DNA of 63,425 nt, filler included, from a bacterium (GCA_046331705.1; 3 parts of 3 records of this genome joined end to end with filler, not necessarily neighbours in it), one strand, 5' to 3'; counted from the first letter of the whole stretch, positions 1-63,425 are shown. The notes: generated by a model from the sequence alone, not told the origin. Numbers and translations are program-made.

Positions 1-119
1 GGCGGCGCCGTCGTCGTCGCGGCCACCGGCTGGAGCTCGACACGCCCGCTTCAGGCCGCGGGCGTCGTCGGTGTGTCGTCGCTCGCCCGGATCGTCCGAT
101 GCCGAGCGAGGAGAATCGG

Positions 120-194
120 TGGTGGGCGCTCCGGGATTCGAACCCGGGACTTCCACCGTGTGAGGATGGCACTCTCCCGCTGAGTTAAGCGCCC
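120..194 (-). tRNA. tRNA-Val(CAC)
   Basis: Reverse complement GGGCGCTTAACTCAGCGGGAGAGTG-CCATC-CTCACAC-GGTGG-AAGTCCCGGGTTCGAATCCCGGAGCGCCCACCA: cloverleaf, anticodon CAC, TTCGAAT T-loop, encoded CCA. Confidence 0.96.
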
Positions 195-222
195 GATTTT
201 CGCCAGAAGCGAAGAGCGGCCG

Positions 223-251
223 AACATAGCGGAGGCCCCCGTACGCGTCAA
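223..251 (-). promoter_or_regulatory. sigma-70-type promoter for tRNA-Val
   Basis: TTGACG-17 nt-TATGTT on the minus strand ~30 nt upstream of the tRNA. Confidence 0.6.
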
Positions 252-1054
252 CGAAGTGCGGTTCCTGGCGTGGTGTCGGGCGCGCGCACCAGCTCGGCGC
301 AGCGACGTTGGGCGCGATCGTCGTCGGCGAAGCGCGTGCGATCGGGGTCGGGTGCGAGCGGCTGTTCGGCGCACGCACGCAGATGCTCGGTTGCGGTGAC
401 CCGATCCCGCCACGGCAACAGCACCCGCTCGGCGTACTCGAGACGCGCGTCGAGCAGGCTCGGATCGACGTCCAGCGCCGCCTCGAAATAGGCCGCCGCG
501 CGTTCCAGCTCCGGCGCGTCGGCGCGCCCGCCTCCGGCCAGCGCGTAGGTCTCCGCGAGCGCGGCGAGCGCCGCGCCCGATCCGAAGGCACGGTCCGCCG
601 CGACCACCGAGGCCAGCAGCCGACGAGCCTCGGCGAGCACCTCGCCACCGGTCGCGCCGACGCGGTAACGATCGAGAAGGATCCGAGCCACCAGGTAGCG
701 CGCCGCGGGATCGGCGGGTGCCGACTCGAGCGCGCCACGCGCCCAGCTCTCGGCGCGAGCGAGCTCGCGGCCCCGTTCCTCGGACGAGCCGAGCGCCAGC
801 GCGACGTTCCGGCTCGCCCGCGCCGCCGCCAGCCACTCGGCGCCGCCGCCGTGCTCGAGCCGCGCCACGGACGCGTCGCGGCGCGCGCGCCACCCCGCGA
901 GATCGGCAGAGTCCCCGGCGAAACGGGACACTTGCGCAGGTGGCTCCGCGCCGTGCGCGGCACTCGTCTCGGGTGCGCCCGACTGCGACGCACAGCGCGC
1001 GGCGGCGAGCGGCACCACCACGCAGAGCCCGGCGAGCGCGCGGCGCCGCTTCAC
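248..1054 (-). CDS. Putative helical/TPR-like lipoprotein (resembles TRAP-associated TatT-type proteins)
   Basis: GTG start overlaps upstream TGA (GTGA); VKRRR plus hydrophobic stretch ending in Cys; helical repeats (ERAAAYFEAALDVDPSLLDARLEYAE). Confidence 0.55.
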   Translation of the reverse strand: MKRRRALAGLCVVVPLAAARCASQSGAPETSAAHGAEPPAQVSRFAGDSADLAGWRARRDASVARLEHGGGAEWLAAARASRNVALALGSSEERGRELARAESWARGALESAPADPAARYLVARILLDRYRVGATGGEVLAEARRLLASVVAADRAFGSGAALAALAETYALAGGGRADAPELERAAAYFEAALDVDPSLLDARLEYAERVLLPWRDRVTATEHLRACAEQPLAPDPDRTRFADDDRAQRRCAELVRAPDTTPGTALR

Positions 1055-2259
1055 GCGAAGGCGCCGGCTTTCTCGAGAGCGTCGATCTCGTCCGCGCCGA
1101 GCCCGATCTCCCGCAACACGTCGTGGGTGTGCTCGCCCCATTTGGGTGGCATGCGGCCGACTCCGGCCGGCGTCTCGGAGAGCTTGATCGGACAGGCCGG
1201 CTGCCGTACGGGGCCGATCTCCGGATGATCGAGCTCCCACACCATCTCGCGGGCCACCGCCTGCGGGTGTGCGAACGCCTCCGCGACGTCGAGCACGGGC
1301 TCGAAGCAGCAATCGACGTCCTTCAGAAGCTCCACCCACTCGTCACGCGTCTTCGACTGGAAGAGCGCGATCAGCTCGGCGAGCACCCACTCGCGGCGCT
1401 CGCCGTCGGCGAAGGCCTCGTTGAGCAGATCCTGCCTGCCGACGGCATTCACGAACGCGGTCCAGAACTGGGGCTCGAGCGCTCCGAGCGAGACGGCCTT
1501 GCCGTCCTTGGTCTCGTACACGCGATAGCACACCGCTTGACCGTTGAGCGTGAACCCCTCGCGCGCCGGCACCTCGCCGCTCGCGAGATACGCACCCGCG
1601 GTCATGGCGAGCAGCGAGATCGAGCCGTCCAGCATCGAGATGTCCACGAACTGCCCTTCGCCGGTGCGATTGCGGTGAACGATCGCCGCCAGGATGCCCG
1701 CCACCGCCATCAAGCCGCCACCGGCGATGTCGGCCACCTGCACGCCGTACACCGGCGGGGGGCTCGACGCCCACCCCGAGATGCCCGTCACGCCGGCCAG
1801 GCTCAGGTAGTTGAGATCGTGTCCCGCGCGGTCGCGCCACGGGCCATCCTGCCCGTACCCCGTGAGCGCGCAATAGATGAGACGCGGGTTGCGCTGCTTG
1901 AGCGCCTCGTAGCCCACGCCGAGCCGATCCATCACACCGGGGCGGAACTGCTCGATGAGCACGTCGTAGTGCTCGACCAGCTTGAGCAGCACCTCGCGCG
2001 CGGCGGGGCGCTTGAGGTTGAGGGTCATCGAACGCTTGCCGCGATTGAGCGTCATGAAGCGAGCGCTCTCGCTGCCGACGAAGGGCGGTGTCATGCGCGT
2101 GTAATCGCCCTTGATCGGGTCCTCCACCTTCAGCACCTCGGCGCCCAGGTCGGCGAGCAAGAGCGTCGCGTAAGGCCCCGGCAGCAAACGGCTGAGATCG
2201 AGAATCCGCACGCCGGCGAGGGCGCCGGGCTTGGTCGCGGTGGGCGCGGGCTTGGACAT
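1051..2259 (-). CDS. CaiB/BaiF family III CoA-transferase (AMACR-like)
   Basis: LAGVRILDLSRLLPGPYATLLLADLGAEVLKVE, LNRGKRS, GHDLNY, VADIAGG motifs; GGGGAG RBS before ATG 2259. Confidence 0.93.
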   Translation of the reverse strand: MSKPAPTATKPGALAGVRILDLSRLLPGPYATLLLADLGAEVLKVEDPIKGDYTRMTPPFVGSESARFMTLNRGKRSMTLNLKRPAAREVLLKLVEHYDVLIEQFRPGVMDRLGVGYEALKQRNPRLIYCALTGYGQDGPWRDRAGHDLNYLSLAGVTGISGWASSPPPVYGVQVADIAGGGLMAVAGILAAIVHRNRTGEGQFVDISMLDGSISLLAMTAGAYLASGEVPAREGFTLNGQAVCYRVYETKDGKAVSLGALEPQFWTAFVNAVGRQDLLNEAFADGERREWVLAELIALFQSKTRDEWVELLKDVDCCFEPVLDVAEAFAHPQAVAREMVWELDHPEIGPVRQPACPIKLSETPAGVGRMPPKWGEHTHDVLREIGLGADEIDALEKAGAFA

Positions 2260-2380
2260 GAGTGGCACTCCCCGATGGGCTCGCGAGCGAGCCCCGTTGC
2301 GTGTGGCGTCCGTCAGGAGCGACGAAGGGCGGGACGTTTCCGCCCCGCCCTCGTCTCGCGAACGTCTTGCGACGCTCGAC

Positions 2381-2713
2381 TCAGCCCTTGAGCACCTGGC
2401 CGAGCTTCATGGCCTTGCTCATGTCGCCCTTGATGCGGAGCTTGCCCGACATGAACGCCACCTGCGGATTGAGCTTGCCGGTATCGATGTCCAGGAAGTC
2501 CTGGGCCGCGACGGTGATCGTGCACTCGGCGTTGCCAGCGTCACCGGCGGTCACGCCCGGGTTCTCGCCCTTGAGATCGACCGTCCACTTGCCGCCGCCG
2601 TCACCGGTGACGTCGAACAGGTACACCGCGTTGACGGTCTTCGACTTGGCCGGATCCTTGGCGACGCGGCCCGCGATGTCGCCCTCGAAAATGTCCTTGC
2701 AGGTCTTCGACAT
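2381..2713 (-). CDS. SCP2 sterol/lipid-binding domain protein
   Basis: FDVTGDGGGKWTVDL...LNPQVAFMSGKLRIKGDMSKAMKL signature; 110 aa. Confidence 0.9.
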   Translation of the reverse strand: MSKTCKDIFEGDIAGRVAKDPAKSKTVNAVYLFDVTGDGGGKWTVDLKGENPGVTAGDAGNAECTITVAAQDFLDIDTGKLNPQVAFMSGKLRIKGDMSKAMKLGQVLKG

Positions 2714-2919
2714 GGCCCCTTCTCCTCGCTGCACCTACCGGTATACGGCCGAGCGGGATTGCTCGCGCCCCCTACGATCAATCCCACTCTGGGGTGATTG
2801 ATTCGTCAATCGGTTTCGTAGCCCGAACCGACGTGGCCTGTCAAGCAGGCCCGTGGAGCGGGCGCGGCGTGAGGCTGCGGCGACGGGTCACCCGGCGTCG
2901 GAAACCGGGCCGGGCTTCG

Positions 2920-4713
2920 TCATTCGCCGGCGGAGGCGTACATCGAGTCCAGCACGGCTTGATACTTGGTCGTCACGACCTTGCGCTTCACCTTCAGCGT
3001 GGGCGTGAGGTCGCCGGTCTCGACCGAGAAATCCTGCGGCACGATCCGGAAGTACTTCACCTGCTCGAAGCTCGCGAGCTTCTTGTTGACCTCGTCCACC
3101 ACCGCCTGGATCTTCGCGATCATCTTCGGGTCGTTGGCCAGCGCGCTCGGCGAGCTGTCCGCGATGCCGTTCGTCTTCGCCCACGCCGGGCCCTGCTCGG
3201 GGTCCAAGGTCACGAGCGCCACGACGTATTTGCGCTTGTCGCCGTACGCCATCGCCTGGCTGATCAGCGGGTCGTTCTTGAGCAGGTTCTCGATGTTCTG
3301 CGGCGCGATGTTCTTGCCCGCCGAGGTGACGATGAGGTCCTTCTTGCGATCGGTGATCTTGAGGAAGCCATCGCCGTCGATCTCGCCGATGTCGCCGGTC
3401 GCGAACCAGCCGTCGGCGAGGAAGGCATCCTTGGTGTCCTGGTCCCGCTTGTAGTAACCGAGCGCGATGTTGGCGCCGCGCCCCAGGATCTCGCCGTCGG
3501 GCGCGATCTTGAGCTCGACGCCCGGCAGCGCCGGTCCGACGGTGCCGAACTTGTAGTGCTCGGGCCGATTCACCGTGAGCACCGGGCAGGTCTCGGTGAG
3601 GCCGTAGCCCTCGAGGATGAGCAGCCCCGCGGCGTGGAAGAACTCGCCGATCTCCCGCGCCAGCGGCGCTCCGCCCGAGATGAAGTACTTGAGGCGCCCG
3701 CCGAGCTTGTCGTGGAGCTTCGAGAACACGAGCTTGGTGGCGATCCGATACTGGAGCGCGAGCAGCGGCGGGATGGGCTGACGCGCGAGCTTGAGCTGGC
3801 TCACCTGCCGGCCCACGTCGAGCGACCAGGCGAACACCTTCTGCTTGAGCGGCGGCCCTTGCTGCGCGCCGGCCAGGACCTTCGCGTAGATCTTCTCGTA
3901 GATGCGTGGCACCGAGAACACGATCGTGGGGCGCACCTCGGCGAGGTTCTCGACCACGGTCTCGATGCGCTCGGCGAAGGCGGTGGTGGTGCCGACGCGA
4001 AGCTGCGTGTACTCCTCGAGACGCGCGAACGAATGCGCGAGCGGCAGGAACAGGAGGTCGACGTCGTCCTCGGAGCCCAGCCCGATCGACGCCGCCGCTT
4101 GCGTGGCCGCCAGGTGGTTGGCGTGCGTCTGGACCACGCCCTTGGGATTGCCGGTGGTGCCCGAGGTGTAGACGATGGTCGCGACCTGATTGGGCTGGAT
4201 CGCCTCCAGCCGGGCGCGCATCTCCGCCTCGTCCCGCTTCTTCCCGCGGGCGACGAGCTGCTCGAAGCTCACGATCGTGTCCGAGAGCTTGCAGCCCGAG
4301 GGGTCGATCACCAGGAACGTCCTCACCTGCGGGATGTCGGTCTTGATCTTGAGCGCCTTCTGAAGCTGCGCCTTGTCCTCGACGATGAGGAACTTCGACT
4401 CGGAGTCGTTGATGACGTACTGGGTCTGCTCGGGTAGCAGCGAGGGATAGATCGGAATGGTGACGCCGCCGGCGCTCAAGATGCCGAGGTCGCCGCGAAC
4501 CCATTCCGGACGGCTCTGCGACAACAGCGCCACCGCGTCTCCGGGCTGGTGTCCGAGATCGATCAGGCCGAGCGCGATCCCCTTCACCTCCTCGCCGACC
4601 TGGCGCCACGACGCCTCGAGCCATTGGCCGTAGCGTTTGCTGCGCTGCATCGGCCGGTCGGGGTGCTTGGCGACCCGATTCCAGAAAAGGTCGGGGATGC
4701 TGCGTTCGGTCAT
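2920..4713 (-). CDS. Long-chain fatty acid-CoA ligase (FadD/FAA1-type AMP-binding enzyme)
   Basis: YTSGTTGNPKG, FLPLAHSF, EGYGLTE, GWFATGDIG, ITDRKKDLIVTSAGKNIAP; real start MTERSIPD lies inside the 1270-aa track ORF. Confidence 0.93.
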   Translation of the reverse strand: MTERSIPDLFWNRVAKHPDRPMQRSKRYGQWLEASWRQVGEEVKGIALGLIDLGHQPGDAVALLSQSRPEWVRGDLGILSAGGVTIPIYPSLLPEQTQYVINDSESKFLIVEDKAQLQKALKIKTDIPQVRTFLVIDPSGCKLSDTIVSFEQLVARGKKRDEAEMRARLEAIQPNQVATIVYTSGTTGNPKGVVQTHANHLAATQAAASIGLGSEDDVDLLFLPLAHSFARLEEYTQLRVGTTTAFAERIETVVENLAEVRPTIVFSVPRIYEKIYAKVLAGAQQGPPLKQKVFAWSLDVGRQVSQLKLARQPIPPLLALQYRIATKLVFSKLHDKLGGRLKYFISGGAPLAREIGEFFHAAGLLILEGYGLTETCPVLTVNRPEHYKFGTVGPALPGVELKIAPDGEILGRGANIALGYYKRDQDTKDAFLADGWFATGDIGEIDGDGFLKITDRKKDLIVTSAGKNIAPQNIENLLKNDPLISQAMAYGDKRKYVVALVTLDPEQGPAWAKTNGIADSSPSALANDPKMIAKIQAVVDEVNKKLASFEQVKYFRIVPQDFSVETGDLTPTLKVKRKVVTTKYQAVLDSMYASAGE

Positions 4714-4845
4714 GGGCGTCCTCTCGTGCTGAAAATCGCCGCGGATCGCGGCAGTGTGCGGACTGAGGGAAATGCGTGTCAACCGCATTGCGCGCTTTGC
4801 CCGCCTCGAAAACGCTCTGGTACGCTCGCGCGCGGAGCCGTCCGA

Positions 4846-6618
4846 ATGACTCGCGCGCGTCGTGCCCCGCTTCGCTTTCGCCGCGTGACGAGTGCCGTTC
4901 TGGCGGCGGCGGTGTGCCTGGTCGGAGCGCTCGCGCGCGCCGCAGGACCGCCGCCGGCGGCGCCCAGACCTGCGGCCCATCGCGTCGTGGTGCTGCCCTA
5001 CTGGAACACCACGCCCGGCGATCTCGGCGCCCTCGGCGAGGGGATCGCCCGGGCGCTGACGCGGGACACCAGCAAGCTCGCGCAGCTGCCGCGCGTCGCG
5101 GTCGTTCCCACCGCCGAGGTGGACGCGGCGATCCAACGCGGCCTCAGCGCAGCCGAGCGCGACGCCTTCGCGCAGCTCCTCGCCAAGGGCGATCCGGAGG
5201 CCGCGTTGCCGCTGCTCACCAGCGTGGCGAAGGCCGCCAACGCGCGGCTGCTGGTGGTCGGCACGCTGGCGAGCGTGGGCGGCGCCGCGAGCGGCGGCGC
5301 GCAAGTGCAAGTCGAGACCTGGCTGCTCGCGCGCTCCGAGGACGGGCCCCTCGAGGAGCCCGTGCGCCACGTCTTTCGGGCGCCACGTGGGCGCAGCGCG
5401 GCCGAGCTCGCCAATCAGGTGGGCCAGGACGAATGGTGGACGAGCGCGCCCGAGCTCGACTGGTTCACGCGCCTCGGCACGCTGCACCCCGACGAGACCC
5501 AGAAACGAATCCTCAACCTCACCGCGGACGCGAAGAAGGATCGAATGAGTCTCGTGGAGCGCGTGTTCCCCGAGGAGTTCCTGCACGCGCAGACCTGCAA
5601 CATCACCCCCGAGCAGATGCGCGACGCGACGCTCGCCACCGAGCAGCTCACCCAACGCATGGAGCCCACGAATCCGCGCTCCCACAACTACCGCGGGCTG
5701 GTCGAGTACTGCGGCAAGAACGAGCCGCAGGCACTGCGCTACTTCGAGAAGGCATCCGCGCTCGACGCGTCGTTTCCCGACGCTTGGTACAACGCCGGCT
5801 GGATCTACTGGAGCGCGTACCAGCTCGGCCACGGCGCGGACGATCTCGACCGCGCGTTCCAATCGTTCTCCAAGGCCGTCGAGGCCGAGCCCGGCTTCGC
5901 CGAGGCGCGCGCCAAGCGCGGCCTCGCGTGGTTGGCGAAGGGCGATCCGCGCAAGGCCGAGGTGGATCTGCTCGCCGCCACGCGCGAGGATCGCGACAAC
6001 CCGGACGTGCTCATGGGTCGCTGCCAGCTCGCGGTCGCCGCCAAGCGCCCCGACTCGGCCAACGAGCTGTGCACGGCGGCGGTGCGCGCCGATCCCAAGC
6101 TCGTCGAGGCGCGCAAGATCCTGGGCGACGTGGCCCGCGATCGCAAGCTCACCGCCGCCGCCATCGAGGCCTACCGCGCCGCGTACGCTCAGAAGCCCGA
6201 TTTCGCCGAGGCGCGCGTCGCGCTGATCGAGCTCTTCTTCCAGGAGAAGCGCTACCGCGAGGCACGGATCGAGGCCGACGCCATGATCGCGGCGATCCCC
6301 AAGCACTCGGTGCCGCACTACTGGATCGGCAAGATCTGCGAGGAAGGCGATCAGAACTACGCCTGCGCGGAAGCCGCGTACCAGCAGGCGCTGGCGATGG
6401 ATCGCAACTGGGTCACGCTCCGCGACGACATCGCGCGGGTACGCGCCAAACGCGGGCCGGATGCGCGGCCGGCCACCGCCGCCGACATCCCCGCGGCGGC
6501 GCCACTGGAGCCTCCCAGCAAGCCGAGCGCCGCGGCCCGAGACGGCGCGCGCGGCGAACCCACGCGCGAGAGCTACGAAGAGTTCTTGCGGCGATACAAC
6601 CAGAGCAAGAAGCCGTGA
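4846..6618 (+). CDS. Secreted TPR-repeat protein with CsgG/TolB-N-like N-terminal region
   Basis: Signal peptide; RVVVLPYWN...ARLLVVGTL; repeated TPR units (FEKASALDASFPDAWYNAG, AVEAEPGFAEARAKRG). Confidence 0.75.
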   Translation: MTRARRAPLRFRRVTSAVLAAAVCLVGALARAAGPPPAAPRPAAHRVVVLPYWNTTPGDLGALGEGIARALTRDTSKLAQLPRVAVVPTAEVDAAIQRGLSAAERDAFAQLLAKGDPEAALPLLTSVAKAANARLLVVGTLASVGGAASGGAQVQVETWLLARSEDGPLEEPVRHVFRAPRGRSAAELANQVGQDEWWTSAPELDWFTRLGTLHPDETQKRILNLTADAKKDRMSLVERVFPEEFLHAQTCNITPEQMRDATLATEQLTQRMEPTNPRSHNYRGLVEYCGKNEPQALRYFEKASALDASFPDAWYNAGWIYWSAYQLGHGADDLDRAFQSFSKAVEAEPGFAEARAKRGLAWLAKGDPRKAEVDLLAATREDRDNPDVLMGRCQLAVAAKRPDSANELCTAAVRADPKLVEARKILGDVARDRKLTAAAIEAYRAAYAQKPDFAEARVALIELFFQEKRYREARIEADAMIAAIPKHSVPHYWIGKICEEGDQNYACAEAAYQQALAMDRNWVTLRDDIARVRAKRGPDARPATAADIPAAAPLEPPSKPSAAARDGARGEPTRESYEEFLRRYNQSKKP

Positions 6619-6640
6619 CGCGGGCGCGGCGAGGCGGCGC

Positions 6641-7255
6641 GTGAAGCGCATCGGCCTCACGGGCGGCATCGGCTGCGGGAAGTCGACGGTGCTCGCGCTC
6701 TTCCGCGAGCTCGGCGCTGCCATCGTCGACACCGATCAGGTCGCGCGCGACGTGGTCGCACCGGGGACCCGAGGCCTCGCCAAGATCGTGGCGACGTTCG
6801 GGCGCGAGGTGCTGCTCGCCGATGGCTCGCTCGATCGCGCCAAGCTGGCCGCACGCGTCTTCCAGGACCCGCAGGCGCGCCGCAAGCTCGAGGCGATCAC
6901 GCACCCGCTGATTCGGCGCGCGCTGATGCTACGGTTCGTGCGCTTGGCCCTGGCGCGCGTGCCGGTGGTGATCGTCGAGGCGCCGTTGCTCTTCGAGACC
7001 GGCGGCGCGGGGCGCTTCCACGAGACGGTGGCGGTGATCGCGGACGAGCGCGTGATCCACGAGCGGCTGCGGGCGCGCAACGGCTGGTCGGACGACGAGA
7101 TTCGCGCCCGCCTCGCGAGCCAGCTGCCGCTCGCGGAGAAGGCGCGGCGCGCCACCCACGTGATCGAGAACTCGGGCGATCTCGAGGCGGCGCGGCGACG
7201 GGTCCGCGAGCTGATGGAGCGGTGGACGGGTGCCTCCGGCACCGCGCACCGCTGA
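6641..7255 (+). CDS. coaE: Dephospho-CoA kinase
   Basis: VKRIGLTGGIGCGKSTV P-loop, LDRAKLAARVF, LEAITHPLI, EAPLLFE, VIENSG. Confidence 0.95.
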   Translation: MKRIGLTGGIGCGKSTVLALFRELGAAIVDTDQVARDVVAPGTRGLAKIVATFGREVLLADGSLDRAKLAARVFQDPQARRKLEAITHPLIRRALMLRFVRLALARVPVVIVEAPLLFETGGAGRFHETVAVIADERVIHERLRARNGWSDDEIRARLASQLPLAEKARRATHVIENSGDLEAARRRVRELMERWTGASGTAHR

Positions 7256-7271
7256 TCGCCGTCCGAGACCG

Positions 7272-7310
7272 GAAACGAAGAACGCCGGCCCCGAGGGCCG
7301 GCGTTTCGTC
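7272..7310. terminator. Bidirectional intrinsic terminator between coaE and the pilin gene
   Basis: AACGCCGGCCC-CGA-GGGCCGGCGTT hairpin with T-rich tails on both strands, between convergent genes. Confidence 0.75.
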
Positions 7311-7332
7311 GCGCGTGCAGCGCGAGGCGGGC

Positions 7333-7911
7333 TTACTGCAAGCCGATGGTGAACGTGCGCTCTTGACCACCCAGATCGTCGGGGTCACGGGCCTGGACCG
7401 ACATGACCTGCAGCACGTCGGTGCCCATGAAGAGGACCTGGCAGCTTTCGAGATCGCCAGCGTTCGCGACGTAGTTCGGCGCCCCCGAGTTCGAGTTCTG
7501 CATGAAAACCGGCACGCTCTTGTTGCGCGGATTGCGGTCTTCGTCGCCGTGGGCTCGAATCACGATGTCGATGACTTCCGTGGAGGTGAAGATGAGGTCG
7601 TCGAGGGCGTTGTGGATTTCCGAGTCGAGCGCATGGAAGAGGCGGTCGCATTCCTTGCCGCGCGCCTTCTCCCGCATGCCGAGGATCTGCGGCGCCGCGA
7701 GCGCGGCGATGATGAGCAGCACGGCGATGACCGCGAGCAGCTCGATCAGCGAGTAGCCCGCCTGCCGAGCTCGACTTCGCCGCCGGCTGCCGCCAGCGCG
7801 ACTCGGTCCATCGGCGTCCCCGCTCGCAAGCGCGTCGTTCGAACCGTTCGGGTTCGTCTCGCCGCACCGATCGGACGATCGATCGGTGCTTGTGGCATTG
7901 GGATCTGCCAT
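7333..7911 (-). CDS. Type IV pilin-like protein (prepilin N-methylation motif)
   Basis: RRRSRARQAG|YSLIELLAVIAVLLIIAALAAP class III signal with Glu at +5; 52-aa leader if ATG 7911 is used. Confidence 0.85.
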   Translation of the reverse strand: MADPNATSTDRSSDRCGETNPNGSNDALASGDADGPSRAGGSRRRSRARQAGYSLIELLAVIAVLLIIAALAAPQILGMREKARGKECDRLFHALDSEIHNALDDLIFTSTEVIDIVIRAHGDEDRNPRNKSVPVFMQNSNSGAPNYVANAGDLESCQVLFMGTDVLQVMSVQARDPDDLGGQERTFTIGLQ

Positions 7912-7976
7912 CGATCCTGCCTCCAACGCGGTTTGCAACGGAATGAGGGGTACGAACGATCCTACAGATGCGGCAA

Positions 7977-7992
7977 AGCAAGATCAATGCCC
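7977..7992 (-). promoter_or_regulatory. sigma-54 (-24/-12) promoter upstream of the pilin gene
   Basis: Minus strand GGGCATTGATCTTGCT = GG-N10-GC with TTGC -12 box. Confidence 0.75.
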
Positions 7993-8103
7993 CGGACAGC
8001 GACTCACGGTGACGGATGCCCCCCAGGGAAGTGGCATGATCCCGGATCGACTCGGCGGGTCGTGGTCGGGCGCACGGGACCGCGACGTGGCAATTTGCGA
8101 GCG

Positions 8104-8120
8104 TGTCGCACTCTGCAACA
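8104..8120. promoter_or_regulatory. Putative enhancer (UAS) for a sigma-54 activator
   Basis: TGTCGCA-CTC-TGCAACA imperfect palindrome (TGT-N11-ACA) ~110 nt upstream of the -24 box. Confidence 0.55.
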
Positions 8121-8131
8121 GATCGAGCCCA

Positions 8132-9487
8132 TCAGCCGGTCTCGTCCAACCCGTAGCGCTTGAGCTTCCGATAGAGCGTACTGCGATCGATCCCGAGCAG
8201 CTTGGCGGCCTTCGCCTTGTCGCCGTTGGTGCGGCGCAGCGCGCGCTCGATCGCCTCCCGCTCCAGCGAATCGATCGCGAGATTCGAGTCCGCCGAGGGC
8301 GCACCTTCCCCCCGCCAGTCGACCACGTGGCGCGGCAGATCGCTCGGCTCGAGCGTGCCGCGCGCGCCCAGGGCAACGGCCCGCTCGATCACGTTCTCGA
8401 GCTCGCGCACGTTGCCGGGCCAGGGGTACCGCATGAGCTTGTCGAGCACGGCCGGGGACGCGCGCAGCGTCTCGCCATCGCGCTGGTGGCAAGCCAGGAA
8501 ATGATCGACCAGCATCGGAACGTCCTGCGGTCGCTCGCGCAGCGGCGGCACGCGCACCTGCACCACGTGCAGGCGGTAGAAGAGGTCTTGGCGGAACGTG
8601 CCGTTGCGCACCGCTTGCTCGAGGTCGCGGTTGGTGGCCGCCAGGAACCGGACGTCGACCTCGTGATAGTTGGTGCTGCCGACGGGGCGGATCGCCTTCT
8701 CCTGGATCGCCCGCAAGAGCTGCGTCTGCGTGTCGAGCGGCAGCTCGCCGACCTCGTCGAGAAACACCGTGCCGCCCGTCGCCCAGCGGATCAGCCCTTC
8801 GGTGGACTGGGTCGCGCCGGTGAACGCACCGCGCACGTGCCCGAAGAGCTCGCTCTGGATCAGGTTCGGGTGGATCGATCCACAGTCCACGGTCACGAAC
8901 CGCTTGCCCTGTCGACGACTCACGTCGTGGATGGCGCGCGCGATCAGCTCCTTGCCGGTGCCGCTCTCGCCCTGGATCAAGATCGTGGACTCGCTGGGGC
9001 CCGCGCGGCGGATCACGTCCAGGATCTCGAGCATCGCCGGCGAGGATCCGACGATCGGACCGAACTGACCGCTGCCCCGCGTGGCGCGCATGAGCCGATG
9101 GCTCTCGAGCGACTTGCCCCGCTGGGCGAGCAGATTGCCCAGCACGCGCTCCACGTCGGCGGCGCCGAACGGCTTGGCCAGGTAATCGAACGCGCCGTTG
9201 CGGACCGCGTCGATCGCCGAGGGGATGGTACCGAACGCCGTCATCATCACGACTTCCACGTTGCGGTCGTGGCGCTTGATCTCCTTGAGCAGCTCGAGAC
9301 CATCCATCTCCGGCATCATGTAGTCGATCATCGCGATGTCCGGCGGAGCGAGCTCGCACACCTCGAGCGCCGCGCGGGCGGACGCGACGACCTCGACGTC
9401 CGCGCCCAGCGCCCGCACCATCAGCGAGCACGCGTAGCCGTGGTCGTCGCGGTCGTCGACCACCAGGACGCGATAGCCCTCGAGCAT
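8132..9487 (-). CDS. sigma-54-dependent response regulator (REC-AAA+-Fis HTH; PilR/NtrC-like)
   Basis: REC (VVDD, IDYMMP), [65 protein letters not shown]. Confidence 0.95.
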
Positions 9488-9491
9488 CGGA

Positions 9492-11033
9492 TCAGTCTCG
9501 CGCTCGCGCGACGCGCAAGGCACCGAGGACGTGGGTGCGGAAACGCACCACCCTGCGCTCGTCGCCCACCTGACACACGACCCGCACGCCCACGTGCTTG
9601 GCGAACACGAGTCCCAGCACCGCCAGCGCGCCGATGACGGCAGCGGACGCGAGCGCGGTCCGATACGCGAGTCGCAGCGCCACGCCGAAATCCGGCCCCC
9701 ACGGGATCCAATCCGGCACGCGATAGCTCACGAGCGGCGCGGGCTTGAGCAAGACCAGCGCGGCGGCGATCCCGCCAGCCAAGAGCAGCGCCACGACGAA
9801 TCCGAGCCAGCCGAGCCGGATCTGCTGGATCGCCTGCGCGGGCAGGCGCAGCGCGCCGCGACGGCTCTCGAACCCGACGTCGCCGCCACGGAACGTCAGT
9901 CTTCCCACCCGCGACCCGCTCAGCGCTGGATCGCCACCGAGGTAGCGGGCCGCCACGGTGAGCGAGGCCTGCGAGCGCGCCGCGCCCCCGCTCTCGAGAA
10001 CGGCAGCCGGCGCGGAATCCAGCGAGGACGCGAGGGCGAGGTCCGTGGAACGCTCCTCGCCGAGCGCCGGCGCCTCGCTGGGCTCGGTCGACGACGGTGC
10101 CGCGCGCTTGGTGGATGCCCACGCGGCGCGCACGGATGCGAGCAGCGACGGCGCGGGCGCCGTTCCCTGTCCCCGCGCTGCGAGCTGATTCCGGTAATAC
10201 GGAGTCTCGATCGCACGGAAATAGACGAGCGTCGCGCCGATGCCGGCGAGCAGCACCACCATCACACCGAGCAGGCAGATCGCCGTGAGCCACATCGCGC
10301 CGGTCGTCGCCGCCAACGCTCCCAGCCCGAGCACCAGCACCGCGGCGACCACGGTCAACACCCGCCACCGCAGCAAGACCAGGAAGGTCAGCGACTCGCC
10401 GAGCGTCTCGAGTGTCTGCGCGTTGCGCTCCGGACGCGCCTTCGGAGCGCGATCGGGCGACGCCCCGCAGCGTGGGCAGGTCTCGTTCCTCGCGCGATCG
10501 AAGATCACGAAGCACGATGGGCATTTGAGATACGCGGCGCTCGGCGCGGAAGGCGCGTCCGCCTCGTCCACGCGAGCGGCGACTCCGGCGACCGGCGTCG
10601 CCTGGTCGCGTGCTCGCGGCGGCGGCGTCGCACGCACCGGCGTGGCCCGCGACGGCGGCCGGGGCGTCGTCGGCGACGCGCGGCGCGGCGCGGCGCTCGG
10701 CGCCTCCGACCCGCGCCCCGAAGGCGGCCGCGGCGTGGTGGGGGAGGCCGACGCGCCGCCGCTGGGATCCGCCAGCACGCTCGGGATGTCGATCTGCTCC
10801 TGCGTCGTGGGACAGCGGCTGCGCGCCTGGTCCGGAGGCGGTGGCGGCGCGGCCCCTTTCGCCGGCGGCCGCGCAGCGTGCTGGTGCGTGGGACAGAGCG
10901 CGTCGCGCCCGGACGGAAAGAAGCTCGACACGAACGGCCGTCCGCACTCGACGCCGCCGTCGTTGCCGGAGCAGAAGGCGACGTAGTGCTTCTTCCCGCA
11001 CGCGGGGCATTCGAAGAGGACGGGCATCCTCAT
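9492..11033 (-). CDS. Hypothetical membrane protein with two Cys-rich zinc-ribbon regions
   Basis: CPAC...C...C...CPTH at N-terminus, CPSC-x11-CPRC, Pro-rich linker, about 4 hydrophobic segments; tightly packed between fabD and the regulator. Confidence 0.65.
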   Translation of the reverse strand: MRMPVLFECPACGKKHYVAFCSGNDGGVECGRPFVSSFFPSGRDALCPTHQHAARPPAKGAAPPPPPDQARSRCPTTQEQIDIPSVLADPSGGASASPTTPRPPSGRGSEAPSAAPRRASPTTPRPPSRATPVRATPPPRARDQATPVAGVAARVDEADAPSAPSAAYLKCPSCFVIFDRARNETCPRCGASPDRAPKARPERNAQTLETLGESLTFLVLLRWRVLTVVAAVLVLGLGALAATTGAMWLTAICLLGVMVVLLAGIGATLVYFRAIETPYYRNQLAARGQGTAPAPSLLASVRAAWASTKRAAPSSTEPSEAPALGEERSTDLALASSLDSAPAAVLESGGAARSQASLTVAARYLGGDPALSGSRVGRLTFRGGDVGFESRRGALRLPAQAIQQIRLGWLGFVVALLLAGGIAAALVLLKPAPLVSYRVPDWIPWGPDFGVALRLAYRTALASAAVIGALAVLGLVFAKHVGVRVVCQVGDERRVVRFRTHVLGALRVARARD

Positions 11034-11075
11034 TCAGACCACCTCCTCACGACGATGCGACCCGCGCTGCGCCGC

Positions 11076-12026
11076 TCACGCGGCCGCCGCGAGCTCGCGC
11101 ACCACGTGCACCAGCCCCTCGGAGCCGTCGGCGCTCAGGAACGAAGCATCGCGGACGATGCGTCGCGAGAGCTTGGTGAGCACGTCGCCGGGACCGACCT
11201 CGACGAAGCGGCGGATCCCCGACCGCTCCATGCAGGCCAGGCATTCTCCCCAACGCACCGGATGGGTCACCTGCAGCGCCAGGAACTCGCGCGCAGCCGC
11301 GCCGCTGCGCACCGGCTCGGCGGTGACGTTGGTCACGACCGGAAACCGCAAGGCATCGGCGAACGCCACCTCGGCGAGGGCATCGCTGAACGCGTCGGCC
11401 GCCGGCCGCATCAGCTCGCAATGAAAGGGCGCGCTCACGGGGATCTCACGTCCGGCGACTCCGAGCGATCTCGCGACCACCAGCGCGCGACGCACCGCGG
11501 CGGCGGCGCCGCTCAGGACCGTCTGATCGGGACCGTTGAAGTTCGCCGCCACCACCAGGCCCAGCTCCGGCTCGACGCCCGCGACGATGGCGCCGAGCGT
11601 CTGCGCGTCGCCGGTGCGGAGCGCCGCCATCGCGCCCTCGCCCACCGGCACCGCCTGTTGCATGAGCTTGCCGCGCAATCGCACCAGTCGCAGCGCATCC
11701 TCGAAGGCGAGCGCGTCGGCCAGCGTGAGCGCGGTGATCTCGCCCAGGCTGTGTCCCGCCGCCATCGTTACCTCGAGGCCGCTCGCTTCCAGCAACCGCC
11801 CGGCGACGTAGCCCACCAGCAGCAACGCCGGCTGGGCGTTCTCCGTGAGCCGCAACGCCTCCTCGGGTCCCTCGAGGCAGAGCCGGCTCAGCGACTCGCC
11901 GAGCGCCTGGTCCGCACGCTCGAACCATTCACGCGCTTGCGGATGATCGGCCAAGAGGCGGGCGCCCATCCCGACGCGCTGCGATCCTTGGCCGGGACAG
12001 AGCAATCCCAGCGTTCCCTGACCCAC
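11076..12026 (-). CDS. fabD: Malonyl-CoA:ACP transacylase
   Basis: PGQGSQ, TENAQPAL, GHSLGE nucleophile motif, ANFNGPDQTVLSG, VSAPFHC, EVGPG. Confidence 0.95.
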   Translation of the reverse strand: MGQGTLGLLCPGQGSQRVGMGARLLADHPQAREWFERADQALGESLSRLCLEGPEEALRLTENAQPALLLVGYVAGRLLEASGLEVTMAAGHSLGEITALTLADALAFEDALRLVRLRGKLMQQAVPVGEGAMAALRTGDAQTLGAIVAGVEPELGLVVAANFNGPDQTVLSGAAAAVRRALVVARSLGVAGREIPVSAPFHCELMRPAADAFSDALAEVAFADALRFPVVTNVTAEPVRSGAAAREFLALQVTHPVRWGECLACMERSGIRRFVEVGPGDVLTKLSRRIVRDASFLSADGSEGLVHVVRELAAAA

Positions 12027-12160
12027 GAAGCTCTCCCCGTCGACTCGACCCGATGGAACGGCGCGCGATTATACCCATCTTTGTCCGTGCGCCGTTCGCG
12101 GGCCGTATCGCGCCGCGCGTCGCGCCGGACGCACGCGCGTCTGCTATATCGGCCGCGGTC

Positions 12161-12853
12161 ATGAGATCCGCGCGCCGACCCGCATTCCCGACGAGCGCGG
12201 CTCGCCTGCTCCGCGCGTGGCTCGCGCTGAGCGCGCTGCTCGCGTGCGGCGCCCGCTGCGCGCCCGCGCTCGCGCCGGGAGTGCGCACGCAAGCGATCGT
12301 GGTGCTGCCGCCAACGTCCACGCGTCTCGATCCGCTGGTGCCCCAAGCCGGCTCCACCACGCGCGAAGCGGATCGCCGCTTGCTGGTCGAGGTCGTCGAG
12401 TCGGTGGCGCCGCTCGCCGTCCACGATCGCTTGGTGGCGCGCGGGGTGCGCGTGGTGGTGGTGCGCCGCGAGGACCTCACCTCGGCGGCGACCGAGTCGC
12501 TCGACGACATCGAGCAACGCCTGAGCTACGCCGGCTTGGCGCGGGCGCACGGCGCGGACCGCGTCCTCAGGATCGGCTTCGACGGCTCGCTTTATCGCGG
12601 TGCCGGATCGGTCGAGGTGCTGGGCGGGCTGATCGCTTTCGACTACCCGTCCGACACCAGCTGGCTCGAGCTCGAGCTCAGCGCCACGCTCGTCGATCCG
12701 GCGAACCCGGAGAGCACCCAGTCGTTTTCCGTGGCCGGGAAACGTCACACCGACGTGCGCAGCCTGGTCGGCGGCGTGACCGACCGCGACCGGCTCACCG
12801 CGCTCACGCGGGACCTCGTCGACGAGCTCGTGGATCGAATGCTGGGGCCGTGA
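12161..12853 (+). CDS. Hypothetical lipoprotein/secreted protein
   Basis: Basic N-terminus, hydrophobic stretch and LLAC lipobox-like site; start uncertain. Confidence 0.55.
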   Translation: MRSARRPAFPTSAARLLRAWLALSALLACGARCAPALAPGVRTQAIVVLPPTSTRLDPLVPQAGSTTREADRRLLVEVVESVAPLAVHDRLVARGVRVVVVRREDLTSAATESLDDIEQRLSYAGLARAHGADRVLRIGFDGSLYRGAGSVEVLGGLIAFDYPSDTSWLELELSATLVDPANPESTQSFSVAGKRHTDVRSLVGGVTDRDRLTALTRDLVDELVDRMLGP

Positions 12854-12889
12854 CCGGCCCGCTCGCGCTCCGCGAGCATCGAGGTTCCG

Positions 12890-13882
12890 TCACGCGACGC
12901 GCGCGGCGTCGAGACTCGCGACGCTGTCGCGCATCGTCTCGGCGATGGGCCGGGGACGGATGCCGAGCGCCGCGTGGGCCGCGCTGCTGTCGTAGAACGC
13001 GTAGCGGCCGAAGTGGAGGTCGACGAAGTTCCGATCCAGCGGCGCGCTGCGGCCGGCGACCAGCCACACGACCTCGAGCGCTCCGAACGCCGCGAGCGCC
13101 AGTCCGCGAGGCACGGCCAGGTGCAGGTGTCGAGCACCGATCGCGTCGGCGATCGCGCGATAGAACGCCTTGTACGTGAGATCGTGCCCGCCCACCACGT
13201 AGCGTGCGCCGTCGACGCCGACCTCCGCCGCGCTCACGACCGCCTGCGCCGCGTCGCGCACGTCGATCACGTTGAGCCCGCCGTGGGCGAAGAGCCCGAG
13301 ACGGAATCGGGCGTAGGCCCGCACCAGCTTGAGGTCGCGCGCCGGCTCCGGGGAGCCGGGGCCGAGCATTCGCGTCGGCAGCACGCGAACCAGCGTGACT
13401 CCCCGCGCTTTCGCCTCCCGCGCGAGCCATTGCTCGGATTCCACGTACGCGCGCACCCGCGCGTCGCTCTTGCCGAGCGTCCAATCGTGCTCGCTGCAGC
13501 GGCCGGTCTTGAGGACGGAGGACCCGACGGCGAGCGCCGATCCCACCCAGACCAGCCGGCGCGCGCCGCTTTGCGCCGCCGCCTCGAGCGCGAGGCGCGC
13601 GCGCTGCAGGCTCGCCTCGACCTGCGGCACCACGCGCGGCGGCGCGACGCGCGAGAGCGGCTCGGCCGAGACCACCGCATCGGCCTGGCTGGCGGCGCGC
13701 AGCAACGCGGCGCGCTGGCTCGCATCGCCAGCTGCCAGCTCCAAGAGGTCCGGATCACCGGCCCCGGGGCGGCGCGTGACCAGCTCGGCGGCGCGCGCCT
13801 GGACCTCGTGACCACGGCGCGCCGCTTCGGCCACCACGTGCTGACCGAGGAAGGTGTTGCTGCCGAGCACCAGGAATCTCAT
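12890..13882 (-). CDS. NAD-dependent epimerase/dehydratase (HpnA/DFR-like extended SDR) with degenerate motifs
   Basis: MRFLVLGSNTFLGQHVV, LPTRMLGPG, GGLNVIDVRDAAQA, GARYVVGG, DSSAAHAALG; no YxxxK motif. Confidence 0.8.
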   Translation of the reverse strand: MRFLVLGSNTFLGQHVVAEAARRGHEVQARAAELVTRRPGAGDPDLLELAAGDASQRAALLRAASQADAVVSAEPLSRVAPPRVVPQVEASLQRARLALEAAAQSGARRLVWVGSALAVGSSVLKTGRCSEHDWTLGKSDARVRAYVESEQWLAREAKARGVTLVRVLPTRMLGPGSPEPARDLKLVRAYARFRLGLFAHGGLNVIDVRDAAQAVVSAAEVGVDGARYVVGGHDLTYKAFYRAIADAIGARHLHLAVPRGLALAAFGALEVVWLVAGRSAPLDRNFVDLHFGRYAFYDSSAAHAALGIRPRPIAETMRDSVASLDAARVA

Positions 13883-13890
13883 GCGCGCTC

Positions 13891-14961
13891 TCAGTGGGTC
13901 GCCGAAGGCTCGCGAAGCCAGAGGTCGACGTGGTTGGAGGCGGCGTGCTGGGCATAGCCGAAGCCGAGGCCGTCGAGCGCGACCTCGTGATGGCGAAAAC
14001 CCTTCACTCGGCTCGGATCCGCGCCTTCGCCGGCGAGCTCGCCGTCCTCGACGATCGCGCGGGCGTTTCCCAGCACCAGCGCGCGCACTCGGGAAAAGCC
14101 GGGCTCGACGATCAGATTGCTCCCCGCCTTGATCAAGACCCCGTCGGGCTTGGCGAGCGCGACGTGCTTCGCCAGGCCCCCGTCCTGGGGAAACCGCTCG
14201 TCCGCCAGGTTGGCGGTGAAATACTCGTACACGCGACGCGACCCCGCGCGATCGCGAAACACGATCTCGAGCCCCGCGCCGCCGCTCGGTGCCGGGACGA
14301 CCGCGCCTTCCGCATCCAGGGCGATGGGCCGCACGCGCTCGATCGTGGCGCCGAGATCGTGAATGGCCTCGAGTAGCACCACGTGCGAGACCGGCACCGA
14401 GGGAAACGGCTCCTCCACCGTGAAGTAGCCCACACCGTAAAACGACAGCAACGCCGTCAGCGCGAGTCGGACCGAGCTCGGCTCGCTCAGCTCCTCCGCG
14501 CGCTCGGGAAAGACCACGGCCTTCTCGTGCGGATCCACGGCGAAGCTCGCCGGCGCGCCCACGGACTCGAGCGCCACGGCGATCACGCGCTCGGCGTCCG
14601 GGAACACCGTGAACGGCGTGGTCAGATCGGGACCGCCGAAGGGATAGAAGACCGTGCGCACCGCCCCCGCCTCGCGGCGCACCGCTTCCGCGATGCGGCG
14701 GTGGGAGCCGTCGAGGAAGCGCGCCGAGTACCAGTCTCGATTGGTCGCCAGGTGGCGGCAGCGCAGCGCGTAGCCATCGAGCGGCACGCCCGAGAAGGCG
14801 CTCGGCGCATCCGCGCAGAGCCCGCGGAAGCGCGCCTCGATGGGCGGAGAGAAATAGTCGCTCGCGTCCGCACGCGCCGCCCGCGCGGACGCCACGCCGA
14901 GCACGAGCAAGGCCGCGACCGCGCCGCGGGCCGCCGAGCGCCGCGAGCGCGGCGCCATCAT
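13891..14961 (-). CDS. Secreted hypothetical protein (YPFGGPD motif)
   Basis: ATGA overlap with kinase stop; signal peptide; globular body TVFYPFGGPDL...ALESVG...YEYFTANLAD...LIKAGS. Confidence 0.7.
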   Translation of the reverse strand: MMAPRSRRSAARGAVAALLVLGVASARAARADASDYFSPPIEARFRGLCADAPSAFSGVPLDGYALRCRHLATNRDWYSARFLDGSHRRIAEAVRREAGAVRTVFYPFGGPDLTTPFTVFPDAERVIAVALESVGAPASFAVDPHEKAVVFPERAEELSEPSSVRLALTALLSFYGVGYFTVEEPFPSVPVSHVVLLEAIHDLGATIERVRPIALDAEGAVVPAPSGGAGLEIVFRDRAGSRRVYEYFTANLADERFPQDGGLAKHVALAKPDGVLIKAGSNLIVEPGFSRVRALVLGNARAIVEDGELAGEGADPSRVKGFRHHEVALDGLGFGYAQHAASNHVDLWLREPSATH

Positions 14962-16583
14962 GCGCGCGCCTCGCTGGCGATGGCCTCGATGCAGGCGCGC
15001 ACGCTGTCCGCGCCGATCGGCTTCTTGAGGAAATGGCAGCGGCCGATGAAGGCCGCCACGTCGCGGTGCCCTTCGCGATCGGACATGAGCACCAGCGGCA
15101 CGTCCTTCGTGCGCGCGCTGCTGCGCAGGATCTGCGCCGCCTCCAAGCCGTCGATGTTGGGAAGGATGGCGCTCGACAGCACCACGTCGGCACCCTTCTC
15201 GAGCGCGAGCTCGACGAGCTTGTAGCCGTCCTGGACGCGCACCACCTCGAATCCTTGCGCCTCGAGGGCGAGCTGCACCACGCGCGCCGAGGCGTCGTCC
15301 CGGTCCGCCACCAACGCGCGCCGGCGCAACGGCGCGGCGCTCGCGGCGGCGGCCGGGGCGCTCGCGCGCACGGCGAGCAACGCGCGGCGCAGCGCCTCGG
15401 CGTCGGGGTAACGATCGGCGGGATCGGGCGCCAGGCATTGCTGCACCACGCGCTCCAGCGACGCGCTGACCTCGGGCCGCAGGGCGCGCGGCGACGGCAC
15501 GTGGGAGTGGATCTGCTGCTCGACGATGCCGCGAATGCTGTCGGCGTCGAGCAGCAAGCGGCCCGTGAGCGCCTCGAACAAGACGCAGCCGAGCGAGTAG
15601 ACGTCGCCGCGCGGCGTGACGCTCGCGCCCACGAGCTGCTCGGGCGCGCTGTACGCCGGGGTGCCGAGGAAATCTCCGGCGCGGGTGATGCGCATGTCCT
15701 CGCGGGCACGCGCGATGCCGAAGTCGAGCACCTTCACGCGGCCCTCGGGCGTGACCATCAGGTTCGAGGGCTTCAAGTCACGGTGGACGATGCCCTGCTT
15801 GTGCGCAGCCGCGACACCTTCGGTCGCGTCGATCATGAGATCGAGGACGTGACGCTCGGTCAGCCAGCCGCGATCGACGATGAGCCGGCTGAGCTGGATC
15901 CCGGGGATGAACTCCATGCTGATGAACGGCCGTCGCCCCAACATGCCGGAGCCGTAGATCCGCGCCACGTGATCGCTCTCGACGAGCCCCAGGAGCCGCT
16001 CCTCGCGCCGCAGGCGGCCCAGGAACTCGTCGTCGTGGACGTAGTGCGCCTTGAGCACCTTGAGCGCGACCGTGAGGCCGAGGCTCGCGTCGTACGCCTT
16101 GAAGACCTCGCTGGTGGCACCCGAGCCGATCAGCCCGATCAGCTCGTAGCGGCGGGCTTCCTCGAGGCCGACGACGTCGCGCGTCTGCAGCTCGTCCTGA
16201 TAGATGGTGCGAACGGCGCTCGAGAAGACCCACTGGCGGATCTTGTCCTGGTCCTCGGCGGTGATGTTGAGAAAGCGCACTCCCACGCCGCGCGGCTGCC
16301 GCTCGCCGGCGGTGCCGATCTCGCGCCGCACCACCTCGCCGCGCAGCACCAGCATGTCCTTGCCGATCTCCTCGGCGAGCGAGAGCTTGAGCTCGACGAC
16401 GCCGCCGAGCGGCGGGAGCTGCTCGGTGGCCAGGAACATGCCGTTGGCGCTGATGTTGATGGCCTCGCCGACGCCCAGCTCGTCGCCGCAACGAAAGGCG
16501 ACGACCGTGCGCAGGAAGGCACGGACCTCGAGGTTGGGGTCCAGCCTCGCGAGCGAGGCGGTGGTGGGCTCGCGAACCGCCAT
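14958..16583 (-). CDS. PilZ domain - Hanks-type Ser/Thr kinase - receiver-like domain fusion
   Basis: PilZ NISANGMFL...GEVVR...GVGVRF; kinase IGSGATSEVF, VALKVL, HRDLKPSN, DFGIA, GTPAYSAPEQ, DVYSLG; C-terminal REC-like ALVADRD...VVLSSAILPNIDG...FLKKP. Confidence 0.9.
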   Translation of the reverse strand: MAVREPTTASLARLDPNLEVRAFLRTVVAFRCGDELGVGEAINISANGMFLATEQLPPLGGVVELKLSLAEEIGKDMLVLRGEVVRREIGTAGERQPRGVGVRFLNITAEDQDKIRQWVFSSAVRTIYQDELQTRDVVGLEEARRYELIGLIGSGATSEVFKAYDASLGLTVALKVLKAHYVHDDEFLGRLRREERLLGLVESDHVARIYGSGMLGRRPFISMEFIPGIQLSRLIVDRGWLTERHVLDLMIDATEGVAAAHKQGIVHRDLKPSNLMVTPEGRVKVLDFGIARAREDMRITRAGDFLGTPAYSAPEQLVGASVTPRGDVYSLGCVLFEALTGRLLLDADSIRGIVEQQIHSHVPSPRALRPEVSASLERVVQQCLAPDPADRYPDAEALRRALLAVRASAPAAAASAAPLRRRALVADRDDASARVVQLALEAQGFEVVRVQDGYKLVELALEKGADVVLSSAILPNIDGLEAAQILRSSARTKDVPLVLMSDREGHRDVAAFIGRCHFLKKPIGADSVRACIEAIASEARA

Positions 16584-16648
16584 CCGGTGACTCCGCCGCG
16601 GCTATCCGCGCCTCGCGCGGCGGCCGCGCGAGGAGGGGACCCGCGCGC

Positions 16649-17476
16649 TCACGCCTTGCGCAGGTGCTCGCACAGCGGCGCCACCACCTCGATGATCCGC
16701 TCGTGCGCCATGCCGTTCGAGGCCACGACACCCGTGCGATTCTCGACGTCGGCCTCGCGATAGCGCAGCGGCGCGCCGAAGACGTCGGTGATCCGGCCGC
16801 CCGCCGCGTGCACGATCGCCTCGGGAGCGCAGGTATCCCAGTCCTTGGTGCCCGCCGAGGGGTGCAAGTAGAGGTCGGCGCGCTGGGTCGCGATCATGCC
16901 GATCTTGAGCCCGACGCTGCCGGACGGCGTCTCGTGGGTGATCGAGAGCTGCTTGCAGATCTCGTCGACGATCTTCGGCTTGTGGGAGCGGCTGACCGCG
17001 AGCTTCATCTTGGCGGTGTCGGTCTCGCGGCTGGCGGCGAGCGGCACCCGCTCGCCCGGCACCCGCTCCACCCACGCGCCGTGACCCACCGCGCCGAGGT
17101 AGAGGATGTCGCCGTCGGGCTGGTACACCGCGCCCACCGCAGGCCGCCCGTCCACGGCGAGGCCGATCATCACCGCGAACTCACCGTTGCGCGCGATGAA
17201 CTCCTTGGTGCCGTCGAGCGGGTCGATCATCCACACGCGGTGCGCCTCGAACCGATCGTCGCCGGGAGGCGACTCCTCCGCCAGCACCGCATCCTGCGGA
17301 TAGCGCTCCTGGATCTTCTCCACGATCAGGTTGTTCGCCGCGTGATCCGCTTCCGTGACCGGCTCGCCGCCGTGCTTGCGCTCGACCAGCACCGACGGGT
17401 GATAGAAGCGCATCGCGACCGCGCCCGCCTCTCGCGCGATCCGTGCGGCGAACTCCAGCTCCTCGACCAGGCTCAT
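16649..17476 (-). CDS. cysQ: 3'(2'),5'-bisphosphate nucleotidase / inositol monophosphatase family
   Basis: PVTEAD, LAEE, WMIDPLDGTKEF, VSRSH, GSVGLK, WDTCAPEAIVHAAGG. Confidence 0.88.
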   Translation of the reverse strand: MSLVEELEFAARIAREAGAVAMRFYHPSVLVERKHGGEPVTEADHAANNLIVEKIQERYPQDAVLAEESPPGDDRFEAHRVWMIDPLDGTKEFIARNGEFAVMIGLAVDGRPAVGAVYQPDGDILYLGAVGHGAWVERVPGERVPLAASRETDTAKMKLAVSRSHKPKIVDEICKQLSITHETPSGSVGLKIGMIATQRADLYLHPSAGTKDWDTCAPEAIVHAAGGRITDVFGAPLRYREADVENRTGVVASNGMAHERIIEVVAPLCEHLRKA

Positions 17477-17669
17477 GCGCTCCCGTCCTTTCGTGCTGTC
17501 GTGCGCCGCGCGCCCCGCGGGCACGCGCGCCGTCATCCCACGTCGAGGCCGCAAACTGCCTGACGCTCGCCCTCGCATTCAAGCGTCGCGACGGCATCCC
17601 CCGCGCGGTGGTTATCCTGCGCGCCCTGCCCTTCCCCGCCCTTCCGTCCCATCCACGGAGAACCCGCGA

Positions 17670-18752
17670 ATGTCACGCGAGCTGCCTCTGAACGCGGTGC
17701 ATGCCGCCGCCGGCGCCACCTTCGAGGAGCGCGCCGGCTTCCGAATCCCGCGCCACCACGGCGATCCCGCCGCCGAGGTCGCGGAGTTGCGCAGCGGCGC
17801 CGGCCTCCTCGACCTCAGCGATCGCGGCCGGATCCGCGTCACCGGCAGCGAGCGAGCGACGTTCCTGCAGGGCCAGCTCTCGAACGACGTGCTCAAGACC
17901 GGGGCAGGACGCGGCTGCCACGCCACGCTGCTGACGCGCACGGGAAAGCTGGTCTCCGATCTGCACCTGTGGTGCGGAGAGGACACGCACTGGCTCGACA
18001 CCGAGCCCGAGCGCACCGAGATCACGCTCGCGACCCTCGATCGGTTCCTGATCTCCGAGGACGCGGCGCTCGAGGACTGCTCGGCGGAGACGGCGCACGT
18101 GGCAATCGCGGGACCGCGGGCCGCCGCCGTGGCCGATGCCGCGCTCGCGGGCGCCGCGAGCTCGCTCGAGCCGCTGGCGTGGCGCGCGCTCGCCGACGGC
18201 ACGCACCTGGCGCGGCGCCGTGCCGCCGGCGAGGACCTCTTCGAGGCCTGGGTACCGGTCGCGAACGCCGCTGCCCTCTGGCACACGCTGCACGCAGCCG
18301 GCGCCACCGCGCTGGGTCGCGAGGCGTGGGATCTGGCGACGCTGGAAGCAGGAGAAGCGCGTTGGGGTGTCGACGTCGACGACACCCACCTGCCCCTCGA
18401 GGCGAATCTCGGGGACGCGATCAGTTACACGAAAGGCTGCTACGTGGGGCAGGAAGTGATCGCGAAGGCCACCCATCTGGGCCGCATCAGCAAGCGCTTG
18501 GTGGGAATCGTGCCGAGCGCGGCGAGCGTGCCGTTCGACGCCGGCGCCACCGTCGAGATCGCCGGCGAGACCGAACCGGTGGGACGGGTGACGCGCAGCG
18601 CGCTCTCGCCCACCCTCGCGCGACCGATCGCCCTCGCCTACCTCAAGTGGAAATACCTCGAGCCCGGCACCGAGGTGCTGGTTCGCGACGGCCGCGGCGA
18701 GGCGGTCGCCGCACGGGTGGTCAAGCTACCGTTCCTCGAGAGCTTGCGATGA
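17670..18752 (+). CDS. YgfZ/GcvT-family folate-binding protein
   Basis: DLSDRGRIRVTG, FLQGQLSND, ISYTKGCYVGQEVIA (YgfZ signature). Confidence 0.9.
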   Translation: MSRELPLNAVHAAAGATFEERAGFRIPRHHGDPAAEVAELRSGAGLLDLSDRGRIRVTGSERATFLQGQLSNDVLKTGAGRGCHATLLTRTGKLVSDLHLWCGEDTHWLDTEPERTEITLATLDRFLISEDAALEDCSAETAHVAIAGPRAAAVADAALAGAASSLEPLAWRALADGTHLARRRAAGEDLFEAWVPVANAAALWHTLHAAGATALGREAWDLATLEAGEARWGVDVDDTHLPLEANLGDAISYTKGCYVGQEVIAKATHLGRISKRLVGIVPSAASVPFDAGATVEIAGETEPVGRVTRSALSPTLARPIALAYLKWKYLEPGTEVLVRDGRGEAVAARVVKLPFLESLR

Positions 18753-19297
18753 CCGCGCCGCGCGTGCTGGTGCCGCTCGCCGCGGGAGTCGAGGAGATCG
18801 AAGCGGTCACGATCATCGACGTGCTGCGGCGCGCGGGAGTCGAGGTGGTCGTGGCCGGCCTGGAAGCAGGTGTGATCACGGCGTCTCGTGGCGTGAAGCT
18901 GGTGGCGGACGTCGATGTCGCGGCGGTGAGCGACACGGCGTTCGACGCGGTGATCCTTCCCGGGGGGCTCGGCGGCACCCAGCGGCTTCGCGCCGATCCG
19001 CGCATCCGTTCGATCCTCGTGCGGGCTCGGCACGCCGGATCGCTGATCGCGGCGATCTGTGCCGCGCCCACGGTGCTCGCCGACGCCGGCCTGCTGGCGG
19101 GCAAGCGCGCCACCGCTCACCCCTCGGTGATCGACGTGCTGGCCGGAGCCAACACCAGCGACGAGCGCGTCGTCGTCGACGACGGCATCGTGACCAGCCG
19201 CGGCGCGGGAACCGCGATGGACTTCGCGCTGGCGCTGGTGCGGATGATGGTCGGCGAGGCGAAAGAGGCCGAGCTGCGCGCCGCGATGGTCGTGTGA
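18749..19297 (+). CDS. DJ-1/YajL/PfpI family protein
   Basis: GVEEIEAVTIIDVLRRAG, ILPGGLGG, AAICAAP catalytic Cys, TSRGAGTAMDFAL; ATGA overlap. Confidence 0.92.
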   Translation: MTAPRVLVPLAAGVEEIEAVTIIDVLRRAGVEVVVAGLEAGVITASRGVKLVADVDVAAVSDTAFDAVILPGGLGGTQRLRADPRIRSILVRARHAGSLIAAICAAPTVLADAGLLAGKRATAHPSVIDVLAGANTSDERVVVDDGIVTSRGAGTAMDFALALVRMMVGEAKEAELRAAMVV

Positions 19298-19360
19298 GGA
19301 GCGCCCGACGGCGCGCGCGCCGGGGACGCACGGGCGCGCGTTCGCGTCGGCAGGAAGAGC

Positions 19361-20002
19361 TCAGCCGTACGCCCGAATGAACGGATTGAAGCGCTTCTCC
19401 TGGCCCACCGTCGTCGACGGCCCGTGGCCCGGGATCACCAGCGTGTCGTCGGGGAGCGTCATGAGCCGATCGCGGATCGACGTCATGATCGCCTCGAAAT
19501 CCCCGCCCCAGAGATCGGTTCGGCCGATGCTGCCCTGAAAGAGCGTGTCGCCGGCGATCAGCGGGCCGCCGTTCACGAGGAAGCACAGGCTGCCGGGAGT
19601 GTGCCCCGGAGTGTGGATGACGCTGGCCGTGACGGCGCCGGCGGTGACCGTGTTCTCGTCGACGAGGAAGCGATCGACCTCGACCTCGCGCGGCTTCGGG
19701 AAATGGAACATCTGGGCCTGCATCGGCAGCGCCTGGAGCAGTCCGAGATCGCCCTCGTGCAGCGCCACCGGCGCGCCGGTGGCGAGCTGCAGATCGCCGG
19801 TGCCACCCACGTGATCCAGATGCGCGTGCGTGTGCACGATCGCCTTGCAGACGAGCCCGAGCTCGCTCAGTCGGAACTTGACGAGGTCGATGTCCCCACC
19901 CGGATCCACGACGATCGCGTCCTTGCTGACCGGATCGCCGAGAATCACGCAATTGCACTGGAGCGGTCCCACCGTGAGCCGTTCCTGGATGAGCGTCGTC
20001 AT
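19361..20002 (-). CDS. MBL-fold metallo-hydrolase (YcbL/glyoxalase II-like)
   Basis: THAHLDHVGG, HTPGHTPGS, GDTLF, IGRTDL, PGHG. Confidence 0.92.
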   Translation of the reverse strand: MTTLIQERLTVGPLQCNCVILGDPVSKDAIVVDPGGDIDLVKFRLSELGLVCKAIVHTHAHLDHVGGTGDLQLATGAPVALHEGDLGLLQALPMQAQMFHFPKPREVEVDRFLVDENTVTAGAVTASVIHTPGHTPGSLCFLVNGGPLIAGDTLFQGSIGRTDLWGGDFEAIMTSIRDRLMTLPDDTLVIPGHGPSTTVGQEKRFNPFIRAYG

Positions 20003-20170
20003 GCGTTCCACCCCCTCGGCGCGGAAGCTATCCGCGCGCTCGCGACGGGGTCAACGCGAACGGCCGGACACGCCCGCTCACCCACGACGCACGGATTCCT
20101 TGACACTCACGCGGCGCGGACGCTACTTGCAAGCGCGTTCGTCCCCTCGCGCACTTCGCAGGAACCCGCC

Positions 20171-21118
20171 ATGCCCGAACCCTTACTCGTGAAATGCCGC
20201 AAGTGCGGGCTGGTCTTCGACAAGCACCTCAACCGGACCTGCCCCAAGTGCGAGCCACGAACGCGTCCCGGCGCGGCGCCGCCGCCCGAAGCCAAGACTC
20301 CTCTGGGCGCGGGCGCGGCGGGCGCCGCGACCGACGCCGCTGCCAGCGCGCGGCCCGCGCGGCAGCTTCCGATGCCCGAGCGGCGCGTGGTGGGCGCCCT
20401 CGTGCTGGGAGCGATTCTCGGCGCAGCCGGATCGCTCGTCGTGTGGAACCAACGCGCCCACACGGGTGCGCTCGTCGCCTTGCCGACTCCCTCGGTCACC
20501 GACGCGGGCGCGAGTGGCGGTGAACGCGCCGCCGCCGGGCCGCCTCCGCCACCGATCGCGTCCACGGTGATCGCCGCTCCGGGTGAGACCGCGCCGGCGC
20601 AGCCGATCGAGCTCGTGGACGCCCACGCGGGAGCGCCCCGCGAGGACGGGTCACGGGAATACACCGTCGTGCTCGCGAATCGAACCCCCAACACGGTGAA
20701 GGATCTCCACGTCCACGGCATCGGCGAGGACAAGAAGGGCCAACGCCTCGTGACCGACGACGTCGCCGTGAATCCGCCGCTGCTCGGGACCTCGCGCCAA
20801 GCGACCGCGACGATCGCCGTGAAGGCGGGAGGCGTGCTCCACGAGTTCGTGGTGTCGGGCTGGGTGCAGCACGGCGCGACGCTGAGGCTCGACGCACACG
20901 GCGACGAGCCGGTCGCCACCAGCGCCGAGTCGGCATCGCGGCCCGCTGGCGAGGAAGCCGCCCCCAAAGCGCAGGGATACGCACCGCGAGCGGTTGCGCC
21001 CCGCGACCCGCCGAGCGACGCAGCGAGCGATACGCCCAGCGCGGTGCCGAGCGAGGCGCCGAGCGAGGCGGCGAGAGCGGCGGGGGAAGCTGCCCAGCCT
21101 GGCGAAGCGACCGAGTAG
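20171..21118 (+). CDS. Hypothetical protein: N-terminal zinc ribbon, single TM, extracytoplasmic beta domain
   Basis: CRKC-x11-CPKC, TM VVGALVLGAILGAAGSLVVW, Ig-like strands YTVVLANRT...VKDLHVHG. Confidence 0.65.
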   Translation: MPEPLLVKCRKCGLVFDKHLNRTCPKCEPRTRPGAAPPPEAKTPLGAGAAGAATDAAASARPARQLPMPERRVVGALVLGAILGAAGSLVVWNQRAHTGALVALPTPSVTDAGASGGERAAAGPPPPPIASTVIAAPGETAPAQPIELVDAHAGAPREDGSREYTVVLANRTPNTVKDLHVHGIGEDKKGQRLVTDDVAVNPPLLGTSRQATATIAVKAGGVLHEFVVSGWVQHGATLRLDAHGDEPVATSAESASRPAGEEAAPKAQGYAPRAVAPRDPPSDAASDTPSAVPSEAPSEAARAAGEAAQPGEATE

Positions 21119-21183
21119 CACGCGGCCGCGGCCGCACCGCCGGCCGCACCGCGCACGCGACGAGCGCACCGAGCCCCACCCCC

Positions 21184-21663
21184 ATGACCAATACCGGCGC
21201 GTTCGTGGTGACGAGCTTGGTGGCGGCAGTCGTGATCGCCACCGCCGTAGTCCAGGCGCGCAGCGAGATCGAGCGGCTGCGTCTCGGCGGCCGCGATCCG
21301 TTCGTCTCACGCCGCCGCACGGTGCGACGGGTCGCCGCCGCCGCCGTGCTCGTGGTGCTGATGGTGATGCTCTTCTACGGCATCAACTACGGCGAGAGCC
21401 TCGTTCCGCGGCAGCGCTTCCTGCGCTTCTGGAACACCTGCTTCGCGCTGGTGCCGGCGCTGGTGGTGCTGGCGCTGCTCGACGCCTGGGAAACCCACCA
21501 GGTCGTGAAGCGCCAGATGCGCGCGGAGCTCTCGCACGCGTTGCGAAAGCTCGAAGAAGAGCTGAGCGCGGCCGAACGCAAGCTCGCCGGACGCGCGGCA
21601 CCGTCAGCGGAAGGCGATGGCGCAGCGCTCGGCTCGCCCACCTCGGACGACTCGGATCGTTGA
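21184..21663 (+). CDS. Hypothetical membrane protein
   Basis: Three hydrophobic segments and a C-terminal coiled-coil. Confidence 0.6.
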   Translation: MTNTGAFVVTSLVAAVVIATAVVQARSEIERLRLGGRDPFVSRRRTVRRVAAAAVLVVLMVMLFYGINYGESLVPRQRFLRFWNTCFALVPALVVLALLDAWETHQVVKRQMRAELSHALRKLEEELSAAERKLAGRAAPSAEGDGAALGSPTSDDSDR

Positions 21664-21715
21664 TGCGCGCGCGAGCGGCCCGAGGCCCGAAGCGCGCCGC
21701 CGCCGCGGGACCACG

Positions 21716-21967
21716 TCAATTGATCGCGTCGGGAATCACCACGAAGCTCAGATACGCGGCGCCCGCGGCGAGCGCGAGCAACAACACGACCAGCAGCGTG
21801 GTCCCCAGCTGCTCCTCGCCCGGAAGGCTCGACTTCTTCCGCGGCAGATCCGGGTCGTTCTGAGGCGACGGCGGCAAGCTCTCCTCGGCGTTCGGACGAG
21901 GCGCCCGATGCTGCGAGCAACCCGGCACCACCGCCACCGTCCCGAGGACGAGCAACGCGCCGAACAT
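21716..21967 (-). CDS. Small hypothetical lipoprotein/membrane protein (start uncertain)
   Basis: MFGALLVLGTVAVVPGC lipobox-like site and a C-terminal TM. Confidence 0.4.
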   Translation of the reverse strand: MFGALLVLGTVAVVPGCSQHRAPRPNAEESLPPSPQNDPDLPRKKSSLPGEEQLGTTLLVVLLLALAAGAAYLSFVVIPDAIN

Positions 21968-22284
21968 CAACGCGCGCGCCGTGGGCCTGCGCGATCGCGA
22001 CAGCTGGGCGCGAAACGAGCACGCCGTCACGTCGAGCCGAGAGTCGAACCGCTGCATCTGCACGGCGACCCGTTTACCACCCGCGGCGGCCGCTGCCCAG
22101 CTCGAGCGCGAGCGCGGGCGCACGATCGCGGGCCGCAAGTCTCCGTCGTCGAGGTCGTCGAGTGCAGGTCGTCGAGTGCCACACACCTGCCGGCCGACCC
22201 CAGCGCCGCCAGCGCGCGCCCGTCGAAGCACGCGGAAAATCACGGCGCTGCGCGCAACCCGCCCACGAGCCGCGCACGTGCCGA

Positions 22285-22314
22285 TTGACGCCTCGAAAAA
22301 CGGTCACATACACT
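22285..22314 (+). promoter_or_regulatory. sigma-70-type promoter for tRNA-Leu
   Basis: TTGACG-18 nt-TACACT. Confidence 0.55.
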
Positions 22315-22392
22315 CGCCCGCTTCGAAGCGACCGCCGCCCTCGTTCGACGCCACCGTGCGCCGAATCTCGGCAGTCGCATCGGTGCACGAAC

Positions 22393-22464
22393 GCGAGGAT
22401 GGTGGAATTGGTAGACACGCCAGCTTGAGGGGCTGGTGGCCGCAAGGCTGTGGGGGTTCGAGTC
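22393..22464 (+). tRNA. tRNA-Leu(GAG), 3' end truncated by the contig end
   Basis: GCGAGGATGGTGGAATTGGTAGACACG-CCAGC-TTGAGGG-GCTGG, long variable arm, GGGGGTTCGAGTC then Ns. Confidence 0.93.
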
Positions 22465-22564
22465 NNNNNNNNNNNNNNNNNNNNNNNNNNNNNNNNNNNN
22501 NNNNNNNNTTAATTAATTAANNNNNNNNNNNNNNNNNNNNNNNNNNNNNNNNNNNNNNNNNNNN
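22465..22564. other. Artificial contig-joining spacer
   Basis: N44-TTAATTAATTAA-N44; the linker gives stops in all six frames. Confidence 0.97.
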
Positions 22565-23814
22565 CCACGCTTCACACCGGCGAGCGCGTCGTCATCAAGG
22601 TGCAGCGCCCTGGCCTGCAGCGGATCATCGGCAACGACCTCGACATCCTGACGTTCCTGGCGGATCTGGTGCACGACAACGTGCCCGAGGCCCGTCAGTT
22701 CGATCCCAAGGGGTTGGTCGCGAACTTCGCCCAGTCGATCGTGAAGGAGATCGACTTCACGCGCGAGGCGTTCAACATCCTCAAGTTCCAGGACAACTTC
22801 CGCGACGTTCCGTGGATGAAGGCGCCGACGGTCTACACCGCGCTCTCCACGTCGAAGATCCTCACCATGGAGTTCATCGACGGCATCAAGGCGTCGAACC
22901 TCAAGGCCATCGACGAGGCCGGCCTCGACCGCAAGCTCTTGGCCACGCGCGGCACCGAAGGCGTGCTCAAGATGATCTTCGTGGACGGCTTCTTCCACGC
23001 CGATCCGCACCCCGGAAACATCTTCGTCCTGCCGGGGAACGTCTTCTGCCTGATCGATTACGGCATGATGGGCACGGTCGACGACGAGCGCGTCGACGAG
23101 CTGCTGGTGTTCTTGGTGGGGCTGCTCACCGGCGACATGGACCGCGTGGTGCAACTCTTCTATCGCCTGGAGCTGATCGACGACCGCGTCAACGTCCGCG
23201 CGCTCAAGGCCGAGGGCAAGGCGCTCCTCGACCGCTACGGGAACCAATCGCTCAAGGACATCGACATCGCGGTCTTCATCACCGAGGTGTTCGAGACCAT
23301 CCAGCGCCACCACGTGGCGTTGCCGGCGGACCTGTTGCTGATGGCGAAGGCCGTCGCCACCATCGAGGGCATCGCGCAGGAGCTCTATCCCGAGTACGAC
23401 CCGCTCACCGAGATGCGGACGTACCTGCTCAAGATCTACACCAAGCGTCTCACCGATCCCGCGTACCTCTTCAAGGGCGTCTATCACGCGGTCGATTCGT
23501 ACGTTTACTTGCTCCGGAAGCTGCCGCGCGAGCTGGAATCGATCGTCTCCAAGCTGCGCAAGGGTGAGCTCAGCGTGCGCGTCGAGGACGTCGACGCGCG
23601 GCGCGCGGCCCGCGCCCACGAGCGCGCGCTCAACCGACTCACGCTCGCGATCTTCTATCTCGCCACCGGCATCGGCTCGACCATCCTGCTCATCGAGCCC
23701 CGTGGACCCCACGTCCTGGGGATGCCGGCCACCACCCTCGTGGGCGTGCTCGGCCTGCTTCTCGCGCTCACCGTCGCAGCGATTCTGGGGCTCAGCTTCC
23801 TGCGCTCCGACTGA
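22565..23814 (+). CDS. ABC1/AarF/UbiB family kinase (5'-truncated)
   Basis: VVIKVQRPG, EIDFTREA, LTMEFIDG, FFHADPHPGN, LIDYGMMG, two C-terminal TMs. Confidence 0.92.
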
Positions 23815-24014
23815 CCGCGAGTCTCGCTGCCCGCGTGTGGGTGAGCGTTCCGGGGGTCGCGGTCACGCACGCCCGTTCCGTGCACGTCGGGAACGTCGCG
23901 CTGGTACGAGACGCGTGGGGTTCCTTCGCGGCGGGGCGCACGGATCGTCTGCCGCGAGCTGCGGGCGCTGCGTGGAGGTGGCGATGAAGACGAAGTCGCA
24001 CGACCGCTGCGGGG

Positions 24015-26285
24015 TCAGGTCGTGCGCACGACGGTGTCGAGCGCCTGTCGCACCGAGAGCGCCAGGTCCGCGATGACGAATGGCTTCTGCAGGAACGCGC
24101 GCACGCCGGCGGTGGCCACCACGTCGGCCGACATCATCTCGCCGAGACCCGAGGTGAGGATCACCGGCTGTGAGAGATGCCCGCGACGCATCGCCTCCGC
24201 GAGCTCGAGCCCCGTCATCTCCGGCATGGTCTGATCCGTCACCACCAGCTCGATCGGTGCACCGCCGTCGGAGAGCCGCTCGAGCGCTTTCCGTCCGTTG
24301 GCCGCCGACTCGACGTGGTAGCCGAGCTTGGTGAGGATGCGCTCGCCGAAGAGCCGGATGCTGGGCTCGTCGTCCACGAACAGGATGCGCTCGCCTCGAC
24401 CGCGCGGTGCAGCCGGGCCCGTTTCCGCGGCGTGCTCCGCCTGGGTGCTCACTCGCGGCAGGTAGACGCGGAACGTGGTGCCCTTGCTCGGCTCGCTGTA
24501 GACGGTGACGTCGCCGCCGCACCCGGTGACGATGCCGAGCACCGTCGGCAGCCCCAGGCCAGTGCCGCGGCCGCGCTCCTTGGTGGTGAAGAACGGATCG
24601 AAGATCCGCTCCAAGGTCGCGCGATCCATGCCGCACCCGGTGTCGGCCACCGTCAGCCTCACGTACTCGGTGCCGGGCATGAGCCGGGTACCTTCGTGGG
24701 CGCCGTCAACGTCGGTCTTCACGCGATCGAGGCTCACCGAGAGCGTTCCGCCCTGGCCATCCATGGCGTGGAACGCGTTGGTGCAGAGGTTCATCACCAC
24801 TTGGTGGAGCTGGGTGGGATCGGCCACCACCCTCCCCACGTCGCGATCGAAGGTGCGGGCGATCTCGATCGTGGACGGCAGCGACGCGCGCAGCAGGTTG
24901 AGCGCCTCGTTCACCACCGGCCGGATCTCGATCGGTCGCCGGACGTCCTCCACCTGGCGACTGAAGGTGAGGATCTGGCGCACCAGATCGCGAGCGCGTT
25001 GCGCGGCCTGCAGCACCGAGGTGAGGTCCGCACGGATCGGGCTCTCACTCGGCAGCGAATCGAGGGAGATCTCGGTGAAGCCCAGGATCGCCACCAGGAT
25101 GTTGTTGAAGTCGTGGGCGATCCCGCCGGCGAGGGTGCCGATCGCTTCCAGCTTCTGCGAGCGCCGCAGGCGCAGCTCGACCTCGCGCTCGTGCGACACG
25201 TCGCTGAGCACGACGATGCTCCCGACCGCGGCGTCATCGGGGGCGCGGATCGGGGAGATCTTCACGTCGAGCTCGAGCGCGCCCACGGTGTCTTGGCCGT
25301 GCTGCCCGACGATCGTTCCGGTGCGGATCTCGCCGCTCGCCGCCGGCCCCGGATCCGCGGTCGAGGCCGAGCCCGTGTCCAGCGCAGCCACCAGCGCGCC
25401 GAGATTCGCGCCCAGCGTACGGCCGCTCTTCTCGGCGAGCTGCACGAACGCCGGATTTCGATACAGGAACTCGCCATCCGAGTCGGCGATCGCGACGCCG
25501 TCGGCGAGCTGTTCGATCGCCGTGACCAGCCGGGCGACGCTCTCCTGCGCGCGGCGCCGGCCTTCGATCTCCTCCCGCAGCCGCGCGTGGCTGGCGCGCA
25601 GCTCCTCCTGTTCGCGGGCGAGCGAGGCGTGTGCCTCGCGCTCGTTCTCGATCGTGCCCGCCAGGCCTTCGAGCAGCGTCGCGAGCGCCATCGCCACCAC
25701 GCCGCTCACGAACAGGAAGTTGAGGCTCACGATCGTCCACTGGTGAAGCGCGGTGCCGGTGATGCGCAGCGCGAAGCTCACGTTCGCGAGGCCGAGCGCG
25801 CCGAACCCCATGAGCGTGACGGCGCTCACCGCGATGGTGGCGAGCGCGGTGCGCCAGCCAAGCAGCACCGCGGCGAAGAGCGACACCGAGAAGAGATAGA
25901 TCTCGCTCACCGGACCCACCTCGACGAGCAAGACGACCGAGAGCAGGTACGCGAGACCGACGAGCTGCAGCGAGCGCGAGCGATAGGACATGCGCCGCGA
26001 TCGCGCCAGCACGGTGACCCACACGAGACCGATCGTGTCGCCGACGATCACCGCTGGCAGGTCGTCGCGCAGCGCCGCAAACACGCTCGGCACGTACACC
26101 AGGGTGCCGAGCCACACGGTTGCGCGCAGCACCGTCGAGAGGATGCGCTCGCGCCACCGCTCGAGCGACTCTCCCGGCTGAGGCCGCGGCAGCGTCCCCA
26201 CGCGCCGCCAGACGGCTCCCACCAGCGACGCGAGACGGCTCCGCAGCGGCGAGTCCGGGGGCCGGGGGCGAAGGGGGGCGTTCAT
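24015..26285 (-). CDS. Membrane-bound hybrid histidine kinase (TM-PAS-HisKA-HATPase-REC)
   Basis: About 6 TMs, QKLEAIGTLAGGIAHDFNNIL, NLCTNA, DTGCGM, FDPFFTTK, GTGLGL, REC VVTDQTMP. Confidence 0.93.
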   Translation of the reverse strand: MNAPLRPRPPDSPLRSRLASLVGAVWRRVGTLPRPQPGESLERWRERILSTVLRATVWLGTLVYVPSVFAALRDDLPAVIVGDTIGLVWVTVLARSRRMSYRSRSLQLVGLAYLLSVVLLVEVGPVSEIYLFSVSLFAAVLLGWRTALATIAVSAVTLMGFGALGLANVSFALRITGTALHQWTIVSLNFLFVSGVVAMALATLLEGLAGTIENEREAHASLAREQEELRASHARLREEIEGRRRAQESVARLVTAIEQLADGVAIADSDGEFLYRNPAFVQLAEKSGRTLGANLGALVAALDTGSASTADPGPAASGEIRTGTIVGQHGQDTVGALELDVKISPIRAPDDAAVGSIVVLSDVSHEREVELRLRRSQKLEAIGTLAGGIAHDFNNILVAILGFTEISLDSLPSESPIRADLTSVLQAAQRARDLVRQILTFSRQVEDVRRPIEIRPVVNEALNLLRASLPSTIEIARTFDRDVGRVVADPTQLHQVVMNLCTNAFHAMDGQGGTLSVSLDRVKTDVDGAHEGTRLMPGTEYVRLTVADTGCGMDRATLERIFDPFFTTKERGRGTGLGLPTVLGIVTGCGGDVTVYSEPSKGTTFRVYLPRVSTQAEHAAETGPAAPRGRGERILFVDDEPSIRLFGERILTKLGYHVESAANGRKALERLSDGGAPIELVVTDQTMPEMTGLELAEAMRRGHLSQPVILTSGLGEMMSADVVATAGVRAFLQKPFVIADLALSVRQALDTVVRTT

Positions 26286-26669
26286 CGTGACGGACTCGTC
26301 CTCGACGCGTGGTGCAGTCCGGCCCGGTGTCAGGCCCCGACGGGCGCTTCGCCTCACGGTAGGCCAGCGGCCTATCGTAAGAAGCCGAGTTGTATCCGGG
26401 GTTTCAGGCTTCGGGCGAGTCTCCTCGCGCACTCGGTGTGCAAGAACGCCGCCGCGCGACGGTCCTGGGCCGCCCCAGGGGCGATCGTGCCCTGGCGCCC
26501 TAGGTGGAAGTATCCACGCATGTGAGCCCGCTCACGTACGAGCAGCGCGTCGAGCTCGCGATCGAGGGCTCGCTCGTGCGGGGATCGCGCGCGAACCGGG
26601 ACGTGTCGTCGTGAAGCTTCCACCGCTCGCGTTGTGGTGCCGCACGCGCTACGCGTATCGTCGAGTGGC

Positions 26670-27944
26670 ATGAATCCGTCGCTCGCCCCGCAGTTGGATG
26701 GCGAGGCTTCGCTCGCGCGCGGCAATGCTCGCGCGAACAAGCCTGCCAGGTCGACTCGCGCCGCGCCGCGGCAGCGTGCAGGGTGGAACGCCCTTCGGCT
26801 CGTCGTGGCGCTCTCGTGCGTGACGACCGCTGCTTGCACGCCGGAGCGATTCCAGCGATTGCTCACCGACACACATGCCGCCATTGGCTACGCGGTGCGG
26901 CCGACTCCGGCGGGTGGCTACGTCGTCGCCGGTTCCGCGGCGTTCCCCGGCCAGGTGAGCCCGATGACTCTGGTCGACACCGGGGCGGATGGCGAGCCGA
27001 TCTGGGCTGCCCCGATCGGCTCGAGCGTCATGGGTTGGGCCACGCACGTGGTTCCGGTGGTTGGCGGCGAGCTCGTCGCTTGCGGTACCGAGCTGCCCAA
27101 TCCGCCGGGACCGCCGCAGCTTCTAGCGCTCAGCCAGGTGGACGCCGCCGGTGCCGTCGAGTGGCATCGGGTGCTCGCGGCCCTGCCGCCGGGCAGCAAC
27201 GAGAGCGCCGAGTGTCAAGGGCTCGAGCCGGCGCTCGATGGCGGGTATCGGCTGATCTGGAAGCTCAATCAGGCACCTCCCGGGCAGACCGCGCGCGTGT
27301 GGGTGCTGGCCACCGACGCCGCTGGAGCCGAGATCTGGCGTCACCCCATCGAGGGCGGCGTGTCGGGCCCAGCGGCGCTCACCGTCACACCCGATGGGCA
27401 CACGATCGTCGCGGCGACGACCAGCTTGCTCGAGGTGCGTCTTCTCGATCTCGACGCGACTGGAAACGAGCAGTGGACGCGCACCTATGCCAGCAGCGTC
27501 TTCCGCGGCGCGGTCATCACCAGCATCGACGGGACGCAGGACGGTGCGTTCTTCCTCGTCGGGTCGATCGTGTCGCCCTTGACGCACGTGACAGCCGCCG
27601 CGCTCATCAAGATCGACCGCGCCGGGTCGATCGTCTGGACCCGTTATCCGTCCGACTTCGACGGAGACACGGTGATCAGCGACGGAGTGCATGGTCTCTA
27701 CGGCGGCTACGCGGCGGTCGGCTGGCAGCTAGCCCCCGAGTCGGGCTGCCTGCTCGTGAAGACCAGCGACGCCGGCGAAGTGGAGTGGAGCCGCCTCTTC
27801 GGACCGCCGGGCGTTGCGCGCGGCTGCACGAGCGTGCGCTCGACCCGAGATGGCGGCTTCGTGTTCACGGGGCTCTACTCGCCAGGAGACATGTACCTCG
27901 TCAAGACGGATTCGACAGGCGACGCAGGTCCACCCCCCGCGTAG
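26670..27944 (+). CDS. Secreted/lipoprotein with beta-propeller-like repeats
   Basis: LSCVTTAAC lipobox-like site; repeats 'TxDGGxVxxG...LVKTDxxGxxxW'; start uncertain. Confidence 0.7.
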   Translation: MNPSLAPQLDGEASLARGNARANKPARSTRAAPRQRAGWNALRLVVALSCVTTAACTPERFQRLLTDTHAAIGYAVRPTPAGGYVVAGSAAFPGQVSPMTLVDTGADGEPIWAAPIGSSVMGWATHVVPVVGGELVACGTELPNPPGPPQLLALSQVDAAGAVEWHRVLAALPPGSNESAECQGLEPALDGGYRLIWKLNQAPPGQTARVWVLATDAAGAEIWRHPIEGGVSGPAALTVTPDGHTIVAATTSLLEVRLLDLDATGNEQWTRTYASSVFRGAVITSIDGTQDGAFFLVGSIVSPLTHVTAAALIKIDRAGSIVWTRYPSDFDGDTVISDGVHGLYGGYAAVGWQLAPESGCLLVKTSDAGEVEWSRLFGPPGVARGCTSVRSTRDGGFVFTGLYSPGDMYLVKTDSTGDAGPPPA

Positions 27945-28276
27945 CCAACGCAATCCTTCGTCGCGCTCGGCGCGCTGGAGCGCGGCGCGTCCGATCCGGC
28001 CCTGACGTGCCAGCGCATGGGCCAGCCGCTTCAGCGTCGAGCTCGCACCGAACCGGATTCGAGCCTGACTCGCGGGAGCGCGGTGGACGAGGCCGCGAAT
28101 CCGTTGGTGAGCAATCTGCGGCCGGAGAGCCGCTGGGACTTGGTGGAGTGTGCTGCGGTGACGTCGACGACCGGGCAGTGGTAGAAGCGCTCAGCGCGAC
28201 GAGCCAGTCGCGCGAGATCCTGAAGCGGGGCAGTCCCGATCGATTCGAGCAGATTCCAACCTGAAGGAGGGTTCGG

Positions 28277-28507
28277 ATGCGCGCCACACGAACTCGGATG
28301 TTGCTGGTCATCGTCGGCCTCGCGGGCCTCGTCTGCTCCGTTTATGGGGCGTCTGCCGCCACGGCGAGATCGTCACGCAACTCCCGCGAGTACTGCCAGG
28401 AGCTGGCCAGCGATTGCGAGCGCAACTGTGAGTCCGGTGACGCCGCGAAGGAAGCAGCCTGCCAGCGCGATTGCGCGCGGCGGTACCAGGAGTGCCTGAA
28501 CGGATAG
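28277..28507 (+). CDS. Small secreted 6-Cys protein
   Basis: Strong RBS AAGGAGG; signal peptide; C-x6-C-x3-C-x10-C-x3-C-x6-C. Confidence 0.75.
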   Translation: MRATRTRMLLVIVGLAGLVCSVYGASAATARSSRNSREYCQELASDCERNCESGDAAKEAACQRDCARRYQECLNG

Positions 28508-28658
28508 GCGCTCTGACTGCCCACGGCGGTCGAGAAGGTCTTCGAGCTGCCCGCCGAAGCCGTCGTGGCGGCGTCGGCGAGCAACTTCCGGCACGAGTCG
28601 TTGCCCTGCTGCGGCCCAGCGCTCGGTGTGGCGAGGCAATGCAGCGAGGCGACGGTCA

Positions 28659-30650
28659 TCAGTCGTGATCGGCAGCGAGCTTTTCCGGGCTACGAGCACT
28701 GACGAGCTCATGCGGAAGCGAGAGCCAGTTGAGCTTCCCTTCTCGATAGCCCACGAGCTGTCTTTGCGACCAATCACACGCGATCACCTGCTCGACCGGA
28801 AGGGTGATGGCTGGCCGGTTGCTGGGCTCCACTCGAGTCCACCCGCCTTGGGATAGAAACGCGGCACCATCACAGCCGAAGGGGGCGCGTTCCAGGTCGG
28901 GAGCGTGAGTCGGCGACTCTCCGAACAATGCCAGTGGCGGCGGCGAAGGAGGCTCGAAGGTGTGTGTCGAGCACCTGCCGAGGTCGAGGTCCAGGCCCGA
29001 CTCGAGGAGACCGGCGCTCGGGCAATCGATCACCTCGTCGACAGTCCCATCGAGGTGATCGCACGACGTCAGGATGCGCAAGCGATCGCGATCGAAACCG
29101 AGGCTCCGGATGGTACACGACGAGTCCAGCGGCAACATCTTGAATGTTTGCCGTTCCGGTGTCGTGATCTCGAGGACGAACAGTCCTTTGTCGACGAATT
29201 GGCTCGACACGGCGAGGCGCCGATCTCGGATCGCCGCCACGTGAACCTCGGAGGTCGAGAAAGCGGGTTGGTGAACGACCGCGGGACGGCTGTCGGCTGC
29301 GCTGGCGAAGATCTGGAGGCGATCGGGATCGGCGATCAACACCGAGCCGTCGATCCCGTACTGGACGACTGCCCCCTCGGTCGTCTTGGCCCCTCGCTCA
29401 GGACGCGACACCCAGCAGGCCTCCAGGCCTCGGTCTTCCGGGCACGACAGATAGGACCGGGACAATTGCGAGGGAAGGTGTCCGGCTTCATCCACCGTCT
29501 GGCGGAACACGAGCTCCCATCGGTTGGGTTCGACGCGACGGGCCGCTCGAACTCGCCCGGGGAACGCGCCCTTGACCAGGAACGACTGGATATCGTTGCC
29601 TGCCCTGCGGATCAGCTTCAGGCGGCCCTTGTGCTCGATCCAGCCGGACAGCACGAATGTGTCCGGACCGACACCCGTGACGCTGGGCGCTTCCTCGAAC
29701 TGTCCTTCCGGATCAGCCCAAACGGCGAAGGTCTGACGCTCGCGGAGCGCTTCCTCGGTTCGCTGAAAGTCGTGGATCTCCGCATCGAGCGAGTCTGCAA
29801 ACGGGTTCGTCGCGCGGTTCATCAGACAGTCCAGGAGATTGACGCTCAGCTTGCGACGGCGGAGGGAAAACGACTCGTATCCCTCACGCCCGGTGCACGC
29901 ATCGTCCGCCGGCTCGAAGTCGCGGATCTCGCCCCGCACTCGACCGATCAGGCTGTAGGCGTAATCCCAGCTCAGGCCGCCCTCGTGGGCGTCGACGATC
30001 AGCCTCCACGTCTCGCTTCCCTTTGCCGCGTGGCAGGCGAGAGCCGCGCCTCGCTCGTCGCACGCCATCTCCTCGGAGCCGCCGAGTACCGGTAGCGGGG
30101 CACAGCGGAGCGCATCGGCGTCCTTGGCCATGTGCCGTCTTCCCCCCTCCCCGCCTCGCTCCAAATGCCCGATCTCGTGGCCGAGAATGCTCTGCACCAA
30201 GAATCGGCCCGCCAGCGCAACCTCCACGCGGATCGGTGGCCCGAAGTAGTTTGCCCGCGCCAACCACTCCGCGAAGCCGGGGTTACAGACGATCGTATTG
30301 CTTCTGGGAATCGACCAGCACCGTGGCAGGGACGCGCTCCCGTCACAGGCATCGGCATCCCAGCTCGCTTTGGCCGCGCGGTCCGGAAAGATGAGATTGA
30401 CGGCGGAAGCGTCGTGCGCGCCGTTGAAGTTCCACTCGCGAGCATCGAGCTTCGCCGCCGGCAACAGGTCGCGGGTCAGGCTCTCGAGCAGTCCCTTGTC
30501 GAGAGCGCGCGAGCCGACGCTCGCGCGGCAGGCGTCGTAATCGAAAGCGGTCGCTACCTCGGCGACGTCGAGAACGACCCACGCGACCATCGCCACGACC
30601 GCGACGGCCGACCAGCGTCGGCTCTCGTCGACGAGCCGCGCGCACATCAC
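28659..30650 (-). CDS. Secreted HExxH zinc-metallopeptidase-like protein with a Cys-rich beta C-terminal region
   Basis: GTGA overlap with upstream stop; signal peptide; ILGHEIGH plus downstream EEMACDERG (gluzincin-like third ligand). Confidence 0.65.
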   Translation of the reverse strand: MMCARLVDESRRWSAVAVVAMVAWVVLDVAEVATAFDYDACRASVGSRALDKGLLESLTRDLLPAAKLDAREWNFNGAHDASAVNLIFPDRAAKASWDADACDGSASLPRCWSIPRSNTIVCNPGFAEWLARANYFGPPIRVEVALAGRFLVQSILGHEIGHLERGGEGGRRHMAKDADALRCAPLPVLGGSEEMACDERGAALACHAAKGSETWRLIVDAHEGGLSWDYAYSLIGRVRGEIRDFEPADDACTGREGYESFSLRRRKLSVNLLDCLMNRATNPFADSLDAEIHDFQRTEEALRERQTFAVWADPEGQFEEAPSVTGVGPDTFVLSGWIEHKGRLKLIRRAGNDIQSFLVKGAFPGRVRAARRVEPNRWELVFRQTVDEAGHLPSQLSRSYLSCPEDRGLEACWVSRPERGAKTTEGAVVQYGIDGSVLIADPDRLQIFASAADSRPAVVHQPAFSTSEVHVAAIRDRRLAVSSQFVDKGLFVLEITTPERQTFKMLPLDSSCTIRSLGFDRDRLRILTSCDHLDGTVDEVIDCPSAGLLESGLDLDLGRCSTHTFEPPSPPPLALFGESPTHAPDLERAPFGCDGAAFLSQGGWTRVEPSNRPAITLPVEQVIACDWSQRQLVGYREGKLNWLSLPHELVSARSPEKLAADHD

Positions 30651-31528
30651 GGACTGGCGCGCACGTCGGACACGAGGACCAGGGCGCCGAAGCCGCCCTT
30701 GCAGGATGCCATCAGCTCGGGCGGCACGACATCTTGGATGAACGCGCCCGTTGCGCGCTGGGCCAGGTAGAACGATGCCTGGAACCCGGTCTTGAGGCCC
30801 CATACAGCGGAGTGAGCCAACGGGTGTTCCCCTGCCTTCGTCGTCAGATCGTCCTTCGCCAAGGCTGTGTGGGTGGGAGCTCCCGACGGACACCGCTTCG
30901 GCAGTCCGATGGGCCACGTGCCCGACACGAGCCCTCGGCTTTGCAGCTCGTGAAGGCGGGTCTTGCCAGCAGTCGTCCACAACGGAACGATCGGCAATGC
31001 GGACTCGAGAGGATCCCCGGGCGGCGCGCTGCCGTCCATGAGCTCCACGTAGTTCGAGTGGGCGTAGAAGTCTTGGAGTGTGTGGAGCGCGCGTCCGAGC
31101 GCGAGCAGAGCCTGACGACGGGCACCTGAGTCTTTCAACGCCATCTGCCCTTGCTCGCGCACGACCGTGACCATCTCGTCGACGAACTCGGCGCCGTCGT
31201 CGAAAGCGCAGTTGTCGAAGTGCACCCGGGACTCGGGCTGGAGGAAGATGTCCTGCAGCCAGTGCCCGCGGTCGATCAGCCCCGTGCACTCGGCATCCGC
31301 AACCTTGGAGAGCTTTTCATGGTAGGTGAGCACGAAGCGCTTCGTCTCGTCCGCAGGCCCTACCAGCAGGATGCGATCGCCTACGCCCTGCGAAACGCGC
31401 CGTTCGATGCCGGTGTACTCGAGATCGGCCTGCGCGGAGCCGCTTCCGGGGCCAGCAGCGTGCGCTGTGACGGATGCGACGCAAACGCACAAGCAAGCCG
31501 CGTGCAATGGACGCAACCGGTTTGACAC
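30647..31528 (-). CDS. Secreted HET-C / VWA7-N-terminal-like protein (Zn phospholipase C / S1-P1 superfamily)
   Basis: AAGGAGGT RBS and GTG start; signal peptide; HFDN, LGRALHTLQDFYAHSNYVEL, HTALAKD. Confidence 0.75.
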   Translation of the reverse strand: MSNRLRPLHAACLCVCVASVTAHAAGPGSGSAQADLEYTGIERRVSQGVGDRILLVGPADETKRFVLTYHEKLSKVADAECTGLIDRGHWLQDIFLQPESRVHFDNCAFDDGAEFVDEMVTVVREQGQMALKDSGARRQALLALGRALHTLQDFYAHSNYVELMDGSAPPGDPLESALPIVPLWTTAGKTRLHELQSRGLVSGTWPIGLPKRCPSGAPTHTALAKDDLTTKAGEHPLAHSAVWGLKTGFQASFYLAQRATGAFIQDVVPPELMASCKGGFGALVLVSDVRASP

Positions 31529-31706
31529 GAAGACCTCCTTGAACGTGCGGCTCCCGCACCAGAGTCGGTCCGCCCCGGCAGTTCTACTGATCTCGAAGGC
31601 AGGGCGCAATCGCGCGTGCGCCGCGAGTGCCGAATTCGGGTTGACTGCGATCCCGGCGCCGCCTGCGGCGCGAAGGCGCGGTGATGGAGGCTGGATCTCG
31701 CCGGCG

Positions 31707-32096
31707 TCAGCCGCCGATCCAGCCGGTCCGGAAGCAGATCACGAGACCGACGACCCAGACGGCGAGATAGCTCAGCGGGCCGAGGATCCATGCGACGGGC
31801 TTTCGGCGACGCACGAGGTCGCGACTCACCACGCCGAGCGTCGCCAGCGCCGACGGCGACAGCAGCAAGAAGGGAGTCACGAGGGCCCGCACCTCGCGCG
31901 GGACCACGAAGGCGAGGCCGAGGAATACGACGCCGAGGAGCGCGAGCCCGACTCCCCAATATCTCCACTGCTCGCGCGGACGCGGACGCATCCCGAGGAA
32001 CGTGAACACGATGGGTGCCACGCCCATGAAGACGATCTTGACGACGAGCTCGCCCACGACTCCGGTTCCTCGGGTCCCCGCGCGGTGGAGGCCCAT
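31707..32096 (-). CDS. Small hypothetical membrane protein
   Basis: Four hydrophobic segments in 129 aa. Confidence 0.5.
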   Translation of the reverse strand: MGLHRAGTRGTGVVGELVVKIVFMGVAPIVFTFLGMRPRPREQWRYWGVGLALLGVVFLGLAFVVPREVRALVTPFLLLSPSALATLGVVSRDLVRRRKPVAWILGPLSYLAVWVVGLVICFRTGWIGG

Positions 32097-32276
32097 TCAT
32101 CCCACACTTCGGCACGGAAGGCGATCGTCGCCCCGTATGCCCCGCAACGGAGGCCGCGGCGGCTAGCGATGGCTCGCTGCGCCGAAGGACTGTCGCCGCT
32201 CGAATCGCGCTTTGGTCGCGAGACGGGTGGCGACGGCGGCTGTTACGTTGCCGTTCTCGCTCGCGTGAGGGGTGCG

Positions 32277-32540
32277 ATGCAGCCGGTCAAGATCTACACG
32301 TCGGATTGGTGCGGTTTCTGTACCGCCGCCAAGCAGCTTCTGAAGACGCGCGGCATCGCGTTCGAGGAGATCGACACCTCGGGCAACGACGAGCTGCGGG
32401 CATGGTTGCGACAGACCACCGGTCGTCGCACGGTGCCGCAGATCTTCATCGGCGAGCGCGCCGTCGGCGGCTACGAGGAGCTGCGAATGCTGGACATCGA
32501 GGGCAAGCTCGGGAAGCTCGTCGCCGGCGAGGACGCGTGA
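32277..32540 (+). CDS. grxC: Glutaredoxin 3 family
   Basis: WCGFC, TGRRTVPQIFIG, VGGYEEL. Confidence 0.88.
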   Translation: MQPVKIYTSDWCGFCTAAKQLLKTRGIAFEEIDTSGNDELRAWLRQTTGRRTVPQIFIGERAVGGYEELRMLDIEGKLGKLVAGEDA

Positions 32541-33493
32541 TGCGGGTGCTGGTCACGGGCGGCGCGGGTTTCATCGGCTCCCATCTGGTCGAGCGGCTGC
32601 TCGCCGACGGCCATTTCGTGCGGGTGCTCGACGACTTCTCGACGGGCAAGCGCGGCAACCTGGAGCTCGTGAGCGCCGGCGCGCCCGCGGGTTGCTTCGA
32701 GCTGATCGAGGGCTCGCTGGTCGATCTCGACACCTGTCGGCGCGCGGTCGAGGGAGTCGACGGCGTGCTGCACCAGGCGGCGCTGCCGAGCGTGCCGCGC
32801 TCGGTGCGCGATCCCCTCGGATCCAACGCCGCCAACGTCGACGGCACGCTCAACCTGTTGGTGGCGGCGCGCGACGCCAAGGTGCGGCGCATGGTGCAGG
32901 CCTCGTCGTCGTCGGTCTACGGCAACTCACCGACGCTGCCGAAGCACGAGGGCATGCCCACGAATCCGCGTTCGCCGTACGCGCTCACCAAGCTCGCGGG
33001 CGAGGTCTACGCGCGGCTCTTCTTCGAGCTCTACGGGCTCGAAACGGTGTGTCTGCGCTACTTCAACGTGTTCGGTCCGCGCCAGGATCCGTCGTCGCAG
33101 TACGCGGCGGTGATCCCGAAGTTCGTGTTCGCGCTGCTCGACGGCAACCCGCCCGAGATCCACGGCGACGGCGGGCAGACCCGCGACTTCACGTACATCG
33201 CCAACGTGGTGGACGCGAACCTGCGCGCGCTCGAGGCGCCCAAGGCCGCTGGCGAAGCGATGAACGTCGCGGCGGGCACGCGCACCAGCCTGCTCGAGAT
33301 GCTGGCGCACATCCAGCAGATCCTCGGCACCAGCATCGCGCCCAAGCACGTGGAGTCGCGCGCAGGCGACGTGCGGGACTCCCTCGCGGACCTCACCAAG
33401 GTGAGCCAGCTCACGGGATACGCGCCCAAGATCGGCTTGCGCGAGGGGCTCGAGCGGTACGTGGCGTGGGCGCGCTCCGTGCGCGACGCGTGA
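32540..33493 (+). CDS. NAD-dependent epimerase (UDP-GlcNAc/Glc 4-epimerase, WbpP/TviC-like)
   Basis: TGGAGFIGS, HQAALPSVPRS, SSSSVYG, YALTK, RYFNVFGPRQDP, GDGGQTRDFTY. Confidence 0.93.
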   Translation: MRVLVTGGAGFIGSHLVERLLADGHFVRVLDDFSTGKRGNLELVSAGAPAGCFELIEGSLVDLDTCRRAVEGVDGVLHQAALPSVPRSVRDPLGSNAANVDGTLNLLVAARDAKVRRMVQASSSSVYGNSPTLPKHEGMPTNPRSPYALTKLAGEVYARLFFELYGLETVCLRYFNVFGPRQDPSSQYAAVIPKFVFALLDGNPPEIHGDGGQTRDFTYIANVVDANLRALEAPKAAGEAMNVAAGTRTSLLEMLAHIQQILGTSIAPKHVESRAGDVRDSLADLTKVSQLTGYAPKIGLREGLERYVAWARSVRDA

Positions 33494-33589
33494 CGGCGCG
33501 CGCCGAGCGCGGGGAGCGCGTCGGACAGGTGTGACGCTCGCCCCGTGAGGCCGGCGCGGGTGGTGCCGCTGGGGCACCGGCGCGCGCGG

Positions 33590-35995
33590 CTACGCCGTTC
33601 GCGGCGCGTCGAGAATCGCGCGGACCAGCGACAGCATCTCGTGCGGTCGGCTCGGCTTCTGGAGGTAGTGATAGCCGCTCTCGTCGCCGAGCTTGCGGCT
33701 CGCCAGCGCGGGGCTGTATCCGCTCGTCAGGATCACCTCGAGACCGGGTGCCCGCGACCGCAACGCGGCGGCGAGCTCGAGGCCTGACATGTCCTCCGGC
33801 ATCACCATGTCGGTGATCAACAGGTCGATCTTGCCCGCGTGCTCGTCCCAGACACGAAGAGCGGCGGGACCGGAGGCGGCCTCGATCACCCGGTAGCCGT
33901 GTTGCACCAGCAGCCGCGCCAGGATGCGGCGCATGTCGCGCTCGTCCTCGACGATCAGCACCGTCTCCTGGCCGCACAGCTTCGCGGTGGACGGGATCGG
34001 CGTGTCCCCCGCCGAGACGACGGCATCGAAGCGCGGCAGCAGGACGTCGAAGGTCGTTCCGTGCCCCACCTCGCTCTTCACGCGCACGGTGCCGCGGTGC
34101 TGGTGGACGATCCCGGACACGGTCGCCAGCCCGAGGCCGGTTCCCTTGCCGAGCTCCTTGGTGGTGAAGAACGGCTCGAAGATGTGCGCTAGGTCCCCGG
34201 GCGCGATCCCGCAGCCGGTGTCGGTCACGCGGATGCGCGCGTACTCGCCGGGGGAACCGTCGGCGAGGGCGCGCGCGGCCGCGTCGTCCACCATCTCGGT
34301 GGCGGTCTCGACCAGCAAGCGCCCGCCGCTGGGCATCGCATCGCGCGCGTTGATGGCCAGGTTCATGAGCACCTGCTCGATCATGCCCGCGTCCCCGTTC
34401 ACCACCAGCGCGCCCGGGTGCAGGCACAGCTCGAGCCCGATGTCCTCGCCGAGGAGGCGCGACAGCATCTTCGCCAGGTCGCCGACCACCACGTTCACGT
34501 CGATGGGCTTGATCTGCATGACCTGCCGACGGCTGAACGCGAGCAGCTGGCGGGTGAGGTCGGCGGCGCGCTCGAGCGCGCGGGTCATGTCGTCGGTTCG
34601 CTCGCGGACCTCGCCGGATGCGGTGGGATGGCTCGACACCTCCTCGGTGAGCATCATCAGCGCGCCCAGGATGTTGTTGAAGTCGTGCGCGACGCCGCCC
34701 GCCAAGCGGCCGATGGCTTCGAGCTTCTGCGCCTGGATGAACTGCTCTTCGGCGCGGCGTCGATCGGTGACGTCGGCCGCCACGCCGACGCGCCGCTCGA
34801 CCCGTCCGGACGCGTCGCGCACCTCCGTGCCGCGGTCTTCGATCCAGCGGATCGAGCCGTCCTTGCCCACGATCCGGTACTCCGCCTCGAAGGAACCGCT
34901 CGCCCACATCGATTCGAGGGCACGCCGCAGGCGCTCCTGGTCCTCGTGATGGACCGCGTCCATCCAGCTCGCAGGGTCGGCGTAGAGGCTCTCGCAGGAG
35001 TGCCCCCAGATTCGTTCGTAGCTGGGGCTGACGTAGAGCACCGCGGTATGGCTCGCATCGGTCATCCAGAAGACCTCCTGGATGTTCTCGACCACCTGCC
35101 GGAATCGCGCCTCGCTCTCGCGCAGCGCGCGCTCGGCGAGGTGGCGCTCCGTCACGTCCTGGTTCGCGCCGTAGGTGCGGACCACGCGTCCGGCGGCGTC
35201 GCGCTCGACGCGGATCTCGACGTGCATGACGCCGCTCGAGCCGTCGGCGCGGCGAATCGCATGCTCGAGACAATGGCGATAGTTCCCGTTCCGCGCCGCG
35301 CGCGCGGCCTCGATCTCGCTTCTCACCAGCTGAGCGGAATCCGGGGGGAGGAAGCGTCGCGCGTACTCGTCGGGCGACATCGTGCCGCCGCCCTCGCGCT
35401 CCGCGGAGGTCCCGAAGATCCGGAAGAAGTCGTCGTCGAAGGCGAAGCGGTCGGTCGCGACGTCGTATTCCCAGTAGCCGAGCTTGGCGATGTCCATCGC
35501 GAGCGTGAGCTTGGAGTTGGTGTTGCGTAGCTCGTGCTCCGCGCGGAGTCGCTCGGTGATGTCCTGGACCTGAGAAAAGAACTGCAAGGGCCGGCGGTTC
35601 GCGTCGCGCACGAGCGAGACGTGAAGCTCCGCCAAGCGGATGGTGCCGTCCGGTCGCAGATAGCGCTTCACGAGCTCGTACGAGTCGGCCTCGCCGGCGA
35701 GCAGGCGCTTCACCTGCGCGAGGTCGGGAGCGAGGTCGTCGGGATGCGTGAGCGACTGGAAATCTCGGGCGAGGAGCGCCTCGCGCGAGTAGCCGAGCAT
35801 CTCGCACAACGCGGGATTGACGCTCAGGAAACGCCCGTCGGTGGCGACGATCGCCATCCCGATGGGAGAGCTCTCCATCGCTGCGCGAAAACGCGCCTCG
35901 CTCGCGGCCAGCGCTTGCTCGAGCTGGCCCGCGTTGCGCAGCGCCTCGTCGAGCGAGGTGCCGAATGACGAGTGGCGATCCGCGAAATCCTGCAT
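33590..35995 (-). CDS. Cytoplasmic hybrid histidine kinase (3 PAS-HisKA-HATPase-REC)
   Basis: Three PAS/PAC units, [38 protein letters not shown]. Confidence 0.93.
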   Translation of the reverse strand: MQDFADRHSSFGTSLDEALRNAGQLEQALAASEARFRAAMESSPIGMAIVATDGRFLSVNPALCEMLGYSREALLARDFQSLTHPDDLAPDLAQVKRLLAGEADSYELVKRYLRPDGTIRLAELHVSLVRDANRRPLQFFSQVQDITERLRAEHELRNTNSKLTLAMDIAKLGYWEYDVATDRFAFDDDFFRIFGTSAEREGGGTMSPDEYARRFLPPDSAQLVRSEIEAARAARNGNYRHCLEHAIRRADGSSGVMHVEIRVERDAAGRVVRTYGANQDVTERHLAERALRESEARFRQVVENIQEVFWMTDASHTAVLYVSPSYERIWGHSCESLYADPASWMDAVHHEDQERLRRALESMWASGSFEAEYRIVGKDGSIRWIEDRGTEVRDASGRVERRVGVAADVTDRRRAEEQFIQAQKLEAIGRLAGGVAHDFNNILGALMMLTEEVSSHPTASGEVRERTDDMTRALERAADLTRQLLAFSRRQVMQIKPIDVNVVVGDLAKMLSRLLGEDIGLELCLHPGALVVNGDAGMIEQVLMNLAINARDAMPSGGRLLVETATEMVDDAAARALADGSPGEYARIRVTDTGCGIAPGDLAHIFEPFFTTKELGKGTGLGLATVSGIVHQHRGTVRVKSEVGHGTTFDVLLPRFDAVVSAGDTPIPSTAKLCGQETVLIVEDERDMRRILARLLVQHGYRVIEAASGPAALRVWDEHAGKIDLLITDMVMPEDMSGLELAAALRSRAPGLEVILTSGYSPALASRKLGDESGYHYLQKPSRPHEMLSLVRAILDAPRTA

Positions 35996-36203
35996 GGGTA
36001 TGGCCTACTCGTGGAGCGCGACCATCCACTCGATCGGCCGTGACCGATCGTCGACGTCATCCGATCGACGTCGATAAAATGCCGTCGATCCTCCGGGAAA
36101 ACAACTCGAATCGTCCGAGCGGCCATGGTCACCGCGCGGGGTGGTCCGTGGGCGCCACTCTCGTCCGGATACCGCGCGACTGCGGGAGCGCGGTCCGCGA
36201 CGC

Positions 36204-37823
36204 TCAGAGCACGCCGCGGGTGGTCCAGGAGGCGAGGGCGGCTTCCGAGCGCTCGACCTCGGTGGCGGTGCGTGCGGCGTTCCAGCCCAGCTCGTTCGCG
36301 AGGATCGGCGCCACCTTCGCGACGAGCGCGCCGGCGAGCGCGGGCTGCCACATGCCCACGCGCGCCCGCCTGAGCAGCAGGTCGTCGAGCCGCACCACGC
36401 CGCCGAAGCGGACGTGCGCGCGCACCTCGGCGGCGCTCAAGTCGGACTCGGGCAACAGCGGATCGAGCTCGGCGCGGTGGGCGCCGGCGCACGCGATCCA
36501 GGCGCGGGCGCCGAGTCGGCGCGCCATCGCGCCGCCGATCGTGGCGCTCAAACCATGTGCCGCGATCAGCGCACCGTCGAGGTCGCGGGGCGCCAGGCCC
36601 ACGAGTGGCGTTCCGTCGGTGCGGCACGGGCCGGCCATGCGGGCGCGTTCGTCCGGCAGGAGGTCGAGGGCGGCATCCACCGCTTCGGCGGCGGTGGTGC
36701 GCCAGGTCGTGAGCTTGCCGCCCGCCACCGAGAGCAGGCGCCGCTCTTCCCAGATCGCTTCCTCACGGGTTGCTTCGGAAGGATTGTCCGCGTGCGTGTC
36801 GAGGATCGGCCGGAGGCCCGAGTACGTCGCGATCACGTCGGCGGCGCTCAGGTTGCGATCCGGAAACTGCGCTTGCACCGCGCGCAGGATGTAATCGGCC
36901 TCGTCGCGGCTGGGCCGCGGATCGTCGAGATCGCCGTCGTGGTAGAGATCGGTGGTGCCGGCGAGGACGCCCTCGGGATGCGGCACCACGAAGAGCGGAC
37001 GGCCGTCGTCGGGAGAGATGAAGCCGACCGCGGAGCGGACCGGCAATCGGTCGTGGTCGAAGATCAGGTGCGAGCCTCGCGAGGGTCGCACGCGCCGCCC
37101 TTCGAGGCCGAAGCGTTCGCGCAGCCGATCGGTCCAATGGCCCGTGGCGTTCACGACCACGTGGGCGCGCGCCTCGTGCTCGGCGCCAGTCTCCAGGTCG
37201 CGCAGCCGCACTCCCGCGACGCGGCCCTCGGCGTCGTCGATCCCGGCGATCACCTCCGCGCGGGTGAGCGCCAAGCCGCCGAACGCGAGACCGGTGGCGG
37301 CAACGGCGAGCGTCAGGCGCGCGTCGTCGGTGCGCGCGTCGGCGTAGGCGAGGGTGCGATCGAGGCCCTTGAGGTCGATTCCGGGCGCTTGCGCCGCCAG
37401 CTCGTCCGCGTCGAGCCGCGTGTGCTTCTCGGGGCGGCTGGTGAGGCGGTCGTACATCCACAACCCGAGGTCGACGGTCCACCCCGGCATCTTGTCGCCG
37501 CGCCGCGCGGGGTAGAGGAAGCGGATCGGATCCACGAGGTGGGGGTTCAGGTCCACCATCCGGTCGCGTTCCGCGCACGAGAGTCGAGTCACCCGGAACT
37601 GCATCTGCTTCAGGTAGCGCAGCCCGCCGTGGACGAGCTTCGACGAGCGCGACGAGGTGCCGGACGCGATGTCGTTCGACTCGACGAGGAGCACGCGCAG
37701 CCCTCGTTGCGCGGCGTCGAGCAAGATGCCCGAGCCCGTGATGCCGCCGCCGACGACGATCAGATCGAAAGGGCCCGCCGCGAGCGCCGCGAGCGCTCGC
37801 TCACGCCAACCGGGATGGAACAT
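36204..37823 (-). CDS. glpD: FAD-dependent glycerol-3-phosphate dehydrogenase/oxidase
   Basis: VVGGGITG, ASGTSSRSSKLVHGGLRYL, DDARL, VNATG, GLRP, GGKLTTWR. Confidence 0.9.
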   Translation of the reverse strand: MFHPGWRERALAALAAGPFDLIVVGGGITGSGILLDAAQRGLRVLLVESNDIASGTSSRSSKLVHGGLRYLKQMQFRVTRLSCAERDRMVDLNPHLVDPIRFLYPARRGDKMPGWTVDLGLWMYDRLTSRPEKHTRLDADELAAQAPGIDLKGLDRTLAYADARTDDARLTLAVAATGLAFGGLALTRAEVIAGIDDAEGRVAGVRLRDLETGAEHEARAHVVVNATGHWTDRLRERFGLEGRRVRPSRGSHLIFDHDRLPVRSAVGFISPDDGRPLFVVPHPEGVLAGTTDLYHDGDLDDPRPSRDEADYILRAVQAQFPDRNLSAADVIATYSGLRPILDTHADNPSEATREEAIWEERRLLSVAGGKLTTWRTTAAEAVDAALDLLPDERARMAGPCRTDGTPLVGLAPRDLDGALIAAHGLSATIGGAMARRLGARAWIACAGAHRAELDPLLPESDLSAAEVRAHVRFGGVVRLDDLLLRRARVGMWQPALAGALVAKVAPILANELGWNAARTATEVERSEAALASWTTRGVL

Positions 37824-39681
37824 CGACGCCTCCGGATTTGCTCGCCTCGCGGGGATCCCCGCGGTGAACCGTGAGTTGCGGAAAAGGAATCACCCAGCCG
37901 TTCTCGTTGGCAGCCTCGACGCAGAGCCGCTGGAGCAACCGCCCCAGGCTCGAGTAGTCGGCGGCGGCGTCGCCGGCGAAATCCGCCTGCACGAGGAGAT
38001 CGAGCGAGGAAGCGGCGGCCTGCTGGATCTCGACCACGAGCTTCTTGAGCCGGGTGCCGAAGCCGGCCTCCTCGAGCCCGGCGCGGACGTGGCCCTCGAG
38101 CAGAGCGGGAATCGCCCCGATCGCCTGGGCTTGATGGCGGTAGTCGACGCCAAACACCGTGCCGAGGCGAAAGCCGCGCGAGAGCACCGTGGGCATCGTG
38201 CCCATGAACGCCGCCGCCGGGATCGGGCGCTCGGCGCCTCCCAGGAACTTGAGCACCACCACTTCGGGGGTCTGCTGGATCACCTGGGCGGGTAGCGAGT
38301 CGACCAGCAGCCATTCGCCCTTGTGAGTCGGAAACCACGGCTCGTCCGCGCCGAAGATGCGGGAGGTGAGACCGAACACCGAGCGAATCGGCAGCCGCAC
38401 GTCGCCGCCATCCAGCTCGGGGTTCTCGAGGTGCGTGTAGAAGCTGAGCGTGCGCACCCGCCACGGTAGCCCGTTGAAGACCACGCGCTCGCCCTCGCGC
38501 ACCGAGCCGAGGTTGAGAAGCAGCATGGTCTGCTCCCAGAACCGGGGAAGCGCCGCCTTCGACGCCCAGGCGATCCCGAACAGGAAGAGCCCGGTGATCG
38601 TGAGCAGCACCCAATCGCCCACGAGATAGAGCACGTAGAGGAACACCACCATCGCGCCGAGACCGGTGAAGGTCGCGTACGCGAGGTTGAAGATCCGGAT
38701 CGCGGCCGTCTGCCCGCGGCGGTGGAACGGGCTCAGCCGCTCGACCCACGTCTGCAGATACCGGAACACCACCCAGAACGCGATCAACGACACCGCCGCG
38801 AGGATCAGGTTGCGGCCGCGGCTGCGGAAGAAGATCCCCACCAGGTTCTCGACGGTGCTGGAGAGGCTGTGCCGCTCGCTGCGCATGCGCTCGAGACGAT
38901 TGTTGGTGTAGGTGAGCTCGCTGCTCACCTCTTGGTGGCGGGCCTCCCACTCGCCGAGGATCTCGGCCAGGGGGGCGGCGAGCTCGGCGTCGGGGAACCG
39001 CTGCACGAAGCGGGTCAGGTTCTCCTGGGCACGCTCGATGGTGCGGAGTCGGTCGCCGAGGACGTCGATCTCGCGGCGCAGGCGATCCATCTCACGGGGG
39101 CGGGTCGTGACGCGCTTGAGCTCGTTGATGGCCGGCCCGAGGAGATCCTTCACCTCCTTGGTCCAGTCGAACTCGAGCTCGGTGCGCGTCTCCTGCTCGA
39201 GGTCGACGCCCGAGGCGAGCTCCTTGAAGCGACGATTGAGGAGATCGAGGTCGGTGGCGATGTTCTTGATCTGGGCCTCGAGCTCCTCGCGGCGGCCCTC
39301 GTAGCGCGGATTGGCGAGATCGTTGCGCCGCTGCTCGAGCTCGGATTCGCGCTTGCGGATGCTGCGCAAGAGCGAGATCAGACCCTCGCGCTTGGTGGCG
39401 AGCTCCTTGTCGTCGGCGCGCGGCGGAAGCTGATCGACCCCCGGGAACGCTCCGCCGCCGGGGTTCGCGGGCGTGCTCGCCGGGGGTGCCGTGGCGGGTG
39501 CCGGCGGCGCCGCAGCCGGTGCTGCTGCCGAGGTGGCGGGAGTGGCCGCCGGCGGTGCCGCATCGGTGCCCGGAAACTGGGCGTGCGCCGCACCCGCGCA
39601 CACCAGCATCACCACCGCGTAGGCCCGCACCCACGCGCGCGCAGCGCCGCGATCGGGTGGGAGTCGGCGCCTGGTCGTCAC
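37801..39681 (-). CDS. MscS-like mechanosensitive channel domain protein with a long periplasmic coiled-coil
   Basis: Signal peptide, coiled-coil, 3 TMs, VREGERVVFNG, C-terminal VIPFPQLTVH. Confidence 0.72.
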   Translation of the reverse strand: MTTRRRLPPDRGAARAWVRAYAVVMLVCAGAAHAQFPGTDAAPPAATPATSAAAPAAAPPAPATAPPASTPANPGGGAFPGVDQLPPRADDKELATKREGLISLLRSIRKRESELEQRRNDLANPRYEGRREELEAQIKNIATDLDLLNRRFKELASGVDLEQETRTELEFDWTKEVKDLLGPAINELKRVTTRPREMDRLRREIDVLGDRLRTIERAQENLTRFVQRFPDAELAAPLAEILGEWEARHQEVSSELTYTNNRLERMRSERHSLSSTVENLVGIFFRSRGRNLILAAVSLIAFWVVFRYLQTWVERLSPFHRRGQTAAIRIFNLAYATFTGLGAMVVFLYVLYLVGDWVLLTITGLFLFGIAWASKAALPRFWEQTMLLLNLGSVREGERVVFNGLPWRVRTLSFYTHLENPELDGGDVRLPIRSVFGLTSRIFGADEPWFPTHKGEWLLVDSLPAQVIQQTPEVVVLKFLGGAERPIPAAAFMGTMPTVLSRGFRLGTVFGVDYRHQAQAIGAIPALLEGHVRAGLEEAGFGTRLKKLVVEIQQAAASSLDLLVQADFAGDAAADYSSLGRLLQRLCVEAANENGWVIPFPQLTVHRGDPREASKSGGVDVPSRLA

Positions 39682-39756
39682 GGGCGGTGGGCGAGCGGCT
39701 CGGGGAGAGGTGCGGCGCCTGGGCCGAGTGGGGTCGAGCGCCTGCTCTCGAATGGT

Positions 39757-40287
39757 TCAGAAGAGACGCGCGAAGAGTCCGCGGATCTTAGCCCACACCG
39801 ACACGCCGGGCGCCCCCGCGCAGGATCCGTCCGCGTTCGCGAGCCCAAGGGTCTCCAGGTGGACCTTGGCGACCCCCTTCTTGGTCACGCCCGCATCGTC
39901 GGCGGCGATCTTGGAGAGGTCGATGATCCGGTCTTTCACGAAGGGGCCGCGGTCGTTGATCTTCACCGTCACGCTACGGCCGCTGTCGAGGTTCTGAACG
40001 TTCACGCAGACGTTGAAGGGCAGCGTCTTGTGCGCGGCGGTGTAGCCGGCGTAGGTGTCGAAGATCTCGCCGCTGGCGGTCTTCTTGCCGTGATACGGGG
40101 GGCCGTACCACGAGGCGATGCCGTCCTCGGCGAATCCCTCCCAGTTCTTGATGGGGGTGTAGCGAACGCCGTCCTGGGTATAGGAGGCGAGGCCCTTGAG
40201 GGGTGCTTGACCGACGCCCTGCTGGGTGGCGCAGCCTTCGAGCGCCAGACCGAGCAATGCCGCGGAGAGGAGGAGCGCCCTTCGCAT
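39757..40287 (-). CDS. rlpA: RlpA family (DPBB) lytic transglycosylase lipoprotein
   Basis: LEGC lipobox, GIASWYG, TASGE, TAAHKTLPF, INDRGPF, RIIDLS. Confidence 0.92.
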   Translation of the reverse strand: MRRALLLSAALLGLALEGCATQQGVGQAPLKGLASYTQDGVRYTPIKNWEGFAEDGIASWYGPPYHGKKTASGEIFDTYAGYTAAHKTLPFNVCVNVQNLDSGRSVTVKINDRGPFVKDRIIDLSKIAADDAGVTKKGVAKVHLETLGLANADGSCAGAPGVSVWAKIRGLFARLF

Positions 40288-40433
40288 GTCTCGCCATGGT
40301 ACGCCGCGCGATTCGGCGGCTTCAAGGCGCGGTATCCGGCGTCGCGCACGTGGTGCCGTGTGCCGCGCGGGGTTGCGTCACACGGACGCTGCACTTCGCC
40401 TCGATGGACGGTGCGCCGCGAATCTGTGGGAGA

Positions 40434-43325
40434 ATGGGCGGCGATCTCGACGAGCGACGCGTGAACGATCGAACCCAGGGCATCCCCGATTCCCAGCGCG
40501 AGCTCGCGTCGCTCGGCGAGCGCATCGCCGAGCTCGAGGCCTCGGTGGGCGGGCTGCGGGCGCTGCTCGAGCAATTGCCCGGCGTGCTGTGGTCGGTGGA
40601 TCGCAGCTTGCGGTTCGTCGCGTCGGGCGGCGCCGGGCTGGTGGCGCTCGACCTGACGCCGAATCAAGTGGTCGGACTCTCGCTCTTCGACTACTTCGGC
40701 ACCGACGATCCGGAGCACCTCGCCATCGCGGCCCATCGCCGCGCGCTCGACGGCACCTCGTCGCGCTACGACTTCCGCTGGCGCGATCGCATCTACCTCT
40801 CGTACGTCGAGCCGCTGCGCGACGCGAGCGGGCAGGTGCGCGGTGCGATCGGCGTGGCGCTCGACGCCACCGACGAGGACCGCGCGGCGCGGGCGCTGCG
40901 GGCCGCGCACGACGAGCTCGAGCGCGTCGCGTCGACGCGCACCGACCAGCTCGCGAGCGCCAATCGACGTCTCGAGCTCGAGATCGATCGGCGCCGCCAC
41001 AACGAGGCGCGGCTCGGCGCCGTGACCCGCTGCCTCGCCGGGCTGGGCGCGGACGTGCGCGCCAACTTGCAGCGCATCACGGTGATGGCCGGCGAAACGC
41101 TCGGTGGCACCTGCGCGGTCTTCCAGCGCGCCGAGAATGGCCGGTTGGTCACGGCCGGGAGCTGGAACGTCGCGGCTGGGCATCCCGCCGACCAGCCGCT
41201 CGAGGGCACGATCGCCGGCGAGCTCATCGAGCTCGACGGCGAGGACCGGGTGGTGCTGCGCAAGCTGCGTTCGTCGGGCTTCCAGGCCACCGATCCGCTG
41301 GTGCGCAACGCCGGGCTCCACACCGTCGTCGCCCAAGTGGTGCGCGCCGAGCGCGTCGCCGTGGGAGTGCTGCTGGTCGGCTACGACGACGACCTCAATC
41401 CCACCGGCGAGGACCGCGAGCTGCTCGCCGTGCTCACCGGCGCGATCGGCGCGCAAGAAGAGCGATACCGCGCCGAGGCGGCGTTGCGCGGGAGCGAGGA
41501 GCGCTATCGGCGACTCGTCGAGAGCTTGCACGATCGCCTGATCTACGCGCGCCGGCCCGACGGCGTGTTCACCTACACCGCCCCCTCGTCGGTGTACGTC
41601 GTGGGCTACACGCCCGACGAGATCATCGGCCACGTGCGCGAGCACCTCACCGAGAATCCCGTGAACCAGGAGGCGGAACGCCAGCAGGAGATCACCAACG
41701 AGGGCCGCACGCCGCCACCCTTCCTGGTCGAGTTCTTCCACAAGGACGGTAGCCGGCGCTGGCTCGAGGTCTCCGAGTTCCCGATCCGCGACGAGCACGG
41801 CACCGTGATCGGAGCCGAGGGACTGGCGCGCGACATCACCGAGGAGAGGCGTCGCTCTGCGGAGCTGGCCGAGAGCGAGCAGCGCTTCCGGCAGCTCGCC
41901 GAGAACATCGACGAGGTCTTCTGGATGACCACGGTCGACAAGGGGCGCGTGCTCTACGTGAGCCCGGCGTACGAGGTGATCTGGGGCCGCGCGCGGCGCG
42001 AGCTCTACCAGTCGGCGATGCAGTGGGTGGACGCGATCCACCCCGAGGACCGCGAGCGCGTGCAGCGCGCGGCGCGCGACGAGCAGTCCGTCGGCACCTA
42101 CGACGAGGAGTACCGCGTGGTGCGGCCCGACGGCACCTTGCGGTGGATCCGCGACCGAGCCTTTCCGGTTCGCAACGAGCGCGGGCAGGTCTACCGGATC
42201 GCCGGGCTCGCCGAGGACATCACCGAGCGCAAGCGCACCGAGGAGCGGGTGCGCGCCATCGTCGAGCATGCGCTCGACGCGATCATCACCATCGATGCGA
42301 GCGGGCGGATCCATTCCTTCAACCCGGCCGCCGAGCAGACCTTCGGCTACACGGCGGAGGAGGTGGTGGGAAGCAACGTCCAGGTGCTCATGCCCGACGA
42401 GATCCAGGAGCGATCCGAAGGGTTGGTGCGTTGGTACTTGCGGCGCGGGCTCGGCACGATCAGCGAGGGAGTCGGCCGCCACAAGGACGGAACCACGTTC
42501 CCCATCGAGCTCTCGGTCACCGCGCTCAAGACCGACGAACGCCGCCTCTACACCGGCGTGGTCCGCGACATCACGCGTCGCAAGCGAGCCGAGGCGGCGC
42601 TGGTGGCGGCGTCACGAATGGAAGCGACGTTGACGCTGGCGGGTGGGGTGGCCCACGACTTCAACAACCTGATGGCCGTGGTGCTCACCAACACCGAGCT
42701 GTTGCGGCGCAACCTCGAGGGGCGTGGCGAGGATCTCGAGATGATCGACGAGATCTCCGAGCTGGCGCGGCGCGGTGGCCACCTCGCCAAGCAGCTCGTC
42801 GCGTTCGCGCGCGGCGGAAAGTCGCGCTCGTTGCTGGTCGATCTGAGCGAGATCGTGCGGGAGAGCCTGACGCTGCAGCGCCGCTCGATTCCGCGGGGGA
42901 TCGTGATCGAGACCGCGCTCGCTCCCGAGCCGTGGCTCGTGGAGGCGGACCCGACCCAGATGGGGCAGGTGGTGGTGAACCTCTGCATCAACGCGGTCGA
43001 GGCGGTGGGCGAGCGCGGACGAATCCAGCTCGAGACCAAGAACGTCGCGGTCGATGCCGAGCGCGCCGCGCACAGCCCGGGCCTGCGACCCGGGCCGCAC
43101 GTGTCCTTGCGGGTGACCGACGACGGAGTGGGGATGGATGCCGCCACCGTCGCGCGTGTGTTCGAGCCGTTCTTCACCACCAAGTTCCAGGGGCGGGGGC
43201 TGGGGCTCGCGGCGACTTACGGCATCGTGAAGAACCATGGCGGCTACATTGCGGTCACGAGCGCGCCAGGCGAGGGGTCGACCTTCGAGGTGCTGATGCC
43301 GGCCGTGCGGCCGGAGGATTCGTGA
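40434..43325 (+). CDS. Multi-PAS/GAF sensor histidine kinase (no REC domain)
   Basis: PAS, GAF-like, 3 [33 protein letters not shown]; start 40434 or 40461. Confidence 0.9.
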
Positions 43326-43353
43326 TCGCGGCAGCGAGGCGAGGAGAGGATCG

Positions 43354-43720
<367 letters not shown>

Positions 43721-43737
<17 letters not shown>

Positions 43738-44988
43738 GTCTTCCGCGGCGCGGGCTTCCGGCCGGCGCCGCGGCGAGGCGGTCGGCGCCTTCGCTGAGGA
43801 AGCGGGCGACGGCGTCGCCGCACATGCGATGGGGATCGAGCTCGCTCTGGACGGCGAGCGCCTTGATCGCGAGCGCCGCGCTGCGGTTCGGTCGCGCGGC
43901 GTGCGCAGCGACGATCCGATCCAGGCCGTTCCGGCCGATCGCGCCCAGCGCTTCGAGCCGCGTGACCCACGGCTCGATCTCGGCGAGCAGCCGCGCGTCG
44001 CGCACCTCCGCGTCGAGCCTCGGCCGGATGCTCGCGAAGGAGTCGAAGAGCGCGCCGAGATCCCGCGCCGCGGATTGGAACGCGACGTCGTCGCCGTCGA
44101 AGGCCTCGTAGAAGGCGTCCACGCGCCGCTCGAGCTCGACCGCATCCACGTGATCGAGTGGGCTGGCGCGGCTTTGCTCGGCGAAGAGCTGGAACGCCGG
44201 CGACCCAGGTGCGGTGGCTTCGAGCGCGGCGCGCCACGCGCGCTCGGAGTCGTAGCGCTCGGGCGACGCGGCGAAGCTGCCGAGCTGGCGCAGCGCCACC
44301 TGCGATGCGCGCGGCTCGATCATGGTGTTGAGGACGATGCCGTCGAGCACGCCGGCGAGGGCGGGATCGCGGCCGCGGTACTCGCCCAGGTGAAGCTCGT
44401 AGGCGTAGAACGCGTCGTTGACCGGGAAGTTGTCCCAGAGCACTGGCGGTCGCCGCAACGCGGCGGCGACGTCGGACATGTAGCCCGCTTCCACCAGCGG
44501 CGAGTACACGGTGGGACCGGTCCAGAACACCGGCACGTTCGGATCGAGGGCCTCGCCGAGACGGAAGCTGTAGGGCTGGATCGTCCCGTCGTAGTCCATC
44601 GGAGTGAAGAAGAGCTCGGCCGCGGGATCGCCGGCGCGCAGATGCGCGAGCACTTCGTTCAGCAGCTCGGCGTGGGCGGAAGCGAGGTCGAGCCCGTACC
44701 GCGCGAAGTCCCGCGGATCGGCGAACCAAGGCAGCGTGTCGTCGAACGAGACCGTGAAGGAGCGCACGCCCTGCTCGCGGACGGCATCGAGCTTGGAGAG
44801 CAGCGCCGAGACGTCGGCCGGCTCGGAGAAGACGATGTCGGTCGGCGAGATCGCGAAGGTGAGGCTCACGCCCGCGCGCTCACCGGCACGCGCCAGCTCG
44901 CCGAGGGCGGCGATCTGATCGGCGGGATAGGGCTCGCGCCACCGCGAGCGGTGGAACGGATCGTTCTTCGGCGCGTAGACGTAGTGGT
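43721..44988 (-). CDS. GH84 beta-N-acetylglucosaminidase / O-GlcNAcase (5'-truncated)
   Basis: [29 protein letters not shown] catalytic pair, [13 protein letters not shown]. Confidence 0.85.
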
Positions 44989-45088
44989 NNNNNNNNNNNN
45001 NNNNNNNNNNNNNNNNNNNNNNNNNNNNNNNNTTAATTAATTAANNNNNNNNNNNNNNNNNNNNNNNNNNNNNNNNNNNNNNNNNNNN
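44989..45088. other. Artificial contig-joining spacer
   Basis: N44-TTAATTAATTAA-N44. Confidence 0.97.
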
Positions 45089-45098
45089 GCCGCCGGCG

Positions 45099-45860
45099 GT
45101 GGATCGTGCGGTGGTGGAGGCGCTGCTCTTCGCCGCGGACGAGCCGCTCACGCCGGCGCAGATCAAGAAGGTGCTCGGCGGCGAGATCGGAGACGTTCGC
45201 GCGGTGCTCGACACGATCCGTAGCGAGCTCGACGATCGGCGCGCGGGATTCGCCCTGGTGGAGGTCGCGGGAGGCTTCCAGCTCCGGACCCGCCCCGACT
45301 ACGCGAGCTGGATTCGCCAGCTGCGTTCCGAGAAACCGACGCGGCTCTCGAAGCCGGCGCTCGAGACGCTGGCGGTGGTGTCCTACAAGCAGCCGATCAC
45401 GCGTGCCGAGATCGAAGCGATCCGGCGCGTCGACACAGGCGCGGTGCTGAAGACGCTGCTCGACCGGCGCTTGATCAAGATCGTGGGAACCAAGGATGTC
45501 CCGGGGCGTCCCGCCCTCTACGGCACCAGCCGCGAGTTCCTCGAGGTGTTCCGTCTCAAGAGCTTGCGCGAGCTGCCGACACTCAAGGAGATTCGAGACG
45601 TCGCCGTGGAAATGGGCGATGCTCTGGACGTGCCGGGCGAGCTCTTGCCCGAGGAGCTCGGCGAGGTGCTGGCACGCAACGATGGGTCCGCCCCCGACGC
45701 GTCGGAGGGCGAGGGTTCGGTCGCGCGGGAAGACGAGTTGGTCGAGGCATCGGCCGATCGCGACTCGGCCGAGCCCGCAATCGACACGGAGGAAGCCTCG
45801 GGCTCGCCCGAGGACGAACCAGCGCCTAGCCCGCCGTCCACGGCGGCCGAGGAGGACTGA
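45099..45860 (+). CDS. scpB: SMC-Scp complex subunit ScpB (5' end may be truncated)
   Basis: VEALLFAADEPL, EVAGGFQLRT, LSKPALETLAVVSYKQPITRAEIEAIR, GRPALYGT. Confidence 0.95.
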   Translation: MDRAVVEALLFAADEPLTPAQIKKVLGGEIGDVRAVLDTIRSELDDRRAGFALVEVAGGFQLRTRPDYASWIRQLRSEKPTRLSKPALETLAVVSYKQPITRAEIEAIRRVDTGAVLKTLLDRRLIKIVGTKDVPGRPALYGTSREFLEVFRLKSLRELPTLKEIRDVAVEMGDALDVPGELLPEELGEVLARNDGSAPDASEGEGSVAREDELVEASADRDSAEPAIDTEEASGSPEDEPAPSPPSTAAEED

Positions 45861-45864
45861 CGAG

Positions 45865-46167
45865 ATGAACACCGAGACCGCCGGCATCACGACGTTGCTG
45901 GGTCATGCGCGCCCGGATGAGCTCGAGGAGCTCTGCCCGTGGCTGGCCGCGCCCCGCGCTTTCGACGAAGAGGAGGAAGCGGAAGCCGAGGACGAAGAAG
46001 ACGAGGAAGACGAGGAGTTCGACGAGGAGGACTTCGACGACGACGACGTCGACGACGAGGACGACGACGACGGAGAGTTCGACGAGGNNNNNNNNNNNNN
46101 NNNNNNNNNNNNNNNNNNNNNNNNNNNNNNNNNNNACGAGGACCTCGACTGGGAAGACGACGAGTAA
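45865..46167 (+). CDS. Small hyper-acidic protein (interrupted by an N gap)
   Basis: GGAGGA RBS; short N-terminus then a D/E run; ends EDLDWEDDE-stop after the gap. Confidence 0.55.
   Translation: MNTETAGITTLLGHARPDELEELCPWLAAPRAFDEEEEAEAEDEEDEEDEEFDEEDFDDDDVDDEDDDDGEFDEXXXXXXXXXXXXXXXXXEDLDWEDDE
46088..46135. other. Scaffold gap (48 N) in a low-complexity GAC/GAG repeat
   Basis: N run without linker. Confidence 0.95.
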
Positions 46168-46319
46168 TCGCGCCCGCCCGCCGTCGTGCGCTCGCGCGTG
46201 CTGGCATGTCCAGCCCTGCGCGGGCGACGACCGCTCGATAGAATCGGGCGCACCGGTCGCTCGAGCGTCACGCACCGCGGGATGTCCCGGACGCCGCCGC
46301 CCATCACGCCGCACTCGCG

Positions 46320-47234
46320 ATGCCGCTCGAGCGAATCCAAAAGGTACTGTCGCGTGCTGGCGTGGCGTCGCGGCGCGAGGCCGAGCGCTTGCTGCTGGCC
46401 GGTCGCGTGAGCGTCAACGGTGCGGTGGTCCGTCGCCTGGGGACCAGCGTCGATCCGCTGCACGACCGGATCGCCCTCGACTCGAAGCCGATCGCGCACG
46501 TCGAGCGCGAAGCCGTGGTGCTCGCGCTGCACAAGCCGCGGCGGGTCGTGACAACGCTCTCCGATCCGGAGGGCCGCACCACCATTCGGGATCTGCTGGC
46601 GGGGTACGACCGGCGCGTCTATCCCGTGGGCCGGCTCGACTGGGATGCGGAGGGGCTGGTGCTGCTCACGGACGATGGCGAGCTGGCCCATCGCCTCATG
46701 CACCCCTCGTACGGCGTGCCGCGCGTCTATCGGGTGAAGGTACGTGGTCGTGTGGCCGCCGACCTGCCGCGGCGGCTCGCCGCGGGGATCCGCCTCACCG
46801 ATGGCCCGGCACGCGCCGAGAAAACGCACGTCGTCTCGGTGCTCGAGAAGAACTCGTGGCTGGACGTGACCGTCCGCGAGGGCCGCCACCATTTCGTGAA
46901 GCGCTTGCTCGAGGCACATGGTCATCCCGTGCTTCGGATCCATCGGATCTCGTACGGGCCCGTGCGGTTGGGCGACCTCGCGGTGGGGCGCTGGCGGCGA
47001 CTCGCCGACCACGAGATCGCGGCGCTGCGCGCCCTCGTCGAGCATGCGCCGACCGATGCCGCTGCGGCGGGGATGGCTGGGGCGGGCGCGGCGCACCCGC
47101 CGGCGCGTGGAGCGAAGCCCGTCCCGCGGCGCTCGCGCGCAGCGTCTACATCGAGAGCAACACCGCGCGCAGCGAATCGAACGACGTCCCGGGCTCGGTC
47201 GCGCAAAGCGGCAACGTCGCGCTCCCGATCCTGA
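46320..47234 (+). CDS. rluB: rRNA pseudouridine synthase, RsuA/RluB family
   Basis: ERIQKVLSRAGVASRR S4 domain, YPVGRLD catalytic motif, LLTDDG; follows scpB as in the conserved scpAB-rluB arrangement. Confidence 0.88.
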   Translation: MPLERIQKVLSRAGVASRREAERLLLAGRVSVNGAVVRRLGTSVDPLHDRIALDSKPIAHVEREAVVLALHKPRRVVTTLSDPEGRTTIRDLLAGYDRRVYPVGRLDWDAEGLVLLTDDGELAHRLMHPSYGVPRVYRVKVRGRVAADLPRRLAAGIRLTDGPARAEKTHVVSVLEKNSWLDVTVREGRHHFVKRLLEAHGHPVLRIHRISYGPVRLGDLAVGRWRRLADHEIAALRALVEHAPTDAAAAGMAGAGAAHPPARGAKPVPRRSRAASTSRATPRAANRTTSRARSRKAATSRSRS

Positions 47235-49131
47235 GCGGCGCGCAGGCGGCGGGCATCGTCGCCGTCGTGGCGAGCCCCGTCGGCGTCGGCATGCCACCCG
47301 GATGCCAGCGCAGGATCTCGCCGAACGCGTCGAATCCCACCACCGCGATCTCCGGCACGAGCCCCGATCGTGGGTCCGCCGTCGTCGACACGGCGGTCTT
47401 CACGATCATGTAGGCGTGTCTCCATTCGTGATGTCGCGCATAGCGCGCGAGCAGCGCTCGCTTCCAGCGGTCCATGCCGGGCTCGGTCCCGCCGAGCAAC
47501 ACCACCACGCGTGGGCTCGGCTCGCTGCGCTCGATCGCATCGATCCAGGCGTTGGTCGTGGCCGCGTGGCGCGATTCTTCCCGTTCCACCGCCGCTCGTC
47601 CCAGATGGAACGCGAAGCTCGCGCAGAGCGCGGCCACGAGCCCCAGCATGCTCGCGTGCCGCGCCATTCGCCGCGGGATGCCGTCCCACGCGCTGGCGAC
47701 GAACAGCGCGAGGCCTGCGCTCGACAGGTAGAGCAGGTGACCGCTCTCGGGGCCCTCCCAGCTGGTGAACGGGAAGACCATCGCCATGGGGACGACCGTC
47801 CACGCGAGCGCGGCCGCCGCGACACCGCGGTGCCGTCGTCCGGCGAAGAGGGCGATCGCGAGCCAGCACACCGTCCCGACGACGATGTGCGACGCCCACC
47901 GTGCTGCGGGTTCCTTGTCCCATACCGGCAGCAGCAGATCGCGGGGTAGGTCGCGAAGGAACGCCGCCGCGATCTGGCTCGGTGCGAGGCCTTCGGCGAA
48001 GAGGCCGAACTCGCCCCAGGGATGGCCGGGGCGTGGGCGCCCCGAGGTTGGATCCAAGAGCAGCTCGCCGAGCACCAGCGAGCCCTGGAGGAGCGGGACC
48101 ACGAGCGCTGGGAGGGCGGCGCGCACGGCGCCCGCGATTCGCTCCCCTGGCGATCGCGACGTCTCGGTCGTCGCGTCGAGGTCGAGCCCCAGCGCGAGCG
48201 CGCCGATCACGACCGGCAGCGTGAACGCCAGGTCGCGCGTGAACACGAGCAGCAGCAAGACTCCCCACCGCACGAGCCCTGGCGCACGCCGTCGCGACGG
48301 CAGCCAGAGCAATACGGCGCCGACGTAGAGAGGTCCGAGGGTCAGCTCGGGTAGGCCCGTGGGATCACGCAACAAGGGGCGAGCCGCGACGCCGACGGCG
48401 AACGCCAGAGCCGCGACGAGCGCGGCCGCGCGCGAGAGACCGAGTCGGCGAGCGAGGTGCCCCAGGAGCAGCGCCGTCGTGCCGTGGATCGCCAGGTGAA
48501 CGAGTCGATACCCGGGTGCCCAGCCTCGGAAGACCGCATCCTCGACCGCCCAGACGGCGAGGTGTAGGGAGCGGATGAGCATGCCGGGATGCCCGCTCAG
48601 GTACGACCAGGCGTCGTGCAACGCCGTCGCCGAGCCCAGCCGTGTCGGCTGGCGTACGAGAATGAGGTGATACCAGTCCTCCGGGTCCAGGAGCTCGAGC
48701 GTGAGCGTGGAGACATACGCCACGAGCACGGCGAGCACGACGAACACCCCTGGGGCGGGAACGAAGTGGCCGTGCGCACGCTCGGGCTCGCGCGGCGACG
48801 GTGCCGCGGTCAGGCGCACCCACGAGAACGCGATGGCCATGAACGAGACGATTGGCCAGGGTGCAAATCGGAACGTGTGTCCGCTTCCGCCTTGCCCTGC
48901 CGAGTGCGCCAGCCACACCAGCCAGACGGAGAGCGCGCCGAATCCCAGCAGCGCGGCGGCGAATGCCGCGCGCGGAGCAGGGGCGGGCGAAGGCTCGGGG
49001 AGCGTCACGGGGAGGCGGAGCGAGCGTGGCGACCGGCGGGCGGGGAGTGTAGCCAAGCTCCGCCGGCTGCGCGGAGTGCCGGATGGATCGGAGGCGAGCG
49101 GAGCTTCCGCGTGCAGGTTCGCGGTTTCCAC
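47146..49131 (-). CDS. Polytopic membrane protein, GT-C (ArnT/TMTC-like) glycosyltransferase-like
   Basis: Many TMs; PEDW loop, YRLVHLAIHG, HLLYLSSAG resemble GT-C motifs. Confidence 0.6.
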   Translation of the reverse strand: METANLHAEAPLASDPSGTPRSRRSLATLPARRSPRSLRLPVTLPEPSPAPAPRAAFAAALLGFGALSVWLVWLAHSAGQGGSGHTFRFAPWPIVSFMAIAFSWVRLTAAPSPREPERAHGHFVPAPGVFVVLAVLVAYVSTLTLELLDPEDWYHLILVRQPTRLGSATALHDAWSYLSGHPGMLIRSLHLAVWAVEDAVFRGWAPGYRLVHLAIHGTTALLLGHLARRLGLSRAAALVAALAFAVGVAARPLLRDPTGLPELTLGPLYVGAVLLWLPSRRRAPGLVRWGVLLLLVFTRDLAFTLPVVIGALALGLDLDATTETSRSPGERIAGAVRAALPALVVPLLQGSLVLGELLLDPTSGRPRPGHPWGEFGLFAEGLAPSQIAAAFLRDLPRDLLLPVWDKEPAARWASHIVVGTVCWLAIALFAGRRHRGVAAAALAWTVVPMAMVFPFTSWEGPESGHLLYLSSAGLALFVASAWDGIPRRMARHASMLGLVAALCASFAFHLGRAAVEREESRHAATTNAWIDAIERSEPSPRVVVLLGGTEPGMDRWKRALLARYARHHEWRHAYMIVKTAVSTTADPRSGLVPEIAVVGFDAFGEILRWHPGGMPTPTGLATTATMPAACAPLRIGSATLPLCATEPGTSFDSLRAVLLSM

Positions 49132-49183
49132 GTGCCCAGCGACGTGCTTCCTGAAGAACGGCGAGTCTTCGGAGAGGATCGCA

Positions 49184-49212
49184 TTGACAGTGCCGCGCCC
49201 CCTCCATACACT
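49184..49212 (+). promoter_or_regulatory. sigma-70 promoter for tRNA-fMet
   Basis: TTGACA-17 nt-TACACT, 12 nt before the tRNA. Confidence 0.8.
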
Positions 49213-49224
49213 TGGCGATCACGT

Positions 49225-49301
<77 letters not shown>

Positions 49302-49305
49302 CGTC

Positions 49306-49344
49306 GAGCCCCTGGATCCGGCAGGATCCAGGGGCTCTTTTCTT
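49306..49344 (+). terminator. Intrinsic terminator after tRNA-fMet
   Basis: GAGCCCCTGGATCC-GGCA-GGATCCAGGGGCTC-TTTTCTT, perfect 14-bp stem. Confidence 0.9.
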
Positions 49345-49441
49345 CTCCTGGCCAGAGGGTTCCTGCCGGGGGTCGTCGTCGTGGTGCCCACGCTTCCAAT
49401 CGGTGAGCGCTGATTTACACTCGTCGAGCCGTGGGTAACCG

Positions 49442-50866
49442 ATGGGCACGAGCTTGATCGTCCCGAACCTTCCGCTCGACGACGACGGTACACGCGCCAG
49501 CGGTGCGCCGCGATCGCGAATCCTGGTCGTCGACGACGAGGCTGCGGCGCGCCGACTCTTCGCTCGGGTGCTGGCGCGCGCGGGTTACGACGTGGAGGTC
49601 GTCGAGTCCGCCGAGGCGGCACTCTCGCGGATCGAGGATGCGCCATTCGATCTTCTGCTCTCGGACGTGCGCTTGGGCGGCATGAACGGGATCGAGCTCT
49701 GCCGAGAGGTGCGGCTTCGCAAGCCGACGACCTTGCTGGTGCTCATCACCGCGTTCGCGGCGCTCGACGACGCCGTCGCTGGCATGCACGAGGGCGTGCG
49801 CGACTACGTCACGAAGCCGTGCTCGCCCGAGCACCTGCTCCACGTCGTGCGCCGCGCGCTGCGCGAGCGGGACCTGGGACGCGAGAATCAGCGGCTGAAG
49901 GCCGCCCTGGTCGAGCGCGAGGGGCTGAGCCGCCTGTTGGGGAACAGTCCCGCGATCGCCGCGGTGCGCGATCAAGCGCTGCGTTCGGCACGAAGCTCGG
50001 CGCCGGTGCTGATCCAGGGCGCGAGCGGCGTGGGAAAGGAGCTCGTCGCGCGCGCGATCCACGTGCTGAGCGAACGCGCGGCGGGAGAGTTCGTGGCCGT
50101 GAACGCCAGCGCGGTGTCGCAGAGTCTCTTCGAGCGGGAGCTGTTCGGGCATGTGCGGGGCGCGTTCACGGGCGCGCACGAGGATGCGCCCGGGCTCTTC
50201 GACGCGGCGCATGGTGGCACGCTGTTCCTCGACGAGATCGGCGAGCTCCAGGTCGAGCTCCAGCCCAAGCTGCTGCGCGTTCTCGAGGAGTCGGAGGTGG
50301 TTCCCGTCGGGGGAGTGCGGCCGAGATCGGTGGACGTGCGGCTCATCGCCGCCACCAATCGGGATCTCGAGGCGGACGTGCGCGCGAACCGGTTCCGGCG
50401 TGACCTCTACTATCGGCTCAACGTCGTGTCGATCCGAGTACCCTCGCTCGCCGAGCGCCGTGAAGACATCCCCATGCTGGCCGAGCACTTCCTGCGAGAG
50501 GCCTCCCAGCGTCTCGACCGCGAGCTGGTGGGGTTCAGCCCAGACGCGTTGGCTTACCTCTCGGGCCGCGCGTGGCCGGGGAACGTGCGCGAGCTCCGCA
50601 ACGCGATCGAGCGAGCGAGCGTCTTCGCGCAAGGCTCGGTGATCACCCGCGCAGATCTCATGGTGCCGACCCACCGCGAGACCCTGGACGGCAGTCTGGA
50701 CCACTCGCTGCCCTATCCGTTCGAGGACCTGACGCTCGAGGCGGTCGAGCAGATTCACATTCGGCACGTGGTCGAGGCGTGCCACGGCAATCGAAGCCGC
50801 GCTGCGGACGTGCTCGGGATCAGCCGGTCGACGCTCTGGCAGAAGCTCAAGGACGAGCCCGAATGA
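49442..50866 (+). CDS. sigma-54-dependent response regulator (NtrC/AtoC family)
   Basis: REC (VVDDE, LSDVRL), [31 protein letters not shown], Fis HTH. Confidence 0.94.
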
Positions 50867-51262
50867 CGGTGTCGGCGGTCGGGCGAATCGTGGGATCCTG
50901 CGCTGCGATGGGCGCCTGGCCGCGGTGCTGCAGCGCAGGGCCAGCGGCTGGGCCCGCGGCGGACGCTCTTTGGTGCCGCTATGTGCATCGACTTGGCATC
51001 ACAGGTGTTCACTTTCCGACCACTCGCGCAACGGAAGTGTTCAGTTCTCAAACTAACGTGAAGGCGGAGCTCTGCTCGCTTCAGGACGGGGACGATGTTC
51101 CGCGACCTCTGACGGGCCAAGCTCTCGAAATCAATGAGCGTTCGGTCGTCGCTCGAGGCCCGCAACTCATCCGGTTGTTGCTGGGTCGGTGCGGAATGCC
51201 AGTTGCAGCCGTCACCCCCCGCGGATGGGTACGACCAGCCCGTCGCATGGGTGGAGGGATCG

Positions 51263-51877
51263 ATGCTGGTTCTCGAACGATCGAATGCGTCGCAGGGCGG
51301 CGGTACCAATCGATGGCCCGCGGAGCTCCACCGCGCAGGAAGCCTGCTGCAGCTGAGGCGCGGGGAGAGCGTTTACGCCGAAGGTGACGATGCAGACGGG
51401 GTCTACTTCCTCGTTGCCGGTGGCCTGAAGCTGGTGCGACGCACGCCGAGCCGCGGTGATTTCATTCTCGATCTCGTGTGGCCTGGTGGAGTGTTCGGTG
51501 AGGAGGGCGCGCTTGCCGGGCGGCGGCGCCTCGCGCGGGCTCTCGCGCTCAGCGACAGTCGATTCCTCCACGTGACCCGCTCTTCCCTGAGCGAGCTCTT
51601 TCGCAGCTCGCCGATGGTCGCGTTCGATCTCCTCGAGCGCATGGCGAGACGGCAGGGGGCGATCTTCGAGCGAATGCTCGAGCTCACGTGGCCGAAGCCT
51701 GCGGACCGAATCGCCAGCGCCCACGAGCGTCTCTCCGACCTGGTCGGAGGTGGGGCCGAGGGCGCGCGGGTCGCCGTGGCGGACGTGGCGGCGCACGCGT
51801 GTGCCAGCACGCACGCGGTGCGCACCCACCTCGCTTCCGGCAACGACGTGTCGACGTATGCCGTCGACGATGCGTGA
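51263..51877 (+). CDS. Crp/Fnr-family cyclic-nucleotide-binding regulator
   Basis: GGAGG RBS; GESVYAEGDDADGVYFLVAGGLKL, PGGVFGE, C-terminal HTH-like segment. Confidence 0.75.
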   Translation: MLVLERSNASQGGGTNRWPAELHRAGSLLQLRRGESVYAEGDDADGVYFLVAGGLKLVRRTPSRGDFILDLVWPGGVFGEEGALAGRRRLARALALSDSRFLHVTRSSLSELFRSSPMVAFDLLERMARRQGAIFERMLELTWPKPADRIASAHERLSDLVGGGAEGARVAVADVAAHACASTHAVRTHLASGNDVSTYAVDDA

Positions 51878-51932
51878 GCCGGTCGCCGACGACGAGACGA
51901 ATGGTTCGACGAACGGGGTCGGGTGCGGTCGG

Positions 51933-52715
51933 CTACTGATAGCCGCCTGAAACGACCAGTACCGAGCCCGTCACGTAGCTCGCCGCTGGCGAGGCGAGGT
52001 AGAGCGCTGCGCCGGCGACCTCATGCGGCTGCCCGAAGCGCCCGAGCGGAATCCGCTTGAGTGCCTGCTCGGCGATGTCCGGCGTCTCGATCAGGGCGGC
52101 CGCGAATCGCGTCTCCACGAGTCCCGGTGCGATCGCATTCACGCGGATGCCAGCAGCGGCGAGCTCGTTGGCAAATCCGCGGGTGAGGTTGATCACCGCC
52201 GCCTTGGTCGCGGAATAGACGCCGATTCCGGGCATCGGTTCGAGTCCGGCCACGGAGGCGATGTTCACGATCGAGCCGCGGCCGCCCGCCTGCTCGTCTT
52301 GGCCGGCCATGATCTCCGCCGCGCGCTGAGTGCAGAACAGCATTCCGTTCACGTTGACCTCGAAGGTCTTCGCGATCGCGGCTTGATCGGCGGCCAACAT
52401 CGGGCCGAACAGCGGGTTCGTCGCTGCGTTGTTGACCAGGACATCGAGCCGACCCCAGCGAGCGCGAATCTGCTCGAACAGAGCATCGATGTCGGTCTGA
52501 CGTCCGTTGTGGCAAGCGATCGCCGTCGCGCGGTGGCCCGAGCGAGTGAGCGCCTCGGCGACCCGCCCAGCCGCCTCTTCCTTGCGGCTGGTGAGCACGA
52601 CCTCGGCGCCGGCTTCGGCGAGCGCCGTCGCGATGGCCTCGCCGATGCCGCGGCTGGCGCCCGTGACGAGCGCGATCCGGCCATCGAGCCGGAAAGAGTC
52701 GAGCACGGAGGACAC
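51933..52715 (-). CDS. Classical SDR oxidoreductase (DHRS4/FabG-like)
   Basis: TGASRGIG, LVNNAA, YSATK, VNAIAPG. Confidence 0.93.
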   Translation of the reverse strand: MSSVLDSFRLDGRIALVTGASRGIGEAIATALAEAGAEVVLTSRKEEAAGRVAEALTRSGHRATAIACHNGRQTDIDALFEQIRARWGRLDVLVNNAATNPLFGPMLAADQAAIAKTFEVNVNGMLFCTQRAAEIMAGQDEQAGGRGSIVNIASVAGLEPMPGIGVYSATKAAVINLTRGFANELAAAGIRVNAIAPGLVETRFAAALIETPDIAEQALKRIPLGRFGQPHEVAGAALYLASPAASYVTGSVLVVSGGYQ

Positions 52716-52748
52716 GATCGGATTCGCGTCAGGGGGACGCTGAGCGCG

Positions 52749-53420
52749 TCACGCCGCCTTCGCAGCAGGCGCGGACTTCTTGCGGCGCTTGGATGCTTGG
52801 ATCGTCACCAGCGTGCGCGGCGCACCCGGAAGCCCACCTCGGATCACCAACAAGTTCTCCTCGGGCCGGACGTCGATCACTTCGAGCCCGATGACCGTGA
52901 CACGCTCGGCGCCGTAGTGGCCCGCCATGCCCTGGCCCTTCCAGACCTTGCCCGGCTCGGTGTGCATTCCGATCGAGCCACCGTGGCGTTTGGCCTCGTG
53001 GGTGCCGTGCGTCTGGTTCTTGCCGCGGAACCCATGACGCTTCATCACGCCAGCGAAGCCGCGGCCGCGCGAGGTGCCGATGACGTCGATCCGATCGCCC
53101 TTGTGGAACACTTGGTCCACGGTGATGCGGTCGCCCGGCTTGTACTGCCCGACCTCCGTCGCCGTGACGCGCGATTCACGTAGCGCGCGCGTGGGGCGAA
53201 TGCCGGCACGCTTGAAATGACCCTGCGCCGGCTTCGACTTGAAGGACGTCTTGCGTTGACCATAGCCGAGCTGGAGAGCGTCGTAGCCATCGTTCTGTGA
53301 GGTCTTCACCTGCACGACGATGACGGGTCCGGTCTCCACGAGAGTGACGGGAATGCGCTCGCCGGTCTCCGAGAAGATCTGGCTCATTCCCAGCTTGGTT
53401 CCGAGCAATTGAATCGGCAT
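52749..53420 (-). CDS. rplC: 50S ribosomal protein L3 (outside the S10 operon)
   Basis: LLGTKLGMSQIF, PVTLV, DGYDALQLG, GRGFAGVMKRHGF, GSIG, MAGHYG, NLLVIRGGLPG. Confidence 0.95.
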   Translation of the reverse strand: MPIQLLGTKLGMSQIFSETGERIPVTLVETGPVIVVQVKTSQNDGYDALQLGYGQRKTSFKSKPAQGHFKRAGIRPTRALRESRVTATEVGQYKPGDRITVDQVFHKGDRIDVIGTSRGRGFAGVMKRHGFRGKNQTHGTHEAKRHGGSIGMHTEPGKVWKGQGMAGHYGAERVTVIGLEVIDVRPEENLLVIRGGLPGAPRTLVTIQASKRRKKSAPAAKAA

Positions 53421-53723
53421 GACTTGACTCCCAATCGAGGCCACTTCAGGGCATCCCGCTATGTATAGCGAACGCCGTCCATGTTGGAAAGCGTCCGCTG
53501 ACGGGAGGCGTGGTCTGCGAGGATCGCCCACCGCGTTCGACCGGCCGATTCGAGCCGGGTGCGGGGCCGATCGCGCGTTGCCCGTCCCCGACCCCCATGG
53601 TACTTTCCGCCGTTCGTCGCCGGCCGCGACTTCGCCGGCGCGCCCATCTTCCCCGCGAATCCAGCGCAGAGTCCGCAGGCTCGCATCGATGCGAAGCATT
53701 CGCGGCGCGACAGGAGCGAGCTC

Positions 53724-54839
53724 GTGAATCCCACAGTCCAGCTACGCATTGTTCGCAGTCTGCTAATGACATCGCTGCTCGTGGCGGCGGCGTGCGATCG
53801 AGCGCCGGTCGAAGGCGGCGGCACCGCCAAGTCCACAGGCTCGGCGACCAGCGGAAACGACGTCGTGGCGAAGATCGGCGACCAGCAGATCACCCGTGCC
53901 GAGCTCGAGCAAGCGGCGGCGAACGACCTCGACGACCTGGAGCAGCGGCGTTATCAGGTGCTGAGCGGCTACCTCAACCGCATGGTGCAGGAGCGGCTCT
54001 GGAAGGCAGAGGCCGACGGGCGCGGCACCACCGTCGAACAGCTTCGCAAGGTCGAGGTCGAGGACAAGGCCACGCCCCCGTCGAGCGAAGAGATCGATGG
54101 CTTGCTCGGCCAAGAGCAGTACAAGCGCGCGCTCGACAGCCGTCTTGCCGGGGCGGCAGACGATGCCGAGAAGGAGAAGCGCACCCAGGCCTTCCGGCAG
54201 CAGATCGAGGGGCGCCTCAACGCCGATCGACGCGAGAAGCGCGCGCAAGCCTTCACGGAAGAGCTTCGCGCGAAGCGTCCGGTCTCGATCGCGCTCAAGC
54301 CGCCAGCGGTGAGGCGCGTCGAGGTGCAGGTCGGCGATTCACCGAGTCGCGGCTCGTCCAAGGCGCCGGTGACGATCGTCGAGTATTCCGATTTCCAGTG
54401 CCCATTCTGTGGCCGTGAGCAGACCGTCCTCGAGCAGCTCCGCCAGCGCTACGGTGAGAAGCTACGCATCGTCTACAAGCACTTCCCGCTCACCAACATC
54501 CATCCGAACGCGCAGAAGGCCGCCGAAGCGGCGGAATGCGCCAACGAGAAGGGGAAGTTCTGGGAGCTCCACGACGTGCTCTACGCGAACCAGTCGGCGC
54601 TCGAGCTCGACAAGCTCGCTGGCTACGCTCAGCAAGTCGGTCTCGATCCGGTGGAATTCCGTCAGTGTCTCGACTCCGGTCGCATGGCGGCGCGCGTCAA
54701 GCGCGATGCCGACTCGGCGCAGACGGTGGGGGTGACGAGCACGCCGTCCTTCTTCGTGAATGGGATCAAGGTGCGGGGCGCGCAGCCGATCGACTACTTC
54801 CAGGGGCTCATCGATGGCGAGCTTGGCGCCAAGAGCTGA
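53724..54839 (+). CDS. DsbA/thioredoxin-domain lipoprotein with SurA-like N-terminus
   Basis: AAAC lipobox; APVTIVEYSDFQCPFC, YKHFPL, GVTSTPSFFVNG. Confidence 0.9.
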   Translation: MNPTVQLRIVRSLLMTSLLVAAACDRAPVEGGGTAKSTGSATSGNDVVAKIGDQQITRAELEQAAANDLDDLEQRRYQVLSGYLNRMVQERLWKAEADGRGTTVEQLRKVEVEDKATPPSSEEIDGLLGQEQYKRALDSRLAGAADDAEKEKRTQAFRQQIEGRLNADRREKRAQAFTEELRAKRPVSIALKPPAVRRVEVQVGDSPSRGSSKAPVTIVEYSDFQCPFCGREQTVLEQLRQRYGEKLRIVYKHFPLTNIHPNAQKAAEAAECANEKGKFWELHDVLYANQSALELDKLAGYAQQVGLDPVEFRQCLDSGRMAARVKRDADSAQTVGVTSTPSFFVNGIKVRGAQPIDYFQGLIDGELGAKS

Positions 54840-54867
54840 CGGGCGCTGCCCGCTGGCGGGAGCGCGC

Positions 54868-55359
54868 GTGCTGCGCCTGCGGCGGGCGCTCGTGTTTCTG
54901 GCGCTCGCTGGTGCCGGTTGTGCGGGCGCGCGTCCCAGCCCGCTCGCGGTCTCGAACTTGTCCGACGTGCTCGGATCGCTGGAGACGCTCACCGGCCAGT
55001 ACGAGTCGTTCGGCGTGCCGAAGGCGGACGTTACGGCCTGCAGACACAAGTTCACCGCGGTCCGAGACGCCGCGCGACTCGAGCGTTGGGACGAATCGGA
55101 AGCGCGGCTCGCCGAGGCGGTCGCGTGCACCCGAGCCATCGGCGACGACGTCAGCGCGATGCTCGATCGCCTGCGCGCCAACGATCACATCAACATGGAT
55201 CTGAAGGTGTTCATCGGGAAGAACGTCGACTTCGGACAAGGGCTCTACAAGCTGGTGCGCATCAACTGGACCCCCAAGGGGGACAGCGTGCGTTACGATC
55301 TGGAGCTTCAGGCGATCCCGTCCGGGTTGCTGCGCACGTACTCGTTCATGCTGCGCTGA
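54868..55359 (+). CDS. Hypothetical lipoprotein
   Basis: LALAGAGC lipobox; start uncertain. Confidence 0.6.
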   Translation: MLRLRRALVFLALAGAGCAGARPSPLAVSNLSDVLGSLETLTGQYESFGVPKADVTACRHKFTAVRDAARLERWDESEARLAEAVACTRAIGDDVSAMLDRLRANDHINMDLKVFIGKNVDFGQGLYKLVRINWTPKGDSVRYDLELQAIPSGLLRTYSFMLR

Positions 55360-55394
55360 GCGGCTCGCTTCGGGGCCAGAACGTAGCCGTCGCA

Positions 55395-55437
55395 ACGAAG
55401 AAACGCCGCAGCCCGGGAAGGGCTGCGGCGTTTCGTG
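55395..55437. terminator. Bidirectional intrinsic terminator
   Basis: AAACGCCGCAGCCC-GGGAA-GGGCTGCGGCGTTT, 14-bp stem between convergent genes. Confidence 0.8.
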
Positions 55438-55461
55438 TTGGTGCGCGCGGCGCGGGTTCGA

Positions 55462-56700
55462 TCAGTCGGCCACGATCGCTTCCAGCTTCTGGGCCTCGAT
55501 GGTGCTGCGCAGACGCTGCAGGGCCTTCGCCTCGATCTGGCGAATGCGCTCGTGGGTGAGGTTGAAGAGCCGGCTGATCTCGCGCAGCGTGTGGCCGGAC
55601 GGCTCGCCGATCCCAATGCCGAAGCGAAGCCGCAGGATCTTCTCCTCGCGTGGCGGGAGCGTCGCCAGCGCGCTCTGGACCGCGCTGGTGAGCTCGGCGT
55701 CGAGCGCCGACTCGAACGGCGAGCTCGCCTTCACGTCTTCCAGGATCTCGACGAGCGCGCGGTCCTCGCGTCCCGCGGGGGGTTCGTCCAAGCTGACCGC
55801 TTCCGTCCGAAGCCCGAGAAGGTCTTCGACCTTTTCGACGGGCATGCCCTCGTCCTGTGCGATCTCCCAGACCTCGGGCTTGCGCCCGAGCTTGCGCCGC
55901 AGCTCGCGGCTGGTGCGCATCACGCGACGCCGCGCATCCTGGACGTAGATGGGCGTACGCACGGCGGCCCCGTGGTTCTCCAGCGCGCGCTTGATGTACT
56001 GGCGAATCCACCACACCGCGTACGTGCTGAAACGGTAGCCGCGCGACGCGTCGAACTTCTCCACGGCCTTCATCAGGCCGAGGTTGCCTTCCTGGATGAG
56101 GTCCATCAGCGGCAGCTGATGCTGGCGGTAGCGGTTCGCGATGTGGATCACCAACCGGAGGTTGGCCTCCGTCAGCTCGTTCTTGGCGTCCTTCAGCTGC
56201 TCGAACGCGATCGAGACGCTCTTCAGGAAGGCACGAATCGCGGTGCGGTGCTCCGGCTTCACTGCGGGCGAAGGCTTCGGAAGCACGAGTGCCCGGAGCT
56301 CCTCGACGAGCGTCTCGGTGAATCCGTCCGGGATCTCCATCACGATCTGGTACTCGGTGCGCATCCGCGAGTAGCAGGGGCACAGGCGCTTGATTCCCGG
56401 GGGTGGCTTCTCGATCAGCTCGCGGATGCTCGCGCGGGCGGCATCGATTCTTCCGGCGATCTCGAGCTCGCGATCCCGCGATGGCAGCGGGATCATGCTC
56501 ATCTCGCGATAGTAGAGCAGCTCGACCGCCGCGGGATCGCTGAGCGGGATCTCGTCGGACTCGGCGAGCGGAAGCGGTTCGGGGGGCGGAACGTCCTCGC
56601 CCTCCATTGCGGCCGCATCCTGCGGATCGAAGAGTTCCTCTTCGCCGGGCACCTCGGCCAGATCGAAGGGCTCTTGCTCGTTCTGCATGGTGTCTGACAT
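55462..56700 (-). CDS. Alternative RpoD/RpoS-like sigma-70 factor
   Basis: ANLRLVIHIA, DLIQEGNLGLMKAVEKFD, FSTYAVWWIRQ, SLDEP, LRLRFGIG, ERIRQIEAKAL. Confidence 0.92.
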   Translation of the reverse strand: MSDTMQNEQEPFDLAEVPGEEELFDPQDAAAMEGEDVPPPEPLPLAESDEIPLSDPAAVELLYYREMSMIPLPSRDRELEIAGRIDAARASIRELIEKPPPGIKRLCPCYSRMRTEYQIVMEIPDGFTETLVEELRALVLPKPSPAVKPEHRTAIRAFLKSVSIAFEQLKDAKNELTEANLRLVIHIANRYRQHQLPLMDLIQEGNLGLMKAVEKFDASRGYRFSTYAVWWIRQYIKRALENHGAAVRTPIYVQDARRRVMRTSRELRRKLGRKPEVWEIAQDEGMPVEKVEDLLGLRTEAVSLDEPPAGREDRALVEILEDVKASSPFESALDAELTSAVQSALATLPPREEKILRLRFGIGIGEPSGHTLREISRLFNLTHERIRQIEAKALQRLRSTIEAQKLEAIVAD

Positions 56701-57055
56701 CGCTTCGCCGCCTTTCAGCCCTGTCGGGCCCGTTCCGCCGGTCTCACGTTACGGCGCACTGCGTCGTAGGTGGGAACGCCCTCACCTCGGCCGAGCCGTG
56801 GGCCGGTCTAACTTGCTGAGTTGTCTAAAGTTTCTCGCTTCGCGAAAGCGGGTGGGCCCGAGTCGCCTACCGCGGCTCTGCGATTAGACGACTGATGATA
56901 CCAAATTATTTCGCGCGCCGCATCTCCTTTCTTTCGCCGCTGCTCTCGCCTGGCTGCGGACCCGGCATCCGGCTCGTGCCGGTCACCCGCCACGCCGCAT
57001 CGCCCCCCGACGAATGCGCTTCGCGTCGGCCGGCGGGCCGTCGTATGCTGCCCGC

Positions 57056-57982
57056 ATGAGCGACCCGCTTCGGCCGGTGCGTGAGCCGATTCGCCGTGCG
57101 CAGATCACGCGCCTAGCATCGACGGTGCTGGTCGCTCTGGTGGCGGGCCGGCAGCTGGCGATCGCGAAGCCGATTCCCGTGGCGTCCGACGGGATCAAGC
57201 CCACCCGCCTGCGGAGCGAGGTCGCGCTGGTCGACGAGCCGAGTCGGCACGCCACCGAATACCTCGAGATCGCTCGCGACGGCGCGACGTACACGTTCAG
57301 CTGGGCGCTCGCGTTCCCCGACGGCGCGGTGTGGAGCGAGGTCGCTTCCGGCGAGGTCCGCGACGGAATGATGATCCCGACGCAGGTGCGTCGCACGGAG
57401 CAAGACGCCAAGGGGCAGATGTCGCTCGACATGAACTCACCGGACCTCACGCGGCCGGTGGTGAAGGTGCGGGTCGCGCGTGGCGGAAGCGCTCCGGACG
57501 AGGACGAGATCTCCGTCGACGATCCCCCGCTCTACCCGCCCGTGATGACGGGAACGCTCTATCATCACCTGTTCGAGCCGGGCGCGAGCGCGCTCAAGTT
57601 CTCGACCCTCGCCGACTATCCGTGGGGCCTCGGTGCCGCACCGATGGAAGCCGTGGTGAGCGAGCGCGCCGAGCCGGCCGACGTGGCGCTCGGTTCGCGC
57701 TTGCTGCGGCGCGTGACCTTGCGCCCCGTCATGCCGTGGCCGCTCGCGTCGATGGTGGATGCGATCGGCATCGACACGGCGGTGTTCCTGTGGGTCACGG
57801 ACACCAGCCCGCACGGGCTGCAGCGATACGAAGGTGCGTATCGGTACGACTCGGGGCGGTATCGGGGCGACGTGGTCGAGCAGCGTGATCTGGCCGAAGG
57901 CGAGCGCTCCGCCGCATGGCCGCCGCTCGGCGACCGCGGCAGCGCGCAACCCCAGGCGCGCGCAGCGGCGGCGATACCCTGA
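57056..57982 (+). CDS. Hypothetical exported beta-rich protein
   Basis: Signal-like N-terminus; long ORF with typical codon bias. Confidence 0.6.
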   Translation: MSDPLRPVREPIRRAQITRLASTVLVALVAGRQLAIAKPIPVASDGIKPTRLRSEVALVDEPSRHATEYLEIARDGATYTFSWALAFPDGAVWSEVASGEVRDGMMIPTQVRRTEQDAKGQMSLDMNSPDLTRPVVKVRVARGGSAPDEDEISVDDPPLYPPVMTGTLYHHLFEPGASALKFSTLADYPWGLGAAPMEAVVSERAEPADVALGSRLLRRVTLRPVMPWPLASMVDAIGIDTAVFLWVTDTSPHGLQRYEGAYRYDSGRYRGDVVEQRDLAEGERSAAWPPLGDRGSAQPQARAAAAIP

Positions 57983-58566
57983 GCCGCGCCGAGCTCGATT
58001 CGACGCAAGCGCCCGCGGCACCGGCGCAACGAGCGTTCCGCCTCTTCCTTTCCACCGCGCTCGTCGCGACGCTGGCGGTGGTCGCCGAGCAGCGCATCGT
58101 CGAGGTCTCGCGCATCGTCTCGGGATCGATGGAGCCCACGCTCGCCGTCGGCGACTGGTTGATCAGCACGTCCATCCCGATGCTGAATCTTCCGATCGCG
58201 CGAGGCGACATCGTGACGTTCTACCCACCGCGCGGGCGGCCCAGCCCCATCCCGCTCGTGAAGCGGGTGATCGGCTTGCCAGGCGAGTCCGTGGCGGTTC
58301 GAGGCGGAGCCGTCTTCATCGACGGAACCCGGCTCGACGAGCCGTACTTGCACGGAACTTCCACGCCCTATTCGATGGTGGTCGCCAAGGTTCCCGAGGG
58401 AACGGTGCTCGTGCTCGGAGACAACCGAGGTCGTAGCGAGGATTCGTCGGTGTTCGGAGCGGTCGAGCTCCGCAGGCTCCGCCACAAGGTGTGGTTGCGG
58501 ATCGCTCCCACCTCGCGACACTGCTCGTTCGCGGGCCCGGTGTTGGGCTTTCCGCCGTGCACGTGA
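57916..58566 (+). CDS. lepB: Signal peptidase I (start uncertain, possibly ~57979)
   Basis: SGSMEPTL (Ser), RGDIVTF, VKRVIGLPG (Lys), GDNRGRSEDS. Confidence 0.9.
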   Translation: MAAARRPRQRATPGARSGGDTLSRAELDSTQAPAAPAQRAFRLFLSTALVATLAVVAEQRIVEVSRIVSGSMEPTLAVGDWLISTSIPMLNLPIARGDIVTFYPPRGRPSPIPLVKRVIGLPGESVAVRGGAVFIDGTRLDEPYLHGTSTPYSMVVAKVPEGTVLVLGDNRGRSEDSSVFGAVELRRLRHKVWLRIAPTSRHCSFAGPVLGFPPCT

Positions 58567-58688
58567 GATCGCTCACCCGGCGCGCGCGCCGTCGCGGGGC
58601 CGCCACCTTGCGGGCGGGTCCGACGAGCTAGACTGCGATTCGATCGCGGCCGCGCCTCTCTTTCTCTCGGTATTCTCTCGGTACCGCC

Positions 58689-60323
58689 ATGCTTGCAGCG
58701 ATTGGATATCGCCTCGTGGAACGCTGGATCGAGCTCGGCGCGCGCAGCCGCTTGGTCGTCGCGCACGAGATCGACGGTCGAGGCTTTCGCTTCGACGAGG
58801 GACGCGCCGCGCTCGTGTGCTTGGCGCTCGCGATCGTCGTGCTCACCTCGCTCCAGGCCTACCTGCGCCGTCGCGCCAGGGCCGCGGCAGCGGGAGCCCG
58901 CGCGCCGCGACGCTCGGCAGCGGCCGAGGGCATCGCGCCGTCGCGCTCGTTCAAGAGCCGCGACGCCGTGCTCGACGCCGACGACGCCGCGGGCTCGTCG
59001 CGCGGCGACGACGGCGGGGTCGTGCGGTGTCCCAAGTGTTACGGCAAGTACCACGCCGAGCGCGTGACCCGATGCCCTCACTGCGGCGCCGATCGTTCGG
59101 GAGCGCCCGCGCCGTCGCCCGCCGGCACGGCGTCGAACCGGCTACCCAACGAGGCACGCCGCGAAGCCGCCGATCCCGCACCGACGCGCTTCCACGACGC
59201 CGAGCGTCTCAACGACGAGGGCGTCGAGATGCTGCAGAAGATCCACTCGGTTTTCCGGGTCGACGACGCGGTGAAGAAGTTCACCCTCGCCATCCAGCGC
59301 GCACCCAAGAACCCCACGTACCACTCGAACCGCGGCATCGCGCATCTCAAGAACGCGCAGCGGCGTTTCGCCGCCGTGGGCGACGTGATGGAGACGGGCG
59401 TGCAGCGCGACCTCGAACGCGCCCGTGCCGACTTCCAGGAGGCGGTGCGGCTCAAGCCGCGGCACGCCAACTACCACGTGCTTCTCGGGCAGCTCGAGGA
59501 GCTCGCTGGCGACTGGGAGCGTGCCCGCGAATGCCACGGCGAGGCGCTGGCGCTCGAGCCCACCAACGCGGCGGCGCGCAGCGCGCTCGATCGCTTGACG
59601 CGCGAGCTCGAGCAGGCCGACGCGACCCACGCGCGCGAGCGCTCGGAGCGGCTCATGACCGAGGTCGCGCGGCGCAGCGCCAGCGGGGATCTCGAGGGCG
59701 CGCTCGCGATCCTGAACGCGGCGCTCGAGAACGAGCCCGGCCCCGCAGCGCTGTTGCTGGCCAAGGCCGATCTGCTCAATCGACTCAATCGAGTCGAGGA
59801 GTCGGTCGAGGTCGCGCGGCGAGCGATCGAGGCGCAAAACCGCGAGATCCAGGGGTTGGTGGCGAGCTACCAGGCCAAGGGGCTCCACGCGCTGGTGCTG
59901 CCGACGGTGGGCGAGGGGACCGAGCTCGGCTTGGGGACCGCCGCCTCCCTGCCCGTGGGATCGCCTGGCCGAGCCGCGGCGGTGAGCGGCTCGCTCACCG
60001 AGCTGGGCTTGCCCGATCTGCTGCAGGTGCTCGGCGCGGGTCAGAAGACCGTGCGCGTCACGCTGCAGCGAGGATCCGCGCGGGGAATCGTGGAGCTCGA
60101 GACCGGACGCATCGTGCACGCGGAGCTCGACGCCTTGAACGGCGAGGAAGCCTTCTATCGCATCGTCGCGTGGACCGAGGGCGAGTTCCGGATCGATCCC
60201 CTGATCGACGTGGTCAGCCGCACCATCGAGGGCAGCAACGACGCGCTGATCCTCGAGGGATTGCGGCGCCTCGACGAATCCATGTTCGACGCGCACACCG
60301 CTGCGGCGCGCAGCGACGGCTGA
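58689..60323 (+). CDS. TM - zinc ribbon - TPR - DUF4388 (PATAN-like) protein
   Basis: TM, CPKC-x11-CPHC, TPRs, C-terminal SGSLTELGLPDLLQVL...GRIVHAE...GEEAFYRIVAWTEGEF...LILEGLRRLDE. Confidence 0.8.
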   Translation: MLAAIGYRLVERWIELGARSRLVVAHEIDGRGFRFDEGRAALVCLALAIVVLTSLQAYLRRRARAAAAGARAPRRSAAAEGIAPSRSFKSRDAVLDADDAAGSSRGDDGGVVRCPKCYGKYHAERVTRCPHCGADRSGAPAPSPAGTASNRLPNEARREAADPAPTRFHDAERLNDEGVEMLQKIHSVFRVDDAVKKFTLAIQRAPKNPTYHSNRGIAHLKNAQRRFAAVGDVMETGVQRDLERARADFQEAVRLKPRHANYHVLLGQLEELAGDWERARECHGEALALEPTNAAARSALDRLTRELEQADATHARERSERLMTEVARRSASGDLEGALAILNAALENEPGPAALLLAKADLLNRLNRVEESVEVARRAIEAQNREIQGLVASYQAKGLHALVLPTVGEGTELGLGTAASLPVGSPGRAAAVSGSLTELGLPDLLQVLGAGQKTVRVTLQRGSARGIVELETGRIVHAELDALNGEEAFYRIVAWTEGEFRIDPLIDVVSRTIEGSNDALILEGLRRLDESMFDAHTAAARSDG

Positions 60324-60350
60324 GGCCGCCGCGCCCGGCGACGAGGTGGC

Positions 60351-61367
60351 ATGGCGCTCGCCTGTCCCGCTTGCGGCCGGCCGAACCACGAGCGGCTCGA
60401 GTCGTGCCTCTACTGCGGCGCGCTCTTGCCGCGACCCGAGCCGCTCGATGCGTCGTCGGCCGTCGCGCCCGCGCCTACGCCGCCCGGTGATCTCGGTCCG
60501 AGCGAGGTGGAACCGCCGCCGCTCGGACCGTGGCGCCGGCAGTGGCTGCTGGTGCTCGAGCGTGCTTCGGAGGGATTGCCCTCACCGCCCGGCGCCGAGC
60601 TGGTGCAATCCGTCGCCGATGCCCTCGCGGTCGATGGCTACCTGTCGCGCAAGCACCTGACCAGCCGCCAGCCGACGGTCGTCGCGCGCGGCGAGGACCC
60701 GGAAGCCCTGGAAGCGCTGGCCGGAAAGCTCGCGGCGCTCGGTCTCGTGACGACGCTGATCTCGCCGGCGGAGCTGGCGGCGGTCGGTGATCCTTGGCTC
60801 GCGGAGGCCGTCGAGTTCGCGGGTGAGCAAGCGCCCGAAGGTTTTCGGGGGGCGATCGGGTTCCGCTCTCGCCATACCGACGAGATCCTCGTGGTGCGGC
60901 CCGGCGAGGTCGAGCTGGTCGTGCAGGGCGTGCTCAAGGTGCTGTTGCCCGATCGCTCGGGTGCCGCGCGCAGCATCGGTAGCGTGCTGCAATGGAGCTC
61001 GCCCTCGAAGGAAGCGCTCGAGGAGCTGCGCAGCGATTTCCCGCTGGTCGAGATCCACCGCTCGCGCGGGCCGCGGGTCCGGCTGTGTCTCGCGGACTTC
61101 GATTTCTCCGGTCTTGGTGACCGGAAACGCCCCTCGGCGCTCCTCAACCTCAGGCTTCTGGTCCGCGAGCTCTTGGCCGGCAGCCCGAACGCCGTGGTCG
61201 ACGATTCGTTTCGTTTCCTGACGACCGAGTTCGATCCGGGCGCCGGCGCGCTGGGCTTGCCCAGCACCAACGAGCCGCAATTCGACCGCTACGCGCGGTT
61301 GCTGGCTGCGCAACGACGCAAGCGCCTCCAGGCGGACCCCGTCAGCCGATCGCGAACGAATCGATGA
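60351..61367 (+). CDS. Zinc-ribbon domain hypothetical protein
   Basis: GAGG RBS; MALACPACGRPN...CLYCGALL. Confidence 0.7.
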   Translation: MALACPACGRPNHERLESCLYCGALLPRPEPLDASSAVAPAPTPPGDLGPSEVEPPPLGPWRRQWLLVLERASEGLPSPPGAELVQSVADALAVDGYLSRKHLTSRQPTVVARGEDPEALEALAGKLAALGLVTTLISPAELAAVGDPWLAEAVEFAGEQAPEGFRGAIGFRSRHTDEILVVRPGEVELVVQGVLKVLLPDRSGAARSIGSVLQWSSPSKEALEELRSDFPLVEIHRSRGPRVRLCLADFDFSGLGDRKRPSALLNLRLLVRELLAGSPNAVVDDSFRFLTTEFDPGAGALGLPSTNEPQFDRYARLLAAQRRKRLQADPVSRSRTNR

Positions 61368-62274
61368 GGCGCCCCTCGGAGTCGACCAAGGAGGCGCGAT
61401 CGCCGCTCTCGCTCCACGCGGGCACCCCGAGGTTCCAGTAGAGATCCGTCGTCGTGTCCGTGCCCGCGCCGGTGTGGACGCGCACCGTCTTGCCGCTCAG
61501 CAGCACGAACGACGGGAACGTGAAGACCTGGCCGAGTGCGTCGGTGAGCTTCCAGCCGGTCAGGTCGACGTGACCGCCGGACGCGCCGATGACGACGAAT
61601 TCGCCGTTCAGGTTCGAGACGTCGTCGCCGGGCGCGTCGAAGACGCTCGCGGCCCCGTCAATGGCCGCCCGTCCCGAGCCGACGGGATCCTCGATGCAGT
61701 TGGGCCCGTAGCTGCCCGCGTCCGCCGCGTCCGCGCGCGCCGTGAGGTCGGCGTAGAAGTCGTGTGCGTCGCTCGTGCACGTGGTGACGGCGTCCGGAAG
61801 CAGCCAACCCTCGAGCACCAAGGTGCCGGGGACCAGGTTCGCTCCGGCGATCCGCACCACGTGCGCGCGCACCGGCGCCGCGTCGGCCGCCGTGGTGAAG
61901 AGCGTGGTGTCGGGATCGCAGGGCACGATGCCGACCTCCTGGTCGAGCACCAGCTCCGAGTTCCGCGCGGCCGCGTCCACGGCGCACCGGGAACCAGTGG
62001 GGGGCGCAATCGCATCGCCGTACTGGACGCGGGTGCCGTCGGACAGCACGATCGTGTCGCCGGACACGACCTCGCTCACGATCGACGTGAAATCCGGCTC
62101 CAGCGCGAACGGTACGCCGATCGTTCCGCTCCCGCCGCCGACGTTGCCGCCATTGCCGCCCCCGCCTCCACCACCCCCGCCGCCTCCACCCCCCGTGCCC
62201 GCGTTCTCGAGGGAACACGCGCACCCCAGCGCGAAGCACAGGGCGAAGCTACGAGTCAGCCGTGAACGCTTCAT
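61342..62274 (-). CDS. Lipoprotein with an SNase-like domain and a lamin-tail domain
   Basis: LGCAC lipobox, poly-Gly linker, VSEVVSGDTIVLSDG, LTD motifs NLNGEFVVI, VDLTGWKLTD, FTFP, VRVHTG, DLYW, GDRASLVD. Confidence 0.8.
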   Translation of the reverse strand: MKRSRLTRSFALCFALGCACSLENAGTGGGGGGGGGGGGGNGGNVGGGSGTIGVPFALEPDFTSIVSEVVSGDTIVLSDGTRVQYGDAIAPPTGSRCAVDAAARNSELVLDQEVGIVPCDPDTTLFTTAADAAPVRAHVVRIAGANLVPGTLVLEGWLLPDAVTTCTSDAHDFYADLTARADAADAGSYGPNCIEDPVGSGRAAIDGAASVFDAPGDDVSNLNGEFVVIGASGGHVDLTGWKLTDALGQVFTFPSFVLLSGKTVRVHTGAGTDTTTDLYWNLGVPAWSESGDRASLVDSEGRLIDSFAIG

Positions 62275-62512
62275 GATCGTTCCTCTCCCGCACGCGGCGC
62301 GATTCGGCGCCCGGCGTCGACGCGGCATGGGCCGTCGCGTCGTTCGTGCTCGATTTCGTTCGTGCCACCGCGGGAGAGCGAGCGCGTCCGTGGTTCGAGG
62401 AGCCTCGGATCGCGCGTCGTTCGGTGGGGACGGCCTCGCAATCGGTCGCAGCGGGCGCGAGTGTATAACATGCGGCTCGCGACCCGCTTCCCGTCCCCGA
62501 TCGCTCGAGCTC

Positions 62513-63425
62513 ATGAACCATCCGTCGCGCGCCGCGTCGTGGGTCGGCACGCTGACGTGCGTGCTGGCGCTCGCGGGTTGCACGGCGGAGCGAGCTGGCG
62601 CTCGCGGTCCGGACGCGCGCTCGCCGAGCGCACTCGCGAGTCGCCGCCTCGACGTGCTGCTGGTCACGATCGACGCGCTGCGCGCCGACCATCTGAGCGC
62701 GCTCGGATACGACCGGCCCACCACGCCGAACCTCGCGCGCTACGTCGCGCGAGCGGCGGTGTTCACCAACGCGCACGCGAACGGCGGCTGGACGCTGCCG
62801 GGGATCGGATCGCTGCTCAGCGGATTGCGTCCGCCCGCGCACCGAATCGACGGGCCCAGCGCGGCTCCGCCCGCGAGTCTCGCGACGCTGCCGCGCGTGC
62901 TCGCGCGGGCGGGCTACCACGCCCCGGGCTTCGTGGACTGGTACGTGGAGCGCGGCTTCGGCTTCGAGCCCGTCGACGAGTCGTATCGCATGCCGTACAT
63001 CGGCGAGGCCGTCGGCAAGTCCCGGCAGGTGCTGCGCTGGCTCGACGAGCATCGCGACGCGCCCTCGTTCCTCTGGCTCCATCAAGTCGTGGCGCACGCG
63101 CCGTACGCCGCGAGCGACGACTCCGCGGCGCGCTTCCGTCGCGCCGCGCCGAGCGCCGCCGACGACGGCTTCGACGGCAGCGCTCGCATGGTCGTGGACC
63201 TCGCCGCAGGCGCGCTCGCGCCCAGCGCGGCGGGTGCGGCGCGTCTGACGGATCGCTACGATGCCTGCGTGCGCGATGCCGACGAGTCGCTGGGAGTCCT
63301 CTTCGACGGTCTCGAGCGCCGCAACGCGTGGTCGCACACCCTCGTCATCGTCACCGCGGACCACGGCGACGAGCTCCTCGATCGCGGCCAGGCCGGTCAC
63401 GCGTGGTGGACGTATCGGGGCGGGC
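62513..63425 (+). CDS. Sulfatase / alkaline-phosphatase-superfamily lipoprotein (3'-truncated; absent from the ORF track)
   Basis: MNHPSRAASW...LAGC; DVLLVTIDALRADHL, GYDRPTTPNL, WTLPG, FLWLH...HAPY, TLVIVTADHG. Confidence 0.88.
   Translation, partial: MNHPSRAASWVGTLTCVLALAGCTAERAGARGPDARSPSALASRRLDVLLVTIDALRADHLSALGYDRPTTPNLARYVARAAVFTNAHANGGWTLPGIGSLLSGLRPPAHRIDGPSAAPPASLATLPRVLARAGYHAPGFVDWYVERGFGFEPVDESYRMPYIGEAVGKSRQVLRWLDEHRDAPSFLWLHQVVAHAPYAASDDSAARFRRAAPSAADDGFDGSARMVVDLAAGALAPSAAGAARLTDRYDACVRDADESLGVLFDGLERRNAWSHTLVIVTADHGDELLDRGQAGHAWWTYRGG

Follow-up and report, generated by a model that had tools for sequence, protein, structure and literature searches.

The window, which is the whole stretch of DNA analysed, spans 63,425 nucleotides. 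It consists of several MAG contigs joined with runs of N. The MAG represents an uncultured sludge bacterium and comprises 118 contigs, with estimated contamination of 2.57%. Two genes, A and B, lie well inside contig C87 (22565-44988). All features described below are on the minus strand. Gene A (P0001; 30647..31528) begins with GTG and encodes 293 amino acids plus a stop codon. Its product is an exported, Het-C/VWA7_N-type, predicted metal-dependent hydrolase. A Shine-Dalgarno sequence, AAGGAGG (31534..31540), ends 5 nt before the start codon. Gene B (P0002; 28659..30650) encodes 663 amino acids plus stop; its exported product joins a HExxH gluzincin-like domain to a beta-propeller. The stop codon of gene A and the start codon of gene B overlap (30647..30650), an arrangement that we read as translational coupling. 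The junction sequence is CCGTGATGTGC. Hence, gene B may start at GTG, giving a 4-nt overlap (GTGA), or at the next codon, ATG, giving a 1-nt overlap (TGATG). The database copy of gene B, P0003, starts with ATG. Eight neighbouring genes were scanned with Pfam, returning sensor kinases, a glutaredoxin, an epimerase and an ABC1 kinase. No secretion-machinery genes were found among these eight, and the scan revealed no PVC, T6SS or RHS context. The first-pass annotation had proposed an "export system". This label found no support: both proteins have ordinary signal peptides and the scanned neighbours contribute no secretion machinery.

Residues 1-24 of gene A (31457..31528) are a predicted Sec signal peptide (…VTAHA|AG). 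Read by eye, this comprises an R-rich n-region, a hydrophobic core and AHA|A after residue 24. The N-termini of relatives are comparably hydrophobic. Residues 25-64 (31337..31456) link the signal to the core, and we propose that they form a propeptide. The segment is poorly conserved in alignment A3, and relatives have unrelated sequences at this position. In the AF2 model, pLDDT is about 47-78 for residues 25-64 and below 50 for residues 65-70. The core starts with F65-x4-H70 (31319..31336). Across 40 sequences F65 is invariant and H70 is at least 90% conserved; the same pattern is visible in the loci of gene A relatives. The motif H103-F-D-N106 (HFDN; 31211..31222), invariant in alignments A3 and A5, provides the HxD element of the Het-C signature. 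From translation and alignments, H149-TLQ-D153-FYA-H157-S-N159-YV-E162 (31043..31084) provides HxxxDxxxH and NxxE; residues 144-163 read LGRALHTLQDFYAHSNYVEL. A C-terminal His/Asp pair lies in H220-TALAK-D226 (HTALAKD; 30851..30871), where conservation reaches at least 90% for H220 and D226 and is complete for K225. The signal peptide and each of the motifs quoted in the first-pass annotation are thus present.

According to the accessible part of Zhang et al. 2012 (PMC3482391), the Het-C signature is H, [DE], HxD, HxxxDxxxH, Nxx[DE] and [ST]G. Gene A contains it in full: H70, D93, H103-x-D105, H149-xxx-D153-xxx-H157, N159-xx-E162 and S202-G203. Each of these residues is invariant or at least 90% conserved in the alignment of 40 sequences. 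Conserved candidate metal ligands are F65, H70, D93, H103, H149, D153, H157, H220 and D226. Pfam matches passed the gathering cut-offs for VWA7_N (PF25107; 38.5 bits, E 1.1e-9, cut-off 27.5) and Het-C (PF07217; 26.6 bits, E 2.8e-6, cut-off 21). Both alignments are partial, covering profile positions 41-102 of 230 and 205-231 of 561, respectively. Precomputed Pfam labels of seven gene A relatives name the same families. As its motifs had led the first-pass annotation to suggest, gene A encodes a secreted protein of Het-C/VWA7_N type that stands alone.

The AF2 model of gene A (pLDDT 85.4) has an all-alpha core, with residues 68-275 helical. When 48,161 chains were scanned without bias, the three best matches were zinc phospholipases C: Listeria PlcB (Z 6.5, rmsd 4.7, 150 aligned), C. 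absonum alpha-toxin (Z 6.3) and B. cereus PLC (Z 5.9). These Z values of 5.9-6.5 are modest, and helical proteins can reach scores of up to about 13 trivially. S1 nuclease ranked 9 (Z 4.3). Foldseek gave no match at E<=0.001 (best E about 1). No PDB chain matched a profile of 40 gene A-family sequences (A5) at E<=10. Zn_dep_PLPC (PF00882) scored 12.4 bits (E 0.15) and so missed its 26.8-bit cut-off. Phospholipase C and P1 nuclease have nine clustered metal ligands, one of which is a free N-terminal aromatic residue. We infer that gene A encodes a multi-zinc phosphodiesterase of the phospholipase C/P1-nuclease kind, with both zinc dependence and substrate being predictions. We know of no enzymatic activity for any Het-C/VWA7_N protein.

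Gene B residues 1-35 (30546..30650) are a predicted signal peptide or signal anchor (…VATA|FDY), with a hydrophobic helix at 10-33 in the model. Relatives have hydrophobic N-termini in 23 of 29 aligned cases, directly followed by conserved Y38/C41; the other six are short or cut N-terminally. Residues 36-305 (29736..30545) form an alpha/beta metallopeptidase-like domain, assigned from invariant residues, hhalign and the ESM Atlas. Within the family N85, C102, C111, C122, H158, E159, H162, C183, E194, D198, D249, C252 and R264 are invariant. The HExxH motif is H158-E-I-G-H162 (30165..30179; ILGHEIGH, 155-162). Further downstream, E194-M-A-C-D198 (30057..30071; EEMACD, 193-198) supplies a candidate third zinc ligand, Glu, and a conserved Asp. 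Both motifs are invariant in 29 of 29 sequences, for E194 and D198 in the latter, and HExxH with a downstream Glu is the gluzincin pattern. The ~660-residue length, overlapping start and two motifs claimed at the outset all agree with what we found.

The remainder of gene B, residues 306-648 (28707..29735), is a seven-bladed beta-propeller by VIA-align and Foldseek. Residues 304-649 match Sec12 (VIA-align Z 18.8, rmsd 3.7, 297 aligned), and many WD40-type propellers also match. In total, 657 chains scored Z>=8 and Foldseek E values were about 1e-7. Pfam detected no WD40 sequence repeat. Mature gene B, taken to be disulfide-rich, contains 17 Cys, nine in the N-terminal domain and eight in the C-terminal half. 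The latter is all-beta in the AF2 model (pLDDT 83.9, pTM 0.81), so the early description of a Cys-rich beta half was accurate.

Searches of Pfam and NCBIfam with gene B found no family at E<=1 and no peptidase family. Peptidase_M48 (PF01435) did not reach its cut-off, and four of 29 family members match it, with a best E of 0.11. This unnamed family numbers 44 cluster representatives (E<=1e-3; 1.84 billion searched). ESM Atlas leads for the N-terminal domain were U49, M48, M13 and DUF4344. Its zincin fold is predicted from motifs, profile links and the ESM Atlas leads. Together, these sequence comparisons support gene B as a HExxH gluzincin-like protein, M48-like through probable remote homology.

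We examined the neighbourhoods of gene A relatives. From 140 loci found, 80 were kept and 38 of these contain a full-length relative. A same-strand HExxH gene is directly downstream at 28 of the 38. Of these partners, 26 are separate ~380-aa M48-like genes, one is part of a natural fusion and one belongs to the gene B family. The fusion (L010) is a single 660-aa ORF with both domains, in which a Pro-rich linker replaces the second signal peptide. The gene B-family partner, in a Methylomicrobium MAG (L016), is full length (HMM score 586). A third, related HExxH gene of ~270 aa occurs at 15 of the 80 loci, mostly divergent and upstream; in L032 it is downstream. The downstream partner is absent at ten of the 38, one being too short to tell and another having a serine-protease-like gene instead. 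From the 38 loci we defined the operon as a Het-C-type gene and, no more than a few bases behind it on the same strand, a gene for a secreted HExxH…ExxAD protein. The Het-C gene is usually within a few bases of the gluzincin gene, and the arrangement occurs in Pseudomonadota, Acidobacteriota, Myxococcota and Nitrospirota. The locus studied here, with its 4-nt or 1-nt overlap, has this organisation. Hence, A and B are a conserved pair, not chance neighbours, and the possibility raised at the outset that homologues occur without pairing was not borne out.

The three partner families are related to each other. We aligned gene B relatives (A1, 29 sequences), downstream partners (A4, 17 sequences) and upstream partners (A7, 11 sequences). 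Comparison by hhalign linked A1 to A4 (probability 88.6%, E 2.6e-6, 116 columns), A1 to A7 (93.3%, E 2.8e-7) and A4 to A7 (95.1%, E 3.1e-8). E194 and D198 of gene B align with an EExAD motif in both A4 and A7. The catalytic HExxH/E/D residues are invariant in all three families (29/29, 17/17 and 11/11). Peptidase_M48 matches 15 of the 17 A4 members (best E 2e-6), the first scoring 24.2 bits against a cut-off of 20.3. A sub-threshold eCIS_core match occurs in seven of the 17 (best E 0.0039). The ~270-aa upstream family has sub-threshold Pfam matches only, and the ~380-aa partners have no propeller.

The gene B family itself was seen in two genomic contexts only. In a tree of A-like proteins the pairs with long partners are not one clade. 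Gene A and P0006 form a separate small clade, with about 27-35% identity to the proteobacterial group. Gene A also lacks the CxxC-DQP motif that proteobacterial relatives have before the invariant Phe.

Both genes are single-copy in the genome. A search of five further genomes from the phylum recovered neither. At the syntenic site in the same-genus genome G001, the flanks are kept (94% and 82% identity) and an unrelated 498-aa ORF replaces the pair. The GC content of the pair is 65.5%, compared with 69.5% and 69.3% for the flanks and a genome ORF mean of 70.3%. Among 3821 long genome ORFs, both genes are near the 4th percentile for GC and at the 7th-11th percentile for GC3. The first-pass impression of A/T-richer genes was therefore correct, the difference being modest. 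The pair is patchily distributed, discordant with organism phylogeny. Because the pair was not found in five related genomes, is replaced at the G001 site and is slightly low in GC, it looks acquired, as initially proposed.

The same DNA was also sought in other sequencing data. Near-identical DNA recurs in wastewater metagenomes from several studies. At least half of the sampled words were present in 14 runs from eight studies (P1-P8); four of these runs, all from P1, may be the source sample. In an independent DNA run, X5 (study P2), contigs with 99-100% identity tile the stretch, including one that crosses the A/B junction.

We read the pair as an acquired operon encoding two exported hydrolases, both using the Sec pathway, with gene B as the dedicated partner of gene A. 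That the gene B partner processes or activates the gene A hydrolase is an analytical judgement, to which we give a little less than an even chance. The gene A product would be exported as a pro-form bearing the variable N-terminal segment, residues 25-64. The propeller of gene B might hold the gene A product or, alternatively, a target surface. Gene B would then cut off residues 25-64 near the invariant Phe65-x4-His70, and so complete or unblock the metal site of gene A. Most gene A relatives carry Pro immediately ahead of the invariant Phe (…CDQP|F…). Metalloproteases seldom have Pro at P1, so the cut, if any, may lie elsewhere. Within the sludge community, the targets of the active gene A hydrolase could be competitors, prey or fungi, whose membranes or nucleic acids it would attack. 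Both the cleavage of gene A by gene B and this ecological role are put forward as predictions.

A broader version of the model can be formulated, which we regard as unlikely. Here, Het-C/VWA7_N enzymes in general would be zymogens. The secreted gluzincins, in their ~380-aa downstream, ~270-aa upstream, 650-aa propeller and fused forms, would be an unrecognised superfamily that co-evolved as dedicated activators. Cleavage would free the invariant Phe (F65) as an N-terminal metal ligand. In phospholipase C and P1 nuclease, Trp1 is such a free N-terminal ligand.

The main alternative to processing of A by B is that the two are independent, co-regulated hydrolases acting on the same target, B on proteins and A on lipids or nucleic acids. 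This is possible, though we think it less than probable. Each protein has its own export signal and has kept its catalytic residues, and the propeller could bind a target surface. Furthermore, two different gluzincin genes surround the Het-C gene at many loci, which is more than one activation step needs. The accessible text of PMC3482391 indicates that releasing metallopeptidases can double as toxins. Conversely, tight and near-universal adjacency, start/stop overlaps and a single-chain fusion point to a one-to-one relation. The partner families sit beside Het-C genes, not scattered, and the ds, nb and A1 profiles match nothing else in the genome.

We consider it highly improbable that gene B, or its propeller, protects the producer by keeping A inactive in the periplasm or by destroying stray A. 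Periplasmic immunity proteins of phospholipase effectors work in this way, gene B is exported to the compartment of gene A, and beta-propellers are common binding modules. The portion of PMC3482391 available to us lists no immunity protein for Tox-HET-C. However, the invariant HExxH/E/D residues argue for catalysis, not mere binding, and short partners have no propeller. A toxin-immunity fusion resembling L010 would be self-defeating, and gene A has a Sec signal, unlike a contact-delivered toxin.

Equally, we see little prospect that A and B are a housekeeping pair for lipid or protein turnover, or quality control, in the cell's own envelope, with no part in antagonism. M48-like proteases, such as BepA and HtpX, are typically envelope quality-control enzymes, and the flanking genes are ordinary. 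Such a role sits poorly with the negative search for the pair in five other genomes of the phylum, the unrelated gene in G001 and the patchy distribution at odds with organism phylogeny. Finally, chance proximity or an assembly artefact, conceivable for a MAG of many contigs with some contamination, has a negligible probability and was rejected, given pairing at 28 of 38 loci, the fusion and the independent X5 contig across the junction.

Work on fungal non-self recognition, on P. syringae PhcA and on an MHC-linked vertebrate protein brought the Het-C/VWA7_N domain to notice decades ago. Its chemistry is still treated as a prediction in the accessible part of the literature. Our analysis provides a genomic rule: in bacteria, a stand-alone Het-C domain usually comes with a secreted zinc protease, of three related forms and once fused. 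From this rule follows a proposal, open to experiment, for the activation of these poorly understood enzymes. Culturable carriers of the operon include Pseudomonas, Methylomonas and Sorangium. Two of the partner families, those of gene B and of the ~270-aa upstream genes, are not named by Pfam; the ~380-aa family scores as Peptidase_M48. For the sludge bacterium, A and B may serve as a secreted weapon or lytic tool. Were the zymogen model true, it would offer a first biochemical handle on the domain of fungal heterokaryon incompatibility and of mammalian MHC class III VWA7. It also predicts that the eukaryotic versions need proteolytic activation.

The pair can be compared with several known systems. 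Animal VWA7 and fungal HET-C share the core HFDN…HxxQDFYxHSNxxE with gene A. These are large, multidomain proteins, whereas gene A consists of a signal peptide and the catalytic-type domain only. Two bacterial proteins, P0055 and P0056 (~890 aa), have the full VWA7-like domain set.

For mechanism, the model is Mpl/PlcB of Listeria. Mpl belongs to the thermolysin-like M4 proteases rather than the M48-like ones, and lacks a propeller. PlcB (PDB 8cqm), which tops the structural matches of the gene A model, has no detectable sequence similarity to gene A. Hence, the likeness concerns mechanism and is not evidence of membership. In the accessible text of PMC10576769, LmPC-PLC is an inactive proenzyme from which Mpl removes a 26-residue propeptide; activity needs the exact N-terminal residue and W1F stays active. 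The proposed scheme for A and B is similar: the bacterium exports a pro-form of zinc phospholipase C type and itself supplies the metalloprotease that activates it.

Tox-HET-C of polymorphic toxin systems, as described in the available part of Zhang et al. 2012 (PMC3482391), has the same residue signature as gene A and the same predicted relation to zinc phospholipase C and S1-P1 nucleases. There, Het-C toxin domains are fused to a releasing PVC-metallopeptidase, a precedent for coupling such a domain to a HExxH peptidase. By contrast, A and B are separate Sec-exported proteins, with fusion at one locus only. For the short partners the best-scoring family is M48 rather than eCIS_core; gene B matches neither. 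A polymorphic toxin system in the sense of Zhang et al. 2012 combines an N-terminal trafficking domain or repeats with a dedicated secretion system and an immunity gene downstream. We rejected assignment of the locus to such a system: gene A has 293 aa and only a Sec-type signal, the neighbours are ordinary and the downstream gene keeps HExxH.

The closest counterpart is in P. syringae. Its locus L026, which we take to be phcA itself, encodes a gene A relative (best-segment identity 36%, a value typical of the group) and then a secreted HExxH gene. PhcA is the bacterial het-c homologue of Wichmann et al. 2008 (Mol Microbiol 68:672), as cited in the accessible parts of PMC3482391, bioRxiv 10.1101/2025.01.22.633611 and PMC10197012, and like gene A is a stand-alone Het-C-domain protein. 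The descriptions of PhcA in these parts mention no partner protease, and the literature searched contained no account of a Het-C/protease operon link. The initial designation "undescribed" has to be narrowed, as PhcA, Tox-HET-C and the Het-C/PVC-metallopeptidase fusion are in print (PMC3482391, accessible part). The partner of gene A is a 663-aa gluzincin-propeller protein, compared with a ~380-aa M48-like protein in the P. syringae-type operon. Our reading is that the locus studied here is a rare long-partner variant of a widespread PhcA-type Het-C operon.

Gene A and gene B lie well within contig C87 (window 22565-44988) of the source genome, G000 (8.17 Mb, 70% GC, completeness 95.7%, contamination 2.6%). 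Runs of N at window positions 22465-22564, 44989-45088 and 46088-46135 join separate MAG contigs (C86, C87 and others). Hence, gene order across these runs is not real. Gene A (31528-30647, minus strand) encodes 293 aa from a GTG start, with AAGGAGG five bases ahead. Gene B (30650-28659, minus strand) encodes 663 aa. From the junction sequence, CCGTGATGTGC, gene B has two candidate starts: GTG, with a GTGA overlap, and the ATG that directly follows it, with a TGATG overlap. The database copy of gene B begins at ATG. This overlap of stop and start, and every motif quoted in the first-pass annotation, were present where that annotation had placed them. Read by eye, both N-termini are Sec-signal-like, ending in VTAHA before AG (gene A) and VATA before FDY (gene B). 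No sigma-70-like promoter or intrinsic terminator was found in 28000-32300. No notable direct repeats flank the pair, and its surroundings hold no tRNA or mobility gene. A 436-aa ORF (26634-27944, plus strand) is convergent with gene B; its N-terminus may be a signal or lipoprotein sequence, and it matched no Pfam family. Its alignment to the same-genus genome G001 is confined to 219 bp (79% identity). Hybrid sensor kinases, MASE11/PAS and multi-PAS and each with a receiver domain, stand either side of the variable region (24015-26432 and 33590-35995, both minus strand).

Judged by profile matches, gene A is a Het-C/VWA7_N member. It scores above the Pfam gathering cut-offs for VWA7_N (38.5 bits against 27.5) and Het-C (26.6 against 21) but below that for Zn_dep_PLPC (12.4 against 26.8). 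NCBIfam gave no match. The Het-C signature, as set out by Zhang et al. 2012 (PMC3482391), is H, [DE], HxD, HxxxDxxxH, Nxx[DE] and [ST]G. All elements occur in gene A: H70, D93, H103xD105, H149xxxD153xxxH157, N159xxE162 and S202G203. Across an alignment of 40 sequences, each of these positions, like F65, H220 and D226, is either invariant or conserved in at least 90%. The AF2 model (pLDDT 85.4, pTM 0.83) has a helical core throughout from about residue 68. The N-terminal segment ahead of the core is less confident, and its pLDDT drops under 50 over residues 65-70. Foldseek against the PDB gave no match at E ≤ 0.001, and zinc phospholipases C crowd the weak rows. When VIA-align was run exhaustively on 48,161 chains, Listeria PlcB ranked first (Z 6.5), followed by C. 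absonum alpha-toxin (Z 6.3) and B. cereus PLC (Z 5.9). S1 nuclease was ninth (Z 4.3). These Z values are modest, given a helical protein. The profile of A-like proteins (A5) gave 0 matches at E ≤ 10 against PDB sequences. Hence, the proposed links to HET-C and VWA7_N were borne out, whereas that to zinc phospholipases C stayed below the Pfam cut-off and had no Foldseek match at E ≤ 0.001. The Z values, the sub-threshold Pfam match and the published profile link favour, without proving, membership of the phospholipase C/P1 nuclease superfamily. Gene A is predicted to work like the Zn-PLC family and would be a multi-metal phosphodiesterase. A word-limited search for longer proteins with an A-like domain returned two VWA7-like proteins and no peptidase fusion. 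The two, P0055 and P0056, are bacterial, about 890 aa long and have the full VWA7-like domain set (PF23560, PF25107, PF25106, PF23619); one comes from a Thermoanaerobaculia MAG. Hence, the animal VWA7 architecture occurs in bacteria too.

At E ≤ 1, gene B matched nothing in Pfam or NCBIfam, and the profile of its family (A1) gave 0 matches at E ≤ 10 against PDB sequences. HMMER, run over all 1.84 billion cluster representatives, found 44 relatives at E ≤ 1e-3, most of them 600-700 aa and matching over their full length. Invariant in 29 aligned members are N85, C102, C111, C122, H158, E159, H162, C183, E194, D198, A205, D249, C252, R264, C543 and C560. This is, on alignment, the HExxH…E pattern of gluzincins. 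With 17 Cys after the signal, the protein is disulfide-rich and hence extracytoplasmic. In the AF2 model (pLDDT 83.9, pTM 0.81), residues from about 36 to 305 form an alpha/beta domain and residues 306-648 an all-beta one. The latter is a seven-bladed propeller that matches Sec12 (Z 18.8); WD40-type chains score above Z 8 in their hundreds. Foldseek and VIA searches used the whole model; propeller matches filled the lists, which are uninformative on the N-terminal domain. For residues 34-308, ESM Atlas leads were Peptidase_U49, M48, M13 and DUF4344, all zincins.

The contig scan took one genome per species, with an alignment of A-like proteins as query. From the 140 relatives that it found, 80 loci were retained, and 38 of these carry a full-length relative (HMM coverage of at least 200 positions). 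At 27 of these 38, a secreted HExxH gene of about 380 aa stands downstream on the same strand, its start overlapping the A-like stop or lying a few bases from it. The 27 include L035, which a contig end cuts, and L010, a fusion. One further locus, L016 (a Methylomicrobium MAG), has a full-length gene B family member downstream (HMM score 586), starting 11 nt past the stop. Its identity to gene B is about 18%, taken from the alignment row of the near-copy P0024. The remaining 10, among them L036 and L043, the latter too short to tell, have no such partner. Hence, a same-strand HExxH partner recurs at 28 of 38 full-length loci. L010 (4319-6286, plus strand, Thermoanaerobaculia MAG) is a single 660-aa secreted ORF with Het-C-type and M48-like HExxH domains. 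A Pro-rich linker joins the domains in place of a second signal peptide; the fusion is natural rather than an artefact of a frameshift. The A/B pairing thus exemplifies a gene association that is broad and conserved.

An extra secreted HExxH gene of about 270 aa occurs at 15 of the 80 loci, mostly divergent and upstream but downstream on the same strand in L032. In L026, L033, L014, L017 and others it lies at about 4800-5900 on the minus strand, with the motif LLHEvGHL…EEDADEFA. This family is unnamed and has only sub-threshold Pfam M48/M78 matches. Several further features were seen among the loci. In L036 (917-1714, plus strand, Thermosynechococcaceae MAG), a trypsin-like serine protease gene (TAGHC…GGQSGGP) follows the Het-C-type gene instead of an HExxH gene. 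The serine protease may fill the role that the HExxH protein has elsewhere. A second Het-C locus in the MAG of L016 (L038:3899-4838, minus strand) has an upstream short-partner gene split over three frames, reflecting a pseudogene or assembly errors. Proteobacterial PhcA-like proteins (L004, L007, L013, L026, L033 and others) carry a Pro-rich KPPPPP stretch and, right before the invariant Phe, a CxxC-D-Q-P motif that gene A lacks.

Profile comparisons connect the three HExxH families. The gene B family aligns with the downstream short family, A4 (probability 88.6%, E 2.6e-6), and with the upstream short family, A7 (93.3%, E 2.8e-7), while A4 and A7 align with each other (95.1%, E 3.1e-8). All three comparisons share a core of Cys … (V/I)xCNP or VFVNP … LLGHExGHL … E(E)xAD. 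Pfam Peptidase_M48 is matched by 15 of 17 A4 members (best E 2e-6, the first member above cut-off), against only 4 of 29 A1 members (best E 0.11). Sub-threshold eCIS_core matches occur in 7 of 17 A4 members. From these comparisons and Pfam results, gene B is best described as a putative divergent M48-like gluzincin with an added propeller. It appears to work like an M48 gluzincin, yet fails the Pfam membership test. Two scans of JGI metagenome contigs found no gene B relative; hence, only two genomic contexts are known for the family. The A1 profile had no match in four of five genomes carrying gene A relatives. It also gave 0 matches in 401 genomes of the phylum of genome G061, where at most three candidates were scored per genome, so this empty result is uninformative.

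In G000, gene A and gene B are each single-copy and no short-partner homologue occurs anywhere. In a collection of about 200,000 species, the phylum is represented by just six genomes, from two genera of one family. Four of the five besides G000 share its genus and one its family; they are 74-100% complete, and none gave a match to either gene or to the gene B family profile. Both flanks of the pair are retained in G001: on the left a MASE11/PAS hybrid kinase (94% identity), and on the right (82%) a membrane protein that matches DUF7940 below threshold, a glutaredoxin and an epimerase. Between these flanks lie 1.8 kb in G001 and, including the pair, 4.3 kb in G000. The G001 site holds an unrelated 498-aa ORF (L092:1604-3100, plus strand; G001:C363) that has a hydrophobic N-terminal stretch and is probably secreted. 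We rejected this ORF as a diverged gene B copy (BLASTP best E 0.69). For exported proteins, this site looks like a hot spot of replacement. As the first reading had noted, the pair is A/T-richer than its flanks: 65.5% GC against 69.5% and 69.3%. Among 3821 long ORFs of the genome, it falls at about the 4th percentile for GC and the 7th-11th for GC3. The tree of A-like proteins conflicts with organism phylogeny: Nitrospira and Methylomonas branch within groups of betaproteobacteria, and gene A clusters with P0006, away from the L016 protein; branches are long and the tree should be read with care. Single copy, lack of a match in five genomes, replacement in G001, low GC and tree conflict fit an accessory cassette moving between lineages.

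Near-identical DNA occurs in 14 runs, each with at least half of the sampled words; the eight studies behind them (P1-P8) cover activated sludge, wastewater and digesters. The source sample may account for four of the runs, all from P1. Contigs of the independent run X5 (P2) tile the stretch and one spans the A/B junction. RNA-library contigs (P9: X15; P10: X16 and X17, one sample) fall inside both genes at 99-100% identity. None from X15, X16 or X17 bridges the junction. Three more RNA runs, X18-X20, contain small shares of the sampled words. These contigs do not prove transcription, as they may derive from DNA carry-over.

Our data describe two exported proteins with Sec-like signals, coupled translation, catalytic motifs kept in both, conserved adjacency and one fusion. 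A conserved two-enzyme module holds, while the "export system" first proposed is not supported. We infer that gene B acts on the gene A product. Our favoured, still tentative, reading is that the gene B partner would mature the gene A product. Four observations argue for this: the one-to-one A/B relation, which survives fusion; partner catalytic residues that stay intact throughout all three families; a variable stretch of 40 residues that separates signal from core in gene A; and a best structural neighbour, Listeria PlcB, that is made as a proenzyme. A complex model of B (34-648) with A (27-293) scored 0.00 in two runs without controls, and weighs neither way. Two co-effectors acting side by side, for which the intact motifs in both proteins speak and against which the tight adjacency speaks, are a reasonable but less likely alternative. 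A guard or immunity role for gene B is improbable. So too is a housekeeping role of the pair in the envelope, which the lack of a match in the five related genomes disfavours. Chance neighbours or an assembly artefact can be dismissed, with the pairing recurring across genomes and an independent contig crossing the junction.

The proposed maturation of gene A by gene B can be placed beside known systems. Bacterial Het-C proteins are already published. According to two sources citing the work (PMC3482391; bioRxiv 10.1101/2025.01.22.633611), P. syringae PhcA is one such protein, and its expression in Neurospora causes incompatibility-like death. For Tox-HET-C, a domain of polymorphic toxins, PMC3482391 predicts a PLC/P1-like nature and notes occasional fusion to a "PVC-metallopeptidase" releasing domain. 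T6SS VgrG-Het-C fusions are described in Acinetobacter. The claim of an "undescribed" system thus needs qualifying as regards the Het-C protein. It survives for the operon link between a stand-alone secreted Het-C protein and an M48-like gluzincin, and for the gene B family; neither was found described in the main texts of the freely available papers searched. In phospholipase C and P1 nuclease, an N-terminal Trp and a nearby His bind zinc; the invariant F65-x4-H70 of gene A resembles this arrangement. The residue before this Phe is Pro in most gene A relatives, which disfavours a cut directly before F65. In Listeria (PMC10576769), a 26-residue propeptide of PlcB is removed by the metalloprotease Mpl; the enzyme depends on its exact N-terminal residue, where Phe is accepted in place of Trp.
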